Part shown: positions 1 to 64,000 of the stretch, piece after piece
Layout of the letters: every line of letters begins with the position of its first letter
Position numbering within the stretch: position 1 is the stretch's first letter
IMG/VR virus record: IMGVR_UViG_3300013286_000012
Span: 12,546 to 76,545 of that record
DNA from: a virus
DNA: 64,000 nucleotides
Strand: one strand, 5' to 3'
Made by a program: the position numbers and the translations under genes
The notes under the pieces: generated by a model
What the model was told of the DNA's origin: nothing
The model's input: the letters and a program-made list of their open reading frames with translations, nothing else
Database searches by the model: none

Positions 1-338
1 CAATTAATTCTCGTTGATAAATAACTGCAATATGCATGCACTCAACGACAACTAAGTTACTTCGAAACGTTAATGAAAATTAATCGTGAATAGTGTGGGG
101 CTAGTGAGATTCATGGAATGCAATCAATATCAATTATGGAATGCCAATAATTACATCACGCCTTATGTGTTGCTACTTATTGGTGCAGTCAGTAATCAAT
201 CTGTACGACAGAACATTGACGTTGATATTGAATGCATAGTGATTCTGCTTATGTATTTTCTGCGGTTGCAACTAACACTCATTCAGCGAAATGGCATTGG
301 TTGCAATCGTGGTGAACACATAAACGAAAGGCAACACA

Positions 339-494
339 ATGAAAAACACATACGCAATCGGTGACATCTACACCACAACCAAAACACAAGAAACTGGAAC
401 GATTAAAGAAATCGTTGTAATCAAACCAGACCTTGTAAAAATCCGACTAGACGTTGCTGGCGATACTCGCTGGACAACATGGAAACCCGAATAA
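339..494 (+). CDS. small hypothetical protein (51 aa, MKNTYAIGDIYTTTK...), not in ORF track
   Basis: ATG 339 preceded by GAAAGG RBS; open to TAA 492-494; translated by hand. Confidence 0.7.
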   Translation: MKNTYAIGDIYTTTKTQETGTIKEIVVIKPDLVKIRLDVAGDTRWTTWKPE

Positions 495-522
495 CAACTA
501 CAACACAAAAGAGGGGCAACAC

Positions 523-822
523 ATGGCAACTGCAATCGCAAATAATAAATCGGCTGAATACATTCAGAACCGAATCAATTTCACAGCCAGTAACTTCAAG
601 GGATTTAATCTCTCGACAACACCTGACTGCTTCCGACCTGCAACTGGTCGTTTGCAATCAGACTTGGTTGTACAACTGCAACAAGATGAACCCGACTACA
701 TCATTTACTCATATGGCACACCAATCGCATGGCATGGCAAATTCGGTTGGCACTTACCAGCAATCAAATACTCACAGATAACATCACGTCACCAATCACT
801 AGTTAGAGGGGCAATCGCATGA
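523..822 (+). CDS. hypothetical phage early protein
   Basis: GAGGGG RBS before ATG 523; YIIYSYGTPIAW motif; stop overlaps next start. Confidence 0.7.
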   Translation: MATAIANNKSAEYIQNRINFTASNFKGFNLSTTPDCFRPATGRLQSDLVVQLQQDEPDYIIYSYGTPIAWHGKFGWHLPAIKYSQITSRHQSLVRGAIA

Positions 823-1100
823 CAACTTTATTTATGGGAACTGATTACTCTGAAATCATTCTTGCAATCAACGGCAAACTTGATGATGAAATCGATAACG
901 ACATAACTGTTCGAGAACTCATTAAAGAAGAGAACATCGAAATTCTGCGTCAATTTTTATCCGCACATATCAACCACAATGAAAAGTGTGAGAATGGTCG
1001 TACAGAAGATAACGGCGTGTTCAAAGAATTGTTAAAGATAGAAGATGAATTCACATTCTTAAATATCTTCTACGCTCTTGTTCCTCTGATGTGGTGTTAG
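819..1100 (+). CDS. hypothetical protein
   Basis: ATGA overlap with upstream gene, GAGGGG RBS. Confidence 0.65.
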   Translation: MTTLFMGTDYSEIILAINGKLDDEIDNDITVRELIKEENIEILRQFLSAHINHNEKCENGRTEDNGVFKELLKIEDEFTFLNIFYALVPLMWC

Positions 1101-1109
1101 GAGATACCA

Positions 1110-1373
1110 ATGAAGGATTTCAATCTAAAAGAACTCGGTGTGATTCACATGGTCATTGATATGGCTCTGGAAAATTCAGATGACCTTGATGCACCACCAC
1201 ACATCATCACCACATTCGAATCAATACTTGCAAAGTTGCAACCACTCATTGATGAACAATGTGAAATCTTTAATGAGTTTCAAGAACTCACAACACAACT
1301 TGCAGATGTAGAACTTGCATCACGCATCATCGCAAAGAATCCAGATGCAGTTACAACTGAATACACCAACTAA
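1110..1373 (+). CDS. hypothetical protein
   Basis: GGAG RBS, operon position. Confidence 0.65.
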   Translation: MKDFNLKELGVIHMVIDMALENSDDLDAPPHIITTFESILAKLQPLIDEQCEIFNEFQELTTQLADVELASRIIAKNPDAVTTEYTN

Positions 1374-1398
1374 CCAATCAAAAGAAACGGAATACAAA

Positions 1399-2274
1399 AT
1401 GTCAACATCTCTATTCGTACCAACGCTCGAATCAACATCGCACTACATTCCACGAACCTTCTCTGGTGGAATTGGTGAGTATCAAGCCTTTGACTTTGCA
1501 TCAGATAACAACATGAACGTGTTGTCAGAAGGTGCAACTGGAACTGGTAAAACTTCTGCGGTGCTTTCGTATTGCGCCCAACGTCACTTGAACTTCTTTG
1601 CTGTTCCTTGCAACTCTGCAATCGACTTCACTCAGGTGATTGGTGGACTCTTTCCAAACGCTGACGGCAAACTCGAATGGGTTGACGGCGGTATCACGAA
1701 GATAGTTCGTGAGGGCGGTGTGCTTCTCATTAACGAATTAAATAATGCGCCAAAGAACTTGTCGCAGTACCTCATGTCATTACTAGATGACCGACGTTCA
1801 ATCACTCTCATGGGTCATGGAAACGAAGTTGTGAAGGCGCACCCAGACCTTCTCATCATCGCTGACCAGAATCCTCACTATCGTGGAACACAACTTCTCA
1901 ACGAAGCATGGAAAGACCGATTCGAAATCAAGTTGCGTTATGAATATGACAACGAGATTGAAAAGAAAATTGTTGCATCGTCATCACTTCTGGAACTTGC
2001 TAACGGAATGCGTGCAACTTCACGACAAAACGAATACGCATCAGCAGACCGAGGAACAATCTTCGAGACACCAATCTCTCCACGACTTCTTAAAACATTC
2101 GAGAAGGTTGCAAAGGGATTGACATTCGAATTCGCTGTCGAGAACTTCATCAATAACTTCACAGATGAAGAACGCCCTGCAGTCAAGATGCTTCTTGAAG
2201 GCGTTACATACAACATCAAGGAAGAACTCGGACTTGCTGTTGATTCAATTAAAACCGAATACGCAAACGCTTAA
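1399..2274 (+). CDS. MoxR/CbbQ/NorQ-type AAA+ ATPase
   Basis: Walker A GATGTGKT, Walker B-like LLINELN, sensor region and arginine finger (AWKDRF); vWA gene immediately downstream. Confidence 0.88.
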   Translation: MSTSLFVPTLESTSHYIPRTFSGGIGEYQAFDFASDNNMNVLSEGATGTGKTSAVLSYCAQRHLNFFAVPCNSAIDFTQVIGGLFPNADGKLEWVDGGITKIVREGGVLLINELNNAPKNLSQYLMSLLDDRRSITLMGHGNEVVKAHPDLLIIADQNPHYRGTQLLNEAWKDRFEIKLRYEYDNEIEKKIVASSSLLELANGMRATSRQNEYASADRGTIFETPISPRLLKTFEKVAKGLTFEFAVENFINNFTDEERPAVKMLLEGVTYNIKEELGLAVDSIKTEYANA

Positions 2275-2283
2275 GGAGACATC

Positions 2284-4278
2284 GTGCAATACGGAGATGC
2301 AATTAAAGACTGGGAGTTAGAACTTCTAGGTGTAACTCGCAAAGAGATTGAAGAGCAGAAGGCTCGTGAAGAACTCAAAAAGCAGAAATTAGAACGTTTC
2401 ACACAATTCTTCGGGCGTGTTAATTCTGCATTCACATTCCGCAAGGTGACTGTAAAGATTGAAGATTCACAGTTATCTGCACCAGCATGGTCAACAGCAT
2501 CAGAAGTTACTTTCAATTCCAGAATGATTGAAGAACTTGATTCTGCTCGTGCTATCGCTGGCATCAAGGGTCTAGACCTTCACGAGATATCACATATCCT
2601 TTACACATCTCGTGAGGGTTCAGAACTATTCGATTACGTCAAGGAGAATAAATTCTTCATGGCGTATAACTGCTTGGAAGATTCCAGAATTGAATTCCTC
2701 TTTACATCGAAGTATCCGTCAACGATTGATTGGTTCACATCAACTATCTTGATTCACTTCGTTGATAAGCCAAATGCATTCAATACCTCATATCCGTTGC
2801 TATGCGGTCGCAGATATCTTCCTGTTGAATTGCGAGCCCGTTCTCGTAATGCATACCCACATCAACACCTTGTCGACGATATCTCTGATGTCGTTACTCA
2901 ATATCGTTCACTTATCTTTCCTGCTGATACTGATAAAGGAAAAGAACTCATCGCCAAATTCCACGACCTGCTACAGCAGACTGGTGACGATTCTGGTGAG
3001 GGCGAAGGAGAGGGCGAGGGCGGTACTGGTACAGGCAAGGTTCGTATCTCACAAGGCGCAGGAGAGGGCGATACAGTCGTTCGTATCTCTGACCCATTCG
3101 GACATGGCTCACGTCCACATGAGGGCTTGGAAACCTCTGCACAGTCACGACCACAACCAGCACGCAAGCAAGCCAACGACTTGAAGCGTGCGCTCGATAA
3201 CGATTCAGTCGACGATAAAGAATTCGCTGAATCACTCAAAGATAAAAACGTCATTGATATAGATATTAATGACATTGAATTCGATGATGCAGATGATTCT
3301 GATTCAGATAATTCTGATGCAAATACTTCTGGCGATTCTGATTCAAATGATTCTGGTGATTCAACTGGTGGTGATTCTGCTAGTGATTCTGCTGGCGATA
3401 TCGTTAACACATTAATTGACAATCTTCTTGAAGATATTCTCAACGATGCAGATAACGTCAAAGAATTAAACGACACTCTTCGACAACTTGGTGGACTCAC
3501 TTCTCTTTCTACCAATAAATCAAAAGAGCCAGAGTTAAATCGTTATCACTCGCTCACACCAGATGCAGATACATTTCACGCATCACTTGCATTCGGTCGT
3601 GAACTTGAACGCTTGCGTGCAACGTTCGACCCTGCTTGGGATAAATACCAATCACAAGGTCGTATCGATGCACACAGGTATCTTCGTGGCGATGAACTCG
3701 ACACAGTATTCGACCAATGGAATGAAGGTCGTGAAGATGCAACTGAGATTGAATGCGTTATCGCACTCGATGTCTCTGGTTCGATGTCTGGCAAGAAAGC
3801 AACGAATGCATATCGTGCGATGTACGCAATCAAACGTGCGCTAGATAGAATCGATGCAAACTGCACAGTCATTACATTCCACGACAGCACCCACGTTCTC
3901 TATCGTGCAAAGGATAAGGCTGGCGCACAGATTCGAGATGCTGGTACTGGTGGTGGAACTGTTGCAACTGATGCAATCACCTACGCAACTAAGTTACTTG
4001 CTGAAACTGAAAAACCAGTACGTCTCTTCGTTGCAATTACTGACGGCGAATGGTCTGGCAATCAAGATGTAAATCACGATGCAATCAAGCGCATGAGTAA
4101 TGCTGGTGTGCTTACAGCACTTGCATTTATTCCAGATACAGATTCATCAATCACACTCAACGACGAGAATTCACATCATTGTGAAATTCGTGAAGTGGTT
4201 CGTAACCCAATCGACCTCATCGGGTTGGTTCGTTCAATCGTTAAATACGGAGTCAATCGTCGATTGATTTCTCACTAG
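2284..4278 (+). CDS. vWA-domain protein with N-terminal HEXXH metallopeptidase-like region (CobT/NorD-like partner)
   Basis: HEISH...EDSRIE, acidic D/S/G linker, MIDAS DVSGSM, GGGT, ITDG. Confidence 0.85.
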   Translation: MQYGDAIKDWELELLGVTRKEIEEQKAREELKKQKLERFTQFFGRVNSAFTFRKVTVKIEDSQLSAPAWSTASEVTFNSRMIEELDSARAIAGIKGLDLHEISHILYTSREGSELFDYVKENKFFMAYNCLEDSRIEFLFTSKYPSTIDWFTSTILIHFVDKPNAFNTSYPLLCGRRYLPVELRARSRNAYPHQHLVDDISDVVTQYRSLIFPADTDKGKELIAKFHDLLQQTGDDSGEGEGEGEGGTGTGKVRISQGAGEGDTVVRISDPFGHGSRPHEGLETSAQSRPQPARKQANDLKRALDNDSVDDKEFAESLKDKNVIDIDINDIEFDDADDSDSDNSDANTSGDSDSNDSGDSTGGDSASDSAGDIVNTLIDNLLEDILNDADNVKELNDTLRQLGGLTSLSTNKSKEPELNRYHSLTPDADTFHASLAFGRELERLRATFDPAWDKYQSQGRIDAHRYLRGDELDTVFDQWNEGREDATEIECVIALDVSGSMSGKKATNAYRAMYAIKRALDRIDANCTVITFHDSTHVLYRAKDKAGAQIRDAGTGGGTVATDAITYATKLLAETEKPVRLFVAITDGEWSGNQDVNHDAIKRMSNAGVLTALAFIPDTDSSITLNDENSHHCEIREVVRNPIDLIGLVRSIVKYGVNRRLISH

Positions 4279-4286
4279 TTCAAAGG

Positions 4287-4313
4287 TGGGGCGCATGAGG
4301 GTGCGCCCCATTT
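4287..4313 (+). terminator. hairpin/intrinsic terminator after vWA gene
   Basis: TGGGGCGCA-loop-TGCGCCCCA then TTT. Confidence 0.65.
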
Positions 4314-4342
4314 ACTACTTCAAACAAAAAGGAATCTAACAA

Positions 4343-4969
4343 ATGAAATTTACAGAACTTACAGTAGGTACAACATACGCAGTCATTCCGTCATGGGATT
4401 ATTCATCAGCAGATAAGAAGAACGCAGATACAGTTCAACGTCGCTCTGTTGCAAAGGCAGAGTTAATCTCACTTGATAAATATCAATACGAAGTATTTCG
4501 TAGCGAGACAGTTGACCACCCACAATTCAAACCAGCACCAAAGGGTTCTCGTGCTGTTGGTTATCTTGTCTCATCAACCGACTGGGCTGATGCAAGCGAC
4601 CCAAATAAAAAAGTTTTCTGGCTTGCACGTCCACAGGACATCGTTGCTGAATACTCCACACTCGAATCTCGTTGGGCTATTGAAGAAGCCGAGGAAGCAC
4701 GCAAGAAGGCTGAACAGGAGGCTCGTAGAGTAGAAGAAGAACGCATTGAACGTGAGGCTCATGCTTATGCTGAGCGCATCGTTACTTCATGCACCGAAGT
4801 TCTTACTTCAATTCTTGGTGACCGAATCAAGAACGTACGAGGTGAAGTAACTCGCAAACGTGACATGACTACAGGTAACTATCTTCCTTGCGCCGAGTTC
4901 ACTATCGACGGACGAACTATGCAATATCTTGCAGAAAAGATTCTAGAAGCACAGGACTTGGTGGCATAA
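4343..4969 (+). CDS. hypothetical protein with coiled coil
   Basis: long ORF, AGGA RBS, E/R/A-rich helix. Confidence 0.7.
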   Translation: MKFTELTVGTTYAVIPSWDYSSADKKNADTVQRRSVAKAELISLDKYQYEVFRSETVDHPQFKPAPKGSRAVGYLVSSTDWADASDPNKKVFWLARPQDIVAEYSTLESRWAIEEAEEARKKAEQEARRVEEERIEREAHAYAERIVTSCTEVLTSILGDRIKNVRGEVTRKRDMTTGNYLPCAEFTIDGRTMQYLAEKILEAQDLVA

Positions 4970-4970
4970 C

Positions 4971-5729
4971 ATGAACGTACCAATTATCAATGTAAATAAT
5001 TCTTCACTCGTTGAGGAATCTGTATATGCAAAGAGACTTCGTGATTACTACTCAAAAGATTATTTGCAATCAATGGGTGATAACCAAGATTACATCTGGA
5101 ATGGTCGCAAGCGATTAGACGGATATGCACAGATAAAAACCACGCACTTCTCTATTCAAGAAGAGGAATACAAGGGTCATCAAATTGTGGTTATTGGTTA
5201 TCATAAAGAGTTCCAGTATTACTTATCGCGTGGCACACTCGAACACGTTGACAAATATGAAGAATTAGGAACAGCAATCTTGGAGACACAGGTTCATAAG
5301 TTTTCGAACTACATCGCATTCGGATACAGAATTGGTGACACCAGTTCAGCAATAGATAGCCTCAACTGGTCTTTTCAGTTTGCTGTTATCAAAGGTACAT
5401 TCGAAACCGATTCATTTGATGCAACGATGAAGAAGGCAAAGAAACGTATCGACCTGCAAGCAAAGATAGTTGCAGTCAGCGATGAACTGATTCGTATTGC
5501 TGATGAACGAATTGTTTGTTCATCAACAGCGATGCAGGACTATTCTGTATACAACGCACTCGTTGGTGACCATGTATTTATTCAGGCACATGGTCGACTT
5601 CGTAAAGGAATCGTGGTCGATACGACTGGTTCTCGATTCATCGTTGGCTATGTAACTCCGTCGAATCATAATGAGTTGAAGTTCAAAACTCTTCGACTAT
5701 CAAATCTGTATACACAGGCAAAAGTATGA
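4971..5729 (+). CDS. hypothetical protein
   Basis: 252-aa ORF in operon. Confidence 0.7.
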   Translation: MNVPIINVNNSSLVEESVYAKRLRDYYSKDYLQSMGDNQDYIWNGRKRLDGYAQIKTTHFSIQEEEYKGHQIVVIGYHKEFQYYLSRGTLEHVDKYEELGTAILETQVHKFSNYIAFGYRIGDTSSAIDSLNWSFQFAVIKGTFETDSFDATMKKAKKRIDLQAKIVAVSDELIRIADERIVCSSTAMQDYSVYNALVGDHVFIQAHGRLRKGIVVDTTGSRFIVGYVTPSNHNELKFKTLRLSNLYTQAKV

Positions 5730-6139
5730 GCCAATTAAAAGAATGCAAAGAATGCAAAGAAGTGAAGTTACTTGAACACTTCGACATCACCAGAAAAAAG
5801 TTACTTGCAATCTGTAAGCCATGCAGACGGCAACGAAATCGTAATTACTACCTCACTCGCAAAATCGATATCAAGAAATGGCTCTTCGATTATCTGTCGC
5901 AGAACCCTTGTATCGACTGCGGTGAAAGTGACCCGATGCGACTTCAACTCGACCACAGGGGCGATAAAGAGTTCGTTATTGGTAAGTCACTCGTTGGTAA
6001 GAGTAAATCTCTTGCAGACGTGCAAGCAGAAATCGCAAAGTGCGATGTGCGATGCGCGAACTGTCATCAAGTAAAAACTCATGGTGAACAGAACACTTGG
6101 AAATATCAAATGAATCTAGAAAGGAAACACCATGAATAA
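5726..6139 (+). CDS. HNH endonuclease with N-terminal Zn ribbon
   Basis: CKEC..CKPC; CIDCGESD..LQLDH..CDVRCANCH. Confidence 0.85.
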   Translation: MSQLKECKECKEVKLLEHFDITRKKLLAICKPCRRQRNRNYYLTRKIDIKKWLFDYLSQNPCIDCGESDPMRLQLDHRGDKEFVIGKSLVGKSKSLADVQAEIAKCDVRCANCHQVKTHGEQNTWKYQMNLERKHHE

Positions 6140-6317
6140 ACAACATCTCACACGTCGTGGTTGGGTGGTTCTAGTAATCCTTCCAATCATTCTCTTCGTA
6201 TCGCTATTTACTTATGCCACTCGTGACATCTGCTACGTCGGTACACAGTACGGAAATATATTGGGCTATGGCTCATGCAACGACATGATTGACCGAGTAA
6301 TTAATGGGGGCAAATAA
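6132..6317 (+). CDS. small membrane protein
   Basis: LTRRG followed by hydrophobic TM helix. Confidence 0.65.
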   Translation: MNKQHLTRRGWVVLVILPIILFVSLFTYATRDICYVGTQYGNILGYGSCNDMIDRVINGGK

Positions 6318-6318
6318 A

Positions 6319-6525
6319 ATGGCAAAAGATGAAAACACAATCTCAGTTATATGGAGTCCAGAAGATATCCAATCACTCGTACCTAATATGAGCGATGAGG
6401 AAGCAGTCGAAGCACTTCACACGATTCGAGATTCATTCAAAGATAGAGCAACCGAAGAAGGTTGGCAGATTCTAGAAACACTTCTAGAGATGTACGGATA
6501 CAAAGAGGAAGAAGAGGAAGAATAA
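6319..6525 (+). CDS. hypothetical acidic protein
   Basis: ORF in operon. Confidence 0.6.
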   Translation: MAKDENTISVIWSPEDIQSLVPNMSDEEAVEALHTIRDSFKDRATEEGWQILETLLEMYGYKEEEEEE

Positions 6526-6687
6526 ATGGGTTACGTCGAACTTATTCCAGTAACAGCAAAGCAGTTAGATATTTGCGATGAATGCTGTCAACAAGGATTA
6601 AAATCATCAGGAAAAACTGTCAACGATGAACATGGTGACCCAGTTATTTTCTTCTGCTTCAACTGCGTACAGAAATTTAAGTTGTAA
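6526..6687 (+). CDS. small Zn-finger-like protein (53 aa), not in ORF track
   Basis: ATG directly after upstream TAA; CDEC...CFNC. Confidence 0.6.
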   Translation: MGYVELIPVTAKQLDICDECCQQGLKSSGKTVNDEHGDPVIFFCFNCVQKFKL

Positions 6688-6695
6688 ATAATCTT

Positions 6696-6802
6696 GTCGA
6701 ATGCGAGTCAACATAAGTTCTTGGTTATTCATGCCGTTCTCTCTTATGAAGGACGTTCACGACCTCAGCAGACCGAGCGAAACGTACCTGCTCGCATTCG
6801 AC
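6696..6802 (+). ncRNA. candidate structured intergenic RNA, family unassigned
   Basis: perfect 12-bp closing stem GTCGAATGCGAG/CTCGCATTCGAC enclosing two internal stems. Confidence 0.55.
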
Positions 6803-6829
6803 TTCCCCTTATTAGTAGAAAGGAAAAAA

Positions 6830-7012
6830 ATGATTCAACAAGTTATTTTCGATAACGTAGAACTACTTACTAACGATGAAAAGAACAGCATTATTCTTCA
6901 TCACATGAACAGTTCTGCATCAATAGATGAACTCTCCAAGGTGCTTGGTATCGACCAACTCATCATTCAAAGATTCATATCCAATTATCAGAACAGATTA
7001 AGAGGTGCGTGA
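6830..7012 (+). CDS. small protein, possible HTH
   Basis: AAAGGA RBS before ATG 6830; SIDELSKVLGID pattern. Confidence 0.55.
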   Translation: MIQQVIFDNVELLTNDEKNSIILHHMNSSASIDELSKVLGIDQLIIQRFISNYQNRLRGA

Positions 7013-7403
7013 CGTGTTAACAATCGAAGAAAAGAAATTAAGAAATCTTGCTGTGTCTCGTGCAAAGCAACGACTCGCAGTAAACAATGCAAATGAATAT
7101 CGAAAACTATTAGTTGAAGAATGTGAACGTGTTGGTGTTAGCGCACCAAAAGAACATGGCACAACTAAAGTTTCTCTGGAACTTGAATTAAAAATTAAAC
7201 AACTTGAAAAGTTAATTGAATCGCAACACCTTCAATGTGACTTCTGCGGTTGGAATGAGCCAGAGGGATTACTCGTTGGCTCAGATAATAAACTTCGTTG
7301 TTCAGTTCACACTTGCGAAATTTGTAAGTATGAAGGATACGCACGTTCTGGCGGTGACATTCGATGCAATACGCACGCACCAGAACATGACAAGGGAGAT
7401 TAA
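7005..7403 (+). CDS. hypothetical protein with Cys/His-rich C-terminus
   Basis: CDFC, CSVH, CEIC, CNTH. Confidence 0.6.
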   Translation: MRDVLTIEEKKLRNLAVSRAKQRLAVNNANEYRKLLVEECERVGVSAPKEHGTTKVSLELELKIKQLEKLIESQHLQCDFCGWNEPEGLLVGSDNKLRCSVHTCEICKYEGYARSGGDIRCNTHAPEHDKGD

Positions 7404-7404
7404 A

Positions 7405-7734
7405 ATGAATAAACATCAAGATGATTTAATTAAATCAATCGACTTTGCCAACGAATTTATGAAGGTAGTTCGTGGATTCAAAGTCGAACACGACCGACCT
7501 GACGGCTTGCCACAGGACGTTAAAGAACATCTTGCCAATCAACATCTCAACACCTTTATTGCAGAACGCAATCTAGAGCCAGAGATGCTCATCTGGGGAA
7601 TGCTCCACATGATTGAAATTTTATTGGAGTATTGTGATTTAGAACCAGAAAATTTAATGTCTGTCATGGATACATTCGTACAACACATTAAAGATAACTC
7701 AGAGATATATGGAGATAAAGATGAGAATGACTAG
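7405..7734 (+). CDS. hypothetical protein
   Basis: GGGAG RBS before ATG 7405. Confidence 0.65.
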   Translation: MNKHQDDLIKSIDFANEFMKVVRGFKVEHDRPDGLPQDVKEHLANQHLNTFIAERNLEPEMLIWGMLHMIEILLEYCDLEPENLMSVMDTFVQHIKDNSEIYGDKDEND

Positions 7735-8029
7735 ACCAAAGAAGGCACTATCTGTCGGATTCGAATTGACAACAGAGCGACCCGATATCGTTGATGCACC
7801 ATGTCAATCAGTTGACCCAGAGACGTTCTTTCCAGACCCAACAGACCTTGCGTTAACTCGTGAAGCAAAGTTGCTATGCAAACAATGTAATGTAAAAATT
7901 AAAAAAGATTGTCTCACATTTGCGCTTATCAACAAGATTGGTTACGGGATATGGGGTGGACTTACTACAGATGAAAGAAGAAACTTTAAACGTAGGGAGC
8001 AGAGAAGTGAAAGTAAGAATTCGCTATGA
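7721..8029 (+). CDS. whiB: WhiB family transcription factor
   Basis: C..DPETFFP..C..C..C with GIWGGLT turn motif. Confidence 0.92.
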   Translation: MRMTRPKKALSVGFELTTERPDIVDAPCQSVDPETFFPDPTDLALTREAKLLCKQCNVKIKKDCLTFALINKIGYGIWGGLTTDERRNFKRREQRSESKNSL

Positions 8030-8217
8030 CAGATTGGCTAACAAGTACAGACATCGCAAATCAAATCGGAGTAAAGGTTCGCACGATATACAAGTATCGA
8101 GAGCGCGACACCCTTCCAACCCACGATGCCATGATTGGCAACAGACCAGTATGGAAGCAGACAACAATCGACGAATGGATAGTAAATCGTGATTCAAATG
8201 AATTGGAGATTCAGTAA
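8026..8217 (+). CDS. AlpA/excisionase-like HTH protein
   Basis: LTSTDIANQIGVKVRTIYKY..LP....IGNRPVW...IDEW; upstream of recombinase. Confidence 0.8.
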   Translation: MTDWLTSTDIANQIGVKVRTIYKYRERDTLPTHDAMIGNRPVWKQTTIDEWIVNRDSNELEIQ

Positions 8218-8365
8218 TGGCAATAAAAATTAGAGACTGCGTGGAATGTGCAGACCAGCATTACACCAAAGATATGTATCCACATGAGGGTGCATATATC
8301 TGCGAACAATGCTTTCACGATACTTTTAAGTTCGAAAAATCTGATGAATTGGAGATTCAGTAATG
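8198..8365 (+). repeat. 22-bp direct repeat ATGAATTGGAGATTCAGTAATG at 8198-8219 and 8344-8365
   Basis: exact match read from sequence. Confidence 0.9.
8217..8363 (+). CDS. small CxxC-CxxC protein (48 aa), not in ORF track
   Basis: TAATG coupling; CVEC...CEQC. Confidence 0.6.
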   Translation: MAIKIRDCVECADQHYTKDMYPHEGAYICEQCFHDTFKFEKSDELEIQ

Positions 8366-8467
8366 AATAAAATAACTGTCGAAGTAAATGATGAATGGTT
8401 AGAGTTTCTTGGAGAGATGAGTCGTGACAACAACGGATTCGTCTGGTTGAAAGTTGAACGAAAGTAA
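8363..8467 (+). CDS. small hypothetical protein (34 aa), not in ORF track
   Basis: GGAG RBS, TAATG coupling. Confidence 0.5.
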   Translation: MNKITVEVNDEWLEFLGEMSRDNNGFVWLKVERK

Positions 8468-8561
8468 CTACGTCCAAATTCTTGGACGATATAAAAAGTT
8501 ACTTCAAATTACATAAGCAGAATCAAATCTCGCTAGGTGTATCTAGTCTCATTATGTGGAC

Positions 8562-8590
8562 ACCCCAGATTTCGGTCTGGGGTTTTTTTT
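8562..8590 (+). terminator. intrinsic terminator ending early block
   Basis: ACCCCAGAT-TTCG-GTCTGGGGT plus T-run. Confidence 0.85.
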
Positions 8591-8599
8591 GACTTCTAA

Positions 8600-8630
8600 G
8601 TTACTGGTCAGTAACCTACTGATGAGTAAC
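8600..8630. promoter_or_regulatory. palindromic sites upstream of recombinase (candidate att/res core or operator)
   Basis: GTTACTG-GT-CAGTAAC followed by degenerate copy CTACTGATGAGTAAC. Confidence 0.5.
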
Positions 8631-8653
8631 ATGGCACAGATTGGGGGTGGCAG

Positions 8654-9931
8654 ATGTACGTTGTAGAGCGAAATGGTCGGTGGACTGGCTATTACAGGCA
8701 GGGCGGTAAACGCCTCTCTGCTGGCACATGGGCAACAAAAGTGGAAGCCGAATATCACGCCATGCAAGCAGGGGTATCGGGCGTTACAGAGCCTTCCAGA
8801 GCCGTATTTACCCTATCCGAATATCTAGAGGGCTGGTTCAAGAGTGCAGACCTCATGCCGATTACGCTTAAGGGCTATGAATCGGTTCTGAGAAGATTCG
8901 TCATGCCCGAATTAGGAGCACAGAAAGTAACTGCCATCTCAGTTCGCCAGATTTCAGAGTTACTTGCTCGCTTGCGGGCGCAGGGGGTCGGTAGCGCGAC
9001 TGTGGCGCAGGTGAAGGCATCACTAGGGTCAGCCCTATCTCGGCTCGTGGAGACTGGTGAACTGCCTGTGAACCCCACCAGAGGCATTAGGGTGAAGCAG
9101 AAGCACGCAGATATCCAGAATGTGCTTGAACCAGAAGAATTCAAAGAGATACTCAATAACTTACCAACACATGGGGCAAAGTTACTTGCCCAGTTCCTAG
9201 TGGTATCGGGTTGCAGATTTGGTGAAGCGACCGAGATGAGGGTCAAAGATATCAATTTCAAGAGTGGCGAGATATATGTCCAGAGGCGAGTGAGTGATTT
9301 GGGAGCAAGCCATACCAGTAGGTTCATGGTCATTGATGCCACAAAGTCAGGTCATAAGAGAAGCCTCACCATAAGCAAAGCCCTACTACTAGAGATTCAG
9401 GGCTATGTCACAGCAAAAGCCCTACGAAAAGATGACTTGCTGTTCTCAAGGTTACTGGTAGGTGAACAGACTAAAATAAAGAGTTCTCGTAGCACAAAGC
9501 CTTCTCGACCATTCGAGAAGGACGGAAAAAAGTTCCAGCATGGAACGCTGTACGCCTACACGCATGGCAGATGCAGATGTGAGGCTTGCTTAGGGTCGGT
9601 GCGAAAGCACAGGCAGAAAGCAAAGCCATACCAGAAGCCAAAGCCATACCAGAAGCAACATCGGTTCATCGACCAAACGAGTCACCTGCCACGAGATGTA
9701 TGGAGAACAATCTGGAACAAAGCAATAGATAAGTCCGCAATCGGTTGGAGTCCAAGAACCCATGACCTTCGGCACGCTAACGCTACCCACCTTCTAAAAA
9801 GTGGGGTAGATGTGCATGAGGTCAAGGAACGTCTAGGTCACCAGTCGATTAAGACGACAGAGCGATACTTACATCGCCTTCGTCACAACCAGTCAAAGGC
9901 ATCAGAAAGTGCCAGCGACTTTTTGGAGTGA
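8654..9931 (+). CDS. int: tyrosine recombinase/integrase with internal Zn-binding insertion
   Basis: GCRFGE (R), HDLRH, LGH, TTERY catalytic set; N-terminal arm-binding-like and core-binding regions. Confidence 0.93.
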   Translation: MYVVERNGRWTGYYRQGGKRLSAGTWATKVEAEYHAMQAGVSGVTEPSRAVFTLSEYLEGWFKSADLMPITLKGYESVLRRFVMPELGAQKVTAISVRQISELLARLRAQGVGSATVAQVKASLGSALSRLVETGELPVNPTRGIRVKQKHADIQNVLEPEEFKEILNNLPTHGAKLLAQFLVVSGCRFGEATEMRVKDINFKSGEIYVQRRVSDLGASHTSRFMVIDATKSGHKRSLTISKALLLEIQGYVTAKALRKDDLLFSRLLVGEQTKIKSSRSTKPSRPFEKDGKKFQHGTLYAYTHGRCRCEACLGSVRKHRQKAKPYQKPKPYQKQHRFIDQTSHLPRDVWRTIWNKAIDKSAIGWSPRTHDLRHANATHLLKSGVDVHEVKERLGHQSIKTTERYLHRLRHNQSKASESASDFLE

Positions 9932-10485
9932 TGATGAAACATCTACATAAGAATAAAGCAGTTGTAATTTGGGCTATAGGAGTTCTAGTGGTTGGTTTAC
10001 AGGTTGCTGGCAGTCATACTGCCGAAGCCTTGAAAGCCATACCACAAGCCCAATCACAACTATCAGAGAAAGCATTGCGTGTTAAGACCCTTGATAAGTT
10101 CCACAACGCTGACAGCCTCACCAAGACAGACTTGATGCAGTTACTTTCAGCCGTGGGATTCAAAAACAAAGCCTTACAAGAAGCATGGGCAATCGCAATG
10201 AAGGAATCTAAAGGCAATCCTCTCTCCCATAACGGAAACCGAAAGACTGGGGATAACTCTTACGGGTTATTCCAAGTCAACATGATTGGTTCAATGGGTC
10301 AAGAGCGTAGGGATAAGTTCAATTTGGATTACAACGCCAAATTGCTTGACCCTGTGGTTAATGCTCAAGTTGCTTATCACATGAGCAACGGAGGCAAGGA
10401 CTGGAGTGCATGGAAGGGAACAAAAACACCAGTAGTAAAGAGCCTCATGGCTCAGTTCCCAGACAAAGCAAAAGCAAAGCCATAG
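9928..10485 (+). CDS. lytic transglycosylase (SLT/lysozyme-like) with N-terminal signal/anchor
   Basis: AIAMKES, SYGLFQVNM, DPVVNA..AY..S.GG.DW..W. Confidence 0.85.
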   Translation: MMMKHLHKNKAVVIWAIGVLVVGLQVAGSHTAEALKAIPQAQSQLSEKALRVKTLDKFHNADSLTKTDLMQLLSAVGFKNKALQEAWAIAMKESKGNPLSHNGNRKTGDNSYGLFQVNMIGSMGQERRDKFNLDYNAKLLDPVVNAQVAYHMSNGGKDWSAWKGTKTPVVKSLMAQFPDKAKAKP

Positions 10486-10506
10486 CAAAAGCATAGGCAT
10501 ACGGGA

Positions 10507-10530
10507 AGCCCCCCTAGCAATAGGGGGGTT
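10507..10530 (+). terminator. hairpin/terminator
   Basis: CCCCCCTA-GCAA-TAGGGGGG. Confidence 0.65.
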
Positions 10531-10552
10531 ATCTCCCAGAGAAGGAGCGCAG

Positions 10553-10993
10553 ATGGACGGTAAAAACTACTTAAAATTAGCAGAGCAGTATGAAAAGCAA
10601 AGCAACAAGTCATACCAGAAGCAATACCAGAAGCCCAAACAACAGCACGAGCAACATCACAAGCAGACGCTAGGTAATGATTACAGTAAGAAGGTTGAAG
10701 AGTTACCTCTCATTGCTGAAGAAATAGATGCCTTCTTTTGGGGCAAATTAGTTCAACTTGGTTGGCGCATTGACAGCACACCACTTGAAACTTTAAATTC
10801 AACCGCCAAAATTACTCGGTTTATTTATGTATGCCCAGATTGTGATATGCCTCTTCACTTTGAAGGCTCATTACAAATAACTCCAACTAAAGCCAAGAAG
10901 ATGTGTGATGTTAGTTTGTTACAAGAAAAGTTAGTTAGACATCAAACCATAGCCAAAGATTGCAAAGCCATACCAGAAGAGGAAGCAGAATGA
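10553..10993 (+). CDS. hypothetical protein
   Basis: AAGGAG RBS; CPDC motif. Confidence 0.65.
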   Translation: MDGKNYLKLAEQYEKQSNKSYQKQYQKPKQQHEQHHKQTLGNDYSKKVEELPLIAEEIDAFFWGKLVQLGWRIDSTPLETLNSTAKITRFIYVCPDCDMPLHFEGSLQITPTKAKKMCDVSLLQEKLVRHQTIAKDCKAIPEEEAE

Positions 10994-11100
10994 AGTGCTA
11001 CGTAAAAGGTTGTCTAGAAGAAGTTAAATGGATAATTTTTATAGATGGCTCAACAGCGTGCGATGAACACGCCCCAGGAGATTACTCAACAGAACTCTAG
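10990..11100 (+). CDS. small hypothetical protein (36 aa), not in ORF track
   Basis: ATGA overlap, GAGG RBS, C..C..CDEH. Confidence 0.45.
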   Translation: MKCYVKGCLEEVKWIIFIDGSTACDEHAPGDYSTEL

Positions 11101-11109
11101 CAAAAGCAA

Positions 11110-11133
11110 AAGCCCCACCAAAAGGTGAGGCTT
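11110..11133. terminator. terminator at convergent strand switch
   Basis: AAGCCCCACC-AAAA-GGTGAGGCTT flanked by A-rich tract. Confidence 0.65.
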
Positions 11134-11156
11134 AAGCCAAAGCAATACCAGAAGCG

Positions 11157-13196
11157 TTACTGGTTATCTTTAATTAACCGTACTTCGCAAGCATCAGTGG
11201 TGCAGTAAGCCTCACCAATAGCATCAGCAGCCATTCCAGCATAGACACCAGTTAAATCAATAGGGAACAACTTCATAACTCCATCGTTCTCATATTCTTC
11301 GGCAGTAATCTGTGTGTACGGCATCTGTGGGTAAACAGCATTACCAGAAGGTAAGAATGAAACAGTCTTAAGTTGACCGTCATACATATGCAAAGCCGTA
11401 CCAATAGCCGAAGCCTCTGTTGTTGGGTCAAAAGAAATAGTTACGGAGACAGAGTTGTCTGACCAGTAGCGTTGAGCGGTAGCAGCGAGTGCCATCTTCT
11501 CGTAGATACTGACATCCTTCTCACTGCGCTTTGCTTCTGACTTGATAGGGAAGAAGACAACGCTAGTCGTATCAGGAGATTCGCTTGCTGGTTCTACTCT
11601 GTAGTTTGCCAACTTAAAGAGTGGCAGCATCGGGTCAGAGTTAGCAAAACGAATTGCACGGTTGAAGTACTCACCGCCAACAGTCCAGTGAACTCCAGGG
11701 CTCTCGCCTGCAAGAATACTTACTGTGCCTGATGGTTTAACAGTTGTCATCTTGATGGATTCACGGATACCAAGCCACTCAGAGTACGAGGTGTCATACG
11801 CCTTGATGGTCTTATATCCCTCGTCCATCCATGTGCGAAGAATTGGAAGACCACGGTTATCTGCAAAGTTTGCTACCCCTGATACAGATGTACCGATGCG
11901 ACGATTACGCTGCATGATTGCATTTGTTTCTTCCCAATGAGTTGGAAGGAGAGTCACTGTCTTTGCATACAGGTATGCAAACTTTAATGTGCGCTTAAAA
12001 TCATCTAAATCTTTGTGACGGTTTAAATACGTCTCAACCAACGTACAGCACTCATACGATTCAAGTGATTGCTCAGCACACGGGTTGTAACCAGAAATGC
12101 GCCAATCCCTGTTGTTGATTGGGTCAGAAAGTCGACCATATTGCTTTGAGATATCCATCCAAATAACTCCAGGCTCACCGTTGTGCGCAATGCCTTCAAT
12201 AATGTTATCTAAGTTGTCACCTACATTAACAGCCACAGAATTATTTGACATCCATGCCCAGCCTGGACTTGCTGGATTGTAAGAGTTTCTTTCTGGAAAT
12301 TTATCTGCGTTCTTTAAATTAAGAAACTCTTGGTCATCTATGCGACCAATTAGTAACTCTGCAGAACGACGTACATTGCCAGAAACAACGCATACGCCGA
12401 TAAGATTGCCAATATCAGCAATGTCGATTCGAGTAAGTTTTTGCCCACCGCGACCAGCAAAGATTTGAATGATGTAGTTGTGGAGTTTGATAAGAGGTTC
12501 GGGCCCTGCTGCTGTTCCGCCAAAAGTGCGAATATGCTCCCCTGCTTTGCGTATTTTCGAATAGTCAAAGACAGGAGTTTTCGTGTCTGGCTTGAGGTAG
12601 GCGTTAATGAGAAGTGCTGTTGATTCGACCCACCCCTCTCTGGTATCTGGAATGACATACGCTTCTCCTTGTTGTGGGTCGTAAATAGTGAAGTCTTTAT
12701 CCGCACCCCTATCGTCAAATCCTACTCCAACACCCAGCATGGATGCCTCCATGAGGAAAGCAAACGGTTTGGCTGGCTCAACCTTATTCATGGAGCCAGT
12801 TGATACAAAAGCACAGTTCTGCAGCGCTGCCGAGTTACGCTCCTTATTTACGATGGCTGTACCCATCACCCAGAGTCCACGACCTGGGGGTGTCCACTTC
12901 AATTCAAAAAGGCGGTCAAAGGCTTCCTTGGCAGAGGAGGCTGCCTTGGCATCAGACCATGGCAGGCGGTTAGTCTTGGCGTGGTCTTTCTGTAGTGAGT
13001 ACATTCCGTTAATGACTCTCTCGCATACGTCTGTCCACGTCTCCTTAGTACCATCTTCCTTAATACGTGAATAGGTTCTGAGAAAAGTAATCTCTCCTAC
13101 TGAATTTCCTGCTGCATCTCTGTATCCGAATGGTGCAGTCTTGCTTCTGTATGGCGCCACAAAATCTTCGGCTAACTTAAATGAGAATAATGACAT
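11157..13196 (-). CDS. nrdJ: class II (adenosylcobalamin-dependent) ribonucleotide reductase
   Basis: PPGRGLW, LQNC, GNVRRSA, NPCAEQ, TTVKPSGTVS, C-terminal CxxxxC; no beta subunit gene nearby. Confidence 0.93.
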   Translation of the reverse strand: MSLFSFKLAEDFVAPYRSKTAPFGYRDAAGNSVGEITFLRTYSRIKEDGTKETWTDVCERVINGMYSLQKDHAKTNRLPWSDAKAASSAKEAFDRLFELKWTPPGRGLWVMGTAIVNKERNSAALQNCAFVSTGSMNKVEPAKPFAFLMEASMLGVGVGFDDRGADKDFTIYDPQQGEAYVIPDTREGWVESTALLINAYLKPDTKTPVFDYSKIRKAGEHIRTFGGTAAGPEPLIKLHNYIIQIFAGRGGQKLTRIDIADIGNLIGVCVVSGNVRRSAELLIGRIDDQEFLNLKNADKFPERNSYNPASPGWAWMSNNSVAVNVGDNLDNIIEGIAHNGEPGVIWMDISKQYGRLSDPINNRDWRISGYNPCAEQSLESYECCTLVETYLNRHKDLDDFKRTLKFAYLYAKTVTLLPTHWEETNAIMQRNRRIGTSVSGVANFADNRGLPILRTWMDEGYKTIKAYDTSYSEWLGIRESIKMTTVKPSGTVSILAGESPGVHWTVGGEYFNRAIRFANSDPMLPLFKLANYRVEPASESPDTTSVVFFPIKSEAKRSEKDVSIYEKMALAATAQRYWSDNSVSVTISFDPTTEASAIGTALHMYDGQLKTVSFLPSGNAVYPQMPYTQITAEEYENDGVMKLFPIDLTGVYAGMAADAIGEAYCTTDACEVRLIKDNQ

Positions 13197-13320
13197 AACC
13201 CCTACCATTTCTATAAATTTGCAAATACCCCTCAGTGGGTTGCTTAGTATTACGCTTGGAACCCTATCAGGTATATGTTAATAAGGTGAAGTACTAAAGC
13301 CAAACTTGAGGGGCTAAACT

Positions 13321-13360
13321 CTGCTCCACCTTGCTCCACTATGTTCCACGCTACTCCACA
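13321..13360. repeat. four tandem degenerate decamers (core TGCTCCAC) upstream of nrdJ
   Basis: CTGCTCCACC TTGCTCCACT ATGTTCCACG CTACTCCACA. Confidence 0.75.
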
Positions 13361-13378
13361 CGTTGTTATCAGGTAATA

Positions 13379-14881
13379 TTATTTTTCAATAGACTCGGAA
13401 ATAATCTTGGTAACAGTCTCTTCTCGAAGCGTTTCTGGTAATTCTTTTAGCGCTTGAGCACGGTCTCCAAAGATGGCAGAAAGCACTCCACCAGAAGATT
13501 GTCGTTGCGCTGTAATCTGAATGAACTCCTTATTGGTATCCATGTCCTTAACTTGACCAACCAATTTATACAGTCTATCGATTTCTTGCGAGAGGTTAGG
13601 GTCTGCATAACCTCCATTCATTTCTTCTGCAAAACGCATAAAAGCCACTCTTTGACCCTGCATTTCAATGATTGCAGTAAGCAAAGATTTTAATTGCTCT
13701 TTAGTTTTAACTTCAATAGGAAGGTTAAACGCACACATATTGTCTGGTTTAAATGCTGGGCAATTGCTTGCAACAAAACAGGTGTTGCATTGTCGAAGAG
13801 AAGATTGTTGGTTATTGATGACTGGAACATCTTGCAAAATGTCTTTGCCGTTTTCATCTTGTTCAACTATCGTCTTCATCTTTACGCCAAAAACAGGAAG
13901 GTTCTGTATTTCTTCGGGGTCTCTTGGAACTACTTTATTGGGCTCTTGTTTCCGCACTGGCACGTCACTGTTATCAGAAGCGGGAGTTTCAAATCCCATT
14001 AAACCTGTTAAGAAGGTATCGCTATTATCAGGTAAGTTCTCACCTTTACCACCTTCAATAATATGAAAATCAGGTGTCTTCTTATCCATTGATGTCTCCA
14101 ACTGTTGGTATGACCAGACGGCAACTCTAGTCGCTTCAAGGGTACTATCTTGCACGAAGTCTAAATAGTTTAATCCAGCCTTCTCCACCATAGCCTTATA
14201 ACGGGGTCGTGCTTGGTCTTTCATTTTCTTTGGATAGCGGTTTAATTTGGTGCCATCCCAAACGATAGTCTCGCCTCGTCTCATGGGTGAAAGCCAAGAC
14301 AATGTACTGGCTGTACTAAATGGTATCTGTCTTAAATTGTCTGGCTTAGCACATCCAAGAGCATGGAACTGGGTCTTATATTGTCTGGAGTAACTTCGAG
14401 TTACGGCCGCCAAGTTAGTTACTGACTCAATCTCGTCATTAGGGATAGCCACATTCTTGTGGTCTTCGCACATCTTTCGGAGTGTTTGTTGTCCATATTC
14501 TTCATGCCAGATAACCCACAGTTTGGGGTCGTTATTGAAGAAGAAGCGCTGCTGCTCTATCCATTCATAGCCCAAAATTATTGAGTCAAATTCTAAAAAG
14601 GCTGTGGCTCGGTTTGCATTGTTGACAAGAAATTCTTGATAGTCGGCGGCTAAATCAATAAGTTCTTGTTTTGACAGCCCAGCCTTTTCAGCCTGTGGAG
14701 CGCCTGATTCAATGAAAACCTTAGTCTCTGCATCAAAGTGTTCGCTTATAAGCCAATTTTTAGTTTTAGGTAAGCCACGTTTACGGAGCCCCCAGTAGTT
14801 AAGCCCCATCGACTCAACTTTTAGTTTTTCGAGAAGGGTTCTGTTAGAGCCAACTTCAACTCCAGAAAAGATGAGATTCAT
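13379..14881 (-). CDS. TGT/DpdA-like TIM-barrel protein (degenerate) fused to Cys-rich C-terminal domain
   Basis: FIESGA (cf. DSG), FHALG, PFSTASTLSW (cf. SxDS(T/S)SW); CNTC..CP..C. Confidence 0.55.
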   Translation of the reverse strand: MNLIFSGVEVGSNRTLLEKLKVESMGLNYWGLRKRGLPKTKNWLISEHFDAETKVFIESGAPQAEKAGLSKQELIDLAADYQEFLVNNANRATAFLEFDSIILGYEWIEQQRFFFNNDPKLWVIWHEEYGQQTLRKMCEDHKNVAIPNDEIESVTNLAAVTRSYSRQYKTQFHALGCAKPDNLRQIPFSTASTLSWLSPMRRGETIVWDGTKLNRYPKKMKDQARPRYKAMVEKAGLNYLDFVQDSTLEATRVAVWSYQQLETSMDKKTPDFHIIEGGKGENLPDNSDTFLTGLMGFETPASDNSDVPVRKQEPNKVVPRDPEEIQNLPVFGVKMKTIVEQDENGKDILQDVPVINNQQSSLRQCNTCFVASNCPAFKPDNMCAFNLPIEVKTKEQLKSLLTAIIEMQGQRVAFMRFAEEMNGGYADPNLSQEIDRLYKLVGQVKDMDTNKEFIQITAQRQSSGGVLSAIFGDRAQALKELPETLREETVTKIISESIEK

Positions 14882-15369
14882 TAATCTTGCCAAAATTCTA
14901 ACGATTTAGGACTAGCAGCATCTTTGGATTTAGCAACGTTAACTCTATCAATAGCATTTTCAATATCAGTCCATTTGCGTACCTTGCTAGGTGCATCAGG
15001 GCGACGCTCTACGGCAAGATAGCCTGGGTTCATAAACATGATGGTAGGAACACCTTGCTCTTCAAATACCCATGCACACATGGATGGGTCAGAGTCAACG
15101 TAGAGTTCTACTGGAGCCTTACTACGACTTATAATGAATTGACGTTTCTTTAAATCTTCACCTTCAAGGTGGTAAGACGTGTCAATCAATTCATCATAGT
15201 TAATGATTCCGTGAGAGTGAAGCCAGTGTTTTGCATCCTCTGTATTGCGGGACGTTATGATTGCCACACGATTATTAATATTAAGGGCATAATAAAGCAT
15301 TACTCCTGCACGGATAGGTTCCCCTGTATCCGAACTTAATACGCCATCTAGTGATACGAGTACGTTCAT
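14881..15369 (-). CDS. HAD-fold phosphatase-like protein
   Basis: LVSLDGVL, IITSR, LYVDSD; first catalytic Asp replaced by Ser. Confidence 0.6.
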   Translation of the reverse strand: MNVLVSLDGVLSSDTGEPIRAGVMLYYALNINNRVAIITSRNTEDAKHWLHSHGIINYDELIDTSYHLEGEDLKKRQFIISRSKAPVELYVDSDPSMCAWVFEEQGVPTIMFMNPGYLAVERRPDAPSKVRKWTDIENAIDRVNVAKSKDAASPKSLEFWQD

Positions 15370-15375
15370 TTAGTC

Positions 15376-15894
15376 CTATCCGTTTGACTCCACAGTTGTA
15401 GCATCAATAGGTTTTACGTACGTATTGTATGCAAGAACCCAATCTTTAGAAATAGCCTTTTGTGCAGCCTTTAACGTAATGGTTCCATCACAAATTAAAC
15501 GCTTTAACTTGGTTTCAACTACGTCTTTTTTACGAGCATTGTTACCTGCGTATGGTTGAGGAAATAAATTTTTTGGGTTAGTAGGAGAACCGCCAAGTTG
15601 AAGGGATATGAGGTGGTCTTCTTCATAGCCTTTTGGGTCTGCACCCCAAACAGCAACGTAAGACTTATAATCTCCCGCTAGTTGCGTATCTTTTAATTTG
15701 TTTGTGTAAGAAACAGATGGGCGAACAATATCTGTCCAACCTGGCTTACAAATATTGTCTTTAATGTTTGCTTGTGTAACCGCAGAATTTAACGCTCCAG
15801 GAGTTACTTTAGCATTTGGTTTTACCCAATCAGGAGTTGCTCCGTACGCTGCAATGGGCGTTAGTAATAATACTATAAGTAGTGCCTTCTTCAT
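15376..15894 (-). CDS. secreted HNH-like (His-Me) nuclease-domain protein
   Basis: signal peptide; YEEDHLISLQLGG...NLFPQ...KKD.VE. Confidence 0.65.
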   Translation of the reverse strand: MKKALLIVLLLTPIAAYGATPDWVKPNAKVTPGALNSAVTQANIKDNICKPGWTDIVRPSVSYTNKLKDTQLAGDYKSYVAVWGADPKGYEEDHLISLQLGGSPTNPKNLFPQPYAGNNARKKDVVETKLKRLICDGTITLKAAQKAISKDWVLAYNTYVKPIDATTVESNG

Positions 15895-16829
15895 CCATGA
15901 CTCCTGTATGTTGCTGCTCTACGAATTAGGGTCTGAGTATCGGGCAGGTCGACGCCGTATGTGCTATCTGCTTGTTGCGCTTTGTACGCTGCCCAGTACT
16001 CAGACATCTTTTTAAGTGCAGGAACTGTGCCGTAACGTTTTCCTGCTTGCCATCTATAATTGTAAAAGTCAGAGTAACCCTGACCTGAAGTACTAAACGC
16101 AATGCGACGGGCATGATGAATATCGTCATATAGCATTGACCCTTGTATCATTGCAGATTGCAAACGCGCTTCTGCATTACGACGGGTTGCGTCGTTGCGT
16201 GCTGCGTGTAACTCTGTAATTGCGTTAGAGTAACGAGAGACAATGTCTCCCGCCATCTTTCGGTCATGCTTTGCCATCTCTTCCCACACAGCATTGTGTG
16301 GTGCACCAGTCCTTACAGGAACTACAGTCCACTCATTATGTGTAAGGTCGTAGGCTGCGTATGGGTTGATGGTACGAATGTCTGTAGCGCCAGGGTTAAC
16401 GTAAAAAGTTACTTCAAAACCATTCCAATTTTTTGTTTCTGGTTGGAGATGCTCACGAAAATCTTCATTTAACATCTTGCTAACTTCAAGGTCAGTAAGC
16501 CCCTGATATTCTGGATGTGCTTTACGGAATTGAATGTAATCAACACCAATGAGGACATCAAGGTCTGCTGGGTCCCGCTGCGCCTGCCATTGATAGGAAA
16601 CGCCAGAACCAGCAAGCCATACGGTTGTCCATAAGTCTGAATGGCGATAAGTTTCACCTAAGAAGTCATAAAGCAGATTGAGCAAACCGTTACGAATCCA
16701 CCCCTTAATTCGATGGTCATCAAACAAGGTAGGGTCTAGCGTTTCTGATGGTGCAGAGAAGTAAGACGTAGAAGACTCATGCAGGTCTACACGACCCACG
16801 TAGTTTCCTAGACCATCGTTACGATTCAT
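15891..16829 (-). CDS. Pol-beta superfamily nucleotidyltransferase
   Basis: LAGSGVS...DLDVLI and downstream EVTFYV. Confidence 0.75.
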   Translation of the reverse strand: MNRNDGLGNYVGRVDLHESSTSYFSAPSETLDPTLFDDHRIKGWIRNGLLNLLYDFLGETYRHSDLWTTVWLAGSGVSYQWQAQRDPADLDVLIGVDYIQFRKAHPEYQGLTDLEVSKMLNEDFREHLQPETKNWNGFEVTFYVNPGATDIRTINPYAAYDLTHNEWTVVPVRTGAPHNAVWEEMAKHDRKMAGDIVSRYSNAITELHAARNDATRRNAEARLQSAMIQGSMLYDDIHHARRIAFSTSGQGYSDFYNYRWQAGKRYGTVPALKKMSEYWAAYKAQQADSTYGVDLPDTQTLIRRAATYRSHG

Positions 16830-16839
16830 ACCTCATAGT

Positions 16840-17136
16840 CTATTCGACTATAGGGGTTTCTATGCCTCTATCGCTTAGCGCTTCTCTAATCTTTTCCTTC
16901 ATTTCTGAAGAAGGATTAACAGGTTGGAGCGCCTGTACGACTGCTTGTGCTACACGGTCAGCCAATAAAAAGGTTTCTACATTAGTAGCAAGTTCTTTGC
17001 TGGTGGAGTAAATATCCATGGTCGTTGCTTGGCGCTGAATTTGCTCATCTGCTGGCAGTGCGTGTGTAGTAATAGTTCCATCTAACTCAATAAGAACTGT
17101 ATATCCTGCTACTACCTTGTGTTGTTCGTCGCTCAT
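16840..17136 (-). CDS. hypothetical protein
   Basis: coupled ORF. Confidence 0.6.
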   Translation of the reverse strand: MSDEQHKVVAGYTVLIELDGTITTHALPADEQIQRQATTMDIYSTSKELATNVETFLLADRVAQAVVQALQPVNPSSEMKEKIREALSDRGIETPIVE

Positions 17137-17684
17137 CAAATCATTCCTATCAATTTTTGTTTACGTTGTGCTACGCCAATTGCTACTGGGCAAAAATCGC
17201 ATAGATAGGTCTTTTGACCTGGAGAATCTTTGTACTTTTCCATTCCTTCTGCTCTGCGTTCTTTTTCTGTTTTAGGAATTAGCATCTTTTTTTCATCATG
17301 CCATTCTACGCAGCCATCTTTTGGTTTATTGTGGGCTTTGTAGCAAGCCATGGCATCTTCCATAAAAATAGAGCGTGATTCATAAAATGTGTCATCAATT
17401 TCAGCAAGGCCTTTAGAACCTCCGCCTTTAATTTGACGAATAATTTCTTGTTTTGATTTTGTATCTGCCCATGAACGAAGAGGCAATACAAATAGTTTGC
17501 CTTTATGTGGTTCTCCTGAAGGGAAGGCGTGAGTCTCACAAGCAACAGCCAACAACATGTCTAGTTCGGGGTCACCGTCATACGGCGGAAGTTCTTCTAG
17601 CGTTTGACAGACAAGACAAAATAGCAGCCGAAACATCGGCTCTGCATCTGCGGGTTTTTGTCCCAAAAGTGGTACGTTACTCAT
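17136..17684 (-). CDS. hypothetical Zn-binding protein
   Basis: CLVC, C..H..C, CDFC; GGAG RBS. Confidence 0.7.
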   Translation of the reverse strand: MSNVPLLGQKPADAEPMFRLLFCLVCQTLEELPPYDGDPELDMLLAVACETHAFPSGEPHKGKLFVLPLRSWADTKSKQEIIRQIKGGGSKGLAEIDDTFYESRSIFMEDAMACYKAHNKPKDGCVEWHDEKKMLIPKTEKERRAEGMEKYKDSPGQKTYLCDFCPVAIGVAQRKQKLIGMI

Positions 17685-17748
17685 AGTGCTCCTTATGGTG
17701 TTCCTTGGAGACTAACCTATGACTTTTAAAACCTATATGGGTCTTAAA

Positions 17749-17970
17749 CTATTTAAATTTTTTATTCTTTGGGTCTACTGGGTATCCAGGGATATTGCCA
17801 CGAGTTAACTCGTTCTCAAGATTTGAGCCGTAGTGCTTGTTCTTGGTTGCCTGACGAAGATTTTTTCCACCCATAAAACTGTACTGATAATCACCAGTAT
17901 TTTGATTGTGGACATCCCAAATATGCTTGCGCCTTGGGTCATCTCCACGGTCAGGAACCATTGTTGGCAT
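17749..17970 (-). CDS. small hypothetical protein
   Basis: ORF in tightly packed operon. Confidence 0.6.
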   Translation of the reverse strand: MPTMVPDRGDDPRRKHIWDVHNQNTGDYQYSFMGGKNLRQATKNKHYGSNLENELTRGNIPGYPVDPKNKKFK

Positions 17971-17972
17971 AA

Positions 17973-18173
17973 TTACTTACCTGGATTTACCTTATTTGGA
18001 TATTCAGATGTAGCAAAACCATAACCATAGAATGGGTGAAGCGTCTGACGGTTGTCAAGAGTATTGGCAGAGTCAGCGGTTACTTCTGTATCTGGGCGTA
18101 CTTTGCGGTACTTACCATCTGTAGCGCCTTCGTTAAGGCCTGCGTTCATTGAACGTGATGAGTTAACTGCCAT
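17973..18173 (-). CDS. small hypothetical protein
   Basis: ORF in operon. Confidence 0.65.
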   Translation of the reverse strand: MAVNSSRSMNAGLNEGATDGKYRKVRPDTEVTADSANTLDNRQTLHPFYGYGFATSEYPNKVNPGK

Positions 18174-18175
18174 AA

Positions 18176-18487
18176 TTATTTACCTTTTCTTTTATTTTTT
18201 GGAATGCTAATAACAATAGGGTTTTGGTCGTTTTCTGCTCTGTAACGATTTGCTGCTTTTAATTCTGTAGGATATTTTTCGTAAAATTCATGTGCATCAA
18301 CTCCACGTCCCACGGCTTCTTTCTTACCCATTAGAGACCCTTGCTTAAGAGAAAGGTTTCTTTCGTCTGCAGCAATGCGGCGTACGTTGTAACGGCTTTG
18401 GTCATCTCGTTCATAACCTGCAGGTGAAAGACCTGGCCCATTAGCAGCCTTAAGCGCTCGTGCATTTGCACGGCGGTCGTTAAATAA
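18176..18487 (-). CDS. basic hypothetical protein (start probably near MLFNDRR)
   Basis: coupled to upstream stop; exact start uncertain. Confidence 0.55.
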   Translation of the reverse strand, partial: LFNDRRANARALKAANGPGLSPAGYERDDQSRYNVRRIAADERNLSLKQGSLMGKKEAVGRGVDAHEFYEKYPTELKAANRYRAENDQNPIVISIPKNKRKGK

Positions 18488-18489
18488 CA

Positions 18490-18693
18490 TTATGCCATTC
18501 TGCCTTTCACTCGTGCTGCCTTTGTCTGAGTCAGACAAGATAGGCAATGCCCTCTATTGCTAATAAATTCTACTGGATTCATAATAACTCCACAGGTTGG
18601 ACATGGGGCAGAACCGTTGTACTGAGTAATATTTTGAGCAATTTGTTTTGCCTGCAACTCCATTGAGAGCATGCCATCTCCGTCATCAGCCAT
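18490..18693 (-). CDS. small Zn-finger protein
   Basis: CPTC...CLSC. Confidence 0.65.
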   Translation of the reverse strand: MADDGDGMLSMELQAKQIAQNITQYNGSAPCPTCGVIMNPVEFISNRGHCLSCLTQTKAARVKGRMA

Positions 18694-19064
18694 TAGTTAC
18701 TCCCCAGTGCGTTGCGCTCTGCTGCTTGGTAACCAGAGACACCACCAGAGAACCATGATACTCGTGGCTCTGTGTAATTTCTGTCGATAGTCACAATGTC
18801 ATCAATGCCAGGCTGTGAACGGTCTCCATAACCATAACGGGCTGGAAAGAGTTGAATCTGTGGCAGTGGTGGTCGAACCATTGCCTGGATATCAGCACCT
18901 GGAACATTCATAATCATGAGAGCCTGTTGTGTAAGGCGCTCTTGGTTGGTTGCCCATGGGCCGTAATAAGAATATTTTTTTGCAACCATATCGGGATTAA
19001 TAGGGGAGCGAAATGCTGACCATGGTTTTGTGTGGTCATAGCGACCGTCGACGTGTTGTGTCAT
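18693..19064 (-). CDS. hypothetical protein
   Basis: ATGA overlap at MTQHVDG. Confidence 0.6.
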   Translation of the reverse strand: MTQHVDGRYDHTKPWSAFRSPINPDMVAKKYSYYGPWATNQERLTQQALMIMNVPGADIQAMVRPPLPQIQLFPARYGYGDRSQPGIDDIVTIDRNYTEPRVSWFSGGVSGYQAAERNALGSN

Positions 19065-19708
19065 TGGACTGCACCTCTGTGTGTTACCCACGTCGTTGCC
19101 TGAACTTTATTTGGAATGTCTACACCTAATTGTTCTGATGCTGTTTTGTATGCCCGAACAAAATGGTCATAACGACCTTTAGAATGAAATACTTTTGTTG
19201 CATCTTCTGGTTTAGGTCCCACACGTTTTCCACCTTGACCAACAAAAGGGTTTCCTACAGCAAGGTTAACGGCATGTGTGTCAATTGTTACAGGATGTGG
19301 ATTACTTGGGTCAGCAATATTTGCAAAAAAGTTAGGGACTTTTCCGTGAGTTCCAAGAACTAAATCTGGGTCTTCTCCTTCATGAATTCTTCGTGCTTTT
19401 CTTGCATTAGTATCGAAAGTTGGTGCTGTTCCAGTTTTAATTATGCTATTAGCATGAGAGATGTTAGTTGCCCAATCTGTAAGAGGAGAAACTGCAGCAA
19501 TAATTCCAGCGCCTTTTCTAGCGTCTCCACCACCAATTTTTGTGGCTGTTTCGTGTGCACGCTCATACCACTCGTGTCCTCCTTTTAATAGTTCTGGAGT
19601 TGCACTCTTATAAGTATCTGTAATATTTTTTACATGTGCAGTAAGTAGTTGACGGGATAAATTAGCATTCCATCTTGGGTGCTCTTCTTGTCCACTAAAC
19701 GTTTCCAT
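19061..19708 (-). CDS. phage protein with HhH-GPD glycosylase-like motifs
   Basis: WYERAH, AAVSP..W..N, KV.NF..NI, VTIDTHA, QATTW. Confidence 0.55.
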   Translation of the reverse strand: METFSGQEEHPRWNANLSRQLLTAHVKNITDTYKSATPELLKGGHEWYERAHETATKIGGGDARKGAGIIAAVSPLTDWATNISHANSIIKTGTAPTFDTNARKARRIHEGEDPDLVLGTHGKVPNFFANIADPSNPHPVTIDTHAVNLAVGNPFVGQGGKRVGPKPEDATKVFHSKGRYDHFVRAYKTASEQLGVDIPNKVQATTWVTHRGAVQ

Positions 19709-19709
19709 G

Positions 19710-20243
19710 TTAACTCCACGCTGGTTTCAAGTAAGCCATCATTGCTTTGCGACGCTCATCAATAGTTCCTGGTTGGTTAGCCTGTGTGTTTGCTTTGCCA
19801 TCATTAACGAGGTGAGGCGCTGGTGTAAGAGAAATTTCAGGAGCACTTCTTGCGCTTTGGTATACGACTCCACCATTAATATTTACTTGGCGTGCCTTCA
19901 TTTGACGTTCGATGCCCATCATTGGATTAATTTGTTCTGGCCAATAGTACATAGATGGCTCAATGCGCTCACCCTTGTGTACACCACGCTGATATGCCTT
20001 TTGATTAACACGATTCTTGATACTATCCAATAGACGGTCATCACGACGTGAACGGATAGTACCAAGGTACCCGTCTGGATATTCTGCAGAGGGTATTCTT
20101 CCCACTCCAATACGAAGGGAATCCATTGTGTCTCGTGCTACAGGTGTGCCTGCACCACCTTGATTGTTATAACCATTAAGTCCACCGCCACCAAGTGACT
20201 GCCAATTTTGCGATGCGGAAAAATTATTTGTGCTGCCTGCCAT
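19710..20243 (-). CDS. hypothetical protein (possible virion-internal)
   Basis: G/N-rich N-terminus; operon. Confidence 0.65.
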   Translation of the reverse strand: MAGSTNNFSASQNWQSLGGGGLNGYNNQGGAGTPVARDTMDSLRIGVGRIPSAEYPDGYLGTIRSRRDDRLLDSIKNRVNQKAYQRGVHKGERIEPSMYYWPEQINPMMGIERQMKARQVNINGGVVYQSARSAPEISLTPAPHLVNDGKANTQANQPGTIDERRKAMMAYLKPAWS

Positions 20244-20848
20244 TACTTGGCCTGCTTTAGTGCTTCTAGCGCTTTTGCTTTGTCTGCTGAAGTTACTCTG
20301 CGACGCTGCTTACTTTCTTCACGTTGTTGCTTGAGGTAACCAATTGTCATCTCTGCTGCTGGGTTGACAGTCTTCTTACCTGTCTTCTCATCTTCAAAGT
20401 GTGTAGTAAGTGTTTTACCAGTTCCTGCTGCATATACGCCAAGTTGTCGTTGACTAATACCACGGCTTAGCGCTGTCTCTAGTGAGGAACGAGAGGCACG
20501 TTCACCAATACGGTCAGTTACGTCTAAATAAGTTTTACCTTTATCTTGCCAAATTCCTTGATGCACATTTGCACTCTCTGTTGGTGTGGCACCACGAGCC
20601 TTCATCCAACCAGTTGGTACAATTTTTTCAGCCACACCTTTAACTTCATCAATGTGCTCTTTAACAGCCTTTGGGTTAGTAAGACCACTGATTGCTTCTG
20701 GACTACCACCCATGTTTACAGGCACGCGAGGGTCACGTGATACATAGTATCCAGAACCCTTACCTGCTTTACCTGTAGCAACTTCACGTGAGCCACCAAG
20801 AAGATGAGCAAATTGTATGTCGTTAATTATTGGGCGGTTATCAGACAT
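20243..20848 (-). CDS. hypothetical basic protein
   Basis: coupled ORF. Confidence 0.65.
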   Translation of the reverse strand: MSDNRPIINDIQFAHLLGGSREVATGKAGKGSGYYVSRDPRVPVNMGGSPEAISGLTNPKAVKEHIDEVKGVAEKIVPTGWMKARGATPTESANVHQGIWQDKGKTYLDVTDRIGERASRSSLETALSRGISQRQLGVYAAGTGKTLTTHFEDEKTGKKTVNPAAEMTIGYLKQQREESKQRRRVTSADKAKALEALKQAK

Positions 20849-21099
20849 TACTCTCTACCTATGCCTTTATCCGAATTTGGAAGAGAAGTTTTAGTGTCAT
20901 CATCAAATCTATAAGTTGTTCCCGCAGTGCGTCTTGATAATGACATTGGGTGTCCACCACCAAGTCCTTTAGTGCGCCACGCCGTTGCGCCCGCTGCTGA
21001 ACCTGTTGTTGAACTACTTAAAGACAATGGGGCATCAACACGTGGAGTGTTAGCCATTGACTCATAGTTACTGCCAAACTGCGAAGATGACAATGCCAT
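20848..21099 (-). CDS. S/T/G-rich small protein
   Basis: coupled ORF. Confidence 0.6.
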   Translation of the reverse strand: MALSSSQFGSNYESMANTPRVDAPLSLSSSTTGSAAGATAWRTKGLGGGHPMSLSRRTAGTTYRFDDDTKTSLPNSDKGIGRE

Positions 21100-21100
21100 T

Positions 21101-21556
21101 TTAATACTCGGTATTCATACCGTATTCGAAGTTAGGTGCATTCTTACCCATAACGGAAGGAACAATCTTTGCATTCATCATTGTTGCTGATGCTTCAATT
21201 GAATGAACTGCTGGAAATGTTGCACCAATTACATAACGAGCACCCATACGTTCAGACTGTGCTGCATTTCCTGCAAGCATGTTTGGACGGTTTGCTTTTC
21301 CACCCATTGTTGGGTCTCCTGCTTGTGTGTTCTTCTTTGGCATAAGTGTGCCTACTAAAGGTGCTCCGCTAATGTTAGCCACGCCCGTTACCTGACCAAC
21401 GTACTTGCGTGCGCTGTTAGCGTGTTCTGCAGATGCAAGAACTTCTTCTGGTGTCATATTATTTCTGCTCATGCTTTTTCCTGCCGCTTCGTGGTGGTTG
21501 GAGGGTGCGCCCATGCGACGACGCATAGCGTGACCCATTGATGTCCATGTTGCCAT
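21101..21556 (-). CDS. M/A/G-rich hypothetical protein
   Basis: AAGGAG RBS. Confidence 0.65.
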   Translation of the reverse strand: MATWTSMGHAMRRRMGAPSNHHEAAGKSMSRNNMTPEEVLASAEHANSARKYVGQVTGVANISGAPLVGTLMPKKNTQAGDPTMGGKANRPNMLAGNAAQSERMGARYVIGATFPAVHSIEASATMMNAKIVPSVMGKNAPNFEYGMNTEY

Positions 21557-21593
21557 AGGGACTCCTTAATCTTGATACAAGGATACGACTGAA

Positions 21594-21887
21594 TTAACTG
21601 GCTGTAATGGCAAATACAATGGCGCTAATTTCTCCATCACGAGATTCAATAGTGGTAAACCCTGGTTTGCATACTAAATCTAAGCCACGAGGAGCCACAT
21701 AACCTCTAGCAATTGCCATGGCCTTAACTGCTTGATTTACTGCGCCTGCACCAACTGCTCGCATTTTAACTTCATGCTTATCATAAATTGCGTGAGCAAT
21801 GGCTGAGGCTACGCTTTGAGGATTGGAACTTGCGCTAACTCGTAGAAACGGTTCTTCAGCAGAAACTTCTGGCGGTGTGTTATTCAA
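21594..21887 (-). CDS. spoVS: SpoVS family (Alba-fold) protein
   Basis: LRVSASSNPQSVASAIA...AVGAGAVNQAVKA.AIARGYVAP.G.DL...PGF. Confidence 0.9.
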   Translation of the reverse strand: MNNTPPEVSAEEPFLRVSASSNPQSVASAIAHAIYDKHEVKMRAVGAGAVNQAVKAMAIARGYVAPRGLDLVCKPGFTTIESRDGEISAIVFAITAS

Positions 21888-21940
21888 TTGTTAGTCCTTT
21901 AATTCGGTGTCGTATGCCGCTCCTGGACTAAAGGGTACGG

Positions 21941-22528
21941 CTAAAGTCTTGATGCGTCTCTATATTTGGAATCTTTCATCTGCTCAACAACAGCCAGTTC
22001 TATTGCATCTATGTGGCATTCAGCAGCCAATCGTCCTAATCCATATGCGTCTGCTGCATTGTCATCATTAAACTCAACATTCCATCGTTTGTAAATTTGT
22101 AACAGCATCTCTTGCTTTTTAGCGTTTCCTTTGCCTGATGCATATTTTTTTAATGTCATTGGCGGAACTTTTAACGGGTAACGTCTATCATCTCCTTCTT
22201 CAAAAAAGTCATGTATTGTCAAACGAACCGCAGCAGACAATTCCCCAAGAACGAGGGCGGCATGGCTGGCGAGGACTGTGCCTTCCATAGCAATGTCTTG
22301 AATTATGCATCCTTGTTCTTCTACATACTCAAGGTGTTCAATTAGCCATTGACGAATATCCACAAGGCGCTCAATACCAAAGTATGGGGATTTGTATACC
22401 CAGGTCATGTGATGAGTTGGGTTTGTTGTACTTACAGCAGAAAAAGCAAACCCAGTAAGCGATTGGTCAATACCTATCGCCACTGGATTTCCCATCGGAA
22501 GTTTTCCGTCAATCAGTTTTGTTGGCAC
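21941..22528 (-). CDS. ruvC: RuvC-like Holliday junction resolvase
   Basis: IGIDQSLT, AMEG, P..LKK..SGKGNAKK, DNAADA. Confidence 0.85.
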   Translation of the reverse strand: MPTKLIDGKLPMGNPVAIGIDQSLTGFAFSAVSTTNPTHHMTWVYKSPYFGIERLVDIRQWLIEHLEYVEEQGCIIQDIAMEGTVLASHAALVLGELSAAVRLTIHDFFEEGDDRRYPLKVPPMTLKKYASGKGNAKKQEMLLQIYKRWNVEFNDDNAADAYGLGRLAAECHIDAIELAVVEQMKDSKYRDASRL

Positions 22529-22802
22529 GGAGTTCTCTTTCTTCAATAACCATTTCAATAGTACCAAGATAGCCTGCCCCGTCCGTCAGGTTATCTCGTT
22601 TATGTCGATAAGACTCTCTTGCAATTTTTACCCACGCCATTGCAAGTCCAACTTGTTCTTCTGTTAATTCACAATCAAATATAACTTCCCAACCCTTTTT
22701 AATGCGGTTAAAATTATCTAATGGATGGTCATACGTGTAGTTGCGCTCTCCATTAATTAAATCATCTGCTTCTTGCAAAATGTTTTTATGGGATTCTGAC
22801 AT
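22509..22802 (-). CDS. DUF6378-like phage protein
   Basis: ILQEA..LINGER...Y..P..NF.RI...W, VKIAR, DN..D.AGY. Confidence 0.75.
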   Translation of the reverse strand: MSESHKNILQEADDLINGERNYTYDHPLDNFNRIKKGWEVIFDCELTEEQVGLAMAWVKIARESYRHKRDNLTDGAGYLGTIEMVIEERELRANKTD

Positions 22803-23667
22803 AGCGCCCCGTTTGAAACTCATTTTTTACAGCAATAGTAGATGATAAAATTGAATTAAAAGTTTCATCAAATGAATCTTTTTTGTTTAGTACCCACCAC
22901 GCTGCTAGCGCTGCCGTAGAGTTAGAAGTCCCAGCAGTAAACTTTGTTGAGCCGTTTAATTGAGTGGTGATATAACGAGCATCAAGGAAGAAGTCTGTCT
23001 GTCCTTGCGCACCGTTGCTATACCGTGCAATGGTCTTGTCGTAATCGGTTGTTTTTATTGTTGACAATGCGCTATCTACAGCGCCCACAGCGACCGCATC
23101 TGAAAGACATGCTGGAGAAAACACGGATGTGTGGTCTTCATCATTTCCTACAGCAGCCATTACTGGAACTTGTGCAGATTTTAATGCTGAAATGCTTTGA
23201 GCCATAGTTGCTGGAACTTTACATCCTGCAAATATTTTGCCCTGTGACAAACTTACGGCAACAATATTGTATTTTTTACGATTTGCAACTACCCAATTGA
23301 GAGCGTTTTTAACGTCATCTAACGAGTAGGCGCTTTGCGCTCCAGATTGAGTTATTCCTACAATTCTAATAGGAATAATTTTTACCGATGGGTTTACTTG
23401 AAGAATGACGGATAACATCTCTGTTCCATGATTAAAGTTTATATCAGTCGTAGGCGGTATATTTGCTGCACCAAGTCCTTCCATAGTTGTTTTGCCATTA
23501 GGACATTTAAACAACGTAAGGACACAAACTTCATACGCAATATTGTCTTTAAACAAAGACGTATTTGTTCCACTGTCAATCACCGCAATAGATTGTGGAA
23601 CATCTGCGCGTGCAGGTGCTATAAAAGACACTAATAAAGTTATTACAACTAGCAGTTGTTTAATCAA
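22786..23667 (-). CDS. secreted subtilisin-like (S8) serine protease
   Basis: signal peptide; VIDSG, HGT, AAVGN, GTS catalytic motifs. Confidence 0.88.
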   Translation of the reverse strand: MIKQLLVVITLLVSFIAPARADVPQSIAVIDSGTNTSLFKDNIAYEVCVLTLFKCPNGKTTMEGLGAANIPPTTDINFNHGTEMLSVILQVNPSVKIIPIRIVGITQSGAQSAYSLDDVKNALNWVVANRKKYNIVAVSLSQGKIFAGCKVPATMAQSISALKSAQVPVMAAVGNDEDHTSVFSPACLSDAVAVGAVDSALSTIKTTDYDKTIARYSNGAQGQTDFFLDARYITTQLNGSTKFTAGTSNSTAALAAWWVLNKKDSFDETFNSILSSTIAVKNEFQTGRYVRIP

Positions 23668-24286
23668 GAATCCAACCCCTAAGCAACATAAATACCTTGC
23701 TTAAATATCTAGTTAGAAGGGGCTTGTTTACAACAGCAGCAGTAACTTGTTCTTTAGTTTGCGGGTTAGTAAAACTTTGAGTTTCGTTAGTTGTACCTTG
23801 AGTAGCAGAGATACTTGCACCAGTTGTGCTTGTAACTACTGGAGTAAATTTCATTTGACCATCTATAAAACTGTCAGGACCAAATGTAACAGCATCAGAA
23901 TTAATAGTTGCAGAAACGGTTGTAGTATCTACAATTTCAATTTTTACTACAACAGGTGCTGGCATACTTGTTGAGCCTTGAGTAAATACTTGGGCTTGTA
24001 AATCATATTTTACAGGGTTATCAGGAGTACCACGATAACCTCCTTGAGTTTGTCCAGTAACTGGGTTTTCTGGAACTTGTAACACCAATCTTTGTCCAGC
24101 CCAAGGGGTGTCAGTTGGCATAACTCCACCTAAAGACCCGTTAGGACCACACACTGCAGGTCCACAAGCAATTACGTTTGTTACAACGCCATTAGAATCA
24201 ACAACAGCATAAGTAGATTGGTCTCCTGCATATGCAGGAATTGTAGATAATGTTAAAAACGTTAATACAATAAATAATTTTTTCAT
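23660..24286 (-). CDS. secreted hypothetical protein
   Basis: signal peptide; T/V-rich. Confidence 0.7.
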   Translation of the reverse strand: MKKLFIVLTFLTLSTIPAYAGDQSTYAVVDSNGVVTNVIACGPAVCGPNGSLGGVMPTDTPWAGQRLVLQVPENPVTGQTQGGYRGTPDNPVKYDLQAQVFTQGSTSMPAPVVVKIEIVDTTTVSATINSDAVTFGPDSFIDGQMKFTPVVTSTTGASISATQGTTNETQSFTNPQTKEQVTAAVVNKPLLTRYLSKVFMLLRGWILD

Positions 24287-24738
24287 AATATAAATGAATC
24301 CCTCCGACCCATTGTTTGCGAGCGACGACTTATCTCTCTTGATACCAAGGTGATGTCCCGTTCTTGATTGTTTAACATCATCTCTAATATCTTACGATAA
24401 GCGTACTTCTCTTCGTACTTATCTCGCAAATCAAGGATGTCAGGCTCAACATCAATCTGAGCCTTAATGAGCGAGACCGTGGTGCCCTTGGGCGCTCCTG
24501 TGGTTTTTGTTACAAGCATGCGGCTCTCAGCCAACTCAGCCTTGCGCAGGGCATCCCGTTCAGCCAGTTGAGCCTGTACCAACTGGCTAGACATATAGTC
24601 AGCCCAACCTGTAAGAATGGTAAACATCTCAGCCAACTGTTCACTGCTTAATTCAGTGATATCTGGTGGCAGTACCGCTTGAGCATACGTTGGCTTAGGG
24701 AGGTCTATGCCACCTTGCATCATCGGTGAGAGTTCCAT
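24283..24738 (-). CDS. helical protein, possible UvsY-like recombination mediator
   Basis: coiled coil, LVSREISRR end, recombination operon context. Confidence 0.45.
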   Translation of the reverse strand: MELSPMMQGGIDLPKPTYAQAVLPPDITELSSEQLAEMFTILTGWADYMSSQLVQAQLAERDALRKAELAESRMLVTKTTGAPKGTTVSLIKAQIDVEPDILDLRDKYEEKYAYRKILEMMLNNQERDITLVSREISRRSQTMGRRDSFIL

Positions 24739-24740
24739 AA

Positions 24741-25586
24741 TTAATCTCCAATCAAATCACACTGCTTACAACCACTAGGGTCAACATTACACTTCGGCAT
24801 AACGCCAGCGTCAACCGCATCATTAATCTGCTGTGCCTTGTAGAAGACTCTCTCAACCATGTCATAATCAGCCTTTACTGTGAACTCTTTGTAATCTTGG
24901 TCCATCTTTAATTCATATAAAAATACAATTTCTTTGGGCGCATCTTCTCCATACATACGATGAGCAAGTTCTAGATACATCTGACCTTGCAACAAGTGAC
25001 CACGGAATGGACGACGAATATTACGCCACGCCTTCTTTAAGTCATGGTCAGCATCACGGAGCAAATCTGGTGCCTCAAAGCGCAGCGTGCCTTCACCAAT
25101 AGACTTAATCTCAATCAAGAAATCATCATCAAGACCCTTGACCCAGCCATCGGTGTGTCCCGCAATACGAAGACTGTGGTCAACAAGTGCTACTTCGTCA
25201 TAAACTAACGTTGCACACTTGCAGTGTTCGCATACTTCTGGAGATAACCCTGCAGTAATGCCCTTACAATTTTGACATTTAAAATCTCCCCACATATTTC
25301 CCATCTCATAGATGCGATTTTGCCATTTAGCATGAATGAAATGACCCTCATCAAAGATATTTTGCAGACGAAGGTTGGGGTTTGCTTGTTTCTTGATACC
25401 ACCAGTAAGCAAGTAATAGGAATAACGATGGCAAAAGTCAGACCTAATCATCTCTGATGGATGAAGTACAATAGTACTGCGGTCATCTGGAACTCTCTTA
25501 AGTAGATGACGTTCAATAGGACCAAGAAGGCGCGTATCTGCTTTCTTAGTATCTAAGTATTTTTGTAAGTTATTCTTGACTACCAT
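24741..25586 (-). CDS. Cas4-like PD-(D/E)XK exonuclease
   Basis: HPSE..C, GHTDG, IEIKS, Q.QMY, C-terminal C..C..C. Confidence 0.85.
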   Translation of the reverse strand: MVVKNNLQKYLDTKKADTRLLGPIERHLLKRVPDDRSTIVLHPSEMIRSDFCHRYSYYLLTGGIKKQANPNLRLQNIFDEGHFIHAKWQNRIYEMGNMWGDFKCQNCKGITAGLSPEVCEHCKCATLVYDEVALVDHSLRIAGHTDGWVKGLDDDFLIEIKSIGEGTLRFEAPDLLRDADHDLKKAWRNIRRPFRGHLLQGQMYLELAHRMYGEDAPKEIVFLYELKMDQDYKEFTVKADYDMVERVFYKAQQINDAVDAGVMPKCNVDPSGCKQCDLIGD

Positions 25587-25915
25587 TATTTATCCCTCTC
25601 ATTACTAAAAATAAATTCTTGAAGCGTCATTTTTTTCTTGTACTTCTTCTTCCATTTTCTTATGAGAGCATTTCTTTCTCGATGAGAAAGTCCTCCCCAA
25701 ATACCGTGAGGCTCATCTCGACTTACTGCATCCCATAAACACTTTTCGCGTACAGGACACGGACTTTGACGAGATTCTCCAAAACAAATAGATTTTGCTT
25801 GTGTTGCAAGCACTTTGTATTGTTCTTTATCACGGGGTGGAAAAAAAATAAAAGTTGTATCGTCTTTGCCTCGGCAACGTGCTTCGTATACCCAAGCGTG
25901 GCGGGACTCATCCAT
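25586..25915 (-). CDS. whiB: WhiB family transcription factor
   Basis: W...ARC...FFP...C..CPV...C...GIWGGL. Confidence 0.92.
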   Translation of the reverse strand: MDESRHAWVYEARCRGKDDTTFIFFPPRDKEQYKVLATQAKSICFGESRQSPCPVREKCLWDAVSRDEPHGIWGGLSHRERNALIRKWKKKYKKKMTLQEFIFSNERDK

Positions 25916-26227
25916 TTATTGGAGTTTCTCTCTCATCTCTAAAAAATCATCTTCGGTTAAGAGTACATAGTTCTTGTCGTTAAGGCTAATTCCAAACACT
26001 GGCATTCTGCTATCAATAATTGCTTCTATAACAATTTTTTCAACTTCTAATGCTTTAATTGAAAACGATTTTTTGCCAGTCCACTTATGTTCAATCAATA
26101 AATCAGGTGAACGGACATCTCCTTTTCTAGACCAGAAAGCCCCAGAAGCAGCAGTCTTTGACCCACCAACTTTCTTAGCAAGTCGTTTCTCGTGCTTTTG
26201 AGATTGTTTTTGACCTTCACTCTTCAA
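25916..26227 (-). CDS. PD-(D/E)XK Holliday junction resolvase-like nuclease
   Basis: HE.RLA, SGA...KGD, LIEHK. Confidence 0.75.
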   Translation of the reverse strand: MKSEGQKQSQKHEKRLAKKVGGSKTAASGAFWSRKGDVRSPDLLIEHKWTGKKSFSIKALEVEKIVIEAIIDSRMPVFGISLNDKNYVLLTEDDFLEMREKLQ

Positions 26228-26462
26228 GAAGTTCTACCTTGCCCTCTTCGTAGCCCTCCAGCAAACGAGGAACAAGGTAGAAAAATGTTTCACGCCAAAA
26301 ACATTGTGAACAACCGCAGAATAATTCTCCAGAAAGTGTTTCTGATACCTCATCATCAGTGCCTTCGTAAATAGCATCCATGAGCATATCGGTGTAATCC
26401 TCTACTCCTTTCTCTAATGTGTGCGCCCAATCTTGGTCATTGACAATAAAATTTTTAGGCAT
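26217..26462 (-). CDS. hypothetical protein
   Basis: FCGC..CF.RE motif. Confidence 0.65.
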   Translation of the reverse strand: MPKNFIVNDQDWAHTLEKGVEDYTDMLMDAIYEGTDDEVSETLSGELFCGCSQCFWRETFFYLVPRLLEGYEEGKVELLEE

Positions 26463-27501
26463 CTAATTCCTCCGCCATTGGTAGGTCACTTGTTTCAAAA
26501 ACTAACTTTTGTAATTCATCTTTAAGTTCAATTTCTTCACGGATGCTTTGGATAGCAGAGTCAATTCCTTGCCATTTGCGTTCACCAAAGTAATACCATC
26601 CGCCTTTACGTTGGATAATATTTTTTACAACAGCCAATGCTGCAACTTCTTTGGCAAAATCAAACTCACCAGGAGCACACTCGCCACCTTCTGCAAAATA
26701 AAAATCAAAGTAAGCAAGACGTTGTGGTGGTGCAGTTTTGTTCTTTAGCGTGCGAACTTTAATACGTTGTCCTATACGGACCTTGTTTGTTCCAGAACCA
26801 ATCTCAATCCACTCATCACGTTTTACCTCACAACGAGTAAAGAACGCATAGTTCTTTCCCTCTCCACCAGGAGTTGTGCGTGGGTCTCCGTGCATTACTC
26901 CAATCTTCATGCGGTACTGGTTGATGATAAGACCAAGAACTGGGCGCTCATCTTCAACAAGGGAACGCTTCATGGCTGTTCCTACTACACGAAAAAATTT
27001 ATTGGTGAGTAATGCACCACGACCAACGGTTGCCTCGCTCATATCTTTCTCCATTTCTGGTGCAGGAGATAATGCTGGCAATGAATCAATAACAATTGCA
27101 TCTACTGATTTAGATTCAGCAAATTGAATAACGGCTTGGTATGCCTCTTCCATAATGCTAGTCTCAATGACAATAATACGACCAGTATCAACTCCACACA
27201 TCGCCGCATACTCAGGCACCCATTGTTCTGCAGCAACCCACACAGTTGTATGTTCTGGATTCTTTGCTTGATTTGCAGCAATCGTTTTAAGCGCTAATGC
27301 AGTTTTACCGTGTGAGGGTTCTCCAATTAATTCATTCCATTGGTTTCCTGGAAATCCTCCTCCAAGGACATAATCCAATGTAGTAGAACCACTGGTAATG
27401 CGAGGAATAAGGTCACTCCTAATGTCAGAAGCGATAACCACCACATTGTCCCCAAATTTTTTGTTGAGGAGCGCCATAATTTTTTTTGCTTCATCATTCA
27501 C
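26455..27501 (-). CDS. recA: RecA/UvsX recombinase
   Basis: SGSTTLD..LGGG, GEPSHGKT, IVIDSL, INQYR.KIG, TPGG. Confidence 0.95.
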   Translation of the reverse strand: MNDEAKKIMALLNKKFGDNVVVIASDIRSDLIPRITSGSTTLDYVLGGGFPGNQWNELIGEPSHGKTALALKTIAANQAKNPEHTTVWVAAEQWVPEYAAMCGVDTGRIIVIETSIMEEAYQAVIQFAESKSVDAIVIDSLPALSPAPEMEKDMSEATVGRGALLTNKFFRVVGTAMKRSLVEDERPVLGLIINQYRMKIGVMHGDPRTTPGGEGKNYAFFTRCEVKRDEWIEIGSGTNKVRIGQRIKVRTLKNKTAPPQRLAYFDFYFAEGGECAPGEFDFAKEVAALAVVKNIIQRKGGWYYFGERKWQGIDSAIQSIREEIELKDELQKLVFETSDLPMAEELDA

Positions 27502-27878
27502 TAGTTAATCCTTCCAATGATTCCTTGTGGATTCCAATTACTTGCAATGTCATTTCCAATTGAAGCCTTTGTTGCTCCCTCTACCTTTGCACCAGTTAAT
27601 GCGCCAAAACGACTACCCGACTGTTCTACTGGGTAACCACAGTCATAACAGCGTGGTTTTGCATTTTGAACAGACATGTAATTGTTACCCCCACAATCGG
27701 GGCATGAGTCAGTCTGCTGTGCGCTACCAATGCGAAGAGACGGTGCCTGTGGTTGTGGCGGTGAATACGGAGTCATAGGTTGTTGTGACGGCGGCATCGG
27801 CACATCTGCTGGTCGTGTTTGTTGTGGTGCTGCGGGCTGTGCACCTAGTTGTTTTGCCCACCAGTCTGCATTACTCAA
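27501..27878 (-). CDS. Pro/Gln-rich Zn-ribbon protein
   Basis: CPDC...CYDCG; probable TTG start overlapping polA stop. Confidence 0.65.
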   Translation of the reverse strand: MSNADWWAKQLGAQPAAPQQTRPADVPMPPSQQPMTPYSPPQPQAPSLRIGSAQQTDSCPDCGGNNYMSVQNAKPRCYDCGYPVEQSGSRFGALTGAKVEGATKASIGNDIASNWNPQGIIGRIN

Positions 27879-29878
27879 TCTTTTGCCTCTCCCCATTTGT
27901 TAACTATCTTTACCTCTGCAATAAGAGGAACTGTAATTTCTGGAAGTTTAATTCCTTCCATTGATTCCCGAATTGCTTCGGCAGTTTCTTCTGCTAGGTC
28001 TCCACGTGCCACTGTAACTAACTCGTCATGTACAGTCAACACAACATTGACATCTGGTTCATCAACAAAACAAGAATGTGCCCTAATAATGGCTAATTTC
28101 ATTAAATCTGCAGCAGAACCTTGAATAACGGTGTTAAAGGCTTGTCGGTCAGCCCTAGCCTTTAAGCCACGGTCTTTGCTCTTTAACTCTGGAATGTAGC
28201 GGCGACGTCCAAAAATAGTTTCAACATAAGGTGTCGGTCCACGTCCATTAGCCTGACGTATAACTTTTGCTTTGTATTTAGAGATATCGTGAAATTGTTC
28301 TTCAAAACGATTTAACAAATCTTTAGCATCTGCAACAGAGCACCCAACTTGTTGAGCAATTTTTTCTGGCCCAACACCATAAGCAATAGAAAGAACAAGA
28401 ACTTTTCCAGCCTTTCTGTTTACTCCCATTGTGTCACCAATAGTGGTGTAAATATCACCGCCATTTAAATAATTATTCATCATAATTGGGTCGTTAGAAA
28501 ATGATGCAATAATTCTTGGTTCAATCTGCGAGTAATCAGCCACTATTAATTTGTACCCTGGTGGAGCAACAAATAAATTTCTAATTAATATTCCATACTT
28601 TCCACTGCTTGGAATATTTTGTAGGTTTGGGTCACTACTGGAGAACCGACCAGTTTCTGCTCCGTGCGCTTTAAAATTTGTGTGAACCCTTCCCTCAATC
28701 ATGAGGCTTTTTTTATCCACAATCTTTTCTTTTCCCATTGTTGTGCGAGTAATCTCTCCACCAAGGTAAGGCATCACATACGTGGTCATTAATTTGTTTA
28801 AGTCTTGGTATTCTAAAATTGCGTCAACAAGTTCATCTTTTGCACGATAAAACTCCAATGCATCAGAAGACACGGAATAATGTTTAATTCCTAACTCTGA
28901 TGGATTTGTTGCTGCCACATCTTGACCTTTAAGAGTAAGGGCCACACGAATACGCAAATTAGGTTTAATTCCACGACCCTCTGGTTTTGGTGAGAACAAC
29001 AACTCTTGTTTTTCTTTGATGGAGTTCATAGAAAAAGGACGACCCGTAAGTTTCCATGCTTTGGCTTTAGCATTGTCAATATCTTTTTCAAGGCGCATTT
29101 TCAATGCCTTTAACTCTTCTACATCAATGTTGGCACCAGTTAATTCCATGTCACAAAGCGCTGCAACAACGTCCATCTCTAACTGCCAAACTCTTTTAAG
29201 ATTTCCCTGTAATTTTGCATTTAAAGATTTATACAACTTCCAAGTTACTTCGGAATCAAAACCAGAATAATGAGCAACATCGCTAAATGAGTGCACTTCA
29301 ACCATTGCTCCAATTCCTTTTTCAACTTTGATACCCAACTCTCGTTCAGAGCAAGCAGCAAGTCCAAGGGCATTCCGACTACGATTATCAATAATAAAAG
29401 AAGCCATTAAAGTATCAAAATGTGGTTTGCTAGGAACTACTCCACGGTAATATTTAGCAATAGACTTTAAATCAAACTTAACATTATGACCAATCTTTAA
29501 TTTGTCGCTAAAAAATAATGGCTTTAACTCTTTAAATACATCTCCAGGAAATAACTGCGCTGGCGGATTACCAAACACGGGCGTCCATTTGGCTTGATTC
29601 TTTGAGTAGTCTGCTTCTGCAAGTGTTTTACCTGCTGCAACCTTACGCTGACCACTAAGGAGCATCTCTTTATCCCAATGCAAAAATTCACCATTTGGGT
29701 GACCCATAGGAATAACATCTGTGCGACCTTCTGTTGCTAAAGAAATCCACATAACATCATTGACTTTTGGTTGAATTCTATTTTCACCAACTGTTTCCAC
29801 ATCAAAGGAAAAAGCATCTACCTTGGAGTAAAACTCAACAAGTTCTTGTAACTGTTCTTTGGTTGTAATAATATTCAT
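27875..29878 (-). CDS. polA: family A DNA polymerase with 3'-5' exonuclease
   Basis: FDVET, HNVKFD, TGRFSS..PNLQNIP, DYSQIEPR, QGSAAD, VHDE. Confidence 0.96.
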   Translation of the reverse strand: MNIITTKEQLQELVEFYSKVDAFSFDVETVGENRIQPKVNDVMWISLATEGRTDVIPMGHPNGEFLHWDKEMLLSGQRKVAAGKTLAEADYSKNQAKWTPVFGNPPAQLFPGDVFKELKPLFFSDKLKIGHNVKFDLKSIAKYYRGVVPSKPHFDTLMASFIIDNRSRNALGLAACSERELGIKVEKGIGAMVEVHSFSDVAHYSGFDSEVTWKLYKSLNAKLQGNLKRVWQLEMDVVAALCDMELTGANIDVEELKALKMRLEKDIDNAKAKAWKLTGRPFSMNSIKEKQELLFSPKPEGRGIKPNLRIRVALTLKGQDVAATNPSELGIKHYSVSSDALEFYRAKDELVDAILEYQDLNKLMTTYVMPYLGGEITRTTMGKEKIVDKKSLMIEGRVHTNFKAHGAETGRFSSSDPNLQNIPSSGKYGILIRNLFVAPPGYKLIVADYSQIEPRIIASFSNDPIMMNNYLNGGDIYTTIGDTMGVNRKAGKVLVLSIAYGVGPEKIAQQVGCSVADAKDLLNRFEEQFHDISKYKAKVIRQANGRGPTPYVETIFGRRRYIPELKSKDRGLKARADRQAFNTVIQGSAADLMKLAIIRAHSCFVDEPDVNVVLTVHDELVTVARGDLAEETAEAIRESMEGIKLPEITVPLIAEVKIVNKWGEAKD

Positions 29879-29902
29879 GTAAATCCCCTCAAAAGTTTTG
29901 GT

Positions 29903-29942
29903 GTGAGAGAGCCTGAAGCGTCGTAAGCACAGGCTCCCTCAC
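29903..29942 (-). promoter_or_regulatory. hairpin between ssb and polA
   Basis: GTGAGAGAGCCTG / CAGGCTCCCTCAC inverted repeat. Confidence 0.55.
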
Positions 29943-29954
29943 GTGGAAGCGTAC

Positions 29955-30602
29955 TTACGCTACAGAGCGAGCAACCTCAAGCATTTCGGAGCGAGGGGTC
30001 TCTCTAATAACTTCTGCTGTGAACGGTACAGCGGCTGCTACTAACTCTTGTACATCGTCAGTGCTTAACTTCCATTCCTCAGCCAGGTCACGTCCACGAA
30101 CAAAGTTAAGGGTATACTGTGTTGTTGGGCCTGAACCTAGACGAGAAACTTCCCAGAACTCTTTGGAAAGAGGTCCTTTACGCTCATCATCGTGCGCCTT
30201 CTTAATTTGGCGAGCAAGTGATGGTGGTGCTGTCATGATTTGAACTCCTTGTAACTCTCCTGAGAGAACAAGTACGTTGAATGAAAACTTGCCACGTGGC
30301 TTATCGCCAAGGACATCGCAGAGTGGACATGCCTCACCGATGCAAACAAAAGATTTCTTACCCTTTGGGCGTTCAATCCAATGCTGCTCGTATGATGCAA
30401 ATGGTTGGTCTTCAAGAAACTTCACCAATTGTGGTGATTCTGAAAACTTGAAGTCGGTAGGAAAATCAGATGAATTTTCCTGTATGAGTGAGTCGAATGC
30501 ATCCCAACCTTGTTGAACTGTTGTTCCAACTTTTGGCATTGCATCTTCGTTATCTTCTGAGAGGTATGAATCTGCCTCTACTGTTGGTTTTGTTATTGGC
30601 AT
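29955..30602 (-). CDS. single-stranded DNA-binding protein (gp32-like)
   Basis: QHW..., C....CPLC, SR.G.G..TQY; replication operon. Confidence 0.7.
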   Translation of the reverse strand: MPITKPTVEADSYLSEDNEDAMPKVGTTVQQGWDAFDSLIQENSSDFPTDFKFSESPQLVKFLEDQPFASYEQHWIERPKGKKSFVCIGEACPLCDVLGDKPRGKFSFNVLVLSGELQGVQIMTAPPSLARQIKKAHDDERKGPLSKEFWEVSRLGSGPTTQYTLNFVRGRDLAEEWKLSTDDVQELVAAAVPFTAEVIRETPRSEMLEVARSVA

Positions 30603-30625
30603 TTGTTTCTTTCTGGTAATGAGGC

Positions 30626-31102
30626 CTATTGGCTCTCGGTGGATGTGATGTCTTTCCAGCGCTTTATTAAAGCCTCTGTTAAGTCATTGTATTGATTCCA
30701 CTCTACGCGAGCAGAACCGAGCAATCCTCTACGGTTAAATTCTTCAACTGTAGATTCAATAAGTGCACGAGTATAAACTCGGTTTCCTCCAGTGCTTTGG
30801 CCTTTTAAAGTTTTAGACCGAAGGCGATATGGGGCGCGAGGGATATACCCCTTACGTTCCCACAGACGGATAGTAACAATGGTTTTTTCTAACGCTTGCG
30901 CTAACGCACTGATAGTAAAAACTTCTGCTTCTTTTCCACCTAATGTTTTAACAATGGGATTTGCATCCCAACCGTTACTTTCTCCCGTCCTACGACGAGA
31001 AACTTTTGGGTCTTGTTCACGTCGTTTGCGTTTTGAACCAGGAACGTACTCCAAGTTAGCAAACGCTTCAAGGATTTCATCTTCCCCACGTAGACCAGCC
31101 AT
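30626..31102 (-). CDS. MerR-like HTH DNA-binding protein
   Basis: FTISALAQALEK...TIRLWERKGYIP...NRVYT. Confidence 0.75.
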   Translation of the reverse strand: MAGLRGEDEILEAFANLEYVPGSKRKRREQDPKVSRRRTGESNGWDANPIVKTLGGKEAEVFTISALAQALEKTIVTIRLWERKGYIPRAPYRLRSKTLKGQSTGGNRVYTRALIESTVEEFNRRGLLGSARVEWNQYNDLTEALIKRWKDITSTESQ

Positions 31103-31104
31103 TG

Positions 31105-31545
31105 TTACTTCTTCTTCAGTACTAATGCCCAAACAATTTGTTGTGGGTACATTTCTTCAATCTCTTCTTCAGTAAGTTCATCGCTGTAAAGAGCAGCCAT
31201 CAAAGCATCCTCATCAACAACTTCTTTAGTAATAATAAGTTTATCTCGTAAACCCTTTTCTTCAATTAATTCAAAGGCTCGTAGTTCATTTATTTTTCTA
31301 GAAACACGACGCTGCTTTACAACTGCAACTGCTCCATCAATTTCTTTATCAAGTTCAATCACAATATTTCCAGATGAGTCAGGCTCACCATTAGCGTCCA
31401 GTTGTTCAAACAACTTAACTTTTAATTCTTTTTGCTGTGTTTCCCAATACTCAAGTTGTTGCTTTACAAAAGAGTATTGTTTTGCTTGTGCTGAAAAATC
31501 ATTATCATCAGCAAATCGTGGCTCTGTTGGTTTTACTCTTGCCAT
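31105..31545 (-). CDS. hypothetical coiled-coil protein
   Basis: GGGGG RBS; operon. Confidence 0.65.
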   Translation of the reverse strand: MARVKPTEPRFADDNDFSAQAKQYSFVKQQLEYWETQQKELKVKLFEQLDANGEPDSSGNIVIELDKEIDGAVAVVKQRRVSRKINELRAFELIEEKGLRDKLIITKEVVDEDALMAALYSDELTEEEIEEMYPQQIVWALVLKKK

Positions 31546-31554
31546 GTGTTCCCC

Positions 31555-33129
31555 CTATGGTCTTGCTTTCTGTAGGAATCCTATAAGGCTACCCACCGTT
31601 AAGTCAACTCCACCCTTGGCGTTGATTCCTATTCCATCCATAACGGCATCCGCTACGGCATTCTTTTGTTGGAGCATATCGTGTTGGCGTTCCTCTATGG
31701 AGTTGGCAACAATCATGTCTTGGATAGTGATGCTAGGCCAACGACTTGATGCTCTCTTAATTCGGCCGTTTCTTTGGACGGCTAAACCCGCTGACCAAGG
31801 AAGGTCATAGTTTACGAGAAGGTTTGCATTAGGAAGGTCAACACCATAACCTCCAGCATCAGAAGAAATAAATACGCGACAGTCAGGGTCAGAAATAAAC
31901 TTTTCTTTGCTTTTTTCTTTTTCTTTGGCATTCATACTACCTGTGTAAAGGGTTCCTCCAACTTCTGAGTGGATAAGGTCAAGCATCCCTACCCACGAAG
32001 TAAATATAACTACCTTTGCTTCTGGGTCTGTATCTAGATGGTCATTAACGTAGTTCTTTAATTCTTGCAGTTTCTGAGATTTAACGACCCCCTCTAATAA
32101 GCCCCGTTCTTTTAGGCTATATGCATATGCGCTTCCATTACCTAGTTGTTTATCAAATGCTTGGGCGCTATTTTCCAGCAATGATGGATGGTCGCACAAC
32201 ATTCTGAGAGCAGTTATTTTGGACATGATAGAGCCACGCATCATGTCTGCAGGGCTTCCAGGGTTGCTGTCGTGCCCATAGTGAGCAAAGAGTGAGAAAG
32301 ATGAACCCAGAAGTTGTTGCGCCTCGTACAACTCGTTACTGAGTTCATCAGCAATAAAGTTGTAAAGAACAGATGTTTTTTTATCAAAAGGAACTAATAT
32401 TGGGTCACGATAAAGGGTGTCAGGCAAATACGGGGCTACATCTGCGTCTGTTTGAATTTTACGAACAGATGCTTGCTTCATTTTTTCATGAAAAATAGGG
32501 AGATTACGGTAACGTTGAACTCCACCAAAATGATTCCGTACAATAAAAGTTTGGTCAAACAAATCAAAACGACCCAAGAGACCATCATCAACAAACTGCA
32601 TGATGCTGTACACCTCTTCTGGTCTACCGTTTTCAATAGGTGTTCCAGTCAATGCAAATCTAATAGGAATTTTAAAGGCTAATTTCTTTACCATTTTTGC
32701 ACGTTTTGAACGAAACCCCTTTATAGCCGTGGCCTCATCGCAGATGACTGCTCCCCATTCGTAATCTTTAATTAAATCCCAGTCTGCAACAATTGTTTCG
32801 TAGTTACAGATGATGTAATTGGTGTGGTCTTCCCATTCAACATCTCGCATCCAACGAACTGTACGAACAGACTTAGCGCCATCAATAACAGAAGTACCTG
32901 CATCAGAAAACTTTTTTATTTCTTTTTCCCATTGGTATTTAAGACTGGACAATCCAATAACAAGAACTGGTTTAGTAATAGAACCATCTTCTTTTAACTT
33001 TTCAATAGCAGCAATGGTCATGCAAGTTTTCCCTAAACCCATTTCGTAAGCCACTAGCATCTTTTTACGAATAACCATCTTGTTTACAGCATCTACTTGA
33101 TAAGGTTTTAATGTTCCAATAAAAGTCAT
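31555..33129 (-). CDS. SNF2-family helicase
   Basis: MGLGKT, DEAT, LTGTP.EN, motif VI QRNGRIKR. Confidence 0.93.
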   Translation of the reverse strand: MTFIGTLKPYQVDAVNKMVIRKKMLVAYEMGLGKTCMTIAAIEKLKEDGSITKPVLVIGLSSLKYQWEKEIKKFSDAGTSVIDGAKSVRTVRWMRDVEWEDHTNYIICNYETIVADWDLIKDYEWGAVICDEATAIKGFRSKRAKMVKKLAFKIPIRFALTGTPIENGRPEEVYSIMQFVDDGLLGRFDLFDQTFIVRNHFGGVQRYRNLPIFHEKMKQASVRKIQTDADVAPYLPDTLYRDPILVPFDKKTSVLYNFIADELSNELYEAQQLLGSSFSLFAHYGHDSNPGSPADMMRGSIMSKITALRMLCDHPSLLENSAQAFDKQLGNGSAYAYSLKERGLLEGVVKSQKLQELKNYVNDHLDTDPEAKVVIFTSWVGMLDLIHSEVGGTLYTGSMNAKEKEKSKEKFISDPDCRVFISSDAGGYGVDLPNANLLVNYDLPWSAGLAVQRNGRIKRASSRWPSITIQDMIVANSIEERQHDMLQQKNAVADAVMDGIGINAKGGVDLTVGSLIGFLQKARP

Positions 33130-33338
33130 GGCCTATCCAAAAGAGTAGGCGCCTTAGCGTACGAGCCGCATATAGCGCACTCCATATCTAATAGGTATTG
33201 AGAAATCTCATAATCCTCAAAAGATACTTTTATATTCCACAGAGTGGACTCACAATGCAGGCATTCGTGACAAACCAATTGGGCATAATCCATCGTCCCT
33301 GTGTAGTCTGGTTTTAATTCACGAATTGATTTATTCAT
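33126..33338 (-). CDS. small Zn-binding protein
   Basis: CLHC...CAICG. Confidence 0.65.
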   Translation of the reverse strand: MNKSIRELKPDYTGTMDYAQLVCHECLHCESTLWNIKVSFEDYEISQYLLDMECAICGSYAKAPTLLDRP

Positions 33339-34270
33339 AAGTAGGCAGCCTTCCCTAAAACGGAAGTCTTTGCAGTCTTAATTCCATGCTCAACCTCGGC
33401 CTCAGTCATGTCCCCAACGTCTTTTACATCTATGCCACGGTAGTTAAAATAATACAAATCCATACCGTATTTGCGAGCCATGACACGTATCTGCTCGTTG
33501 GCTGTGTGCCCAGCCTTATCGTTATCAAACGCCGCAATAACCCTTGATGCTCGTCGCATAATCTTTGCTTGGTCTTCGCTAATAATTGCGCCATAAGTAG
33601 AAATTGCGTTGTGACCAAGACCCGTAAGACGGACTGCATCTAACGGGGACTCAACAACAATAAGAGTGTGTTTAGAACTCATTACCTGCACACCAAATAC
33701 AGTCCTTGATTTCTTTACTCCTGCTGGTTGATTTTTAAAAAAACGACCACGGGCTCCTTTTTCTTGCCAACCTAAAAGCGCACCAGTATCTGGGTCTCTA
33801 ATAGGAAGAATCCATGCTTCGTTCTTTTCATCCCAAAGAACTCCGTGAACCGTTACTGCTCCTCGTATTAAAAACCTTTTCTTTAATTCTATATCTGGTG
33901 GAGTTGTGTACACCGCAAGACGAGCCTCAGACATGGCAATCACAGGTTCTTCGGGTTGCATGTACTCTGGTAAATCTTTAATGCGTCTCATTAAAGAGTC
34001 AAGAGGAACCTCTGCACCTTCACCGATAAAATCTTGTGCATCAAAATACGAGATACCTTTAATGTCAGCAACTAATGTGTAAATATTTCCTTTATACCCA
34101 CAAGAAAAACAGATGTGAACTCCTGTTTCAGAGTTAACCCACCATGAAGGATGTTGGTCTTCTTTTCCTGTACGCTTCTTATGCATTGGGCACAAACCAT
34201 TAACTTCAACTCCACGCTGCGAATACAGGGGAAGTTCTAAGTTAAGAAGAACTTTTTCAACATCAATCAC
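33335..34270 (-). CDS. dnaG: DNA primase (CHC2 Zn finger + TOPRIM)
   Basis: CPMH..CFSCG; VES..D; FDND..G; KD.GD. Confidence 0.9.
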   Translation of the reverse strand: MIDVEKVLLNLELPLYSQRGVEVNGLCPMHKKRTGKEDQHPSWWVNSETGVHICFSCGYKGNIYTLVADIKGISYFDAQDFIGEGAEVPLDSLMRRIKDLPEYMQPEEPVIAMSEARLAVYTTPPDIELKKRFLIRGAVTVHGVLWDEKNEAWILPIRDPDTGALLGWQEKGARGRFFKNQPAGVKKSRTVFGVQVMSSKHTLIVVESPLDAVRLTGLGHNAISTYGAIISEDQAKIMRRASRVIAAFDNDKAGHTANEQIRVMARKYGMDLYYFNYRGIDVKDVGDMTEAEVEHGIKTAKTSVLGKAAYL

Positions 34271-35517
34271 ACACGGCTCCAGTCGGAGCAGTACTTGCAC
34301 TTAAAAACTTGGTCTTCGTCGTGAAAACAACCAGTCTCCCAGCGCCAAGTAAGTGCGGTCTCTGTAGGTCCACAGTTACGGCTTGCAACTACTTTGAGGT
34401 TGCGAAGTTCTTCATCTTCATCAATGGGTTCAAGACCCAAGATGACGTCAGAGTCTTGGAAGAATGATGATGAGTAACCAATTGAGTCCGCAGTTACTTT
34501 TCCAGCACGCATCTTCCACAACAATGTCTGTGTAGTAATAACAATAGGTTTATCAATACGCTGTGCTAATCGCTTCATACCACGAGTAATGTTAGTGATG
34601 GCTTGAGGGGTATTCATCTCACCACTAACTTCATCAAGCATCAAATACACACCGTCAACAAACACGATGTCTGGTTTAGTTTGCTCAATCTTTGCCGCTA
34701 ATGCTGAGACAGTAATTCCATTCACTGCGTCTACCAAGTGAAATGGGTGCTCTTTCTCCATGTCATTTAACATATCAATAAGCCTTGACTCTTCTGGTGG
34801 TAATAGTTTTCCACGACGATAACGTCCATGAGAAATATGAGCACGCATGGCATCGTGACGCTGTTGTTGTTCATGATTGTTCATTTCAAAAGATTGAAAC
34901 ATCGGTGTCTTACCTTGCAGGTGGATATTGATAGCCATCTTTAATGCAATTTGTGACTTACCAGTTTTTGGTGGAGCAATAATTGTTACTAATTGCCCAC
35001 CTTGCAAACCTGCAGTTGCTTCATCAATTTTTGCAAAACCTGTTGGAATACCTAAGAACTCTGCATTCTGTAACGATTGATAATCCTTGTAACGTTGTTC
35101 TGTATTTTTTGTTAAGTCAATCTCGTGAGTGCCAAGGACACCTTGTTCATTAACTCTAGTGATGGTGCGTTCCATTGCCAGCAATGCCGCATCGTGGTTG
35201 TTGTCTTGCAATTCCTCAATTGCGGATTCCAAACCTTGACGAGTAAGCATGCGGCGTCGAAAATCAACCATCGTGTCAAGCAAGTATTCGATGCTGTCTT
35301 GAACATCAAGAATTTTGTAATTTGGGTAATGGTCTTTAACTGTAACTGATGTTGGAACTTCGCTGTACTCGCCATAGTGTTGGCGAACAAAAGACCACAC
35401 TCTTTTGTTTTCGTCATCTAAAAACCAGTTCTCAGATACCCCACGTGAGAGAGCAGGGACAATATCTCGGTCACGAATAACTTTACTAACTAACCGTGCC
35501 TCATTGTCTGCTGCCAC
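34267..35517 (-). CDS. dnaB: DnaB-like replicative helicase
   Basis: GIPTGF..ID, APPKTGKS, SFEM, FVDG.YL, QDSD. Confidence 0.92.
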   Translation of the reverse strand: MAADNEARLVSKVIRDRDIVPALSRGVSENWFLDDENKRVWSFVRQHYGEYSEVPTSVTVKDHYPNYKILDVQDSIEYLLDTMVDFRRRMLTRQGLESAIEELQDNNHDAALLAMERTITRVNEQGVLGTHEIDLTKNTEQRYKDYQSLQNAEFLGIPTGFAKIDEATAGLQGGQLVTIIAPPKTGKSQIALKMAINIHLQGKTPMFQSFEMNNHEQQQRHDAMRAHISHGRYRRGKLLPPEESRLIDMLNDMEKEHPFHLVDAVNGITVSALAAKIEQTKPDIVFVDGVYLMLDEVSGEMNTPQAITNITRGMKRLAQRIDKPIVITTQTLLWKMRAGKVTADSIGYSSSFFQDSDVILGLEPIDEDEELRNLKVVASRNCGPTETALTWRWETGCFHDEDQVFKCKYCSDWSRV

Positions 35518-35532
35518 TTATTACCCCAAGGA

Positions 35533-35949
35533 TTAGATGTTGTCTATTTGTACACCAGCGGAACCGTATTGTGCAACTCGTGCAGGAATATCCAACACAG
35601 CCTTTAAATTTGGTCGGTAAGGCAAACCAGCAACTAACTCTTGAGAATCCTCATAAAGTTGCCAATAGTTAAATGGATTAACTACGCGTCGTTCTAACTT
35701 TTCAAATGCTTTATCAAGTAAATCTTCAGTCCAGCCTTCGCTTTCAAATCCAGCCAACTCTAAAGATATCTCGTACTTATTTGACATTACCCATAGTTTG
35801 TTAGCATTTTGCAAATCAATGTTTCCTATTTTAGAAGAGACTTTTTTTATTAAAAAAGTTTTGGTTTCTTCTTTAATTAAACTGATGACTAAATCTGTAA
35901 CGCACACTATTTGAGGAGAGGAGACATTTGAGATGTCTCCATTTTTCAT
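35533..35949 (-). CDS. hypothetical protein
   Basis: operon ORF. Confidence 0.65.
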   Translation of the reverse strand: MKNGDISNVSSPQIVCVTDLVISLIKEETKTFLIKKVSSKIGNIDLQNANKLWVMSNKYEISLELAGFESEGWTEDLLDKAFEKLERRVVNPFNYWQLYEDSQELVAGLPYRPNLKAVLDIPARVAQYGSAGVQIDNI

Positions 35950-36245
35950 AGGACTTCTACCTTGGCGTATTTCACTATAAAATCACGAAATTTAACAGCA
36001 TCATCGCTAGCATCTACGGCTAATTCTTCGGAGATTTTATTTGGAACAAGGATTGAATAATTTCCTCTATTCATACGCATTTTTTCTTTAACAAAATCAG
36101 AATGTTTACATACGGAAGTTTTGCGCCATACAGGGCAATTACAACGGGTGTTCTGTGTGCTGGTATCAACCTCAACTTCAAAGATACCAGCAGCCTGAGA
36201 AGAGATAAAAAGTTGAACTGTTCTCCAGGAACTCTTCATGCTCAT
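35946..36245 (-). CDS. SWIM zinc-finger protein
   Basis: CNCP......CKH. Confidence 0.75.
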   Translation of the reverse strand: MSMKSSWRTVQLFISSQAAGIFEVEVDTSTQNTRCNCPVWRKTSVCKHSDFVKEKMRMNRGNYSILVPNKISEELAVDASDDAVKFRDFIVKYAKVEVL

Positions 36246-36250
36246 ACCTT

Positions 36251-36973
36251 TCATTGTGCGGCTCGTAAGTCTTCTCCAATTATAGGGACTCGAACGAATG
36301 CTTCATTGGCAAACGATGCCATGGCTTCCTTGTACACCGCTTCCCAATTCTCCAACCTTACATTAGTAGTAACAATAGTAGGAAGAGCCTTGTCATACCT
36401 TAAACGCAGAATTTCATCAAATGAAGAATCGTTGTATTCAGAGCCGTACTCTTTTCCTAAATCATCTATTACCAAAACTCTAACGTTTAACCAATCAAAC
36501 TTAGAGCGACCATGAAAACCGTCTAATTCGTACATGGCATCCCGTTTGTCGTCTGGCATTGCATCAAAAGTTGATTTTTTACGAGACAAGAACTCAGGGT
36601 AAGTCATGTAGTAGATGGGCTTAAATGCAAGTCCATAGTCTTTCTGGTTAGCGCCAAGAACTTTGCATGCCTCGGCATCGTTGTCAGGTAGTCGACGGAG
36701 GAACTCCATTGCGGCTACAACGGCGTGCGTCGTCTTGCCGATGCCAGGACCGCCATCAAATAGCAGACCAACGCCATTGATACCAATGTTGCCAATCTGT
36801 TTGATGACGTGCCCGTTAGTGGCATCCTCAATCCATGTCGCTACTTCTTCTGGAAAATCTCCAGCACGGTCGACGATATCTTGTGGCTCAAGACCAAAAA
36901 ATCGACGCGGAATATTTGAGGTACGAGTTAGCCAATGACGTTTAAGTGATGACAACTCGTTTATGTCGTACAT
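36251..36973 (-). CDS. DnaC/IstB-like ATPase (helicase loader)
   Basis: GGPGIGKT, LVIDDLGKE, R....PTIVTTN. Confidence 0.88.
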   Translation of the reverse strand: MYDINELSSLKRHWLTRTSNIPRRFFGLEPQDIVDRAGDFPEEVATWIEDATNGHVIKQIGNIGINGVGLLFDGGPGIGKTTHAVVAAMEFLRRLPDNDAEACKVLGANQKDYGLAFKPIYYMTYPEFLSRKKSTFDAMPDDKRDAMYELDGFHGRSKFDWLNVRVLVIDDLGKEYGSEYNDSSFDEILRLRYDKALPTIVTTNVRLENWEAVYKEAMASFANEAFVRVPIIGEDLRAAQ

Positions 36974-36988
36974 GTGCCCCCAAGTTAA

Positions 36989-37276
36989 TTAAAGAATAAT
37001 TTTAAATGCAACTGAGCCAGTAAAATTAACTGGCTTGTCTTTAATGTCTTTTGCATCTGTAGCAGCCATCTTAACGCTCTTCTTAGTTGTATTAGCAAGA
37101 ACCATAGCCTTTATCCAACGTTTGCCTGCTGATGCGTTAGAGAACGCCTGACGGCCTGATGCGGAAGGCTGTTCGACATCGTCACGAACCACTGAAAACT
37201 CTCCGAGCCATGCTCCGCCTTTTTCTTGGTTCTTGATAAGTTCTGCTTCAAACACTGCATTAATTTTTTTAACCAT
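36989..37276 (-). CDS. hypothetical protein
   Basis: AGGGG RBS. Confidence 0.65.
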   Translation of the reverse strand: MVKKINAVFEAELIKNQEKGGAWLGEFSVVRDDVEQPSASGRQAFSNASAGKRWIKAMVLANTTKKSVKMAATDAKDIKDKPVNFTGSVAFKIIL

Positions 37277-37391
37277 TGTTAGTTGCCCCTAATTCTTCTT
37301 TGACGATATTACGAATATCTTCTTTTGTTATTTGACATCCGCATTGGCTGCCACATTGACAAGAGGAACCTGTCATCTCTACTGGAATCAT
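37269..37391 (-). CDS. small Cys-rich peptide (40 aa, ...CQCGSQCGCQ...), not in ORF track
   Basis: ATGA overlap with upstream stop, GGAG RBS; fills gap. Confidence 0.5.
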   Translation of the reverse strand: MIPVEMTGSSCQCGSQCGCQITKEDIRNIVKEELGATNNG

Positions 37392-38356
37392 TTACTTGCT
37401 CCTAATCGTTTTTCATAGCGCTCTAATTGTGCACGACCAGAGAGCGAGTTCTGGAACACACGACCATCGCTGGCTGTGAGAATGCCTGTCTTTATGGAAG
37501 TCTCCACTGGTGCATTGATTTTTGTCAAACCAAGGTTGGCTCGCGCTTGATTCATCTTCTTGCCAAAAGAAGCGAGGTACTTCTTGTAAAGGAAGGGTGC
37601 CTCATCGCCAATCTGTTCAAAGTTCCTTTCATCCGCAATAAAAAGACGAAGCAACTCTAATTCAATTAAGGCTGTGGTGTTGTATTGCCCTCTGAATTTT
37701 GCAAGGGCTCCTGATAGCGATTTGACGTTGACGGTACCTGGAAGTAGCGGGTATAAGCGGCCCACCTGATAACTAAACTCTGCAGCGACGTCCATCGGCG
37801 TCCACTCATGTTCTGGTCGCTTTCCACGGGTCTTGGGGTCGGACTTTTTAATCCGTGGCTGCTTTGCCTCTTTTGGTTCGACAAGTCCGAATCCTGCGAG
37901 TTCATCTCCATCATCTTCCCATTTTCTCATAGGTACCTTTATTTCTTTGAGGAAATCCTTTTCCTCAATATCTTTTAATTTATAACTATCTTGGCTATTA
38001 GGTACTAATGGCTTATCTACTATTTGGCTACGTGACTTATAGCCATGTGAGGTGCGGTAATTCTCAGTGCGGTAATTTTCAGCATCAGTGCGGTAATTTT
38101 TGACAACCTCGTACCAGTCCATTCCCTTAAAACCATTGGCTCTCCTGCTCTGGCTGCGAGTAAGAAAGCCGCCCTCTTCCAAGGCTTTGAGGGCCGTTCT
38201 GACAGTTCGGTCAGAAGTTTTGCCAGTCTTTGTACCCAACTCGGCTACGGATGTCTTAAAACGCCCTCCAGAGCCTTGTAGATGGCATATGGTGGCGAGC
38301 AGTCGGAACTGATAATCGGTTAGTTGAGAGGTATACGCCTCAGCAGGGATTTTCAC
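37388..38356 (-). CDS. replication initiator with N-terminal winged HTH (lambda O-like)
   Basis: SVAELG....SDRTVRTALKALEEGGFL; internal repeats; upstream of DnaC-like and DnaB. Confidence 0.75.
   Translation of the reverse strand: MKIPAEAYTSQLTDYQFRLLATICHLQGSGGRFKTSVAELGTKTGKTSDRTVRTALKALEEGGFLTRSQSRRANGFKGMDWYEVVKNYRTDAENYRTENYRTSHGYKSRSQIVDKPLVPNSQDSYKLKDIEEKDFLKEIKVPMRKWEDDGDELAGFGLVEPKEAKQPRIKKSDPKTRGKRPEHEWTPMDVAAEFSYQVGRLYPLLPGTVNVKSLSGALAKFRGQYNTTALIELELLRLFIADERNFEQIGDEAPFLYKKYLASFGKKMNQARANLGLTKINAPVETSIKTGILTASDGRVFQNSLSGRAQLERYEKRLGASK
38052..38098. repeat. three iteron-like repeats GTGCGGTAATT (candidate origin)
   Basis: copies at 38052, 38067, 38088 next to AT-rich tract near 37965-38030. 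Confidence 0.75.
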
Positions 38357-38931
38357 AGGTCTTCGTCAAAGGGCGAGATGTCTTTCATATCGTCCTCCTC
38401 GGCTATGCGGTCTCGGATAGTCTCACTAAGGACCTCCAGTACCGCAGAGGTTACATATGCTGCAAGGCTTTCTGCAAATAGTGTCAAGGTGGAGGCCATG
38501 ACATCGTATAGTTCTTCTGTATCGGTGTCCTTGTCGTAGTCAATCTCAATGATATCCAAACCGTCAGTTATATCCCACATCTCTAGACCGTAGTCTTCTA
38601 ATGAGTGCAGTACGGCGTGAGCCTCAAGGCTGTCATCCCAGACCATTGCAAGTACATCATGTGGCTCAATGTGCCTCATGACTTCTTTAATGGGGTTGGA
38701 ACATATGGTGATGTTCTCATGAGGGATGTGCTCTATGCCTTCTGTTTCTGAAACAAAAAGAGTAAATGAAACATCGTATGAGAGCATTGCTTTAAGGGCG
38801 CTCTTTACAAAGTTGTTGTTATTGGCTACTGCTAAAAAAATATGGGCTTCATCAAATTTTTCTAACAGTTGTTCTAGACCATCAGTTACATCTGCATTTT
38901 CATCAAAACTAATAACAGCAATACGTTTCAT
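38353..38931 (-). CDS. acidic hypothetical protein
   Basis: operon ORF. Confidence 0.65.
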   Translation of the reverse strand: MKRIAVISFDENADVTDGLEQLLEKFDEAHIFLAVANNNNFVKSALKAMLSYDVSFTLFVSETEGIEHIPHENITICSNPIKEVMRHIEPHDVLAMVWDDSLEAHAVLHSLEDYGLEMWDITDGLDIIEIDYDKDTDTEELYDVMASTLTLFAESLAAYVTSAVLEVLSETIRDRIAEEDDMKDISPFDEDL

Positions 38932-39203
38932 CACATGTTACGCATTCGTGGAAGGTTAGTTACAACTGGTTTATTTAACTGCTTACTAATCCAAACAGCA
39001 ACAAATGCTGCGGCAGGAATTGCTACTGCAATATAGTGAAGTGGTGCATCAAGCAGCAAAATTCCTAACGCACTAAGTGGAAGCGTTAAGAATTTATTGA
39101 GGGCTCCAACGCCAAGTGCATCCATAGTTATTAGGTTTAAAAACTCAATAACATAAGCAATAGCAGTTCCAGTAATGATTATCGATATAAGTAGGTCCGT
39201 CAT
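38931..39203 (-). CDS. small membrane protein (holin-like)
   Basis: three hydrophobic segments and basic C-terminus. Confidence 0.5.
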   Translation of the reverse strand: MTDLLISIIITGTAIAYVIEFLNLITMDALGVGALNKFLTLPLSALGILLLDAPLHYIAVAIPAAAFVAVWISKQLNKPVVTNLPRMRNM

Positions 39204-39213
39204 GGCCCAGATA

Positions 39214-41151
39214 CTACACCGTTAGGTTGTTTCCTTCCACCCCTGAATATGACCTGACTACCCAAAAAGCATTCATCGGAACCCAATCATTAAGAGTTTT
39301 TTCTAATCTTGATATTTTTTGAACTTTGTTTGGATAAAGGTGGGAATACGAGTTATTGCTTGACCCTTCCCAAACAACCCCAAAATCAGAAGGCAAATTT
39401 CCATCAAAATAGTCTGATGCTTTGTTTGCTTTTTCAAATTGAATACAGTCTAAATATACAGTTCCAGAAGTTCCTTTAAAAGCAATTTCGTAAGTAACAA
39501 CCCCTAAATCAAGTGCATTAGTTAGATGAGTAATTGAAAATTCAGCCCAACTATTTGTTGCAGAAATAGTATAAAGATTTTCTGTTTGAACTATGCTTCC
39601 AGCGCTGTTGCGTCCGATAAAAGTAACGTCTACGTTTACATTAGATTTTATAAGTCCTGCCATAGTGTAGTAAGTGCCTTGTTCAATAGGTATAACGTTT
39701 GAAGTAAATGACCATATCCCTGTTCCAATTATTTTTGCACTACTGGTTCCAGAATAAGACAGGTTTGATACGTCAGAGTTTTTTGCTGCTGTTGCCGCAC
39801 CAGCAAGCGTCCAACTATCTGTTACATTATTTTCAAAAGAAGGATTCTTAACAAAATTAGTTTTAGTTGGGCTTAAAAAAATGTCAATAGCACGCGCTTC
39901 ATGGTAGTCAACAGTAATACCTGATTGCAAGGATACTTGGTCTACATAATAAGTTCCTGCATTATTTGAAATAATATTAATTCCTGCATAAATAGCATTT
40001 ACTGGAGCAGTTGCTGTATTACTTAAAGATTTCCAAGTATTGTTTGCTGCAACTGTAGAGGCTGTGCTGGCGCTTATAAATGTTCCTGTATAATCAAACC
40101 ATCTAATATTAATGCTTACATTTCCTGCACTTGCTGGAGATTTTATTTTGCAAGACGCTGTATACGCTATTCCTGTTGTAATTGGAATGCCTTTTGTAAT
40201 TGGTTCAGCATTACCAAGCGACATAGTAAATCCACCTGATGCGATTAACTTACAAGCATTTATAGTATCAATGACGTTATCACCAGATGCAGGTAGTTGT
40301 TCTTGACTTACAGAGGCCGTAGCCGTAGTAAAAACCCAATTGCCTAATCCGCCATAAAACGTTGAGTCTTGCACAGACAGTAGCAAATTAGGTGACACCG
40401 TAATGGTTGGATTAAATCCAGTTAGAGACTCAACATAAGTACCTAACGATAATGCTGTTCCTTTTCTGCTATACATATACAAGGCTTCACGTATAAGTCG
40501 CTTTTGATTTTTAGTAGGTAATGCTGGTTCTGGACTTAATCCAAAGTTATTTCTGTAGGCAGCCAATAATTGAAGGGGAGTCTCTAACCCCGTATGCGTT
40601 GGTCGCAACAAGTCTAAGTAAGACATTGCCTCTTCTTGCGAAAACAATAGGCCATCCATGTACTTATACAATGAAGAAGAGTTGTCTATAGACCCTAAAG
40701 GACTTTGTTCTTTTGTTGTAAAGACTCTTGGAAGAATGCCCATAAATTGATTTTGAGTATTGTGACTTGATGGAATAACTGCAGTAATAGAGCCTGCAAC
40801 TCTCCATATTTTTTCTACAGTAAAAATAAAAAAACGATAGTAAGTTTGACGTCCAGGCACAAAAGGAATGTCATTTGGATTATTTTCCCCATCTACAAAA
40901 TAAGAACGAGAAACTGTTCCTTCTGTAGCAAACTCATCAAAAATAATAATTCCGTCTTCAGCAGTTTCTGAAAAACCTGATTGATTTCTAACTAAACGAA
41001 CACGAGAAAATGTTCCTCTAGGAGTTTGCCATTGCAAATAGACTCGATTAAAATCAAGAACCAAAATTCCCATTGGTTCTACGGAATAGATTAATTTTGC
41101 AAGAGCACCATATTTAGATGCGCCATAATAATTTACGCCATATTTAGCCAC
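39214..41151 (-). CDS. baseplate/tail protein (P2 gpI-like region plus carbohydrate-binding-like domains)
   Basis: LP.VF, R.LIR.A..MY..KGT, NPSFE repeats, DYFDG. Confidence 0.75.
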   Translation of the reverse strand: MAKYGVNYYGASKYGALAKLIYSVEPMGILVLDFNRVYLQWQTPRGTFSRVRLVRNQSGFSETAEDGIIIFDEFATEGTVSRSYFVDGENNPNDIPFVPGRQTYYRFFIFTVEKIWRVAGSITAVIPSSHNTQNQFMGILPRVFTTKEQSPLGSIDNSSSLYKYMDGLLFSQEEAMSYLDLLRPTHTGLETPLQLLAAYRNNFGLSPEPALPTKNQKRLIREALYMYSRKGTALSLGTYVESLTGFNPTITVSPNLLLSVQDSTFYGGLGNWVFTTATASVSQEQLPASGDNVIDTINACKLIASGGFTMSLGNAEPITKGIPITTGIAYTASCKIKSPASAGNVSINIRWFDYTGTFISASTASTVAANNTWKSLSNTATAPVNAIYAGINIISNNAGTYYVDQVSLQSGITVDYHEARAIDIFLSPTKTNFVKNPSFENNVTDSWTLAGAATAAKNSDVSNLSYSGTSSAKIIGTGIWSFTSNVIPIEQGTYYTMAGLIKSNVNVDVTFIGRNSAGSIVQTENLYTISATNSWAEFSITHLTNALDLGVVTYEIAFKGTSGTVYLDCIQFEKANKASDYFDGNLPSDFGVVWEGSSNNSYSHLYPNKVQKISRLEKTLNDWVPMNAFWVVRSYSGVEGNNLTV

Positions 41152-41163
41152 AAGTTACCACCT

Positions 41164-41547
41164 TTACGAACTCAAATCGCCAGATAACAACCACTCATTT
41201 GTTCCAATTTTTATTAATCTAATTTCAGAATATTGTCCAGCAGTTTTAACATAACTACTTTTTGACCTAAGTGTGACGCCAACACCAGCAGCAACTGTTA
41301 TAACTCCGCTTCCTTTTTGAAGTACTACAAAAGTTTGACCATCAATAAAAGGATAAGTTGTTTCTGGTGGTATTGTTAGAGTTATGCTGCTACTACTATT
41401 AAACACTATGGCTTTACTAATGTCGTTTGCGCTAAGAGTGTAGGCTGTTGCAGTGCTATTATTTATAAATCTTTGATGTGCTGTAGGAAAAGCAGAAGCA
41501 ACCGCAAGCCATTCACTTCCCGTCCAAATGTACGAAGCCTTTGCCAT
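41164..41547 (-). CDS. tail-fibre-associated protein
   Basis: YTL...D, Q.GSG..T.....GVT, W.L.GDL end. Confidence 0.65.
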   Translation of the reverse strand: MAKASYIWTGSEWLAVASAFPTAHQRFINNSTATAYTLSANDISKAIVFNSSSSITLTIPPETTYPFIDGQTFVVLQKGSGVITVAAGVGVTLRSKSSYVKTAGQYSEIRLIKIGTNEWLLSGDLSS

Positions 41548-41548
41548 G

Positions 41549-42121
41549 CTAGCCTCCCATTAACATTAAAGTGTCTACTATTGACGCGCCAGTTGTAACT
41601 AACGTTGCATCTACATTAGTAGACGAATCAACCCAAATAGTTCCAGCGGCAAAATCTGAGCCAGTTGGTTGAGTTGCTGCGTATATTACTGGTACAAGTT
41701 CTTTTCCTCGTGTGTAGATAGTTCCGTTTGGTTGTACTTTAGTTACTACTGTAGAATCAGATTTTTGAAATTCAATAAGGTTTGCGCTTTGGCTAGAGAC
41801 AGCCTTTACAACAAGACTGGTTGTGCTTGTTAATGTTGATTGAATGGTTGAACCGCCGCTTGGAGAAACTGCCGTGCGGTCGTAAACCGATTTAATTCCG
41901 TACTCAATATTAGCAATTCTGTCTTTTAAGGTATTCCAGGATGTGGTGATAAGGTCAAAAGACCCGACCCATCCAGAACCAGTCTTAATGCTAGTTCCCA
42001 AATTTGATTCAATAGAGTTAACTTCATCTTGCAGGCTGTTTACATGCTCAGCAAGGACAGTATCAGTAAAGTCTACTTTTGTAGTAAAAGATTTTACTGT
42101 TGAGGGGTACTGGGCTGTCAC
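41549..42121 (-). CDS. tail-fibre-related structural protein
   Basis: A.HVN.LQDEV..IE..LG; P.....GTIWVD. Confidence 0.65.
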   Translation of the reverse strand: MTAQYPSTVKSFTTKVDFTDTVLAEHVNSLQDEVNSIESNLGTSIKTGSGWVGSFDLITTSWNTLKDRIANIEYGIKSVYDRTAVSPSGGSTIQSTLTSTTSLVVKAVSSQSANLIEFQKSDSTVVTKVQPNGTIYTRGKELVPVIYAATQPTGSDFAAGTIWVDSSTNVDATLVTTGASIVDTLMLMGG

Positions 42122-42183
42122 TTAACTTCCTTTCAAACCTGTCGGTCTATTTTCTCTGGTTTACTACGTATTTACTGCCTTAA

Positions 42184-42717
42184 CTATGGGTGGGTATGGT
42201 TTGTTGCGGCTTTTCCTGTCATTTGTGTTTCTAGGGTAGAGACTTTGCCCTGCAAAGTAGTTATCTTTCCTTCAGCAACAGTTATCTTTCCTTCAGCGGT
42301 CGTCATTCTAGTTTCTAAACTTTTAACTTTGTTAGCCAATGCCACAATGGTAGATATTAAATCAACTTCAGTAGTTCCATCAGGCTGCTTTATTGTAATT
42401 ACATGCGTAGTTAACCCAGTTAATGACACAGAATCAGCCAAGGGCTTAATAAGAATACGTTTATTTTTTCCTTGATTTTTACCGTATGTACCATTCCATA
42501 CGGGATATTCAGGGTCACCGTTTAAGTATGTTATCCAAACACCTTGTCCAATTACAGGTGCATCAACACTTATGTGAGCAGGCTCCATAGGCCAAACCCA
42601 CTCAGTTTTTTCAATTCCCGTAATTTGAGGTACTGAAACTTTTAATCGTCGTTGATTTTGAGGGTCTTTATTTTCTTTTACAATGCCTCTATGAAATCCA
42701 TGATGGCGTTTCTCCAT
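42184..42717 (-). CDS. baseplate spike (gp5/gpV OB-fold)
   Basis: RGIV..NKDP....RLKVSVP, P.IG..VW....GDP.YPVW.G, HTH tip. Confidence 0.88.
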   Translation of the reverse strand: MEKRHHGFHRGIVKENKDPQNQRRLKVSVPQITGIEKTEWVWPMEPAHISVDAPVIGQGVWITYLNGDPEYPVWNGTYGKNQGKNKRILIKPLADSVSLTGLTTHVITIKQPDGTTEVDLISTIVALANKVKSLETRMTTAEGKITVAEGKITTLQGKVSTLETQMTGKAATNHTHP

Positions 42718-44273
42718 TAAATTAATCCAAGGCTTAAGTTTGCTTCTGTAAAACGATAAAGTTCTCCAGGACCTCCAACAAGCGTAGTTAAACCGCTTCC
42801 TCCTACCTCATAAAGATTTAAAACTTTAACAGTCTTTACTCCAGGCGCTTGTTGAATTACAAATTCAATATCTTGAGGATAAATTGTGTCTTTAAAATTA
42901 ACTCCCAAATATCCAAATCCAGTTAAAATTGCTGTTTTAATATTGGCTTCAACTTCTGCAGAAGTATACTGATTAATAATTGCGTATTGAATATTGGCTA
43001 CAACATCCACGTAAGTTGGCGGTTGAACAGTTACGGTTGTTCCAATAAGAACTTTATCTGCTAAAGATGTTTCAACGTCTTTTTTTAAGCGAAGATACTC
43101 AGCACTAGGGTCATTGTTGTCATCTAAACCAGGCTGCACATCTGTATCCAACGCAGTCCTACTTGGAGCAATATAAACAGTTACTGAGGTCCAAATTGAT
43201 GCATTAGCATTTGCTTTTCCTACTCCACTAACTGATAACGCAATGTCTGCAAAGTCGTTTAAAGAAACCGCTCTATTTCCAGAACGAATAGCAGAAGGCG
43301 CTGCAATACGGATTTGGTCATTACTTTCAGGGTCTGAACCACCAATTCCAGGTCCAGGATTTGTTAAAGTTACGCTACCTTGTAGCGCAGTTAATTGAGA
43401 TTCAGATAATCCTGCTACATAAAAAATGTTGTTTACTGTGTTAGAAGAAACATTACCAATTGTTCCTCCGCCTACTATGTAGTTAGCGCGTATTTCTGAG
43501 TATGCGGTAGGAATTGCTCCAGAAACACCGTCTCCAAAATTAATTGTTACAACATTATTTTCATTAAGAAAAACAGTATAAACAGTATCAGATGGACCGT
43601 AATCAATAAGGTGTTGCACTTGCGTCCATTTAGAGTACAGGTCTCCATCTTGAACGTATACCTTTATTGAACCATCAACCACTGGTTTTTCTAAAAGGTC
43701 AAATGACATATTAGGAGAACCGTCAGCAGTTCCAATTAACTCTCCGTATGTTGTTGCATTGTCTGCAACTAAAGTTACGGACCTTCCTTGAGATGCACCC
43801 ACAGTTGCGGTTCCAAAAACATTACCTACAGCAGCATCTACAATCGAATCTGCATTTGTTGTAAAATAAACGGTTTGAACTACATCTCCAAATACCACAT
43901 CTCCACTAACGACGGTTCCTGCTGGAATAGTGATGCTAGTACTAGAGGAGTTACTGAATACAATACTTAAAGTTGCTTGGCGATATCCCGCAGGAATATA
44001 GCCATAGGTTTGAGCAAGATTTAAAATGCTTTGTCTTTGAACTGCAGTTTTTAAAAAGGCTTCATTAGCGGTTCTATCAATGTAGTACGCCATTACATCG
44101 CCAAGGTATGCAAAGGCTTCTACCAAAGCAACGCCAAAATCAGATGGGTCAGAGGCAGTCCACTCTGGGATACGGTCTTGTACACGAGCAATCATTGACT
44201 CACGTAAAGAGTAATAATCACGACCTGTGTAATCAACCGAAATAGGGATATTAGAGACGGGGGTTACGCTCAT
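42717..44273 (-). CDS. baseplate wedge (gpJ/gp6-like)
   Basis: DYT.RDY.S, FGDG..G.IP, GG.DPES...IR, RAV...DF. Confidence 0.92.
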   Translation of the reverse strand: MSVTPVSNIPISVDYTGRDYYSLRESMIARVQDRIPEWTASDPSDFGVALVEAFAYLGDVMAYYIDRTANEAFLKTAVQRQSILNLAQTYGYIPAGYRQATLSIVFSNSSSTSITIPAGTVVSGDVVFGDVVQTVYFTTNADSIVDAAVGNVFGTATVGASQGRSVTLVADNATTYGELIGTADGSPNMSFDLLEKPVVDGSIKVYVQDGDLYSKWTQVQHLIDYGPSDTVYTVFLNENNVVTINFGDGVSGAIPTAYSEIRANYIVGGGTIGNVSSNTVNNIFYVAGLSESQLTALQGSVTLTNPGPGIGGSDPESNDQIRIAAPSAIRSGNRAVSLNDFADIALSVSGVGKANANASIWTSVTVYIAPSRTALDTDVQPGLDDNNDPSAEYLRLKKDVETSLADKVLIGTTVTVQPPTYVDVVANIQYAIINQYTSAEVEANIKTAILTGFGYLGVNFKDTIYPQDIEFVIQQAPGVKTVKVLNLYEVGGSGLTTLVGGPGELYRFTEANLSLGLI

Positions 44274-44671
44274 AGCAACTCCTGATACATTGGGTTAGCA
44301 CCATCAACAAGAACCAATCCAACGACGGTGCTTACAACTTCGTTGTTTGGTAATCCATATACGGCTTCAACTGTAAGAACATTTGTATATTGGTCTACAG
44401 TTACATTTACTTTTTGCAAATTTAAAAGGTTTAGTTGTTGAGCAAAGGCTTTGTGAACCTCTGCATCAACTTGAGCAATGGCTCCCGTTTCTGTATTAAA
44501 AAGAGCAAAAGGAATTAAAGTTCCAAAAGTAGGACGAATTACTCTTTCTCTTACTGTTGTTCCTAAAACAGACCTAACTCTATCTGCCCAAATTTTTGAT
44601 TGGTCTAAAGTAGAATTAACTTTGCCGTAAGAATCAATCGAGAATGGCAAAGCAATTGCGTATTCCGCCAT
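44270..44671 (-). CDS. baseplate wedge (gp25/gpW-like)
   Basis: LGT...ERV.RPTFG....LF. Confidence 0.88.
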   Translation of the reverse strand: MAEYAIALPFSIDSYGKVNSTLDQSKIWADRVRSVLGTTVRERVIRPTFGTLIPFALFNTETGAIAQVDAEVHKAFAQQLNLLNLQKVNVTVDQYTNVLTVEAVYGLPNNEVVSTVVGLVLVDGANPMYQELL

Positions 44672-45927
44672 TATGCGCCACCCCATTTTCTTGGATTTGT
44701 TTTATACCCAGCATTACGTTGATTTACTAACGTTGTTGTAGAACTTAGTGTAGTAGAAGTTGGCCTTCTTTGGGCACCTGTGAGTAGTTCATTTGATATG
44801 TTTCGAATAGGAACAGGGCCCGCAAAAGACGGTCTTGTTGCACTGGATTTGTTTGGTCCAATACCATCTGACATACAACTGAACTCCACTAAATAACGTC
44901 CATCTCCATGCAAGACGTGCTGGGCTTTTTGTACAATCCAGTAACCGTCCGTGGTTGCTCCTGTACCTTGAACCTCTACTGTTCTCCATGGAGAAATACG
45001 GGGGTCTCCTTGCCCCACTGCATCTGCTGGAATAGTAAATCGCCCTAACTGTGCGCGTGATTCTGACAATGACTTAGCCATAGCAGAACTGGCAACAACT
45101 GTTTTTGTTTCTACGGTAGAAAATAAAGGCTCTCTTGTATCTTTACGAAGATTTTTACCAACTTGATTTGATGAAGTTGTATAAGAAATTAATTTTCCGC
45201 TTATAGGGTCTACTCCCGACACTATATTAAGACTACGAGAAAACTCTGCTGATTCGATATGGTCTCCAATAACGGGTTCAAAATAAGTTAAGGTTGGCGC
45301 ATCTCTGTTGCTTTCTGGATTTTGTAATGGGTCTTTAAAAGACATGATTGGAATAGTAGTCATAAATTGGTCAACCATTTTGTCAATTGGATGAAAGTGA
45401 AGTTCTGTTCCAGTCACGCGAACTCCATACCCAATTTTTGTTGCTAATTCATTTAATTTTTCCCAATAAGATTGGCCAACTAATGATTGTTGAGTAAACC
45501 TAATTGTACTAGGAGTAACAAATGGCTTTAATTTAAATTTATTAGATATCTCTATAGCAATTTCTGGTGCTGTTTTATTTTGCCAAATTTTAGAAGAACT
45601 ATCTTTTAAAGGATACGAGGCTCCTACGCAAGTAACTTTTAAATCTCTGTCTAATTGCTGCGCTGTAGTGTAAGAAACGTCAACTGTATATCCAAAAAAC
45701 GTTTCAGTAACTTTATCATTTCTCCAAGTAATTTGTACAGGAACACCCGTCTTAATTCCTTTAAAAAATACGCTGCTAAAAGTTGAATAATAAATCTCAA
45801 CAATGTCATGACTTCCTATTTTTTGATTTATAATTAAACTTCTAGCAGGTTTAGTTAACCCAGGAAAATCAGGAAAAATAATTTTAAAAGAATTTGTAAA
45901 TCTATTTTGACGTAATGGGTCACGCAC
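44671..45927 (-). CDS. baseplate hub (gp27/gpD-like)
   Basis: Q...S.WE.L..LA...GY, GDPRI......V.G....DGYW.V....H. Confidence 0.82.
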   Translation of the reverse strand: MRDPLRQNRFTNSFKIIFPDFPGLTKPARSLIINQKIGSHDIVEIYYSTFSSVFFKGIKTGVPVQITWRNDKVTETFFGYTVDVSYTTAQQLDRDLKVTCVGASYPLKDSSSKIWQNKTAPEIAIEISNKFKLKPFVTPSTIRFTQQSLVGQSYWEKLNELATKIGYGVRVTGTELHFHPIDKMVDQFMTTIPIMSFKDPLQNPESNRDAPTLTYFEPVIGDHIESAEFSRSLNIVSGVDPISGKLISYTTSSNQVGKNLRKDTREPLFSTVETKTVVASSAMAKSLSESRAQLGRFTIPADAVGQGDPRISPWRTVEVQGTGATTDGYWIVQKAQHVLHGDGRYLVEFSCMSDGIGPNKSSATRPSFAGPVPIRNISNELLTGAQRRPTSTTLSSTTTLVNQRNAGYKTNPRKWGGA

Positions 45928-46195
45928 TTGGTACCTTCAATTGCGTGCCTGGTGCAATATTAAAAGGATTTAAAATGCTTGGATTTATATCAAGAATTTC
46001 CCACCATGATGCTGGGTTTCCAAGATAACGGTTAGCCAAGTTATCTAAACGGTCACCTTCTACCCATTCATAAATAAAATATGATTGAACATAGTTTGAC
46101 CATTGCCGCAATACAACAAGGTCATATTGGTTCTTTTTAGCATGCCAAGTTTTGACTAAAGTTCCGTCAGCGTACCTACTGTCTAAATAAATCAT
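45920..46195 (-). CDS. LysM/tail X-like baseplate protein
   Basis: GDRLDNLA.RYLG....WW.I.D.NP....P..I.PG..L.VP. Confidence 0.85.
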   Translation of the reverse strand: MIYLDSRYADGTLVKTWHAKKNQYDLVVLRQWSNYVQSYFIYEWVEGDRLDNLANRYLGNPASWWEILDINPSILNPFNIAPGTQLKVPSA

Positions 46196-47544
46196 TAGTT
46201 ACCCGTTTTTACATAAGGAAAACGTGCACAAGAAATGTTAACGTAAGAAACAATTGGCACCATACGTTCATCAAAAATAATGTGGTTAAGGTCTACGTTA
46301 GTAACTCTTACAAGATAACGAAGCCTGTTTCCAAGATGCAATTCAACTGCAAAACCTTGAAGCCAACCTTGGTCTGCTGTATCTCCTTTAAACCCAGAAT
46401 AAGAAATAGAGTTTAATCCAGTCAAAGTCCTAAACAAGTACTCCATATCATACATAGTTCCTTTTTCATATAACTCTGCAAGTTCTTCATTTATTGTTTT
46501 GCTATGAGCAAAAGTTCCATATGGATTGCCTACTCCCGCTTTTAATCCATTTGAATCAAGGTACCCCAAATCATTGCTTCTATTAAGCAACAAAGAAAAA
46601 CTAATGGTGCTGTTTTGAAGGGCTGAACTTGGTGCGGTTCCCGCTTCAAGTCCCGCAGCAATTCCTTCCCAGTTTTGACCTTCTGCAACTCCCCAAGTCA
46701 TTGCCACTTCTTTAGGGTTATACAAAAATTTAAACCCATATAAATTGCCATCGTACTGCGTTGTGTTGTAAGTAGAAGAATTTGCAATACTAAATGCGCT
46801 CGTTACATCCATTTGTATTACGCCTTTTGAAGCCGCAACACCCGTCCAAGCATCTAATCCTTGGCCATAATTATCTGCACCAGAAACAGACAAATTTGAA
46901 GTTCGTTGCTGTGGGCTAGGGCTATCCTGTGAGGCTCCTCCTGATAAATAAGATGTTTTAATCATTGGAGCGTTGTAGTAGTAAGTTAAAGGACTTGGAA
47001 CTTTAGCGCCACCACTTGCTGCTTCAATGCCTGCAAGCGAAGAAGTATTAATTCCAGAAGATTGTGAAGTTGTTTTAGTGATAGTTTTATTTACAATGGC
47101 TTTATGTACAATAATTTTGCTTGTTACAAGACCAGGCGGTGCCATATTTTTTTCTTTTGCAAGACGAGATGCGTTGATAGTTGCAAATGATGCTTTAGCC
47201 CTATCAAGAACAAGTTTGTTAAAGTCCAAAGCCGATTTAGAAGCATTAACTCCTGTTTGTTCTTCTGATGTAATTGTAGTACCACCAGGAGACCCTGAAA
47301 GAATGGCTGCATTTTTTCTATCGTTATACACCTTGTTTTGCGTAGCGTACGCTTGTTCAGCCTGAGTTAGAGCATCTTTGGCTCTGGCTTCTTGGTCCTT
47401 TAAAGAATTTAATTCTCTTTGATTTTTTGCTTTATTTGCTTTTTCTTTTTCTTTAACAACTTTTGCAGCAGCAGCGTTTTGCTGAACTTGAAGTTGCTCA
47501 TCGTAAGTTAATGGACGTTGGTATTGATTTGGTTTGATAGCCAT
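46195..47544 (-). CDS. tail tube initiator-like protein with N-terminal coiled coil
   Basis: FLYNP motif; position between tape measure and LysM genes. Confidence 0.65.
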   Translation of the reverse strand: MAIKPNQYQRPLTYDEQLQVQQNAAAAKVVKEKEKANKAKNQRELNSLKDQEARAKDALTQAEQAYATQNKVYNDRKNAAILSGSPGGTTITSEEQTGVNASKSALDFNKLVLDRAKASFATINASRLAKEKNMAPPGLVTSKIIVHKAIVNKTITKTTSQSSGINTSSLAGIEAASGGAKVPSPLTYYYNAPMIKTSYLSGGASQDSPSPQQRTSNLSVSGADNYGQGLDAWTGVAASKGVIQMDVTSAFSIANSSTYNTTQYDGNLYGFKFLYNPKEVAMTWGVAEGQNWEGIAAGLEAGTAPSSALQNSTISFSLLLNRSNDLGYLDSNGLKAGVGNPYGTFAHSKTINEELAELYEKGTMYDMEYLFRTLTGLNSISYSGFKGDTADQGWLQGFAVELHLGNRLRYLVRVTNVDLNHIIFDERMVPIVSYVNISCARFPYVKTGN

Positions 47545-49628
47545 TATTTAGTTCCCATCGCTGCCATTGTTTTGTCTTTTGTTAAAATATCTTTTACTCT
47601 TTTAGCAAGGGCAACTGCTTCGGCATCAGAGGCTTTTGCGATAGTAAGATTAATGTTTACAACTTGTCCACCATTTGCATTTGAGGTTAATTGGTTTGCA
47701 TATGAGCCACTCTTATAAGTGGACCACGGCTGAAAATTAGTTCCGCCCTTAGATAAATCATATGCAATTTTTGCGTTAATGGTTGGGTCATACAAACTTT
47801 GGGGGCCTTTATACCCAATGCTTGCGTATTTCTTTAGGTATGCCGCATTGCGTTTAGTTCCCATATTAAGATTACTTGGGTCATTATTTTCTAAGTTAAT
47901 TTGAAAAAGACCGTAAGATTTATCTAAACCTTTGCCATTATAACTATTTGATTTTCCACCAGATTCGGCTCTAGCAATACCGTAAGCAGTAACCAAAGAT
48001 TGTCCTGTAAATCCAGCAGCAGCCAATGTTTGCACTAAGTTGGGGTCAGCATTGGCTGGCAAACTGAGGTTGCCTTGCCCAACACCACTTGCTTGGCTTC
48101 CAGAAGCCGCGGCCTGTGTTGCAGTTGATGTCATAGCCTTAATTGCTTTGGCACCTAAATAACCAAGAGCAGTTAGGCCAGCAGCGGTGAGGGCTGCGGG
48201 TATAGCGCCTACTCCACCTGTAGTAACTCCACCAATAATTCCAGCGGCTGCCGCACTTGTGAGTACAGTAGACAAAAATCCTTTATCTGTTGCTCCTGCA
48301 TAAGCGCCTCCAAGAACAGGAATTGCTTTTCCTAGAAAACCAAAACCAACTTTTGTTGCAACTTTTCCTGCTGTTTGAACTGCTCCTGATTCAGTTGCTG
48401 TCACTACTCCACCAGCCGCCGCAGTTGCGGCAGCCTTTGTAGCAGCGTTTGCTGCCATCTTTTTAAAGGCTGACCGAACCAAAATTCCAGTTCCAATAGT
48501 TCCAACAACTCCTGCTGCGGTAGCAACCACACCTGAAACAGCCTTTCCAGGATTAGATAAACTGAGGGCATCAAGCGCACCTTTAAGTTGAAAAAATTTA
48601 TCTGGCAATCCTTCTAGAGATGAGTTTAATGCAACTAATGCTGAAGTGGTTGTAGCGTATCCTTTTAGCATTGGGTCTGTAGCACGGTTTGCTAAAGACA
48701 TGTCTGAGGTTGTTTGTTTGTATAGAGTCGATGTATTAGGGTTATCAGCACCTGTTTGCGTAAGTAGGTTTCCGTTACCGCCAGTTGCAATTTTCTCCAG
48801 CATTGGTCTTAATATTGCTTGCTGTTGCCCATTTGTAGTGTCGTTTAAAAATCTATTTAAAGCACCTTCACGGTTAGAAAATTCAAATTGTGCGGCTGTA
48901 ATTTTTTTTCCGCGAAAAACTCTATTATAAATTTGTTGAGCAATTTCTTGCATAGGACGAACTTTGCCTGATTTAACATCCAAGGTACTAATTCCGTATT
49001 GATAGAGGCTTCCGCTCATCTCGCCCGTGTGCATACTACCAATTGCTTGAGCGGCAGTAGCGTTTGGAATAGCAAGACTAAGCGCAGCACCGCGAACTTC
49101 TTGCTGTGATTGGGCAAGGTTTTGCCCCATCATTCCAAAACTATTGGCAAGAATATTTGTTGCTGCTACATCTTCATTTGGTCCAGTAATTCCCCCACGC
49201 ATATTTGCCATGGTGGAGTTAGTAAGTTGTTGCCGAGATACTCCAGGAAGCATTGTGGTGGCTTGATAAAAACCAGTGGTACGAGGCATTACAGTTGAAA
49301 GACCAGGTAGCGCTGAGTACGCAGAACCCGCTAGACCCAATACCCCCTGCGCTGTGGCAACAGCGGCAGTGCCACCCTTGCTGTATGCCCACGGCATAAG
49401 ATTTGTACCGCCAGAACCCGCAGTACTAAATTGAGCATTAGATGAACCAAGGCCCATCCCCGTGCTTTGACCAGTGCTGGAAGAAAAAATTCCTTTGATG
49501 GATTGAGTGGTTTTTCCAGTAAGACCTAAAACACGTTTAAGGCCAGCCTCAAGAAGATTTACTTCTTTATTGATTGACTTTAATTCTTTGGTGGCTTGGG
49601 GGAGTTCACTAATAGGGTCTTTAGCCAA
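47544..49628 (-). CDS. tape measure protein with C-terminal lytic transglycosylase
   Basis: A/G-rich, TM-like segments, AESGG..SYGLFQIN; TTG start with AAAGGAG RBS. Confidence 0.85.
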   Translation of the reverse strand: MAKDPISELPQATKELKSINKEVNLLEAGLKRVLGLTGKTTQSIKGIFSSSTGQSTGMGLGSSNAQFSTAGSGGTNLMPWAYSKGGTAAVATAQGVLGLAGSAYSALPGLSTVMPRTTGFYQATTMLPGVSRQQLTNSTMANMRGGITGPNEDVAATNILANSFGMMGQNLAQSQQEVRGAALSLAIPNATAAQAIGSMHTGEMSGSLYQYGISTLDVKSGKVRPMQEIAQQIYNRVFRGKKITAAQFEFSNREGALNRFLNDTTNGQQQAILRPMLEKIATGGNGNLLTQTGADNPNTSTLYKQTTSDMSLANRATDPMLKGYATTTSALVALNSSLEGLPDKFFQLKGALDALSLSNPGKAVSGVVATAAGVVGTIGTGILVRSAFKKMAANAATKAAATAAAGGVVTATESGAVQTAGKVATKVGFGFLGKAIPVLGGAYAGATDKGFLSTVLTSAAAAGIIGGVTTGGVGAIPAALTAAGLTALGYLGAKAIKAMTSTATQAAASGSQASGVGQGNLSLPANADPNLVQTLAAAGFTGQSLVTAYGIARAESGGKSNSYNGKGLDKSYGLFQINLENNDPSNLNMGTKRNAAYLKKYASIGYKGPQSLYDPTINAKIAYDLSKGGTNFQPWSTYKSGSYANQLTSNANGGQVVNINLTIAKASDAEAVALAKRVKDILTKDKTMAAMGTK

Positions 49629-49782
49629 TTGTGTAACTCCTTTCCTGTCGCATCTTGGCTACTTCTAGCCAATTCTTTCGGTCTCTTTTAGACAACTGCT
49701 TGATGTCCTCTAAAGTCCATCCGTTATAGATATCTGATAGTGCAAACCATTCAGAAAATAGTTCTGCATATCCTGTTATGTT
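49621..49782 (-). CDS. start-less ORF, probable frameshifted extension of the tail assembly chaperone
   Basis: +1 frame reads ...NITGYAELFSEWFALSDIYNGWTLEDIKQLSKRDRKNWLEVAKMRQERSYTIG*. Confidence 0.65.
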   Translation of the reverse strand, partial: NITGYAELFSEWFALSDIYNGWTLEDIKQLSKRDRKNWLEVAKMRQERSYTIG

Positions 49783-50593
49783 AGAACTGAAATAAGGTGC
49801 CTAAATTAATAGGAACCAATACCTCGCCTTCACAGTCAGGACATGTAACAGTGACATCAGCAAACTGAGGTCCTGGTGCTCTATCGTTAATCTCGTCAAT
49901 AATTTTTCGGCGGTCTGTAACGCTTAATGCTTGAACCTGCATTGGGCTATACACAGGGGCATCGCCAATCTTAATAACAGTTCCTTCAAGGATAATTGTG
50001 CTGAGTTCAGCAGGTGTCTTATCCATGTTTTCAATCATTTTCTTTTGCACAATTCCGTTAGGAAGTTTGACGGTAAATTCTTTGTTTTTTCCAGCAACCG
50101 TAAAGATGCGGTCACTTATTGAATCAGTCAAAATTTTAACTTTAATATCAGATTTAACATTGATACTTACTGTTTTATTTTCATTGCAGCCTTGACAATA
50201 AGAAAGGACATCTACATCGGGGCCAAATGTTGCTTTAAGAATACCCAAAAGCAACTGGTCTCTATCTCCTACCAGCAACTGGTCAAGCATCTGTTCTGTA
50301 GCAAGTTCGCTACCAATCTTGACTGTGCCACGTTGAAGGATGACAAGAAGAGCCTTACCCAAAGTTGATGCTCGTGAGATTGCTTCTTCGTCTTTACCGT
50401 TAAGTTCCTTTACTTCTGCAGTACTGAGAACCTCCCCAGTGGCTGTGATATAGCCACCAGGAAGGTCAACAGTTACGTCCGAAGGTAAAACAATTTCAGG
50501 CATATTTTCCTGAGAAGGCATTTCGTTTAGCGCTTTGTTTAATATATCGTTTGCCAATGCGGGATTAGCCGCTGCATTAATTGTGTTCGTCAT
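49781..50593 (-). CDS. tail/baseplate assembly chaperone (T4 gp26-like)
   Basis: LPGG, EL.G.DEE, GDRD.LL, CxxC pairs; between tube and tape measure. Confidence 0.75.
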   Translation of the reverse strand: MTNTINAAANPALANDILNKALNEMPSQENMPEIVLPSDVTVDLPGGYITATGEVLSTAEVKELNGKDEEAISRASTLGKALLVILQRGTVKIGSELATEQMLDQLLVGDRDQLLLGILKATFGPDVDVLSYCQGCNENKTVSINVKSDIKVKILTDSISDRIFTVAGKNKEFTVKLPNGIVQKKMIENMDKTPAELSTIILEGTVIKIGDAPVYSPMQVQALSVTDRRKIIDEINDRAPGPQFADVTVTCPDCEGEVLVPINLGTLFQF

Positions 50594-50607
50594 ATTATTC
50601 CTTTAGT

Positions 50608-51237
50608 TTAGGCTGGGAATGCTGCTGCGTTGTCGGTTAAGTTTGCTGCCCAGTTAACATCGAATCCTTCATGGACAAGAGTCATCTGTTCAACAAAGAG
50701 TGCGTTGTCACCAGCGTTGAGGTCTGAGTACGCTACAGCAGTAGGCCAGCAGTTATACACATTAAAGCGCATCGCTACATGGTCTGTCTTTGCAGGCGAG
50801 TTTTCAGCAGTTTCTCCTGCTGATGGGATTGGGTGAGAGAGAACGGCAATCTCAAGGTCACAACGGAAGTTTTCCGTACGACCACGAGTTGAGCCTCCGC
50901 CTTGAACAGTTGCAAAAAGATTACGCATCCACTCATAGTTTTGGTTGCTGCCCAAGATAACTCCACGCTGCAATGTAATTGGAGCAAATGTTGTTTGTCC
51001 TGGAATTTGATGAACTGTTGTGTTATATCCGCCTTCACGGTAAGGAATAGAGTCTGTTGTTACAGCCATTCCTGACACAGAAGTAAAACCAAAAGTTGTA
51101 GAATTTTCTAGCATTTTGGTTGCAGCACTTGGGGTAGCGCCTGTTGCGCTTGTAAGAGATTTAAACGTAACCAAAAATCTAAAGTTACGTAACGGGTCGG
51201 TAATTAATGATGACCGATTATTAATAATTGTAGGCAT
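50608..51237 (-). CDS. tail tube protein (T4 gp19-like)
   Basis: DPLRNFRF, GF..VSG, YREGG, PG.T....ITL.RG, WP....DL.A, E...L.HEG. Confidence 0.93.
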   Translation of the reverse strand: MPTIINNRSSLITDPLRNFRFLVTFKSLTSATGATPSAATKMLENSTTFGFTSVSGMAVTTDSIPYREGGYNTTVHQIPGQTTFAPITLQRGVILGSNQNYEWMRNLFATVQGGGSTRGRTENFRCDLEIAVLSHPIPSAGETAENSPAKTDHVAMRFNVYNCWPTAVAYSDLNAGDNALFVEQMTLVHEGFDVNWAANLTDNAAAFPA

Positions 51238-51257
51238 CTAGTGATTTCTCCTTTGGA

Positions 51258-52769
51258 TTAATTCAGCGTCTTTTGGCTGAGGTCGATGACGATGAACTCT
51301 GCTGGGTATTGAAGCGCCACACCAACTTGAATGTGAACCTCTCCATTGGCAATTGTTTGTGCTGTGTTGTTTTCATTATCACATTTAACAAAGTAAGCCT
51401 GAGTAGCGGTTGCTCCACGGAGACCGCCTTGGTTACGGTACTCATTGAGAAATGAGCCTAGGCTAGTGCGAATAAGAGACCAAAGATGCTCATCATTGTT
51501 TTCAAAGATTGCAAACTCTGAAAGATTCTTAAGGTTCTTACGAATAAAGATAAGCGAACGGCGCATATTTACATACTTATTTGCTGTGCCGTCTTGCTTA
51601 AGGGTACGAGCACCCATCACTGCAAGACCAGCGCCAGGTATCTGACGAATTGGATTTACAGGAGATGTGCTTGCATTCATGGTGTCCAGTTCAGTTGATG
51701 TAAATGTTTTCTCTACAGCAACAACTCCTTGAACGGTAGTTGCAATACCTGCTGGAGCCTTAAAGACTCCACGGTTAGCATCTGTTGAAAGGTAAAGACC
51801 TACAACTGCACCAGCAGGCTCAACTTTACGCAAGGCCCCTGTTCCACGTCCTAGTGGGTCTGCAACATAAATGTTTGGATAATAAACAGCAGCATTGCTG
51901 GTGCTTCTTAAACTTCCTGCAAATGAAACAGCGTTTGCTACAGTTAGGTCTGGGTCAGTTCCAAGGACAATAAAGCCATTGTTATCTTCTGCCCAAGATG
52001 TTGCTGCATCAAATACAGCATTTGGAGTTGTTACTAATGCGTTTGCATCTGGCAAAAATACTACAAGCGGACGGTCTAATGGAGTAAAACGATTAAAGAC
52101 CGAAGAACCGCTGGCCTTGTAATTGGTGTAATCAGTAGACGCTGTTGCTGTGCCGTTTGCTCCACTGGTGAGTGGGTAAGTTGCACTGGTAATGTTTTGA
52201 CCAGCATATCCAGCAATAACAGCAACAGAAATATTTGGTGAAACAGTATTGATTACAGTTGGACCAAAATCACTTGATGTTGCATCATCAAATATAACAT
52301 TCTCATAACGTTCTAAAAGGATATCGTCAGTAATGTTATTTGCAATTCCTGATTCTTTAAAGAGAGTTAATGTGTATGTGCTTGCAACAGACCCTGCAGT
52401 AACTACTACGCGGAGGTTGTTTCCATCTGTTCCAGCATTTTTAGATGTAACAGTTACTCGTGCTGTACTACCTGAATCTACTAAAGAAATAGATGCAGCA
52501 ACAGCATTTGCGGCCAATAAGCGTTGGACATAAAGTTCACGTCCGCCATTAGCAAAGAATGCTCCAACTTGGAAAGTTGCTGGATAGGAGGCGTTATAAC
52601 CTCCAAAGTACTTGGTAAATTCATACCAAGAATTAACAAGCGTGACTATCTCTGGTCCCTGTGCAAAAGGTGCAACCACAGCGCCAGCAGCATTTGCAGT
52701 AACTCCGTTTGGAACTACTGGTGGTAGAAGGCGTTCAGTAATGTAAACACCTGGGCGGCTATATGCCAT
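51258..52769 (-). CDS. tail sheath protein
   Basis: PGVYITE, YYP, RGVFKAPAG, GARTL, Y.N.RR, FE.ND, P.EFI. Confidence 0.96.
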   Translation of the reverse strand: MAYSRPGVYITERLLPPVVPNGVTANAAGAVVAPFAQGPEIVTLVNSWYEFTKYFGGYNASYPATFQVGAFFANGGRELYVQRLLAANAVAASISLVDSGSTARVTVTSKNAGTDGNNLRVVVTAGSVASTYTLTLFKESGIANNITDDILLERYENVIFDDATSSDFGPTVINTVSPNISVAVIAGYAGQNITSATYPLTSGANGTATASTDYTNYKASGSSVFNRFTPLDRPLVVFLPDANALVTTPNAVFDAATSWAEDNNGFIVLGTDPDLTVANAVSFAGSLRSTSNAAVYYPNIYVADPLGRGTGALRKVEPAGAVVGLYLSTDANRGVFKAPAGIATTVQGVVAVEKTFTSTELDTMNASTSPVNPIRQIPGAGLAVMGARTLKQDGTANKYVNMRRSLIFIRKNLKNLSEFAIFENNDEHLWSLIRTSLGSFLNEYRNQGGLRGATATQAYFVKCDNENNTAQTIANGEVHIQVGVALQYPAEFIVIDLSQKTLN

Positions 52770-52800
52770 TTCTTCTCCTAACTAGTTGGGTAATGGTTCC

Positions 52801-53463
52801 TTATGGTTTTGGTATAGTAATCGGAGCGATGGCATTAAACTGATTTCTTCCAAGTTTTTGGGAACCAGTTGTGCCTGTAACGCGGATATTTAGCGCCTTA
52901 TAGAGTTGGTTGTATGTTGCTGGTGCAATCTCGGATGAGATGCGAACCGTAATTGCGTTTACAAATAAACGCTTTCCTTGTTCAGTAACATCTCTTTTAG
53001 AGATATCTAGAACATCCAATCGACGTACTGTGCCATCAGTAGGCTGTAGCACAGCAAATCGAAGTGGAATTTTTGTGTATAGCAACTGAGCCAGTAGTTC
53101 ACGGTCGTGGCGTGGTTGTCTAGAGTACGTAGTTATTTGATAGTCAATGCGAATTGGAATAGGATAACTAATATCCCAATTATGTAATTCTGGATTATAC
53201 GCAATTGCTTGTGTCATTTGCGCTGGGTTATCAAGATACATTGGCTTTACACGACCACGCATGGCACGGCTAGTATCTTCTCCAACATCAATCATATCAA
53301 TAGTGATGTACGGATATTTTTGGTCAGTAAGTTCTTGGTCAGGTTGACCAAACCACACCCCTACTTTTCGAGGCGTTCCATTGCCCGTGGCTTTTTGGTC
53401 TGTAACAACCATGTCCTTAAGAAGATTACGTAATGCTTCATCTTCTGCTAGTAAAAATGTCAT
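52801..53463 (-). CDS. tail terminator/sheath stabiliser-like protein
   Basis: YP.ITI, P....YQI; directly upstream of sheath. Confidence 0.65.
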   Translation of the reverse strand: MTFLLAEDEALRNLLKDMVVTDQKATGNGTPRKVGVWFGQPDQELTDQKYPYITIDMIDVGEDTSRAMRGRVKPMYLDNPAQMTQAIAYNPELHNWDISYPIPIRIDYQITTYSRQPRHDRELLAQLLYTKIPLRFAVLQPTDGTVRRLDVLDISKRDVTEQGKRLFVNAITVRISSEIAPATYNQLYKALNIRVTGTTGSQKLGRNQFNAIAPITIPKP

Positions 53464-53780
53464 TTGTGCCCCCTCAAATATTTAGACGTTTGAGACAATA
53501 AAAACTTCTCTGATGTTGCTGTGCGGTTTCCAAAACGACGGATTGCAGCAGTTGGGCGTTGAGACGTGCTCCCGTATTCAAGGTCCATAACTCTATTACG
53601 GTGGTCTTCATGGGAGTGGACTGTAAAAGCGCCATCATTATGGCGTACAGACAGGTGGCGGACAACGTCATCAGGCCAGCCAGATTTACGAGCCTCAATA
53701 CGAAGATGGGCTGACATAAAGCGAGCAGTGTCTTTAGTGGCTTTAGCCAATGAGTCCTTTACTTGTAAAAGATAACTCAC
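53460..53780 (-). CDS. neck/tail completion protein (HK97 gp10-like)
   Basis: LEYG....P...IR.F motif. Confidence 0.55.
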   Translation of the reverse strand: MSYLLQVKDSLAKATKDTARFMSAHLRIEARKSGWPDDVVRHLSVRHNDGAFTVHSHEDHRNRVMDLEYGSTSQRPTAAIRRFGNRTATSEKFLLSQTSKYLRGHK

Positions 53781-53971
53781 TTCTTTTTCTTCGCCTTCGA
53801 CACAGTTCTTACTCCTCCTGCAATATAAGCAGCAGTAGAGGCTAAGATTAAACCTGCGACGATTGGGCGTTTTTCGGTAGGGCGGAATCCAAACACGCCC
53901 TTAATAAATTCTTCACGCTCGTGCTGATTGTTCATTTCAGCAACCTGTTCGTACCATGGCTTCCAGGCCAT
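53777..53971 (-). CDS. small membrane-anchored protein
   Basis: AGGGG RBS; hydrophobic helix then KKKK. Confidence 0.55.
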   Translation of the reverse strand: MAWKPWYEQVAEMNNQHEREEFIKGVFGFRPTEKRPIVAGLILASTAAYIAGGVRTVSKAKKKK

Positions 53972-54051
53972 AAGTAATCCCCTTTTCATCGCAAGCAGTG
54001 GGTCTGCACGAGGTACGCATGCACTCTCGATACCGCAATGATAAAGAAGAA

Positions 54052-54069
54052 AGGGCCCTTTCGGGCCCT
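54052..54069 (-). terminator. terminator closing the basic-peptide operon
   Basis: AGGGCCC-4 nt loop-GGGCCCT followed by T-rich tract on - strand. Confidence 0.75.
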
Positions 54070-54075
54070 AACTAC

Positions 54076-54294
54076 TTACTTCTTTTTAATCTTTTTGGCT
54101 AACGCCTTATCCATCTTCTCGTCCATTGCACGAGATGGCTTCTTTTTATCCATGGCCTTATCAGCCTTGGCAAACTTCTTCTTCTGCGCTGAGTCCATGC
54201 CCTTCATAACCTTAGCATCTTGCTTCTTATCTGCTTTCTTGCAAGCGCCATTACATCCTGGCTTTGAACAACCACATCCACATGATTTACACAT
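54076..54294 (-). CDS. Cys-head/Lys-tail peptide (MCKSCGCGC..., 72 aa)
   Basis: ORF track; TAATG coupling. Confidence 0.75.
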   Translation of the reverse strand: MCKSCGCGCSKPGCNGACKKADKKQDAKVMKGMDSAQKKKFAKADKAMDKKKPSRAMDEKMDKALAKKIKKK

Positions 54295-54437
54295 TACATT
54301 CCCTTCTTTCTATTCATCATAGATTTCTTTGATATTGCAATTGCTGCTTGCTGTGCTTTCTTAGCAGGTGCTTTTTTAGCAGGTGCCTTCTTCATTGCCT
54401 TCTTCATATTGCCCATGCAACCACAGGTAGCGCACAT
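54294..54437 (-). CDS. Cys-head/Lys-tail peptide (MCATCGCMG...KKAPAKKAPAKK, 47 aa), not in ORF track
   Basis: translated by hand; TAATG coupling at both ends; histone H1-like PAKK repeats. Confidence 0.75.
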   Translation of the reverse strand: MCATCGCMGNMKKAMKKAPAKKAPAKKAQQAAIAISKKSMMNRKKGM

Positions 54438-54604
54438 TACTTTTTCTTCTTTCTTAGGGCTGCAAAATCAGCCGCATCAATCTTGCTCTTATCTCCAGCA
54501 ACGGCAGCAATCTTCTTCTGCTTTGGAGATAACGTCTTAGCGCCCTTCTTGCAAGCGCCTTTACAATTTGGCTTTGAACAACCACACCCACATGACTTAC
54601 ACAT
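54437..54604 (-). CDS. Cys-head/Lys-tail peptide (MCKSCGCGCSKPNC..., 55 aa), not in ORF track
   Basis: translated by hand; TAGATG junction. Confidence 0.75.
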   Translation of the reverse strand: MCKSCGCGCSKPNCKGACKKGAKTLSPKQKKIAAVAGDKSKIDAADFAALRKKKK

Positions 54605-54727
54605 CTACTTGCTCTCTTTCTTCTTAGTTGGCTTTTTCTTGGTTTTAGCAAATTTTTTATTTGCCGCAGCAAGAGTCTTCATTCCGTGCTTATCTTTAGG
54701 CTTTCCGCATCCGCAGGTAGCGCACAT
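54605..54727 (-). CDS. Cys-head/Lys-tail peptide (MCATCGCGKPKDKHG..., 40 aa), not in ORF track
   Basis: AGGAG RBS; translated by hand. Confidence 0.75.
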   Translation of the reverse strand: MCATCGCGKPKDKHGMKTLAAANKKFAKTKKKPTKKKESK

Positions 54728-54736
54728 GTCCTTCTC

Positions 54737-54973
54737 CTATCGGTAGTTAGCGGTTTTTTTTGCAATCTTTTTAGGTTGCTCAACAAACTGCTTACCTTTT
54801 TTATTACCCTTAGCCTTAGCCTTGTTGGTCGCAGCCTTTTCTGAAGGAGATAAAGCATCCCATGCTTTGTCAGGTAAGTAACGCTTTTTTCCTTTTGATT
54901 CTTTGCCATCGGAAGTGCGCCATTTTTCATCGCCCCAATTTTTTAAAGATTGCTGTGGTTTTGCAAGAGCCAT
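54737..54973 (-). CDS. basic small protein (DUF5872-like C-terminal half)
   Basis: QQSLK.W..EKWRT, RYLP.KAW..LS..EK.ATN. Confidence 0.7.
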   Translation of the reverse strand: MALAKPQQSLKNWGDEKWRTSDGKESKGKKRYLPDKAWDALSPSEKAATNKAKAKGNKKGKQFVEQPKKIAKKTANYR

Positions 54974-55173
54974 TAGTTCTTGTATCCTCCGCCTGATTTC
55001 TTATATTCAGAAGCAAGAAGTTGGGCTTTGCGTGCTGACCATTCTCCAGGGTCTCCACCTTTAGACCCCGCCTTAATCTTTTTAAATAAGGACGCCCTCA
55101 TTCCAGGCTTGGTGTAATTACCAGCCTCATTAACCTTTGACTTTGGCTTTGGCTTTGCTGACTTTTTTTCCAC
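54973..55173 (-). CDS. basic small protein (DUF5872-like N-terminal half)
   Basis: YTKP, KGG.PG.WSARKAQ....EY...GGGY. Confidence 0.7.
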   Translation of the reverse strand: MEKKSAKPKPKSKVNEAGNYTKPGMRASLFKKIKAGSKGGDPGEWSARKAQLLASEYKKSGGGYKN

Positions 55174-55279
55174 TTGTTACTCCTTTACCTGCTGGTACAC
55201 AATTAGGAACTTTCTTTCCATTCTTCATCTTCATGCCTTTTTGTACATATCCATCCCAACACGGTCCTTGCGATGCCAT
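55130..55279 (-). CDS. basic peptide with CW.GY...VPNCV motif (49 aa), not in ORF track
   Basis: TAATG coupling; MASQGPCWDGYVQKGMKMKNGKKVPNCVP... Confidence 0.7.
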   Translation of the reverse strand: MASQGPCWDGYVQKGMKMKNGKKVPNCVPAGKGVTSGKKVSKAKAKVKG

Positions 55280-55584
55280 TACTTTTTTCTCTGATTCTTC
55301 TTGTGCATTGCTGCTGCCTTCTTCTTAGCATCGGCCTTTGATGTTGCACCCCATGCCTGAAGAGATAATAATAATCTTGTTGGTTCGCCGTTGGGCTTAT
55401 GTTCTGGTCCTGGATTTCCGCCCATACGAGCAAGGAAAGATGCACGACGAGGATTGTTACCAGACTTAACTGGTGGCTTTAAATTAGAACCAGGGTTAGC
55501 CTTTTCATAAGACTTGCGACCTGCTTCATTAAGTCCACCCTTGGGATTCTTACCAGATTTCTTTTGCCATGCTTCACTAGCCAT
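55279..55584 (-). CDS. basic small protein (DUF6321-like)
   Basis: AWQ.K.GKNP.GGLN..GR, RR.SF.ARM.G. Confidence 0.7.
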   Translation of the reverse strand: MASEAWQKKSGKNPKGGLNEAGRKSYEKANPGSNLKPPVKSGNNPRRASFLARMGGNPGPEHKPNGEPTRLLLSLQAWGATSKADAKKKAAAMHKKNQRKK

Positions 55585-55765
55585 TTTTCTTATGCCAATC
55601 TTTTGTGGCCTTTACTCCTTGAGCAATAGTCTTAGAGCCAGCCTTCTTGGTTAAATTAATTTTGTCGTACTTGCCCTTGTTGCCAGCGTGGTCGACAATG
55701 ACGTCGCCACTCTTGTTCTTTTTGATGGTGTGCTTTTCACCAGCAACCTTGATTGTTTTAGCCAT
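55577..55765 (-). CDS. basic small protein
   Basis: Lys-rich, overlapping start/stop. Confidence 0.65.
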   Translation of the reverse strand: MAKTIKVAGEKHTIKKNKSGDVIVDHAGNKGKYDKINLTKKAGSKTIAQGVKATKDWHKKNG

Positions 55766-55946
55766 TCTTTTTTTTCTTCTTTGCCATGCCGCTCTCGCTC
55801 ATAGCAATTGCAACTGCTTGTTTTTTTGATTTAACAATTGGGCCTTTACCAGGACCAGGTCTTCCTGAGTGCAACTTACCCGCTTTGTATTCTTTCATAA
55901 CAATTTCAACTTTGCCTTTAGAAACTTTCTTCGGAGTTGTAGCCAT
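55758..55946 (-). CDS. basic small protein (DUF6496-like)
   Basis: VM.E.K.G.LHSG...V.S.KQA.AIAMSE. Confidence 0.7.
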   Translation of the reverse strand: MATTPKKVSKGKVEIVMKEYKAGKLHSGRPGPGKGPIVKSKKQAVAIAMSESGMAKKKKKNG

Positions 55947-56056
55947 TACTCGCCTTCTTCCTCTTCATCCTCAAAATCATCAAGGTCTTCCAAGTCTACA
56001 CTGTCAAAATCTTCTTCAAATAGTGAAGGGTCAATTTCTAATTCAAAGTCTTCCAC
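55946..56056 (-). CDS. ultra-acidic peptide (36 aa, 21 D/E, no K/R), not in ORF track
   Basis: AGGAG RBS + GTG; MEDFELEIDPSLFEEDFDSVDLEDLDDFEDEEEEGE; TAATG-coupled to next gene. Confidence 0.75.
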   Translation of the reverse strand: MEDFELEIDPSLFEEDFDSVDLEDLDDFEDEEEEGE

Positions 56057-56065
56057 AATAATCTC

Positions 56066-56599
56066 CTAGTTAGAATAGGACTGAAACTGAGGGTCGTTAA
56101 CCATTTCTTCGGCGTTGACTTGGTTGCAGTCTATGGTGACTACAGAATAGCGGTCCTTGTAACGTCCACGGGGTAAAACACGCGCAGGAACAAATACTTC
56201 TCCTTGGAATACGACGCGGTCTTTAATGTGGAGGTTTGGATTTGCAATCATTTCTGGAAGAAGACGGTTTAAATCGTCTACGGCAATTACTAGGCGCAAG
56301 GTATCTGTGGTGTAGTAGCCGCGCTCATTCATGACGTTGGTTCCACGAAGTTGTTGAGCCATAATTACAGGCAAATCAAATGGGTTATTCCAACGGCGTC
56401 CCTTGCCCGTTTCTTGGTTAGAGACATCGTAGATGGGGTCCACCCAATTGGCATAATGCGAAGCCAAGACATTGGGGTCCCAAGTCCACCAAGATACGGT
56501 GGTTCCTACAGGGTCACGAAGTTCGTCAACAATGCCTTCGTCCATAGAGGCAGACTCAAAATCAATTTTAAATCTACCTTGTACTTTGTTTCCACGCAT
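56066..56599 (-). CDS. probable head-closure/neck protein
   Basis: beta-rich, DR.VF.G.VF; position upstream of tail completion genes. Confidence 0.5.
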   Translation of the reverse strand: MRGNKVQGRFKIDFESASMDEGIVDELRDPVGTTVSWWTWDPNVLASHYANWVDPIYDVSNQETGKGRRWNNPFDLPVIMAQQLRGTNVMNERGYYTTDTLRLVIAVDDLNRLLPEMIANPNLHIKDRVVFQGEVFVPARVLPRGRYKDRYSVVTIDCNQVNAEEMVNDPQFQSYSN

Positions 56600-56614
56600 A
56601 ATGGATATTGTCCC

Positions 56615-57355
56615 TCATTTATAGGTTTTATCTTGTCTAAACATAGTTTTGTATCTATCAAAAAATTTAGTTTGAAGTTTAGTAGTGATATTTTGTTGTG
56701 CTTTTAACTCTGTAGCGTTTCCTATTTGCAATTCCCAATCGTTTCTTTTAAACGGAATGACTTGGGCTATAGGAGTTCCTTTTGGAATAAGTCCTTCAAA
56801 ATTAGGGTCGTTAATTACAAAGGGAAAATTAACGGGCGCAAAATATTCATCGGTGTCTACAATTCCAGGAAGAATGGTAAACGGCGATTCTCGATGCATG
56901 GGTTGAACAAAAAAGGCTGAGTAGCCTTTAGGGGTTCGAATTGACCATGGGTTAACCCACTTAGCATAAGGGTGTTCATTGCGTGCGGGGTGCTCTGGGG
57001 CTTGCTCAATAGGGTGAAAACCTACAAGTCCAAAATTAGACCATTCAAAATGTTGCATTTTTTTGTTTGGTAAATCTGTAACAACCTCACCAGTTTCAGC
57101 ATCTTTTGGTTCATATTCTTGTATTGAAACATACACATCAGCAGGAAGTGTAATGATGTATCCAGCAACAATGGCATCAAAAACTGGCATACAGCGTTTA
57201 ATAGTTGCTTGAGTTCCTGCATTACCATTTGGTTTTTTAACTCCTCCAACATATGAGTCAGTATTTTTATACCATTCAGGAACAAACTTTAAAGAAGGTA
57301 GTGGTTGTTCTAAATCATCAAAGCCACTTGTGTTTGTAAAAACAATAGTATTCAT
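56615..57355 (-). CDS. dUTPase-like fold protein (DUF6065-like), paralog 1
   Basis: PEWYK, KRCMP, PW.I.TP.GYS, GIVDTD, IP.GTP..Q.IPFKR. Confidence 0.7.
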   Translation of the reverse strand: MNTIVFTNTSGFDDLEQPLPSLKFVPEWYKNTDSYVGGVKKPNGNAGTQATIKRCMPVFDAIVAGYIITLPADVYVSIQEYEPKDAETGEVVTDLPNKKMQHFEWSNFGLVGFHPIEQAPEHPARNEHPYAKWVNPWSIRTPKGYSAFFVQPMHRESPFTILPGIVDTDEYFAPVNFPFVINDPNFEGLIPKGTPIAQVIPFKRNDWELQIGNATELKAQQNITTKLQTKFFDRYKTMFRQDKTYK

Positions 57356-57376
57356 TTTATAAACCTTTTTAAAAAA

Positions 57377-58093
57377 TTAATTGTAAGTTTTTTTACGCCA
57401 AAAATTTAATTTGTACCAATTATTTGCAGTAGATCTAGAAAAAAAAGTATTGTAATTTACTTCTTCAAATAATAAAGGATCTTCTTTAGAATTCCAATTT
57501 TCTCTTTTAAAAGGAATAATTTGTGCAAAAGGAGTGCCTTTTGGAATAATTCCATTAAAAGATTTATTAAAAAATACTGGTACATTTCCTTTTTGTAAAA
57601 TTACACGTCCATCTACTATTGCGCTTAATGTTGTAAAAGGTAAATCATGACGATTTAAAGGATGAGTAATTAAAGCACTGTATCCTTCTGGTATTTCATA
57701 GTAAACGTGAGTTACCCAAACAAAATGTTGAGAAGAAAATCCTTCGGGTATAGGAAGAAGATTATTAAGTTCTAAATCAATACGAATAGAAACTGGCACA
57801 TATCCTAACGTTTCATTCCATGTAATAACAGTATCTATGTCTGTTAAGTTATCAACTGCAATATCGCACGGAGTAGTTAAAACATATCCTGTAGCAAAAG
57901 ATTCTAAAAATGGTACACACGATTTAAAAGATTTTACATAAGGAATTCTATTTGGATTATGATCTTTTGAATATTTTGATGTATTTTTATACCAATCAGG
58001 AATAACCATTTTTGCTGAAATAAAAGGATTTTTATAAAAAATTAAATCTGTAAAGTATCTAATATTAGTTTTTTTATTTTTTTTAAATTTCAT
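57377..58093 (-). CDS. dUTPase-like fold protein, paralog 2
   Basis: PDWYK, K.C.PF, P.GYS, IP.GTP.AQIIPFKR. Confidence 0.7.
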   Translation of the reverse strand: MKFKKNKKTNIRYFTDLIFYKNPFISAKMVIPDWYKNTSKYSKDHNPNRIPYVKSFKSCVPFLESFATGYVLTTPCDIAVDNLTDIDTVITWNETLGYVPVSIRIDLELNNLLPIPEGFSSQHFVWVTHVYYEIPEGYSALITHPLNRHDLPFTTLSAIVDGRVILQKGNVPVFFNKSFNGIIPKGTPFAQIIPFKRENWNSKEDPLLFEEVNYNTFFSRSTANNWYKLNFWRKKTYN

Positions 58094-58788
58094 TTATATT
58101 CTTTCTTACTCCACCAAAATTTTTTATAACGATCAAAAAATACTCGGTTAAACTTACTTATATCTATAGCATATTTTTTTTGTTCTTTTTTTCCTCCTAA
58201 AGAAGAAACCCATAATTCTCTTTTAAAGGGAATAATTTGTAAAAATGGAGTTCCAGCAGGAATCATTCCTTCAAAATTTGGATCACGTAATTTTAAAAAC
58301 ATATTAAATGGAAGAGAGTAGGTATCGGTATCAACGATTCCACTAGCGCAAGTAATTGGTCCAGGTTCGTGATGTTGAGGTTCCATAACCATAATAGACC
58401 AACCATTTGGAGTTTTAATTGACCAAGGTATTACAATTCTTACAGCATAGTTAATGTCTCTTGAATAAGGATGGTTTTGAAACTGATCTAATATTTGAAA
58501 TTGTATTGCATCATTGGTTGCCCATTGAAAATAAGGGCCTTCAGGAGTTTGACGAATATAAATATCATATGGAGTTTCCATAATGTAACCAGCAGTCATC
58601 ATATCCCACAAAGGCATACACCTTTTCACAGTAGCCATGGGTGTGCCGTCTATTGTTGGTGCTTTTTTACCACTAGGATCTAAATAAGATTTTGCATTTT
58701 TATACCATTGAGGTATGTATTCAATGGCGGGTTTAGGTTTTTCTAAAACTCCTTTAGGATTTTGAATGTCCGTAAAAATAATTTTCAT
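58090..58788 (-). CDS. dUTPase-like fold protein, paralog 3
   Basis: PQWYK, KRCMP, GIVDTD, IPAGTP..QIIPFKR. Confidence 0.7.
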   Translation of the reverse strand: MKIIFTDIQNPKGVLEKPKPAIEYIPQWYKNAKSYLDPSGKKAPTIDGTPMATVKRCMPLWDMMTAGYIMETPYDIYIRQTPEGPYFQWATNDAIQFQILDQFQNHPYSRDINYAVRIVIPWSIKTPNGWSIMVMEPQHHEPGPITCASGIVDTDTYSLPFNMFLKLRDPNFEGMIPAGTPFLQIIPFKRELWVSSLGGKKEQKKYAIDISKFNRVFFDRYKKFWWSKKEYK

Positions 58789-58895
58789 ATAATGCTCCTC
58801 GTTGTAATCCGTACAGCATAACTATTTATAAAAATTATGTCTAATTATGGTTGTTATTTAGACGGTTTTTCTACTTCTGAGTTAGTAAATACTTG

Positions 58896-59102
58896 TTATT
58901 CATCTTTTGTTTCAGGGTTTATACAAGAACCAATAACGGGGTCATAAGCCCAACCAACCGCTGTTAATGAATCACTTGCTTCAATAACAAAGTCATATTC
59001 AAAAGTATCTTTTACAATTTGAATAATGTCAACATTTTGAGAATCCAAAATAATAACATTTGTAACAACATTATTTGTAATGCATGCGTGTAATGTATCC
59101 AT
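58896..59102 (-). CDS. small tail-fibre-associated protein
   Basis: A.I.NNVV.NVI...GW.YD; coupled to Gly-rich fibre gene. Confidence 0.6.
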   Translation of the reverse strand: MDTLHACITNNVVTNVIILDSQNVDIIQIVKDTFEYDFVIEASDSLTAVGWAYDPVIGSCINPETKDE

Positions 59103-60190
59103 TATGCAAACTTCTTTTCGTAAATGATAACTCGACCAGCACCACCAGCGCCACCAGAGCCACCAGCACGGCTACCAGTTGCGCTTGGCCAAGAACCGCC
59201 ACCGCCACCGCCGCCACCGCCGCCGCCTGGCTGTGAACCTGTACCGCCGCCTCCACCGCCATTTGCATATGTACCACAATAACTATTGTTAAATCCAGCG
59301 CTTCCACCGCCACCACCGTTGGCACCAGCAGGTGAACCTCCGCCACCGCCTCCGCCACCGTTTACAGCACAACCCGTGTTAGCGCCAACGAAAGCACCGC
59401 TACCGCCTCCGCCTCCTCCTCCTCCGTATTGAATAGTTGCTATTCCAGAAAGCGCAATATTTCCACCAGCATTTCCTGAACCTCCACCTAAACCAGTATA
59501 ACCATAATTTCCTGAAGCACCGCCACCACCGTTGCCTCCTCCATTACCAGTTGCTTTAATATACCCATCTCCAGCACCATTACTTGTAATAAAATTTCCA
59601 ACTGAACTAGTTCCGCCCCCTGAACCGCCGATAGTTACTAAATAAGTTGTACCAGCGTTAGTTAGTGTTCTGCCACCTGCGCCTAATCCACCATTGCCAC
59701 CGCTACCGCCTGCAGCAGGACCGCTATTTCCTCCTGAGTTTCCACCGTTTCCACCACCAATTGCAAATGCAGCAATTTCAGTAGCGCCAGAAGAAACTGT
59801 GTAATTTGTTGTTGAGTTAACGGTTTGTGCCAATGTCCATGATGCTGCTTGTGCAGTAAATGAGTTGGATGCTGGTCCTTCAGGACCAGTTCCAGTTACG
59901 TTAATTCCTTTTGCTTTAAAGGTATAAGCAGTTCCTTGGGTAAGACCAGTAAGAGTTACTGGACTTGTTCCAGTAGCAGTTAATGAGCCAGGAGTCGAAG
60001 TCACGGTGTATGTAGTCGGTATTCCACCACTGTTTGCAGCAGTTACAGCAATAGTTGCACCCAAATCCACTGGAGTAATTGATGCAATTGAAGGTGCATC
60101 AGGAACATCTACAATTTTTGATGTGCCAGCACTAGCGTCCGAATAACGGTCGCCTGCAATACCTGAATTGCTTGCCTTCCGAATCGCCAT
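59102..60190 (-). CDS. Gly-rich fibre protein with FN3-like domain
   Basis: PDAP, GLT.GT.Y.F...N..G.G..S; poly-Gly; GG.G.VII end. Confidence 0.75.
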   Translation of the reverse strand: MAIRKASNSGIAGDRYSDASAGTSKIVDVPDAPSIASITPVDLGATIAVTAANSGGIPTTYTVTSTPGSLTATGTSPVTLTGLTQGTAYTFKAKGINVTGTGPEGPASNSFTAQAASWTLAQTVNSTTNYTVSSGATEIAAFAIGGGNGGNSGGNSGPAAGGSGGNGGLGAGGRTLTNAGTTYLVTIGGSGGGTSSVGNFITSNGAGDGYIKATGNGGGNGGGGASGNYGYTGLGGGSGNAGGNIALSGIATIQYGGGGGGGGSGAFVGANTGCAVNGGGGGGGGSPAGANGGGGGSAGFNNSYCGTYANGGGGGGTGSQPGGGGGGGGGGGSWPSATGSRAGGSGGAGGAGRVIIYEKKFA

Positions 60191-60531
60191 TATGCAATCT
60201 CACTTCCAAATACTGAAAACGACATGGTGGCTGTAGAAGCATAGACTTGAATTTTATCACTTGCTGCTAAAGTAATGCCAAGAGTTAACATGATTGAGTC
60301 AGATGCCGCGACTGTTGCTCCGTATACAACGTAGTGCTTTGCGGCAGTTGAACTATCCGCAGAAGGACGAACCGCGATACGGTACGTTGCAGATGAACCT
60401 GCTTGGTTTGCAATAACGATTGTTGAGACAACTGCTTGAGTTGCTGACGGAACTGTGTATAGGGTTCCTTCGGTAGTGGCGCCAAGGGTAGCCGTTGCTA
60501 CTTGACCTAATACTTTATATGTTGTTGCCAA
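60190..60531 (-). CDS. small virion structural protein
   Basis: YKVLGQ..LYTVP..FGSEI; TTG start with GGAG RBS. Confidence 0.65.
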   Translation of the reverse strand: MATTYKVLGQVATATLGATTEGTLYTVPSATQAVVSTIVIANQAGSSATYRIAVRPSADSSTAAKHYVVYGATVAASDSIMLTLGITLAASDKIQVYASTATMSFSVFGSEIA

Positions 60532-60596
60532 GATAAACTCCTTCGAAGGGGATGGTAAAAGTATGCCTTATAATTGGTCTGATGTAGGGTTAAAAC

Positions 60597-61892
60597 TTAT
60601 TGGATATAAACTTTTTCTGAGACCCATAATCGGTATCCCATAAAGGTAATAAGTTCAATTCCAAAGGCGCTTTTTTCTACTACTTCCAAGTACTTGTTGT
60701 GATAAGGGTACTTGCAAAGGAATAGTTTATTGTGCCCAATTGCAAATGGAATTAAGGTTGGAAAGGTTCGCAGATACTCGACCAGGCCATCCATAACCCC
60801 CAGCCAGTGCGGGTGGGTAATATCATCGAGTATGACGATGCCCGTATCGCTGACATATTTTTCAGCCAATTTTAAATCGTTGAGCGTGTGCGTCTTTGTA
60901 TGACCGCCGTCTATAGAGAAGTAGCGTATGGAACCAGCAGGTATTTTCTCATCTAGATGTGCTTTAACTTTTCCAGAGGTAGAATCTCCTTTAACAATGA
61001 GCACTTTATCTCCGCCAAAATTATCGTAGCGTTTTAAATTTTCAATAAAAATATCTGTGGAGCCCTGACCACCGTTACTATCACTATTGAGGTGCTGGTC
61101 TTCAAAGATATCTATGGCGTAAGAAGGCTCTAGGGTATCAATCATATTTCTAAGAAGAAGGAAGAAACGCCCCATATAAACGCCAATTTCTGCAACGCCA
61201 CCCTCTTTGTTCCAATCCACATTAAGAACTTTCATAAACTCAGGCAGGGTCTGTACTACCCATCCAGCAACTTTGGTAAAGCCATCACTAAGATATTTAT
61301 CGTAATGAGATTCAACTAACTCTTGTCCTACGCCCATAAAATCTAAATTACTTTTTACTGTGGTGGCGTACTCTGGGGGCAAAACCATTTTAGATAGTTT
61401 AGTAAATAACTCTTGACTTTCATCTTGGCGTCCTACCCACCAAGCACATACAGCCTTTTCAAATGTTAAACAAAAATCTCCTGGGTAATCCACACCAGTA
61501 GGAAGTGGTGCGTGATTGCCCGATAATCTATAGAGACCAGTCTCTGCATACGTGTAAGCCTCTTGCCAATTTTTATTGCGCTCACTATAGCGAGCAAGTA
61601 AGAACCACGCTTCTGGTCTTCCTGGCTGATATGCCGCAGCCTTTAGAAATAAGTTTTGCACTGTTGCTTGTCTATTTTTTTGTATCTCAAAACAATTTGC
61701 AGAAATTAATAGCGAGGCGTACACGTACTCAGGATGAGTGTAATAGCCATACTCTGCAGTTCTTAAGTAAAAAGATATAGCCGATGCAGTCTGCCCAATA
61801 GATTTGTATTCTGTAGCAATATTAAAGCAGAGCACTGGATTAAAGGGGTCATTGCTTAACTCGGTAACTAACTCGTCTATGACTTTAAACAT
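60597..61892 (-). CDS. TPR protein fused to class I SAM methyltransferase (Methyltransf_24-like)
   Basis: helical TPR N-half; EIGVYMG, IDIF, GDS, SIDGGH, ILDD. Confidence 0.8.
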   Translation of the reverse strand: MFKVIDELVTELSNDPFNPVLCFNIATEYKSIGQTASAISFYLRTAEYGYYTHPEYVYASLLISANCFEIQKNRQATVQNLFLKAAAYQPGRPEAWFLLARYSERNKNWQEAYTYAETGLYRLSGNHAPLPTGVDYPGDFCLTFEKAVCAWWVGRQDESQELFTKLSKMVLPPEYATTVKSNLDFMGVGQELVESHYDKYLSDGFTKVAGWVVQTLPEFMKVLNVDWNKEGGVAEIGVYMGRFFLLLRNMIDTLEPSYAIDIFEDQHLNSDSNGGQGSTDIFIENLKRYDNFGGDKVLIVKGDSTSGKVKAHLDEKIPAGSIRYFSIDGGHTKTHTLNDLKLAEKYVSDTGIVILDDITHPHWLGVMDGLVEYLRTFPTLIPFAIGHNKLFLCKYPYHNKYLEVVEKSAFGIELITFMGYRLWVSEKVYIQ

Positions 61893-62883
61893 TAATCGCC
61901 TCTGCAATCATGCTATCTATTAACGCTCCTGGAACTTGCAGTACAAAGGCAGCGTTATCAACGTAGCCAAAGGTTATCAACAAGTCATCGCCTAGTTGAG
62001 CAGCACCTGCGGCAAACTCTATCTGCCCATCCAAGAATGACCAGGACGACGGGGACATACCCTCCAGCACAAACTCATCATTCCATACGCATAGCCTATG
62101 GCGATAGGTAGCGTTTTTCTGCTTCATATAGTTACTGAATAAAACTACCTCATGGGTTATAGCAATATATTTATTGCCCCACTTAATAACTTGAGAACCA
62201 CCACGTTGGTCAGAGTTAACAGTTTTTCCGTCTTTATGCGATATTTGCTCGCACGTAGGTTCTTTAGGATTAGCCTTAACTACTTCTGTTGGAGAAGTCC
62301 ATTTAACATACTGGAACTCTCTATCTAAAATTGGCATCCAGTTCTTCTCGCAATAAGAAGTTTCATTTATTGGGGCTGGAATTCTTATGCGAGATACTTC
62401 TTTAGCAGTCCATTTCTTCTTATCAATTTTTAACTCTGATAGTTCCATACGGCCTTGACCGTTGGTGGTGGTGTCTCGTCTAACGCCTGTGGCGTAATAC
62501 TTTTTGCCCCATTTAACAAGGCGTGCATCTTCTTCGCCAACAAATGTCCAAATAGGTTTTACGTCTAATTTTGTTGTATCAATAAGTGTGTAGTTAATGA
62601 TGTTTAAGTCTTTATCAAGGCGACAAAAATAATTAGCAGTTACTAGCCTTTGGTCTTCTTCTGGATGTAGATATGCCAGTGGACCCCAGACGCTAGGGAA
62701 GCGTTGGTCATTTTCGGCGTGATAAAGTGAGTAGTTGATATGGCGCAAAATACAAAGGATATCGCCATCATCATCTATAAAGACAGATGGGTTCATTAAC
62801 CCAGTTCCACCAGTAACGATTGCAGGGATAATGAGGGGCTTTAATTTTCCGCCCTGTTGTACCGATTGTTGTACCAGATTCAT
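61885..62883 (-). CDS. five-bladed beta-propeller glycosidase/phosphorylase-like protein (GH130/GH43-like)
   Basis: NPSV, GEEDARL, EKNWMP, RGGSQ, IEFAAG, FG..D. Confidence 0.75.
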   Translation of the reverse strand: MNLVQQSVQQGGKLKPLIIPAIVTGGTGLMNPSVFIDDDGDILCILRHINYSLYHAENDQRFPSVWGPLAYLHPEEDQRLVTANYFCRLDKDLNIINYTLIDTTKLDVKPIWTFVGEEDARLVKWGKKYYATGVRRDTTTNGQGRMELSELKIDKKKWTAKEVSRIRIPAPINETSYCEKNWMPILDREFQYVKWTSPTEVVKANPKEPTCEQISHKDGKTVNSDQRGGSQVIKWGNKYIAITHEVVLFSNYMKQKNATYRHRLCVWNDEFVLEGMSPSSWSFLDGQIEFAAGAAQLGDDLLITFGYVDNAAFVLQVPGALIDSMIAEAINV

Positions 62884-62902
62884 GGGGTGAGTCTAGCGGT
62901 AG

Positions 62903-64000
62903 TTAGGCGCCAATCAGCATTAACTCAGAGAAGGCTGCTCCAGCCGCAGGTGTAGACCATTGAACTCCAGAACCAGTAGATGCAAGTACTTGACCACTTG
63001 TACCAACAGCAGAGCCTGCAGTTAGTGTTCCTGTAAGCGTTAGGTTAGAGATTGTTGGGCCAATACCAAGTACGTTTGCTCCAGTACCAGTGATGCTGTT
63101 AAAGCCAATGTACTCATAATCCCAAGAAGTTGCATCTGTTCCAGAGGTAGATACGCAGTTGATTTTTATACTTGTTCCAGAGATTACGGTGGCAATAAGG
63201 TTAGCGCCAGAAGAGTTAACCGTTAGGTTACCTGTGCTGTTATTCTCAATGACATAACGCATACCGACTGTCATTGTGCTTGCAACTGGCATCACTACTG
63301 TCTGAGTTGTAGAGCCTGTAAATAATTGTTGGTTATTGCTTGAAACAAGAAGTGTTGTAGTTGTTCCAGCAGTTGCTGTAGTTGAGTAACCCAACTTAAA
63401 GTTATCAATTACTGGAAGAGAAATTGTTGGGGCAGTTCCAAATACAACTACACCAGTACCAGTCTCATCAGATAGAGCCGCAGCCAAAGCCGCAGAGGTG
63501 CCGTAAGAACCCGTAGCACCCGTTGTGCCTTGGGTACCCGTCGTGCCTTGAGTTCCAGCAGTGCCTTGGCTGCCAGTAGTTCCTTGTGAACCTGTTGCGC
63601 CTTGAGAACCAGTCGTACCTTGCGTTCCTGTAGCGCCCTGAGAGCCTGTAGAACCAGTGGTTCCTTGCGCTCCTGTAGAACCAGTAGAGCCTTGTGCGCC
63701 CGTAGAACCCGTAGCACCCTGGATACCAGTGGTACCTTGAGAACCTGTGGAGCCCGTTGTACCTTGAGGACCAGTAATGCCTTGAATACCTTGAGTTCCA
63801 GTTGCGCCTTGAGTACCCGTGGTTCCTTGAGAGCCAGTGGTTCCTTGAGGACCTGTATTGCCCTGAGTACCTGTGGCTCCTTGAGAACCCGTAGTTCCTT
63901 GTGAACCTGTAGTTCCCTGAATACCTACGGCGCCGTCTAAGTTAACTGACCAAGATGCAAAAGTTCCTGTACCAACAATTCTATCGTTGGTAAATGTTAA
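62903..64000 (-). CDS. collagen-repeat tail fibre protein, 5' end outside window
   Basis: frame appears open from window edge; long G-X-Q/G-X-T triplet array about 63510-63930; [10 protein letters not shown] motif. Confidence 0.85.

Follow-up and report, generated by a model that had tools for sequence, protein, structure and literature searches.

A conserved, strand-specific, hexamer-phased repeat array in the integrase operon of a freshwater phage lineage

Overview

The 64,000-nucleotide stretch of viral DNA analysed here (the window), part of a 76.5-kb virus record, contains a 16-nt word, AAGCMATACCAGAAGC. Among the local forms of a repeat that is conserved, restricted to one strand and phased in hexamers, this word is the most regular. 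The repeat occupies the sense strand over the distal two-thirds of a transcription unit that carries a tyrosine integrase gene (int) and an SLT gene; a conserved terminator hairpin takes its 5' arm from the last repeat unit, and the array extends precisely as far as the stop codon of the first gene to converge on it. The array is polar, local, conserved and independent of reading frame, and it abuts or merges into conserved hairpins. Because the repeat recurs on the same strand and in any frame throughout a large phage family, the word looks like a conserved cis-acting signal.

Copies of the repeat in the window

Seven copies of the 16-mer with at most one mismatch lie on the + strand between 9623 and 11155, four of them exact (9623, 9641, 10619, and 11140) and three with one mismatch (10034, 10607, and 10965), confirming every position and the single orientation reported in the first-pass annotation. 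No further copy at this threshold occurs in the rest of the 76.5-kb record, which bears out the earlier remark that the motif was not seen elsewhere in the window; the reversed pattern, used as a control on the same record, gave 0 matches. With up to three mismatches allowed, 17 matches were obtained against 1.17 expected, a number reached in 0 of 100 shuffles, and 13 of these fall on the + strand within 9307-11408. The window holds 7-13 sites across 1.5-2.1 kb.

The reading frames first assigned to the copies were also correct. Those at 9623, 9641, 10607, and 10619 begin at codon position 1 and encode K-x-Y-Q-K, those at 10034 (KAIPQA) and 10965 (KAIPEE) begin at codon position 2, a copy at 9307 with two mismatches uses the third frame, and the copy at 11140 is intergenic. 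Degenerate relatives of the motif are indeed present at 9361-9392, 9412-9435, and 10461-10502, but the part at 11099-11110 is the T-tail of a terminator on the other strand. Two candidate elements at the distal end were rejected. The weak copies at 11207, 11336, and 11393 in the ribonucleotide reductase (RNR) gene, considered as a right arm, are antisense of conserved RNR peptides, deviate from the clade-specific motif variant and lie outside the array; the GTTACTGGT word 3' of the last copy, considered as a core site, consists of the final RNR codons.

Organization of the int-SLT transcription unit

The transcription unit carrying the array starts at a promoter/operator region (8584-8653, + strand) with a -35-like TTGACT and two palindromic operators, TTACT-N4-AGTAA, preceded by a strong terminator (8562-8583). 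This architecture is kept in most relatives, with a symmetric change to CTACT-N4-AGTAG in clade C. An HTH_17 Xis-like gene (8026-8217, encoding a 63-aa protein) is located upstream of int. The integrase (8654-9931, + strand, 425 aa; Pfam Phage_integrase and SAM_3, PHROG integrase) has at its N-terminus a domain of three strands plus a helix. Its other features are an insertion rich in Cys and a repeat-encoded linker (residues 326-339) that is predicted to be disordered (pLDDT below 50). Weak degenerate copies inside int (9307-9392, + strand) begin at 9307, which is invariant in clade A, 9361, and 9378. Cluster I, the Int-linker repeat tract (9605-9662, + strand), contains the exact copies at 9623-9638 and 9641-9656, read together as KPYQKPKPYQK.

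In the SLT gene, a single copy (10034-10049, + strand) occupies the linker after the signal/TM segment and is identical in 7 of 8 clade-A loci despite variable flanks; in relative L127 this region has been remodelled, and a new copy adjoins an indel. A weak copy with two mismatches follows (10169-10184, + strand). At the 3' end of SLT lies cluster II (10461-10502, + strand), a tract phased in hexamers. It includes a copy at 10477-10492, and the SLT stop codon TAG (10483-10485) falls within one of its repeat units. Directly 3' of cluster II is a conserved hairpin (10503-10535, + strand), the 5' arm of which is the last repeat-like unit, containing GAAGCCCC. The dG of this hairpin is -18 to -26 kcal/mol in 20 loci, and its pairing is kept while the stem sequence varies by clade, with a canonical U-tail in some clades. 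These values come from per-sequence folds, as indels in the loop made the RNAalifold result for a MAFFT alignment uninformative.

Beyond the hairpin, the interval between SLT and RNR is hypervariable, with lengths of 0.1-2.4 kb. Within ORF146, the low-complexity sequence at the N-terminus contains a repeat tract (10589-10640, + strand; copies 10607 and 10619) that is highly indel-prone among relatives. Another copy at the ORF146 C-terminus (10965-10980, + strand) lies directly before the RBS and start of a 36-aa ORF (10990-11100) and is kept in 6 of 8 clade-A loci though the sequence upstream diverges; the 36-aa ORF is missing from relatives L156 and L127, where the break adjoins repeat units. 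Degenerate repeat units (11099-11133, no strand assigned) then run into a hairpin (11110-11133) that is the intrinsic terminator of the RNR operon on the - strand. Its T-tail corresponds to GCAAAAGC units on the + strand, and the position of its stem mismatch moves in L127 and L132. The last exact copy (11140-11155, + strand) ends 1 nt before the stop codon (11157-11159) of the convergent neighbour that bounds the array, a class II RNR gene (11157-13208, - strand). Among relatives, the last copy abuts the stop of whichever gene converges, either RNR or, in L144, a 93-aa ORF. Since the array starts after the int promoter and ends at the convergent stop, it coincides with one transcription unit.

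Conservation of the array among relatives

Int has 754 database homologues at an E value of 1e-20 or better. The analysis covered approximately 100 relatives with integrases 43-96% identical, whose RNR proteins are 79-92% identical. In nearly all of these relatives an array of this type occupies the corresponding position, with three clusters, at the linker of Int, the 3' end of SLT and the end of the operon, that are kept down to 43% Int identity. Across 98 loci (~1 Mb in all), a relaxed pattern gave 441 forward and 6 reverse matches, and just 7 forward matches were found in the 751 kb outside the int-to-junction zone. The metaprofile of AAGC-N8-AAGC likewise shows three peaks and is near zero outside +500 to +3250 from the int start, with no reverse matches in the zone. 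In three complete relatives (~95-100 kb) the array is found at the int locus only, in agreement with the earlier description of it as polar and local, and the rest of these genomes, which has similar strand composition and other terminators, is without such tracts. An exact-motif scan of IMG/VR returned mostly single chance matches, the few multi-match contigs being Int relatives, and the cultured-phage collection gave no DNA match, its integrases being <30% identical.

The basic unit has a 6-nt phase, with AGC every 6 nt, and is organized into a 12-nt super-unit of the type AAGC-NN-TA-N-CA-R. In the 70 nt before the hairpin at 20 loci, AGC-AGC lags of 6, 12, and 18 were counted 71, 64, and 48 times, respectively, as against 12 or fewer for any other lag. 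The tract that shows this phase, 5' of the post-SLT hairpin, is to a considerable extent non-coding. At the Int linker, the repeat is read as KPYQK, EALAEA or xSxSxS depending on the clade, i.e., in all three frames at one homologous site, and the constraint therefore lies on the nucleic acid. The proposal that selection acts on DNA or RNA rather than on protein is accordingly upheld by an array retained in ~100 relatives.

Conservation of individual copies is a different matter. Copy number varies between close relatives, spacing changes between 12 and 18 nt in loci with Int 91-96% identical to that of the window, and the longest Int-linker runs reach ~20 contiguous hexamer units. Single copies are retained or replaced where flanks change. 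The invariant fraction is 0.69 at motif positions and 0.70 outside, so that positional conservation of single copies is modest; the whole array is conserved while single copies turn over. At third codon positions, bearing on the synonymous-site conservation that the first-pass annotation had named as a check, the invariant fraction is higher in the motif than outside for int (0.86 vs 0.67) and SLT (0.83 vs 0.57) but lower for ORF146 (0.14 vs 0.29). Motif position 9 can be C or G, and the linker copies and the non-coding downstream copies of the same genome largely agree in this choice, a pattern that points to one common reader, subject to the few independent switches that lie behind this concerted variation. 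The adjacent non-coding sequences inspected in different clades look unrelated.

A possible role at the transcript level

We tentatively propose, as a possible reading, that the repeat is a sense-strand binding platform controlling 3'-end formation and expression of the int-SLT operon, in a retroregulation-like control of the integrase. The array would then be read as RNA and not as DNA, and a protein would bind it. An oligomerising, sequence-specific factor would read the sense strand at many sites, most plausibly on the transcript; its binding would adjoin and overlap both the end of the operon and the 5' arm of the conserved hairpin after SLT, and the bound factor would set whether that hairpin forms. 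The state of the hairpin could in turn determine how 3' ends form, how far transcription reads through into the variable cargo genes and how stable the int-SLT mRNA is.

In line with this reading are the polarity and locality of the array, its coincidence with one transcription unit, the pairing kept in the hairpin that its last unit enters, and the 6-nt phase, which suits contacts along a single strand and not the one-helical-turn spacing of duplex DNA. Duplex-DNA binders of short contiguous repeats do exist, however, and the phase is therefore also compatible with a DNA reading. Two further points weigh against the transcript: the arm-binding-like N-domain of Int, which is confidently modelled, needs DNA sites somewhere, and arm-type sites, too, typically include tandem direct-repeat pairs. 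A non-systematic look revealed no candidate RNA-binding protein, and an Rfam search gave no match. Two other RNA-based ideas were set aside, a Rho rut site, as the C-over-G excess was judged too small by eye, and an antisense-RNA target, as the record is without a reverse-complement copy.

Among known systems, the (G/U)AG tracts bound by TRAP in the Bacillus trp leader, along with similar ring-protein RNA platforms, resemble the array in having a sense-strand trinucleotide every 5-6 nt over tens of nucleotides, immediately upstream of and overlapping a terminator-forming sequence. The same arrangement of a triplet every 5-6 nt beside a terminator is present here, with AGC at lags of 6, 12, and 18 and the last unit serving as the hairpin 5' arm. 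Unlike TRAP tracts, those of the array are also found deep inside ORFs, and the likeness is one of functional analogy only; neither this phage nor actinobacteria are known to carry a TRAP-like gene. In lambda, sib provides a second parallel through its retroregulation of int: as in the array, a cis element lies downstream of int at the transcript end and could set the fate of int mRNA. However, sib is a single RNase III hairpin, whereas the present element is a multi-copy single-stranded repeat with hairpins.

Alternative explanations

Recombinase arm sites and stoperator-like repressor sites, both suggested in the first-pass annotation, are possible explanations, and the 6-nt phase, the long tandem runs, the ~2-kb span, the one orientation and the confinement to one transcription unit set the array apart from each of them. 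It is possible, though somewhat doubtful, that the copies are duplex-DNA sites for the arm-binding N-domain of Int, acting as extended attP arms and/or in self-repression or roadblock of its own operon. The array is always linked to int, also where the fetched flanks show no Xis or WhiB homologue. Int appears to have a separate N-terminal arm-binding domain: in the AlphaFold2 model, residues 1-42 are predicted to form three strands (2-6, 9-16, and 19-26) and a helix (29-42) at pLDDT 83-89, the top fold matches of the Int model are full-length lambda Int, and residues 6-39 give a weak AP2 match under the Pfam cut-off. Residues R6, R9, T11, and Y13 are invariant in 40 homologues, in parallel with an invariant motif core. 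As in the published arm-type sites of lambda (P/P'), L5, Cluster J phages and ICEMlSymR7A (P1-P5), the copies are short, asymmetric direct repeats, often in adjacent pairs, near int. The motif is also loosely similar to published arm consensus sequences, which have a CATAC/ATACC core in common, TGCATAC.. in Cluster J phages (PMC3706429) and TGKTGGTATC in ICEMlSymR7A (PMC11963761), a likeness that serves as a lead only; Int at attP has also been reported to repress intS (PMC11963761).

The geometry, in contrast, is unlike that of known attP sites. The array spans ~2 kb (~1.8-2.1 kb), whereas arm-type sites occupy <0.5 kb (240-420 bp in characterised attP sites), and it does not show their compact architecture of a few sites within ~0.2-0.5 kb. 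There are no inverted copies, linker runs extend to ~20 contiguous hexamers in a 6-nt phase, and copies are located inside three ORFs in any frame. The absence of copies past the convergent stop leaves the junction without sites on both sides. Sites around a core of the expected kind, with two inverted core-type sites about a 6-8-bp overlap that a host attB would share, were not observed, an outcome kept provisional by the lack of host data: the array itself revealed no core, the inter-cluster hairpins vary in stem sequence and so offer no fixed core, ARAGORN found no tRNA that might provide a tRNA-like core, T-arm pattern matches were at chance level, and the inter-cluster non-coding stretches contain no T-arm-like match. 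A second motif family, comprising AGTTACT and the int-promoter palindromes, is concentrated at -200 to +600 in both orientations and has a more canonical attP/operator geometry. The searches made for a prophage or attB found none. Peptide-pattern scans of 185,579 species genomes and JGI metagenome contigs returned free-phage configurations or unrelated integrases only, HMMER on 401 genomes sampled from the phylum of one matching genome returned nothing, and BLAST of the int-upstream region against the same 401-genome sample gave chance-level matches only.

An unlikely alternative is that the array is a polar, stoperator-like duplex-DNA roadblock or filament site for a monomeric or head-to-tail-oligomerising repressor or RDF-type winged-helix protein, which would shut down sense transcription of the int operon or keep antisense transcription of the long convergent operon from running into it. 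Stoperators act on elongation and not on initiation. The motif is asymmetric (~12-16 bp), every copy has one orientation relative to transcription, the last copy lies immediately beyond the convergent stop codon, and the HTH_17 Xis-like gene is located upstream. MerR-like/RDF winged-helix proteins (BldC, RdfS) bind direct repeats head-to-tail (PMC11963761), and stoperators are likewise asymmetric and orientation-linked (PMC9283540). Those of the Cluster A mycobacteriophages, recognised by L5 gp71-type repressors, share with the array an asymmetric site (~13 bp) oriented with transcription and an occurrence in actinophages, but they are 20-36 single sites dispersed genome-wide, whereas the present copies are tandem, within one 2.5-kb operon, and, both in the 76.5-kb record and in the three complete relatives, restricted to a zone of ~2 kb. 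Furthermore, no Xis/WhiB homologue was detected upstream in the clades with the longest arrays (e.g., L201, L214, and L225), and no repressor was recognised among the annotated ORFs of a record from which 24% of the genome is missing.

It is quite improbable that the array has no function and is a slippage-prone hexa- or dodecanucleotide microsatellite, homogenised by slippage and gene conversion and tolerated in disordered linkers, protein tails and terminator flanks. Copy number and spacing do differ among near-identical relatives and copies turn over, tracts lie in low-complexity or disordered protein segments, and the units look like the A-tract and first part of the stem of an ordinary terminator. 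Nevertheless, the three clusters persist to 43% Int identity with an orientation bias of 441 to 6, the array is absent from the remainder of the 95-100-kb genomes, where strand composition is similar and other terminators lack such tracts, the isolated copy at 11140 (16/16) is non-coding while one-mismatch copies occur in other genes and other frames, and the copy lost in L127 has been replaced nearby.

Recombination hot spots, Chi-like or recombinase-recognised, through which the small cargo genes located between SLT and RNR would be exchanged or lost, are a very unlikely explanation. The hypervariable SLT-to-RNR interval, the presence or absence of the 36-aa ORF with breakpoints adjoining repeat units, a 1.85-kb insert in L144 that begins right after the last copy and a phage-encoded UvsX-like recombinase are in line with such exchange, but other cassette junctions are at hairpins and not at repeat units, the clusters in int and at the SLT N-terminus flank no cassette, and recombination between direct copies would delete the catalytic half of Int.

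Least probable is a pac/cos site, origin iterons, a replication terminus or a plasmid-partition centromere, of which a packaging region and a replication terminus/partition site had been suggested earlier; none of them finds backing here: although such elements consist of direct-repeat arrays and this array lies at a strand switch where cumulative GC skew does peak, the skew simply tracks transcription direction; pac is unlikely because no terminase is found among the annotated ORFs of the record and, in two relatives with direct terminal repeats in their records, the ends lie 34-40 kb away from the array, which is thus neither at a terminase nor at termini; and the replication module is >25 kb away (primase, helicases, and polymerase at 27-36 kb of the window, an initiator-like gene at 37388-38356), with no ParA/ParM/TubZ-type or other partition gene among the annotated ORFs. 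Iteron and centromere arrays (P1 incC/incA, ParR-parC, TubR-tubC 12-bp repeats, omega heptads) are cooperatively bound, and several clusters can flank genes. They resemble the array in their contiguous or clustered short direct repeats, but the array lies within unrelated ORFs, accompanies int in every relative and is not linked to a gene for an initiator or partition protein.

Significance for the phage lineage

The array-carrying phages form a large, metagenome-only freshwater lineage with complete genomes of ~95-100 kb. That their hosts are actinobacteria is suggested by WhiB genes and by integrases of the actinophage type, and the phages look lytic yet retain an intact integrase. Where a conserved cis-signal takes precedence over protein coding in the integrase gene itself, it offers a direct handle on the use and control of that integrase, and the array is a clean natural example of nucleic-acid constraint, with three frames at one homologous site, as well as a simple diagnostic mark for this phage group. 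It is a doubtful but conceivable outcome that the array represents a new kind of transcript-level control element common to this abundant uncultured freshwater actinophage lineage, in which a hexamer-phased single-strand 'code' running through the phage's own integrase ORF, where a disordered linker tolerates it in all three frames, up to the terminators would couple integrase expression to terminator formation or mRNA decay via an oligomeric factor. If the arm domain of Int is the reader, the accepted attP architecture would be stretched; if an RNA-binding factor is the reader, the array would be a new form of int retroregulation.

Distribution of the motif in the window and in relatives

Sequence comparison shows that the motif repeated on the plus strand between 9623 and 11155, from the integrase gene (int) through the SLT gene and two small ORFs to the convergent junction, forms a real and conserved array of cis-elements that is confined to one strand and indifferent to reading frame. 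The seven copies reported in the first-pass annotation were recovered exactly, positions included (16-mer at ≤1 mismatch, all on the plus strand), and at ≤3 mismatches there are 17 copies versus 1.17 expected, a number reached in 0 of 100 shuffles. Their absence from the rest of the window extends to the whole 76.5-kb record, which contains no further copies and none of a reversed-pattern control. As had also been claimed, the motif is read in different frames and lies outside ORFs: four copies encode K-x-Y-Q-K, two encode KAIPxx in the next frame and one is intergenic, with a 2-mismatch copy at 9307 in the third frame. The degenerate relatives described earlier do exist, but part of them is the T-tail, read on the other strand, of hairpin 11110-11133, the RNR-side terminator.

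The scan of relatives proposed in that annotation found the array conserved, forward only and at the int locus only. We fetched 33 loci encoding Int 60-96% identical to that of the window, and ~100 further loci via two distant homologues (Int 43-75% identical in a sample of these). All fetched relatives keep the gene order Int-SLT-[variable cargo]-convergent RNR-TGT, and most have an Xis homologue upstream of int, which was not detected in some clades. Every close relative carries the motif between the middle of int and the convergent junction, always in the orientation of int, and none has it in the 6-kb flanks. A relaxed pattern gave 441 forward versus 6 reverse matches in 98 loci; the forward matches divide into 225 in the Int-linker zone, 209 in the 1.7 kb that follow int and only 7 in the other 751 kb. 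The density of AAGC-N8-AAGC is ~0 everywhere but +500 to +3250 from the int start, with peaks at the Int linker, the SLT 3' end and the operon end, and the reverse pattern is absent from this zone. Three complete relatives (94.7, 99.9 and 100.3 kb) have the array at the int locus only.

Repeat unit and clade variants

The basic period is 6 nt. Within the 70 nt upstream of the post-SLT hairpin in 20 diverse loci, AGC-AGC lags of 6, 12 and 18 were counted 71, 64 and 48 times, and every other lag ≤12 times; the 16-mer corresponds to the 12-nt super-unit that is best homogenised, extended into the beginning of the following unit. The window's clade has ATACCAG as its unit, a second clade ATAGCAG, and further clades TTAGCAA or ATAGCAA; AAGC..TA.CA.AAGC is nearly invariant among them. 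Copy number and spacing vary even where Int is 91-96% identical to the window's (12 versus 18 nt; one, two or more copies), and in some clades the Int linker contains ~20 hexamers in a row. Across clades the homologous linker is read in all three frames (KPYQK, EALAEA, x-Ser repeats); its residues 326-339 have pLDDT <50 in an AlphaFold2 model, and the remaining copies likewise lie in linkers, tails or low-complexity segments. Frame-1 clades have TAC in place of the TAG of other clades, a stop codon in frame 1. Because the non-coding copies of these genomes mostly share this C, and the Int tree places the G-variant clade inside a set of C-variant clades, the pattern points to partial concerted evolution of coding and non-coding copies, with few independent switches behind it.

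Hairpins and the convergent junction

The cluster at the SLT 3' end crosses the SLT stop codon, a TAG within a repeat unit, and passes into a strong hairpin whose 5' arm is the last unit. The stem sequence varies by clade while pairing is kept, and some clades have a canonical U-tail. The last array copy adjoins the stop codon of the convergent gene, whichever gene that is. Motif copies inside the RNR were rejected as members, being antisense of conserved peptides and not following the clade variant; the array therefore ends at the junction. The RNR C-terminal region (11207-11222, 11393-11408) encodes recurring A-I-G-x-A peptides whose opposite strand mimics the motif (AAGCC..ACCAATAGC), a coincidental likeness that inflates loose motif counts. 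RNR stays 79-92% identical in relatives while Int drops to 43%, which places a mosaic boundary at the junction. The SLT-to-RNR interval (10486-11156 in the window; 7935-10270 and 7863-7943 in relatives L144 and L201) is a cargo slot that is hypervariable both in size (0.1-2.4 kb) and in content, with different small Cys-rich ORFs or additional leftward genes.

Genomic setting

The window covers bases 12546-76545 of the IMG/VR record (76.5 kb, classed linear, ~76% complete). Gene content indicates a large tailed phage that infects actinobacteria; its nearest cultured-phage integrases, from Corynebacterium, Mycobacterium and Gordonia phages, are <30% identical. The rightward block encodes a MoxR/CobS-like ATPase, an HNH endonuclease, WhiB (7709-8029), an HTH_17 Xis-like protein (8026-8217), the tyrosine integrase (8654-9931), a secreted SLT_3 lysozyme-like protein (9928-10485) and two small ORFs (10553-10993 and 10990-11100). 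The long leftward block opens with class II RNR (11157-13208) and a TGT/DpdA-like gene, beyond which lie UvsX-like, PolA, helicase, primase, DnaB and replication-initiator genes and, in its far part, baseplate, sheath and fibre genes. Among the annotated ORFs of the record, none was found to encode a terminase. The RNR-adjoining gene (13379-14893), kept in all relatives, encodes a 504-aa protein that matches the phage queuine tRNA-ribosyltransferase (DpdA/TGT-like) family, has no Pfam match and is a possible candidate for DNA base modification. A perfect 22-bp direct repeat (8198-8219 and 8344-8365, copies 146 bp apart) bridges overlapping small genes: each copy takes in the final codons (..ELEIQ*) of the first gene and the start of the second. 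The gene between the copies encodes a 48-aa CxxC..CxxC protein.

The int promoter region (8584-8653) contains two to three tandem palindromic operators, TTACT-N4-AGTAA, directly 3' of a strong terminator and a -35-like TTGACT; relatives have similar operators ahead of int (L145, 5880-6000, for example). In one clade the two half-sites differ symmetrically, giving CTACT-N4-AGTAG, the change expected of a dimeric repressor with altered specificity; no repressor gene was identified. AGTTACT words occur at about -150, +270, +300 and +525 in both orientations, and in relatives AGTTACT/AGTAACT is concentrated, again in both orientations, at the int 5' end (-200 to +600 from the int start). The near-palindromic 9-mer AAGTTACTT (54, 2504, 3991, 5765, 5798, 8496, 9179, 16406, 29242 and 45630) is over-represented (57 matches versus 27.7 expected at ≤1 mismatch), its exact copies lying mostly within the rightward block. 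This AAGTTACTT/AGTTACT family may represent operator, arm or core sites separate from the array.

Inserted in the catalytic domain of Int is a segment (9467-9620, residues ~272-322), modelled with moderate confidence only, in which H296, T298, Y302, G305, C307, R308, C309 and C312 are invariant across 40 homologues; it is likely a metal-binding module.

Possible functions of the array

We tentatively favour a sense-strand, probably RNA-level, binding platform, a possible though far from assured reading, because the array occupies one transcription unit on the sense strand only, is frame-blind, has a 6-nt, single-strand-like phase and ends in the 5' arm of a conserved hairpin. The transcribed array would be bound by a putative factor that governs formation of this hairpin, whose state would set both read-through into the variable cargo and the fate of the int-SLT mRNA.

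The main rival, rather doubtful in our estimation, is that duplex DNA is bound by the arm-like N-domain of Int for recombination or autoregulation. The arm sites proposed in the first-pass annotation retain some appeal here, as this domain is well modelled and lambda-Int-like, and the motif shares a CATAC/ATACC core with published arm-site consensus sequences (PMC3706429, PMC11963761), which is a lead only. The geometry is nevertheless unlike a classical attP: the array spans ~2 kb in one orientation with long tandem runs, has no copies right of the junction and shows variable-stem hairpins where a fixed core would be. No prophage or attB was found among the genomes and metagenome contigs searched. 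The TTACT-N4-AGTAA palindromes and AGTTACT words, competing candidates for attP or operator sites, fit that geometry better than the array does.

Stoperator-like sites or an RDF-filament roadblock are unlikely, a non-functional microsatellite is slightly less likely again, and recombination hot spots are improbable. Packaging, origin, terminus and partition roles, several of them suggested earlier, are not supported because the defining linkages are absent: neither a terminase nor a partition gene was found close to the array, which is separated from the replication module by >15 kb and from the initiator-like gene by >25 kb, and in two relatives with terminal repeats in their records it lies 34-40 kb from the ends.

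The array appears to be a variant of known repeat-array signals that falls outside every family tested. It merits notice since it is written into the integrase ORF of phages from an abundant uncultured lineage and can be tested directly.

Follow-up and report, generated by a model that had tools for sequence, protein, structure and literature searches.

Tailed phages are usually thought to pack their DNA with polyamines and with few or no proteins, T4 being the textbook exception. The locus described here raises the question of what a phage does with a whole set of tiny charged proteins encoded at the end of a structural operon. On the minus strand of the window, the 64,000 nt of viral DNA that were analysed, a 36-aa acidic peptide (p01) is followed by ten coupled Lys-rich ORFs (p02 to p11) and then by a terminator. 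A sequence-only reading had seen in this block a co-expressed set of protamine- or histone-like core proteins, neutralised by an acidic chaperone until packaging. We tentatively place the cassette at the 3' end of the operon for late head/neck genes in an uncultured actinophage from fresh water. Its products may, on a provisional reading of the sequence comparisons, be head-internal, DNA-associated polycations made from separate genes. The phage, a WhiB-encoding myovirus of roughly 100 kb, appears to infect actinobacteria, since it has two WhiB genes. A freshwater metagenome, probably its source, contains the window in full, and no RNA data set was listed for it.

Layout of the cassette and its neighbours

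The acidic leader and the ten Lys-rich ORFs were reproduced by ORF analysis in layout, composition and coupling (Table 1). The block's own terminator, also claimed earlier, was recovered as a stem-loop with a T-rich tail, and it closes the head/neck-cassette transcript. The net charges of the ten basic ORFs lie between +11 and +17 and add up to +133, and by composition count lysine greatly exceeds arginine. Five of the junctions are of the TAATG type and two are 8-nt overlaps, the others being a 44-nt overlap, an abutting TAGATG and a 9-nt gap. A gap of 9 nt also separates the cassette from the upstream structural gene (177 aa). Small Lys-rich ORFs are confined to the cassette within the 64-kb window, with a 30-aa ORF at 47409-47501 as the sole exception, and no lysis genes adjoin the cassette in the window.

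Table 1. Features of the cassette, its terminator and the adjoining structural gene
Feature	Position	Strand	Length (aa)	Net charge	Description
177-aa gene (neck177)	56066..56599	-	177		Putative head-closure/head-tail joining protein; 25% identity, E 3e-12 to GiJojo gp75
p01	55946..56056	-	36	-21	Polyacidic peptide; GTG start, AGGAG 7 nt upstream
p02	55758..55946	-	62	+14	TAATG-coupled to p01; DUF6496 (PF20106)
p03	55577..55765	-	62	+11	Predicted mini-domain of four strands and a helix
p04	55279..55584	-	101	+17	DUF6321 (PF19846)
p05	55130..55279	-	49	+11	Two-Cys knuckle, P-C-W-D-G-Y ... P-N-C-V-P
p06	54973..55173	-	66	+12	phrog_17747 (PHROG E 6e-34); possibly DUF5872-like
p07	54737..54973	-	78	+14	phrog_14910 (PHROG E 4e-38)
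p08	54605..54727	-	40	+12	M-C-A-T-C-G-C N-terminus (HypB-type), Lys-rich tail
p09	54437..54604	-	55	+13	Six-Cys head M-C-K-S-C-G-C-G-C, Lys-rich tail
p10	54294..54437	-	47	+13	M-C-A-T-C-G-C head, two PAKK(A) repeats
p11	54076..54294	-	72	+16	Six-Cys head, K/D/M-rich tail
Intrinsic terminator	54052..54069	-			7-bp stem (6 GC pairs), 4-nt GAAA loop, T-rich tail

The flanking genes had been labelled as neck and tail-completion genes, and this held only in part. Streptomyces phage GiJojo has a tail terminator homologous to a neighbouring 220-aa gene (33% identity, E 1e-22), and the 177-aa gene matched gp75 of that phage, an unnamed gene in the head-tail connector region. Searches of Pfam and PHROG with the 177-aa protein gave no match, and its leads to head-closure families in a language-model atlas all stayed below 0.9. 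Judged by its similarity to gp75, the product is probably a head-closure or head-tail joining protein.

The same slot in related phages

The slot was surveyed in 57 viral-contig relatives (flanking-gene identity 40 to 85%), with 42 distinct related blocks. The position of the cassette was fixed in 57 of 57, and every one of the 42 blocks held small basic genes there, 3 to 11 per block, in line with the earlier suggestion that the genes act as a unit. Among the 361 small ORFs in these slots 285 were basic, 28 acidic and 48 other; the 285 (about 80%) had a net charge of at least +7, with a median of 7 per block. The gene families themselves turn over and are mixed and matched among close relatives while the basic character is kept. 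The p03 family occurs in near and distant relatives alike, the p11, p03 and p09-type families were present in most of both, and the p11 tail is among the most widely kept families. All 101 database proteins of the p11 family are metagenomic, and p02 was found only where p01 occurs. Streptomyces phages with the nearest sheath genes have tailspike genes at this position and no basic cassette.

The head-internal reading draws on this pattern, because the slot is fixed and the basic class property is kept despite family turnover, and because the cassette, coupled to the structural gene upstream, is closed by a terminator. Proteins of very small size and strong basic charge, whose mini-domain families belong to a pool common to aquatic phages, would be made late and in bulk and enclosed in the capsid with the DNA. 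There they would offset part of its negative charge, and they might enter the cell with it; binding and condensation of DNA by these proteins is what we infer.

The turnover could instead belong to a plasticity region that gathers mobile small genes with unrelated jobs in the infected cell, such as host take-over, anti-defence or regulation. The common basic character would then come from nucleic-acid-related targets and not from a common structural role. We consider this unlikely, but it is a serious alternative: close relatives differ by mix-and-match gene content, and fibre-like and HNH endonuclease genes are inserted at the same place, as would be expected of a plasticity region, which counts against the head-internal reading. 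Homologues of the cassette genes are also found alone or grouped differently in unrelated phages of SAR11, SAR116, Roseobacter, Methylophilales and cyanobacteria. However, basic genes persist at the slot down to 40% flanking-gene identity with about four fifths of the small ORFs strongly basic, the cassette is coupled to a late structural operon, and fused relatives of its proteins are tied to virions or procapsids (see below).

Some homologues are in cultured marine phages. Those of p06 were found in 17 records, annotated as hypothetical in all, and those of p07 include MEP402 gp48 and HMO-2011 gp59; the p06 and p07 homologues adjoin each other in MEP402 and CRP-9. In the podovirus MEP402 the p07, p06 and p04 homologues form one group immediately upstream of the large terminase gene, a further argument for the head-internal reading. 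Since several homologues are in cultured marine phages, the idea is testable now.

Modules shared with virion and procapsid proteins

Resemblances to DUF5872, DUF6321 and DUF6496 had been noticed in individual members. Pfam searches established DUF6496 for p02 (PF20106; 40.2 bits, above the gathering cut-off of 24), with 19 invariant columns among 16 homologues, and DUF6321 for p04 (PF19846; 89.4 bits, the cut-off being 28.5; the genome search gave 90 bits). Pfam did not bear out DUF5872 for p06: neither p06 nor p07 matched Pfam, DUF5872 (PF19197) included, at E<=0.1, and p06 lies beside clusters auto-named DUF5872 in the language-model atlas, which is a lead only. A literature search under the names DUF5872, DUF6321 and DUF6496 found nothing relevant.

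The sequences of p02, p04, p06 and p07 gave no match to PDB chains. The AF2 model of p03 (pLDDT 88.6, pTM 0.72) had no significant match among PDB folds; its fold was not assignable, because Foldseek returned only weak matches to PUR repeats (E about 0.7, TM 0.37-0.44) and a wide VIA fold search reached a best Z of 4.4. The model of p04 (pLDDT 78) has four helices, and the fold search with it gave no match. Both p03 and p04 are thus predicted to fold into small domains, and for these two the notion of protamine-like chains is not supported. Nor did the cassette match the H1 globular domain in Pfam, and its proteins are not Arg-rich. What they share with adenovirus VII, V and mu and with histone H1 and protamine systems is that small polycations accompany viral or sperm DNA.

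The PAKK repeats reported earlier in one member are present: p10 has KKAPAKKAPAKK. With its two PAKK(A) repeats, in a phage that is apparently actinobacterial, p10 recalls HupB, Rv3852 and HBHA, but it has only two repeats, a profile match to the Rv3852 family of E 0.02, and no HU or other core domain. Basic proteins of this kind might bind nucleic acid within the infected cell and stay unpackaged, compacting or coating replicated phage DNA before packaging, shutting down the host nucleoid or chaperoning late RNA. Their composition, the repeats as in actinobacterial nucleoid proteins (weak as the Rv3852-family match is) and the nearness to terminase genes in MEP402 and cyanomyoviruses are in keeping with such a role. 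We nevertheless regard it as improbable, given the virion or procapsid location of the fused relatives and the position of the cassette in a structural operon, whereas host shut-off genes are normally early genes.

The p04 protein is 52-61% identical to the C-termini of four T4-GC119 proteins of cyanophages (S-SM1 SSM1_115, Syn9 gp114 and the S-P4 and S-B43 'structural protein'). The p05 family aligned with T4-GC119 in hhalign with a probability of 97% (E 5e-11), and p05 matched Syn9 gp114 in BLASTP (E 2e-10); its PHROG matches likewise fall within large proteins. Thus p04 and p05, each with its own start and stop codon, are by sequence homology free-standing versions of modules fused in T4-GC119. 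In hhalign comparisons with T4-GC119, p02, p03, p06, p07, p08, p09 and p11 were not significant, and since the best of them, p07, reached only E 0.07, a resemblance in SLxxW/SDGK motifs to T4-GC119 was dropped.

T4-GC119 is a structural protein represented by 13 peptides in S-SM1 virions (Sullivan et al. 2010 Table S8, PMC3037559), and the fusion of the p04 and p05 modules in a virion-detected protein supports the head-internal reading. Like the cassette proteins, which would themselves be late products, T4-GC119 is Lys-rich, expressed late and encoded among neck, terminase and sheath genes, and it carries one or more CWxGY knuckles and a C-terminal DUF6321 corresponding to p05 and p04. It differs in being a single polypeptide of about 430-530 aa, whereas the cassette encodes the two modules separately (49 and 101 aa) and in the reverse order, and in having no detectable counterpart of the other eight basic families or of the acidic peptide. 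The cassette might accordingly be called a candidate split-gene equivalent of this modular Lys-rich virion protein.

The p05 module recurs in two further proteins. In the head maturation protease of HSTV-1, a haloviral protease/scaffold protein active within the procapsid, it follows an XkdF-type protease domain. It is also present in a portal-adjacent protein of Actinomycetia phage DSL-LC01. Both occurrences argue for the head-internal reading. The 'cytidyltransferase' of Sf-CH8, which has the CWxGY module, was considered as a tie to the virion-detected T4-GC190 and set aside, because S-SM1 and Syn9 have the module in T4-GC119 only.

Some of the evidence points the other way. Only two of the ten basic families are tied to a virion protein, and highly basic proteins can adhere to DNA or particles and become contaminants of virion preparations; both count against the head-internal reading. 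So does Syn9, which has T4-GC119 but for which Table S8 lists no virion detection (PMC3037559). T4-GC119 sits in the hypervariable gp16-gp17 island and is called a hypothetical protein, part of a mobile cassette, in the text of the same study (PMC3037559), which favours the plasticity-region alternative.

Precedent for the head-internal reading comes from T4, whose internal proteins, small and basic, are present in the head at about 360 copies each (PMC9026906). IPI, IPII and IPIII are small, basic and late, as the cassette proteins are predicted to be; hundreds of copies are packed in with the DNA and leave the head with it on ejection. The residual core peptides of gp22 and gp67 are small leftovers alongside them in the head (PMC9026906). 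Unlike the internal proteins (8-20 kDa), the ten predicted cassette proteins (4-11 kDa) share no sequence homology with them and lack a cleavable L/I-x-E propeptide. Inspection of the first 20 residues of p02 to p11 found no such capsid-targeting propeptide, which is weak evidence because the L/I-x-E rule is specific to T4. The cassette could thus be a functional analogue of the T4 internal proteins.

Throughout a lineage of abundant freshwater actinophages, 3-11 tiny polycation genes are retained where the head operon ends, and cassette modules recur in head proteins of cyanophages, pelagiphages, roseophages and haloarchaeal viruses. The pattern suggests that proteins of the capsid interior form a widespread class that has been overlooked; small basic proteins would escape standard gene callers and tryptic proteomics. 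If confirmed, it would bear on the neutralisation of DNA charge, on the physics of ejection and on which proteins enter the host cell first.

The cysteine heads and the acidic peptide

The last four members, p08 to p11, all start with M-C-x-x-C-G-C, so that Cys2, Cys5 and Cys7 coincide with those of the N-terminal extension of E. coli HypB, a likeness that the sequence-only reading had not mentioned. In HypB this site has picomolar affinity for Ni(II), which is bound by the N-terminal amine and three thiolates (PMC12284835). From this likeness the heads of p08 to p11 probably bind a metal ion, which, if confirmed, would introduce a dependence on metal that has not been described among structural genes of phages. 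The likeness has limits, as these peptides are only 40-72 aa long with no GTPase or other further domain, p09 and p11 have three extra cysteines, and the context is unrelated to hydrogenase maturation. NCBIfam HypB_prefix profiles reached 21.3 and 18.1 bits in cassette peptides, under the cut-off of 30 (p08 to HypB_prefix_1, 21.3 bits, E 5e-4; p10 to the same family, E 5e-3).

It is hardly to be expected that p08 to p11 serve primarily in metal handling (capture or delivery of Ni, Zn or Cu), or that the set consists of disruptin-type cationic lysis-helper peptides. The exact coincidence of Cys 2, 5 and 7 with the Ni(II) site speaks for the former, and in HMO-2011 and CRP-9 the basic small genes are a few genes away from a lysozyme or endolysin gene. 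Yet metal enzymes and transporters are absent from the neighbourhood, the peptides are not amphipathic but extremely hydrophilic, and the cassette is not beside lysis genes in the window. The heads are moreover separable and sometimes lost while the tails persist: the p09 head stands alone as 26-31-aa ORFs at three loci (L006, L043 and L045), the p09 tail lacks the head at three others (L003, L007 and L012), and headless versions of p11 occur at two (L002 and L008).

At the other end of the cassette, p01 contains 21 D/E and no K/R. Variants of it (n=24, 34-52 aa) were found in 33 of 34 closer loci, each with a Shine-Dalgarno sequence and nearly all with the TAATG junction, and the N-terminal motif [DE]F-E-x-E-[IL]-D-P-x-L-F-E was kept. 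Variability by codon position was 34/27/77 and pN/pS was 0.36, and the protein database held 91 clusters of p01, although Pfam, PHROGs and NCBIfam gave no family match, whether to acidic histone chaperones (nucleoplasmin, prothymosin-alpha), to DNA mimics (Ocr, gp5.9) or otherwise. The acidic ORF is thus a real gene under purifying selection, as the sequence-only reading required, and this selection, with the attachment of p01 to the cassette despite insertions, supports the head-internal reading. The acidic-basic linkage expected in relatives stood for the closer sub-lineage, to which p01 is limited; more distant relatives and unrelated phages carry the basic genes alone, and none of the homologous basic genes in MEP402, CRP-9, HMO-2011 and EXVC031P had an adjacent acidic ORF. 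This restricted distribution counts against the head-internal reading.

The charge of p01 (-21) is small against the +133 of the ten basic proteins, and a complex prediction for p01 with p02, with alignments for both, scored 0.01, which is evidence neither way. The most plausible role of p01 would be that of an escort or counter-ion, either for p02 or for the whole set. The residual core peptides of T4 are acidic. Prothymosin-alpha and nucleoplasmin are acidic, disordered partners that buffer polycations before deposition, an analogy from composition only. Unlike these polycation-polyanion pairs, the cassette is Lys-rich and not Arg-rich, has at least two members predicted to fold, lacks an H1 globular domain and a nucleoplasmin core, and sets a single acidic peptide against ten basic proteins.

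A stronger version, which we find decidedly doubtful, makes the cassette a self-contained polyanion/polycation packaging aid, in which Lys-rich mini-proteins of the metal-capped and knuckle types would cover the genome within the capsid and condense it, with the acidic micro-protein as partner. The peptide would keep the basic proteins, p02 foremost, soluble and off nucleic acid until loading, as a phage counterpart of histone/protamine-chaperone logic; cyanophages would deliver the same modules as one processed polyprotein.

Alternatively, p01 might functionally belong to the upstream 177-aa head-closure-like protein, as a detachable C-terminal tail or DNA-mimic-like plug and not a chaperone, made separately and possibly also through occasional read-through of the TAG stop. 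The TAG of the 177-aa gene, three codons and p01 follow in one frame in the window and in 11 related viral-contig loci with p01 directly after that gene, an arrangement that the sequence-only reading had not mentioned. Metagenome loci have the same in-frame layout (the scan gave TAG-containing loci only), and three database proteins pass without a break from the 177-aa protein to the acidic peptide, the TAG position being occupied by Q. A search of the contig found neither TAG recoding nor a suppressor tRNA. We give the tail explanation very little weight: TAG serves as a normal stop codon in this phage (16 of 105 ORFs), the shared frame is probably a single inherited state with a 1-in-3 chance of arising, and the 'fusions' with Q may reflect gene calling that assumed a TAG=Gln code. 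Furthermore, where genes of 145-498 aa are inserted between p01 and the upstream gene, they always come between p01 and the 177-aa gene, never between p01 and p02. In many of these loci p01 does not share the frame of the gene before it and keeps its own Shine-Dalgarno sequence and start codon. We therefore take p01 for a genuine micro-protein, specific to its lineage and predicted to be translated immediately before p02.

Composition of the cassette and the phage that carries it

On the minus strand, the polyacidic ORF p01 (36 aa, 21 D/E and no K/R) starts with a GTG at position 56056, 9 nt after the upstream 177-aa gene has ended in TAG, and AGGAG lies 7 nt before it. On its 3' side follow ten ORFs of 40-101 aa (p02 to p11), each containing 12-24 K+R and carrying a net +11 to +17, joined by TAATG, ATGGCTAA/ATGGCTAG, TAGATG or short overlaps, and a clean hairpin terminator closes the block. 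The sequence-only reading of an acidic peptide followed by ten Lys-rich ORFs with their own terminator was confirmed in its ORFs, ribosome-binding site, junctions and hairpin. Elsewhere in the 64-kb window no small Lys-rich ORF was found except one of 30 aa, and p01 was the sole small ORF of its kind. The DUF likenesses named in that reading held for DUF6496 (p02) and DUF6321 (p04); no other Pfam family, DUF5872 included, was matched among p01-p11. In PHROGs, p06 and p07 fell into families without assigned function, and p04 and p05 resembled internal or C-terminal parts of far larger phage proteins.

The window belongs to a 76.5-kb IMG/VR viral contig with an estimated completeness of 76%. Its tail sheath and T4 gp19-like tube genes indicate a myovirus, and two WhiB-family genes, scoring over the Pfam cut-off, mark it as an actinophage. 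By sheath sequence, the closest cultured relatives were found among the Streptomyces phages, GiJojo and BRock for example (45-48% identity). This kinship, the WhiB genes, a GC content of 41.8% and the freshwater metagenome that was the sole run containing the whole stretch together point to freshwater actinobacteria as the host group. In GiJojo, the 177-aa gene was matched by gp75, which belongs to the head-tail connector region (25% identity, E 3e-12), and the tail terminator proved homologous to the 220-aa gene immediately upstream of the sheath gene (33% identity, E 1e-22). The stretch from the capsid-region genes to the 177-aa gene contains three paralogues in tandem (232-246 aa); the two covered by the PHROG scan were assigned to phrog_7084 (no assigned function), and the one scanned against Pfam, that nearest the 177-aa gene, gave no match. 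A conserved 70-aa gene, whose product has a hydrophobic segment and ends in poly-Lys, lies directly past the terminator and is the first of the tail transcript in most relatives.

Positions of features in the window and in fetched related or comparison loci (L-numbers) and database proteins (P-numbers)
Feature	Locus or record	Position	Strand	Remark
WhiB-family gene	window	7796-7984	+	
WhiB-family gene	window	25664-25894	-	
T4 gp19-like tube gene	window	50608-51237		
Tail sheath gene	window	51258-52769		
Conserved 70-aa gene	window	53777-53989	-	
Hairpin terminator	window	54069-54052		
TAG and three codons between 177-aa gene and p01	window	56054-56068	-	codons E-I-I
Tandem paralogue	window	56615-57355	-	
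Tandem paralogue	window	57377-58093	-	
Tandem paralogue	window	58090-58788	-	
Fibre-like gene in the interval	L016	6622-7848		
Fibre-like gene in the interval	L020	6607-8103		
Fibre-like gene in the interval	L041	6604-8805		
Fibre-like gene in the interval	L008	1938-2375		
HNH-acidic peptide fusions	P0211, P0213, P0217, P0224 and about 16 more			160-256 aa; Pfam HNH, HNH_5
p05-type knuckle in HSTV-1 gene 13	L075	2302-3723		474-aa 'head maturation protease' of a halovirus
Poly-Lys/Met peptide	L061	6960-7112		
Poly-Lys/Met peptide	L059	5722-5835		
Poly-Lys/Met peptide	L064	4294-4413		

Conservation of basic and acidic genes among relatives

Using the 177-aa gene as anchor, 57 related viral-contig loci were fetched (anchor identity 40-85%). 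A chain of small basic genes was present between this gene and the tail genes in every sufficiently long locus, and the families in it varied between loci. The 42 distinct interval versions held 285 small ORFs with a net charge of at least +7, 28 of -7 or lower and 48 others, as crude counts from a greedy non-overlapping set in loci related to each other; the basic genes numbered 3-11 per block (median 7). Retention of the basic class despite this family turnover argues for a common, composition-dependent role of the small basic genes and against random cargo. Fibre-like genes (145-733 aa) and HNH endonuclease genes were found in this interval as well, which makes it a plastic spot too. The fibre-like genes had a common N-terminus, P-L-x-K-P-x-x-G-Q-x-x-W ... 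L-N-x-A-L-D-Y-L-D, and some carried collagen-like G-x-Q repeats. In GiJojo a tailspike gene occupies the corresponding position.

The acidic ORF p01 is certainly a real gene. It was found in 33 of the 34 loci with an anchor identity of at least 71%, in 24 different versions 34-52 aa long. Changes in length never broke the reading frame, all variants had a Shine-Dalgarno sequence and nearly all showed the TAATG overlap with the next gene. The alignment revealed the motif F-E-x-E-x-D-x-x-L-F, with F, E, E and L invariant and D and F nearly so; the acidic tail after it is variable and has hydrophobic or aromatic residues at intervals. Variability at the three codon positions was 34/27/77, i.e. 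mostly in third positions, and the mean pN/pS was 0.36. A profile search recovered 91 clusters of 33-46 aa, all metagenomic, the contigs being up to about 100 kb long.

Of all the basic genes, p02 is the one to which p01 is most tightly tied: inserted genes always sat between the 177-aa gene and p01, the p01-p02 junction was never interrupted, and p02 was present or absent in the same loci as p01, a split that could stem from one single gain. No p01 was found in loci with an anchor identity of 61% or less, although basic cassettes remain there, and no acidic neighbour was found beside the homologous basic genes of MEP402, CRP-9, HMO-2011 and pelagiphage EXVC031P. The proposed acidic/basic linkage was upheld in the closer loci and absent from these two groups. 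Both this narrow distribution and the unequal charges (-21 vs +133) argue against p01 as a general chaperone of all ten basic proteins.

In all places where p01 comes directly after the 177-aa gene (the window, 11 fetched loci and several metagenome loci), both are in the same frame with exactly TAG and three codons between them. Three database proteins join the 177-aa protein to the acidic peptide without a break, a Q standing at the TAG position. Such an arrangement would fit read-through of the TAG, or a functional link of p01 to the head-closure-like 177-aa protein; we consider both to be of low probability. No suppressor tRNA was found on the contig, where TAG is used as an ordinary stop, and the Q is either a true CAG variant or an artefact that arose when genes were called with a TAG=Gln code. 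The acidic peptide also formed the end of about twenty HNH endonucleases with no stop between, indicating that insertion of homing-type genes immediately before p01, with fusion to its frame, has occurred repeatedly.

Virion-protein relatives and predicted structure of the basic proteins

DUF6321, the family of p04, occurred in 487 phage records, chiefly of cyanophages. In T4-like cyanophages it is the C-terminal part of a Lys-rich protein of 430-530 aa with the annotation 'T4-GC0119 structural protein' (T4-GC119), whose gene lies between neck/small-terminase genes and large terminase/sheath genes. One or two CWxGY knuckles immediately precede the DUF6321 module. Homology of p04 to this module was confirmed by BLASTP, and the p05 family matched T4-GC119 by profile comparison (97% probability, E 5e-11); the other cassette families tested in this way gave nothing significant. 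In Table S8 of Sullivan et al. 2010 (PMC3037559), T4-GC 119 has the label 'Structural protein' and 13 peptides detected in S-SM1 virions; S-PM2 lacks it, and Syn9 has it with no detection listed. The S-SM1 gene is SSM1_115, which bears the DUF6321 module. In the compared sequences, linkers preceding the T4-GC119 modules shared a (V/T)(T/Q)NE|(A/S/G) pattern, a candidate cleavage site.

The p05 knuckle was also found in halovirus HSTV-1, between an XkdF-type protease domain and a long acidic scaffold-like tail, and in a 347-aa protein of Actinomycetia phage DSL-LC01, whose gene is the second one downstream of the portal gene. Judged by these matches, the CWxGY mini-domain is common to viruses of bacteria and archaea, across host domains. 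The large terminase gene of MEP402 is directly preceded by homologues of p07, p06 and p04 together with a poly-Lys peptide of 37 aa.

As the best-supported reading, we tentatively propose that the separate small genes of the cassette would supply polycations for the head interior, parallel to the fused T4-GC119 of cyanophages and functionally like the internal proteins of T4, each packed at about 360 copies and then ejected (PMC9026906). Because its basis is homology of two of the ten families together with position and composition, we rate this reading at somewhat below an even chance. The cassette would then be a variant within already known capsid-interior proteins. Its individual families are already catalogued, as unknowns; we found no descriptions of the cassette, the acidic micro-protein or HypB-type heads on phage structural-operon peptides.

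The protamine part of the suggested protamine- or histone-like core proteins was at odds with the models of p03 and p04. AlphaFold2 predicted four strands and a helix for p03 with high confidence (pLDDT 88.6) and four helices for p04 (pLDDT 78), so that at least these two are probably small folded basic domains, not protamine-like chains. Fold searches gave no convincing structural relatives for either model.

All four of p08, p09, p10 and p11 begin with M-C-x-x-C-G-C, and p09 and p11 have three extra Cys. p08 and p10 resembled NCBIfam 'HypB_prefix_1' under its cut-off (E 5e-4 and 5e-3). The HypB motif binds Ni(II) with picomolar affinity, its ligands being the amine of the N-terminus and the Cys2, Cys5 and Cys7 thiolates (PMC12284835). 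By analogy, the four heads are putative metal-binding sites of the HypB type. In some relatives the head stood alone as ORFs of 26-31 aa and in others tails lacked it, indicating that the head is a separable unit.

Tiny poly-Lys/Met peptides of 37-50 aa adjoin p04, p06 or p07 homologues in unrelated marine phages; their 'MMRGGM'-like repeats are reminiscent of the C-terminal ...KKGM of p10.

What the first reader, a model, noticed from the sequence alone, without database searches (positions are those of the whole stretch)
54076..54727. Four tandem MCxxCGC-headed peptides in alternating A-B-A-B order with unrelated basic tails
Seen: consecutive coupled ORFs start MCATCGCG (54727), MCKSCGCGCSKPNCKGACKK (54604), MCATCGCM (54437) and MCKSCGCGCSKPGCNGACKK (54294). 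The Cys heads are conserved and the Lys-rich tails are not. Inference: the head is a portable module, such as a metallothionein-like Zn/Cu clamp, a disulfide cross-linker as in Cys-rich protamines, or a capsid-targeting tag, grafted onto variable cationic cargo. The order suggests duplication of a two-gene unit.
Basis: partly seen in the sequence, partly recalled or inferred. Interest (0 to 1): 0.72.

Follow-up and report, generated by a model that had tools for sequence, protein, structure and literature searches.

The report
Phage microproteins with HypB-like cysteine caps
Four tiny, coupled phage genes each begin with a cysteine motif matching the high-affinity nickel site at the start of bacterial HypB, joined to different lysine-rich tails; this undescribed family is near-universal in a large group of uncultured aquatic phages and probably makes metal-capped, DNA-binding peptides.

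Summary
Four adjacent minus-strand ORFs of 40, 55, 47 and 72 aa each start Met-Cys-x-x-Cys-Gly-Cys (4 pattern matches against 0.01 expected). They close a small-gene operon that ends at a terminator, between a neck-protein gene and the tail-sheath genes of a WhiB-encoding, actinophage-like myovirus.

The short head (A) matches the N-terminal CxxCGC site of E. coli HypB in sequence and register. In HypB, Cys2/5/7 plus the N-terminal amine bind Ni(II) at picomolar affinity. The long head (B) extends this to six invariant Cys. Relatives carry 8-10 Cys, metallothionein-like versions.

- Head cysteines are invariant while their codons vary, so selection acts on the protein.
- The motif sits at the N-terminus in about 88 of 95 unbiased occurrences.
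- It occurs only on ORFs of 84 aa or less (352 of 352).
- 57 of 58 related phages, sampled through a neighbouring tail gene, carry at least one.

Each tail is a conserved family, and heads swap among them (A, B, 8-Cys or none). The A-B-A-B order is not a recent two-gene duplication.

The function is inferred: metal-thiolate caps on polycationic late peptides. No paper was found in the library searched. First readers of this scan noted the same family in at least six other genomes.

The parts
54605..54727 (-). A1: 40-aa microprotein. Head A (Met-Cys-Ala-Thr-Cys-Gly-Cys, codons at 54707-54727), then Gly-Lys-Pro-Lys-Asp-Lys-His-Gly ('KHG' extension with His14) and a Lys-rich tail. Net charge +12, pI 10.2.
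   Evidence: The tail family has 85 unique members, all carrying head A. A GGAG/AAGGA ribosome-binding site lies just upstream.
54437..54604 (-). B1: 55-aa microprotein. Head B has 20 residues with six Cys at positions 2, 5, 7, 9, 14 and 18 (codons at 54545-54604). The tail belongs to the EF-hand-loop-like family, but the loop is degenerate in this copy.
   Evidence: Relatives give sub-threshold EF-hand/dockerin Pfam hits (E 0.002-0.02, below cut-off). This copy gives none.
54294..54437 (-). A2: 47-aa microprotein. Head A followed by Met-Gly-Asn-Met, then a Pro-Ala-Lys-Lys repeat tail. It has 7 Met and a conserved C-terminal Ser-Met-x-x-Lys-Lys-Gly-Met end.
   Evidence: (tail family T2). The TAATG overlaps with B1 and B2 follow from the ORF coordinates.
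54076..54294 (-). B2: 72-aa microprotein. Head B (codons at 54235-54294) plus the 'DKKQ' tail, predicted as three helices.
   Evidence: 123 homologue clusters. 83 tail-family members in the sequences of alignment A2 were counted by head: 44 headless, 25 head A, 6 Gly/Tyr-extended, 5 head B, 2 eight-Cys, 1 other. AlphaFold mean pLDDT 70, with helices at 17-30, 35-49 and 55-71 and the head as coil.
54042..54069 (-). Intrinsic-terminator-like hairpin (7-bp stem, 6 G-C pairs, GAAA loop) followed by a T-rich run. It ends the small-gene operon.
54737..56056 (-). Upstream part of the same operon: one very acidic 36-aa ORF and six small basic ORFs (phrog_14910, phrog_17747, DUF6321, DUF6496 and others). 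This is context, not part of the Cys family here. Homologues of the 55577-55765 ORF carry head A in other phages.
   Evidence: tail family T10; L043, L150.
56066..56599 (-). Conserved upstream flank: 177-aa protein with a predicted phage neck (head-closure/stopper-like) fold.
   Evidence: Homologue in 144 of 228 head-selected loci. AlphaFold pLDDT 76.7. Foldseek top hits are phage neck and connector chains, E 2.5e-4 and below, prob 1.0, TM 0.38-0.57.
52801..53989 (-). Conserved downstream flank: three ORFs of 70, 106 and 220 aa directly before the tail sheath gene.
   Evidence: Homologues in 20, 132 and 169 of 228 loci. The order is neck gene, then small ORFs, then Cys peptides, then these ORFs, then sheath.
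51258..52769 (-). Tail sheath gene (context). It marks the start of the tail module.
   Evidence: phrog_23, E 4e-46. The best cultured relatives are Streptomyces phages at 45-48% identity.

Best explanation
The four genes encode small polycationic proteins (net charge +12 to +16) whose first residues form a thiolate-rich metal site. Head A is the same Met-Cys-x-x-Cys-Gly-Cys motif that starts HypB. In HypB, after Met removal, the free N-terminal amine and three Cys thiolates hold Ni(II) in a square plane, and the isolated motif peptide also binds Zn(II). Head B adds three more Cys and could hold a second ion or a small cluster. The caps sit on interchangeable Lys-rich tails. One tail has Pro-Ala-Lys-Lys repeats, one is a three-helix Lys/Asp/Met-rich domain and one is an EF-hand-loop-like family, so the tails most likely bind nucleic acid or other polyanions. 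The peptides are made late, in coupled amounts, from the neck region of the structural module. I infer that they act with the virion or the packaged or ejected DNA. Shown: anatomy, conservation, N-terminal register, modularity and genomic position. Inferred: metal binding, which metal, DNA binding and virion association.
For: Motif identity: E. coli hypB translated here begins Met-Cys-Thr-Thr-Cys-Gly-Cys-Gly, and A1 matches 7 of these 8 residues in the same register. [quoted passage not shown] N-terminal register: in 79 loci chosen through a neighbouring gene, 84 of 95 C-x-x-C-G-C occurrences in six frames directly follow Met, and 4 more follow GTG or other alternative starts. Protein-level selection: the Cys residues, Gly6 and head-B positions 10-20 are invariant or nearly so while codons vary. 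Gly6 is near-invariant in the unbiased sample. Importance: 57 of 58 relatives carry at least one such ORF. Cys-rich continuum: stand-alone 23-35-aa peptides with 8 Cys and no aromatic residues occur in the same slot. Late, coupled expression: 101 of about 125 junctions are TAATG overlaps. The slot lies between a neck-fold gene and the sheath operon and ends at a terminator. In other phage lineages, head-A peptides lie just downstream of the major head protein. Polycation character is shown.
Against: No experiment bears on these peptides. No Pfam metallothionein family or any other family matches. AlphaFold gives the head as low-confidence coil. HypB's selectivity residue Glu9 is Lys or another residue here, so the metal may not be Ni. 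Some head-A peptides in other lineages have non-basic tails, so the head's role cannot depend on a polycation. One 21-aa head-A ORF follows a primase gene rather than structural genes. Rare read-through fusions place the head internally.
Confidence: 0.45

Rival explanations
1. Cytoplasmic metal-handling genes of the auxiliary type. The peptides sequester or deliver Ni, Zn or Cu in the infected cell, to supply phage or host metalloenzymes or to starve host ones. They are not virion- or DNA-associated.
For: Same motif evidence as the main explanation. The 8-10-Cys stand-alone forms look like mini-metallothioneins. Tails are rich in Met and Asp, and an EF-hand-like loop suggests further ion binding.
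Against: The position in the neck and structural operon is conserved, which is unusual for metabolic genes. The extreme positive charge is not needed for metal buffering. No metal transporter or Ni enzyme was noticed nearby, and no HypB-family gene is in the record.
Confidence: 0.2
2. Protamine-like condensers that work through thiol chemistry without a metal. Lys-rich tails neutralise DNA, and N-terminal Cys clusters form disulfides once the particle meets oxidising water.
For: Lys content of 26-35% and Pro-Ala-Lys-Lys repeats. Late structural-operon position. Near-universal presence.
Against: A precise C-x-x-C-G-C spacing, an invariant Gly6 and a strict N-terminal register are not required for disulfide cross-links, but they are the defining features of a known metal site. 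Non-basic tails also exist.
Confidence: 0.12
3. Iron-sulfur cluster ligands. The 4-8 Cys heads, mainly B and the 8-Cys form, hold an Fe-S cluster and serve as redox or O2 sensors or as partners of the phage's WhiB proteins.
For: A Clostridium FeoC-like protein next to feoA contains the first nine residues of head B internally. From my own knowledge, the Cys loop of FeoC is reported to bind an Fe-S cluster. The phage encodes two WhiB Fe-S proteins.
Against: This rests on a single coincidental match. Head A has only three Cys. Nothing explains the N-terminal register or the polycationic tails.
Confidence: 0.07
4. The head is a sorting, assembly or cleavage tag that directs small cargo into the prohead or neck (capsid-targeting tag), or the genes are RiPP-type precursors with an N-terminal core.
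For: The module is portable. It lies in the structural module, and one locus has a peptidase-family gene directly upstream.
Against: The head is never found on proteins longer than 84 aa. Headless orthologues occupy the same slot. No modifying enzyme such as radical SAM, YcaO or a lanthionine synthetase is in the conserved slot.
Confidence: 0.08
5. Not translated: the ORFs are chance frames or the conserved element is an RNA or DNA signal.
For: No expression data exist. The ORFs are short, and gene callers often miss them.
Against: Synonymous variation with invariant amino acids. 352 of 352 matches open short ORFs ending in Lys-rich tails. Conserved TAATG coupling and purine-rich ribosome-binding regions. 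More than 120 viral contigs for each head against 0.05 and about 14 expected by my own estimate.
Confidence: 0.03

Closest known systems
N-terminal high-affinity Ni(II) site of HypB (CxxCGC motif; E. coli hydrogenase maturation GTPase)
   Same: Same motif, Met-Cys-x-x-Cys-Gly-Cys-Gly, at the very N-terminus with a small residue after Met, so that Met removal would expose the amine ligand. The isolated motif peptide is reported to bind metal on its own, which makes it a plausible portable cap.
   Different: There is no GTPase domain and no HypB homology beyond 7-8 residues, and no hyp genes are in the record. HypB's Glu9 is replaced by Lys or another residue. Head B and the 8-Cys head add Cys that HypB lacks. 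The context is a phage neck operon, not hydrogenase maturation.
Metallothioneins (operational class of small Cys-rich metal-thiolate proteins)
   Same: Small size, C-x-C and C-x-x-C spacing, Lys next to Cys and almost no aromatic residues. Relatives with 8 Cys in 23-35 residues fit the operational definition.
   Different: No match to any Pfam metallothionein family at E up to 10. In the window's own genes the Cys are confined to a 7-20-residue cap on a long Cys-free tail (overall Cys 6-11%, calculated from the counts). The strict N-terminal register is not a metallothionein feature.
Small basic nucleic-acid-binding proteins with metal or Cys sites: protamines, retroviral nucleocapsid Zn-knuckle proteins, histone H1 and actinobacterial HU C-terminal Pro-Ala-Lys-Lys repeats (from my own knowledge)
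   Same: Very basic, 40-72 aa, low complexity and made with virion proteins. A1 has a Cys3-His set (Cys2, 5, 7 and His14), and A2 has Pro-Ala-Lys-Lys repeats.
   Different: No sequence homology. The Cys spacing differs from the retroviral Cys-Cys-His-Cys knuckle. DNA binding and packaging are untested.
EF-hand / dockerin Ca-binding loops
   Same: Relatives of B1 carry a 12-residue Asp-x-Asn/Asp-x-Asn/Asp-Gly-x-Leu-x-x-x-Asp loop that Pfam EF-hand and dockerin models detect weakly.
   Different: All scores are below the curated cut-offs. There is a single loop without the paired helix-loop-helix, and the window's own B1 has lost most of the loop ligands.

Membership tests
HypB (NCBIfam TIGR00073 / CobW-HypB-UreG GTPases) | P-loop GTPase domain of about 200 residues | tested here: not met
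   The peptides are 40-72 aa with no Pfam hit. A TIGR00073 search of the whole virus record found nothing.
HypB N-terminal metal site (motif-level likeness only) | Cys at positions 2, 5 and 7 with Gly6, directly after the initiator Met | tested here: met
   All four ORFs have it. E. coli hypB translated here shows the same start. The register is conserved in about 88 of 95 unbiased occurrences.
HypB N-terminal metal site (motif-level likeness only) | Picomolar square-planar Ni(II) binding through three thiolates and the N-terminal amine | not testable with these tools
   Known for HypB from PMC12284835 and PMC7055735. It needs metal titration or XAS on the phage peptides.
Metallothionein (Pfam families and operational definition) | Sequence match to a curated metallothionein family | tested here: not met
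   No metallothionein family at E up to 10 for the window peptides or for the 8-10-Cys relatives.
Metallothionein (Pfam families and operational definition) | Low mass, Cys about 15-30% of residues, C-x-C / C-x-x-C motifs, few aromatic residues | tested here: inconclusive
   This is met by 8-Cys relatives of 23-35 aa. The window's four genes have 6-11% Cys overall (calculated from the counts), concentrated in the cap, and 0-1 aromatic residues.
EF-hand | Score above the Pfam gathering cut-off, with the canonical 12-residue loop | tested here: not met
   Relatives score 12-16 bits against cut-offs of 25-30. The window's B1 has no hit.
RiPP precursor | Co-located modifying enzyme or enzymes | tested here: not met
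   The conserved slot holds only a neck-fold gene, small ORFs and tail genes.
Phage internal / DNA-condensing virion proteins | Presence in purified virions | not testable with these tools
   No cultured phage carries the genes. A marine phage proteomics paper had nothing relevant.

The most novel reading that the evidence does not exclude
Phages of abundant aquatic Actinobacteria carry a core, previously unrecognised class of virion-associated 'metal-capped polycations'. An N-terminal HypB-type or metallothionein-type thiolate site loads Ni, Zn or Cu, and exchangeable Lys-rich tails bind the genome. The peptides are packaged and ejected with the DNA, as a phage analogue of Zn-knuckle nucleocapsid proteins or Zn-protamines. 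The cap evolves as a 7-25-residue cassette that is swapped between orthologous genes.
Probability: 0.2. Interest if true: 0.85.

Novelty: new variant of a known kind. Interest (0 to 1): 0.64.

Why it matters
If the caps bind metal, this would be a phage-encoded family of metal-binding microproteins, which I did not find described. It is near-universal in a widespread lineage of uncultured aquatic myoviruses that look like actinophages, and routine gene calling often misses it. It offers a natural 7-residue high-affinity metal tag on many scaffolds. It is a clear case of sub-domain module shuffling at gene starts. It also suggests a possible link between phage particle biology and trace-metal economy in lakes and oceans. 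The hypotheses are cheap to test with synthetic peptides.

Tried and rejected
- Pfam, PHROGs, ESM Atlas and PDB fold searches on the peptides gave nothing usable. One weak phrog_30632 hit to A2 (E 2e-4) falls in its low-complexity Lys/Ala stretch, and I did not rely on it.
- tblastn and blastn against 50,697 cultured-phage records found no headed peptide. BLAST's low-complexity filter may hide some.
- A recent two-gene duplication or gene conversion is rejected. The tails are unrelated, and head DNA identity is the same within and between genomes.
- A prophage or host clue from 185,579 species genomes is rejected. The only hits were a 2.3-kb phage fragment binned into an Omnitrophota MAG and an unrelated Clostridium protein.
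- The 'longer' search for large proteins bearing the head found only read-through or mis-started fusions of 71-106 aa.
- A conserved terminator after the array was not confirmed by my strict perfect-stem scan. It found one in 34 of 195 loci, although downstream folding energy is lower than in shuffles (-10.0 against -6.6 kcal/mol). The window's own terminator is clear.
- A survey of HypB N-termini across genomes could not be run. The control genomes returned no loci.
- Literature searches for phage metallothioneins or this motif in phages found nothing.

Full report
**1. Observation**

The minus strand of 54076-54727 holds four consecutive small ORFs:
- A1: 54605-54727, 40 aa.
- B1: 54437-54604, 55 aa.
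- A2: 54294-54437, 47 aa.
- B2: 54076-54294, 72 aa.

Each begins Met-Cys-x-x-Cys-Gly-Cys. A1 and A2 carry a 3-Cys head, here called head A. B1 and B2 carry a 20-residue head with Cys at positions 2, 5, 7, 9, 14 and 18, here called head B.

The junctions are TAG directly followed by ATG, then two TAATG overlaps. A good ribosome-binding site precedes A1. A G+C-rich hairpin with a T-run at 54069-54052 follows B2. The back-translated head pattern matches 4 times in the window against 0.01 expected from shuffles. It matches nowhere else in the 76.5-kb virus record.

The long plus-strand ORFs over this stretch (54038-54322 and 54348-54746) are shadows of Lys codons. Synonymous variation follows the minus-strand frame.

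**2. Genomic setting**

The window is most of an IMG/VR virus record estimated 76% complete. It encodes sheath, tube and baseplate proteins and two WhiB proteins above the Pfam cut-off. For the sheath and the gene upstream of the small-gene operon, the closest cultured relatives are Streptomyces myoviruses such as BRock and LuckySocke. An actinobacterial host is therefore likely, but this is an inference.

The four genes end an operon of about eleven small genes at 54076-56056. The operon lies between a 177-aa protein and three conserved ORFs that precede the sheath gene. The 177-aa protein's predicted fold (pLDDT 76.7) matches phage neck and connector chains, with Foldseek E of 2.5e-4 and below, prob 1.0 and TM only 0.38-0.57. 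In the Streptomyces relatives the same interval holds a tailspike and larger genes instead.

**3. The family elsewhere**

- B2 has 123 homologue clusters in metagenome proteins.
My own estimate of the chance expectation is about 0.05 and about 14 matches.
- In the fetched loci, 352 headed ORFs (281 unique) were found, and all are 84 aa or shorter.
- Arrays are common: BA 49, AA 32, AB 18, BAB 6, BAA 4 and ABAB once, the last only in this window.
- 101 of about 125 junctions are TAATG overlaps.
- Of 228 head-selected loci, 154 have the sheath homologue, 169 the 220-aa downstream gene and 144 the neck-fold gene, in the same order.
- In an independent sample of 58 loci chosen through the 220-aa gene alone, 57 carry at least one headed ORF within 2.5 kb upstream.
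- Head A also occurs in other phage lineages, about 0.6-1.5 kb downstream of a phrog_1357 major head protein and on non-basic tails. In one case it follows a primase gene.
- Head B is absent from 185,579 species genomes, apart from one mis-binned phage fragment and one unrelated Clostridium protein.
- No cultured-phage record showed the peptides.

**4. Selection and register**

- Across 106 distinct head-B DNA versions, every Cys and positions 10-20 are invariant or nearly so while their codons vary. Pro12, for example, uses all four codons.
- Across 174 head-A versions, His14 is present in 99.
- In the unbiased loci, 84 of 95 C-x-x-C-G-C occurrences in all six frames directly follow Met. Four of the remaining 11 follow GTG or another alternative start of the same gene.
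- Every small ORF in the slot with three or more Cys in its first 12 residues begins Met-Cys-x-x-Cys, and all but one have Gly at position 6.

The motif is therefore under protein-level selection, and its N-terminal position is part of what is selected.

**5. Modularity**

Each tail is nevertheless a conserved family:
- **A1:** a 'KHG' family with 85 unique members, all carrying head A.
- **B1:** an EF-hand-loop-like family.
- **A2:** a Met-rich family with Pro-Ala-Lys-Lys repeats and a conserved C-terminal Lys-Lys-Gly-Met end.
- **B2:** the 'DKKQ' family.

Heads swap among tails:
- The EF-like tail occurs with head B, head A or a Gly/Tyr-extended head A.
- The DKKQ tail occurs with head B, head A, the extended head, an 8-Cys head or no head. 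The counts are 5, 25, 6, 2 and 44, plus 1 other, of 83.
- A headless gene of this window (55577-55765) has head-A-bearing homologues elsewhere.

Further Cys modules exist in relatives:
- A mirror-symmetric 8-Cys head (C-x2-C-x-C-x-C ... C-x-C-x-C-x2-C) that also stands alone as 30-35-aa peptides.
- A 4-Cys internal module.
- A 23-aa peptide with 8 Cys.

The usual order is [x-EF-like] | [A-KHG-KKGM-end] | [x-DKKQ]. The window adds one more head-A gene in front. B-head DNA identity within genomes (0.853) equals that between genomes (0.846). The A-B-A-B order is therefore not a recent duplication or conversion product.

**6. What the head resembles**

I checked this in two ways.

First, E. coli MG1655 hypB translated here starts Met-Cys-Thr-Thr-Cys-Gly-Cys-Gly. 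A1 matches 7 of these 8 residues in the same register.

Second, two papers state that this N-terminal CxxCGC motif binds Ni(II) with pico- to subpicomolar affinity. The site is square planar and is made of Cys2, Cys5, Cys7 and the N-terminal amine. A short peptide of the motif also responds to Zn(II) and Ni(II) (PMC12284835 and PMC7055735).

The strict N-terminal register in the phage family fits a role for the free amine, and Cys after Met allows Met removal (established knowledge). The peptides are not HypB family members. They have no GTPase domain, and no HypB-family match exists in the record. HypB's selectivity residue Glu9 is not conserved here, so the preferred metal is open:
- A1 offers a Cys3-His set.
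- A2 offers nearby Met residues.
- Head B offers six thiolates.

No Pfam metallothionein family matches, even for the 8-10-Cys relatives. 'Metallothionein-like' therefore applies only in the operational sense.

**7. The tails**

All four peptides have pI 9.9-10.5 and net charge +12 to +16, with 26-35% Lys. The B2 tail is predicted as three helices at moderate confidence, and no PDB fold matches it. Relatives of B1 give repeated sub-threshold EF-hand and dockerin hits. The window's own copy does not.

**8. Most likely mechanism**

I read these as metal-thiolate caps on polycationic microproteins. They are made late, in coupled amounts, from the neck region of the structural module, and probably act on nucleic acid or within the particle.
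- Metal binding by the head: about 0.65-0.7 likely.
- Ni as the specific metal: about 0.25.
- The whole package, including a DNA or virion role: 0.45.

The rivals are listed with their tests in the report sections. They are cytoplasmic metal handling, metal-free disulfide cross-linking, Fe-S ligation, a sorting tag or RiPP core, and non-translation. None of the functional steps is shown; they are inferences from motif identity, conservation and position.

**9. Novelty and caveats**

Searches of the paper library found HypB work only, and nothing on phage peptides with this motif or on phage metallothioneins. First readers of this scan noted the same family independently in at least six other genomes. 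It is therefore recurrent, not a one-off.

Limits of this work:
- The head-selected loci are biased by the search pattern. This is offset by the neighbour-selected sample.
- Host assignment is indirect.

Noticed in passing
window 7709-8029 (+) and 25586-25915 (-): Two WhiB-family genes score above the Pfam cut-off (65.9 and 60.7 bits). With Streptomyces-phage-like sheath and neck genes, they point to an actinobacterial host.
   Followed up: partly
window 56615-58788 (-): Three tandem paralogues of phrog_7084 (246, 238 and 232 aa; function unknown) lie just upstream of the neck-fold gene.
   Followed up: no
L237:4757-5020 (-) (Clostridium collagenovorans): An 87-aa FeoC-like protein next to a FeoA gene contains the first nine residues of head B internally. 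This is the only cellular hit among 185,579 species genomes and may be a convergent Cys loop.
   Followed up: partly
L238 (2.3-kb contig binned as a Candidatus Omnitrophota MAG): The contig is a fragment of this phage lineage, with a B | A | Gly/Tyr-extended-head array followed by the conserved downstream genes. It is probably mis-binned viral DNA. Its head-A gene joins the tail parts that are split between A1 and A2 in the window.
   Followed up: partly
L227:6473-6574, L254:3971-4078, L204:2838-2909, L021:4945-5151: Stand-alone 23-35-aa peptides with 8 Cys in a mirror-symmetric arrangement occur in the same slot of related phages. So does a 68-aa peptide with 10 Cys that combines head B, a 4-Cys module and the EF-like loop.
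   Followed up: partly
window 54294-54329 (C-terminus of A2) and many loci: A conserved C-terminal end (Ser-Met-Asn/Val-Arg/Lys-Lys-Lys-Gly-Met-stop) closes several otherwise different head-A tails. It could be a second short functional motif.
   Followed up: no
proteins P0138 and P0142: In rare variants the stop codon between adjacent microgenes is replaced by Gln. This fuses two peptides and makes the second head internal.
   Followed up: no
window 55577-55765 (-); L043 and L150: This headless 62-aa gene of the window has homologues in other phages that carry head A at their N-terminus. Head gain and loss therefore extends beyond the four genes of the finding.
   Followed up: partly
window 54737-55584 (-): The small basic genes upstream (phrog_14910, phrog_17747, DUF6321) share 65-70% DNA identity with genes of cultured marine phages of unrelated hosts (Methylophilales, Roseobacter, Pelagibacter, Puniceispirillum, cyanophages). 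This suggests wide exchange of these microgenes.
   Followed up: partly
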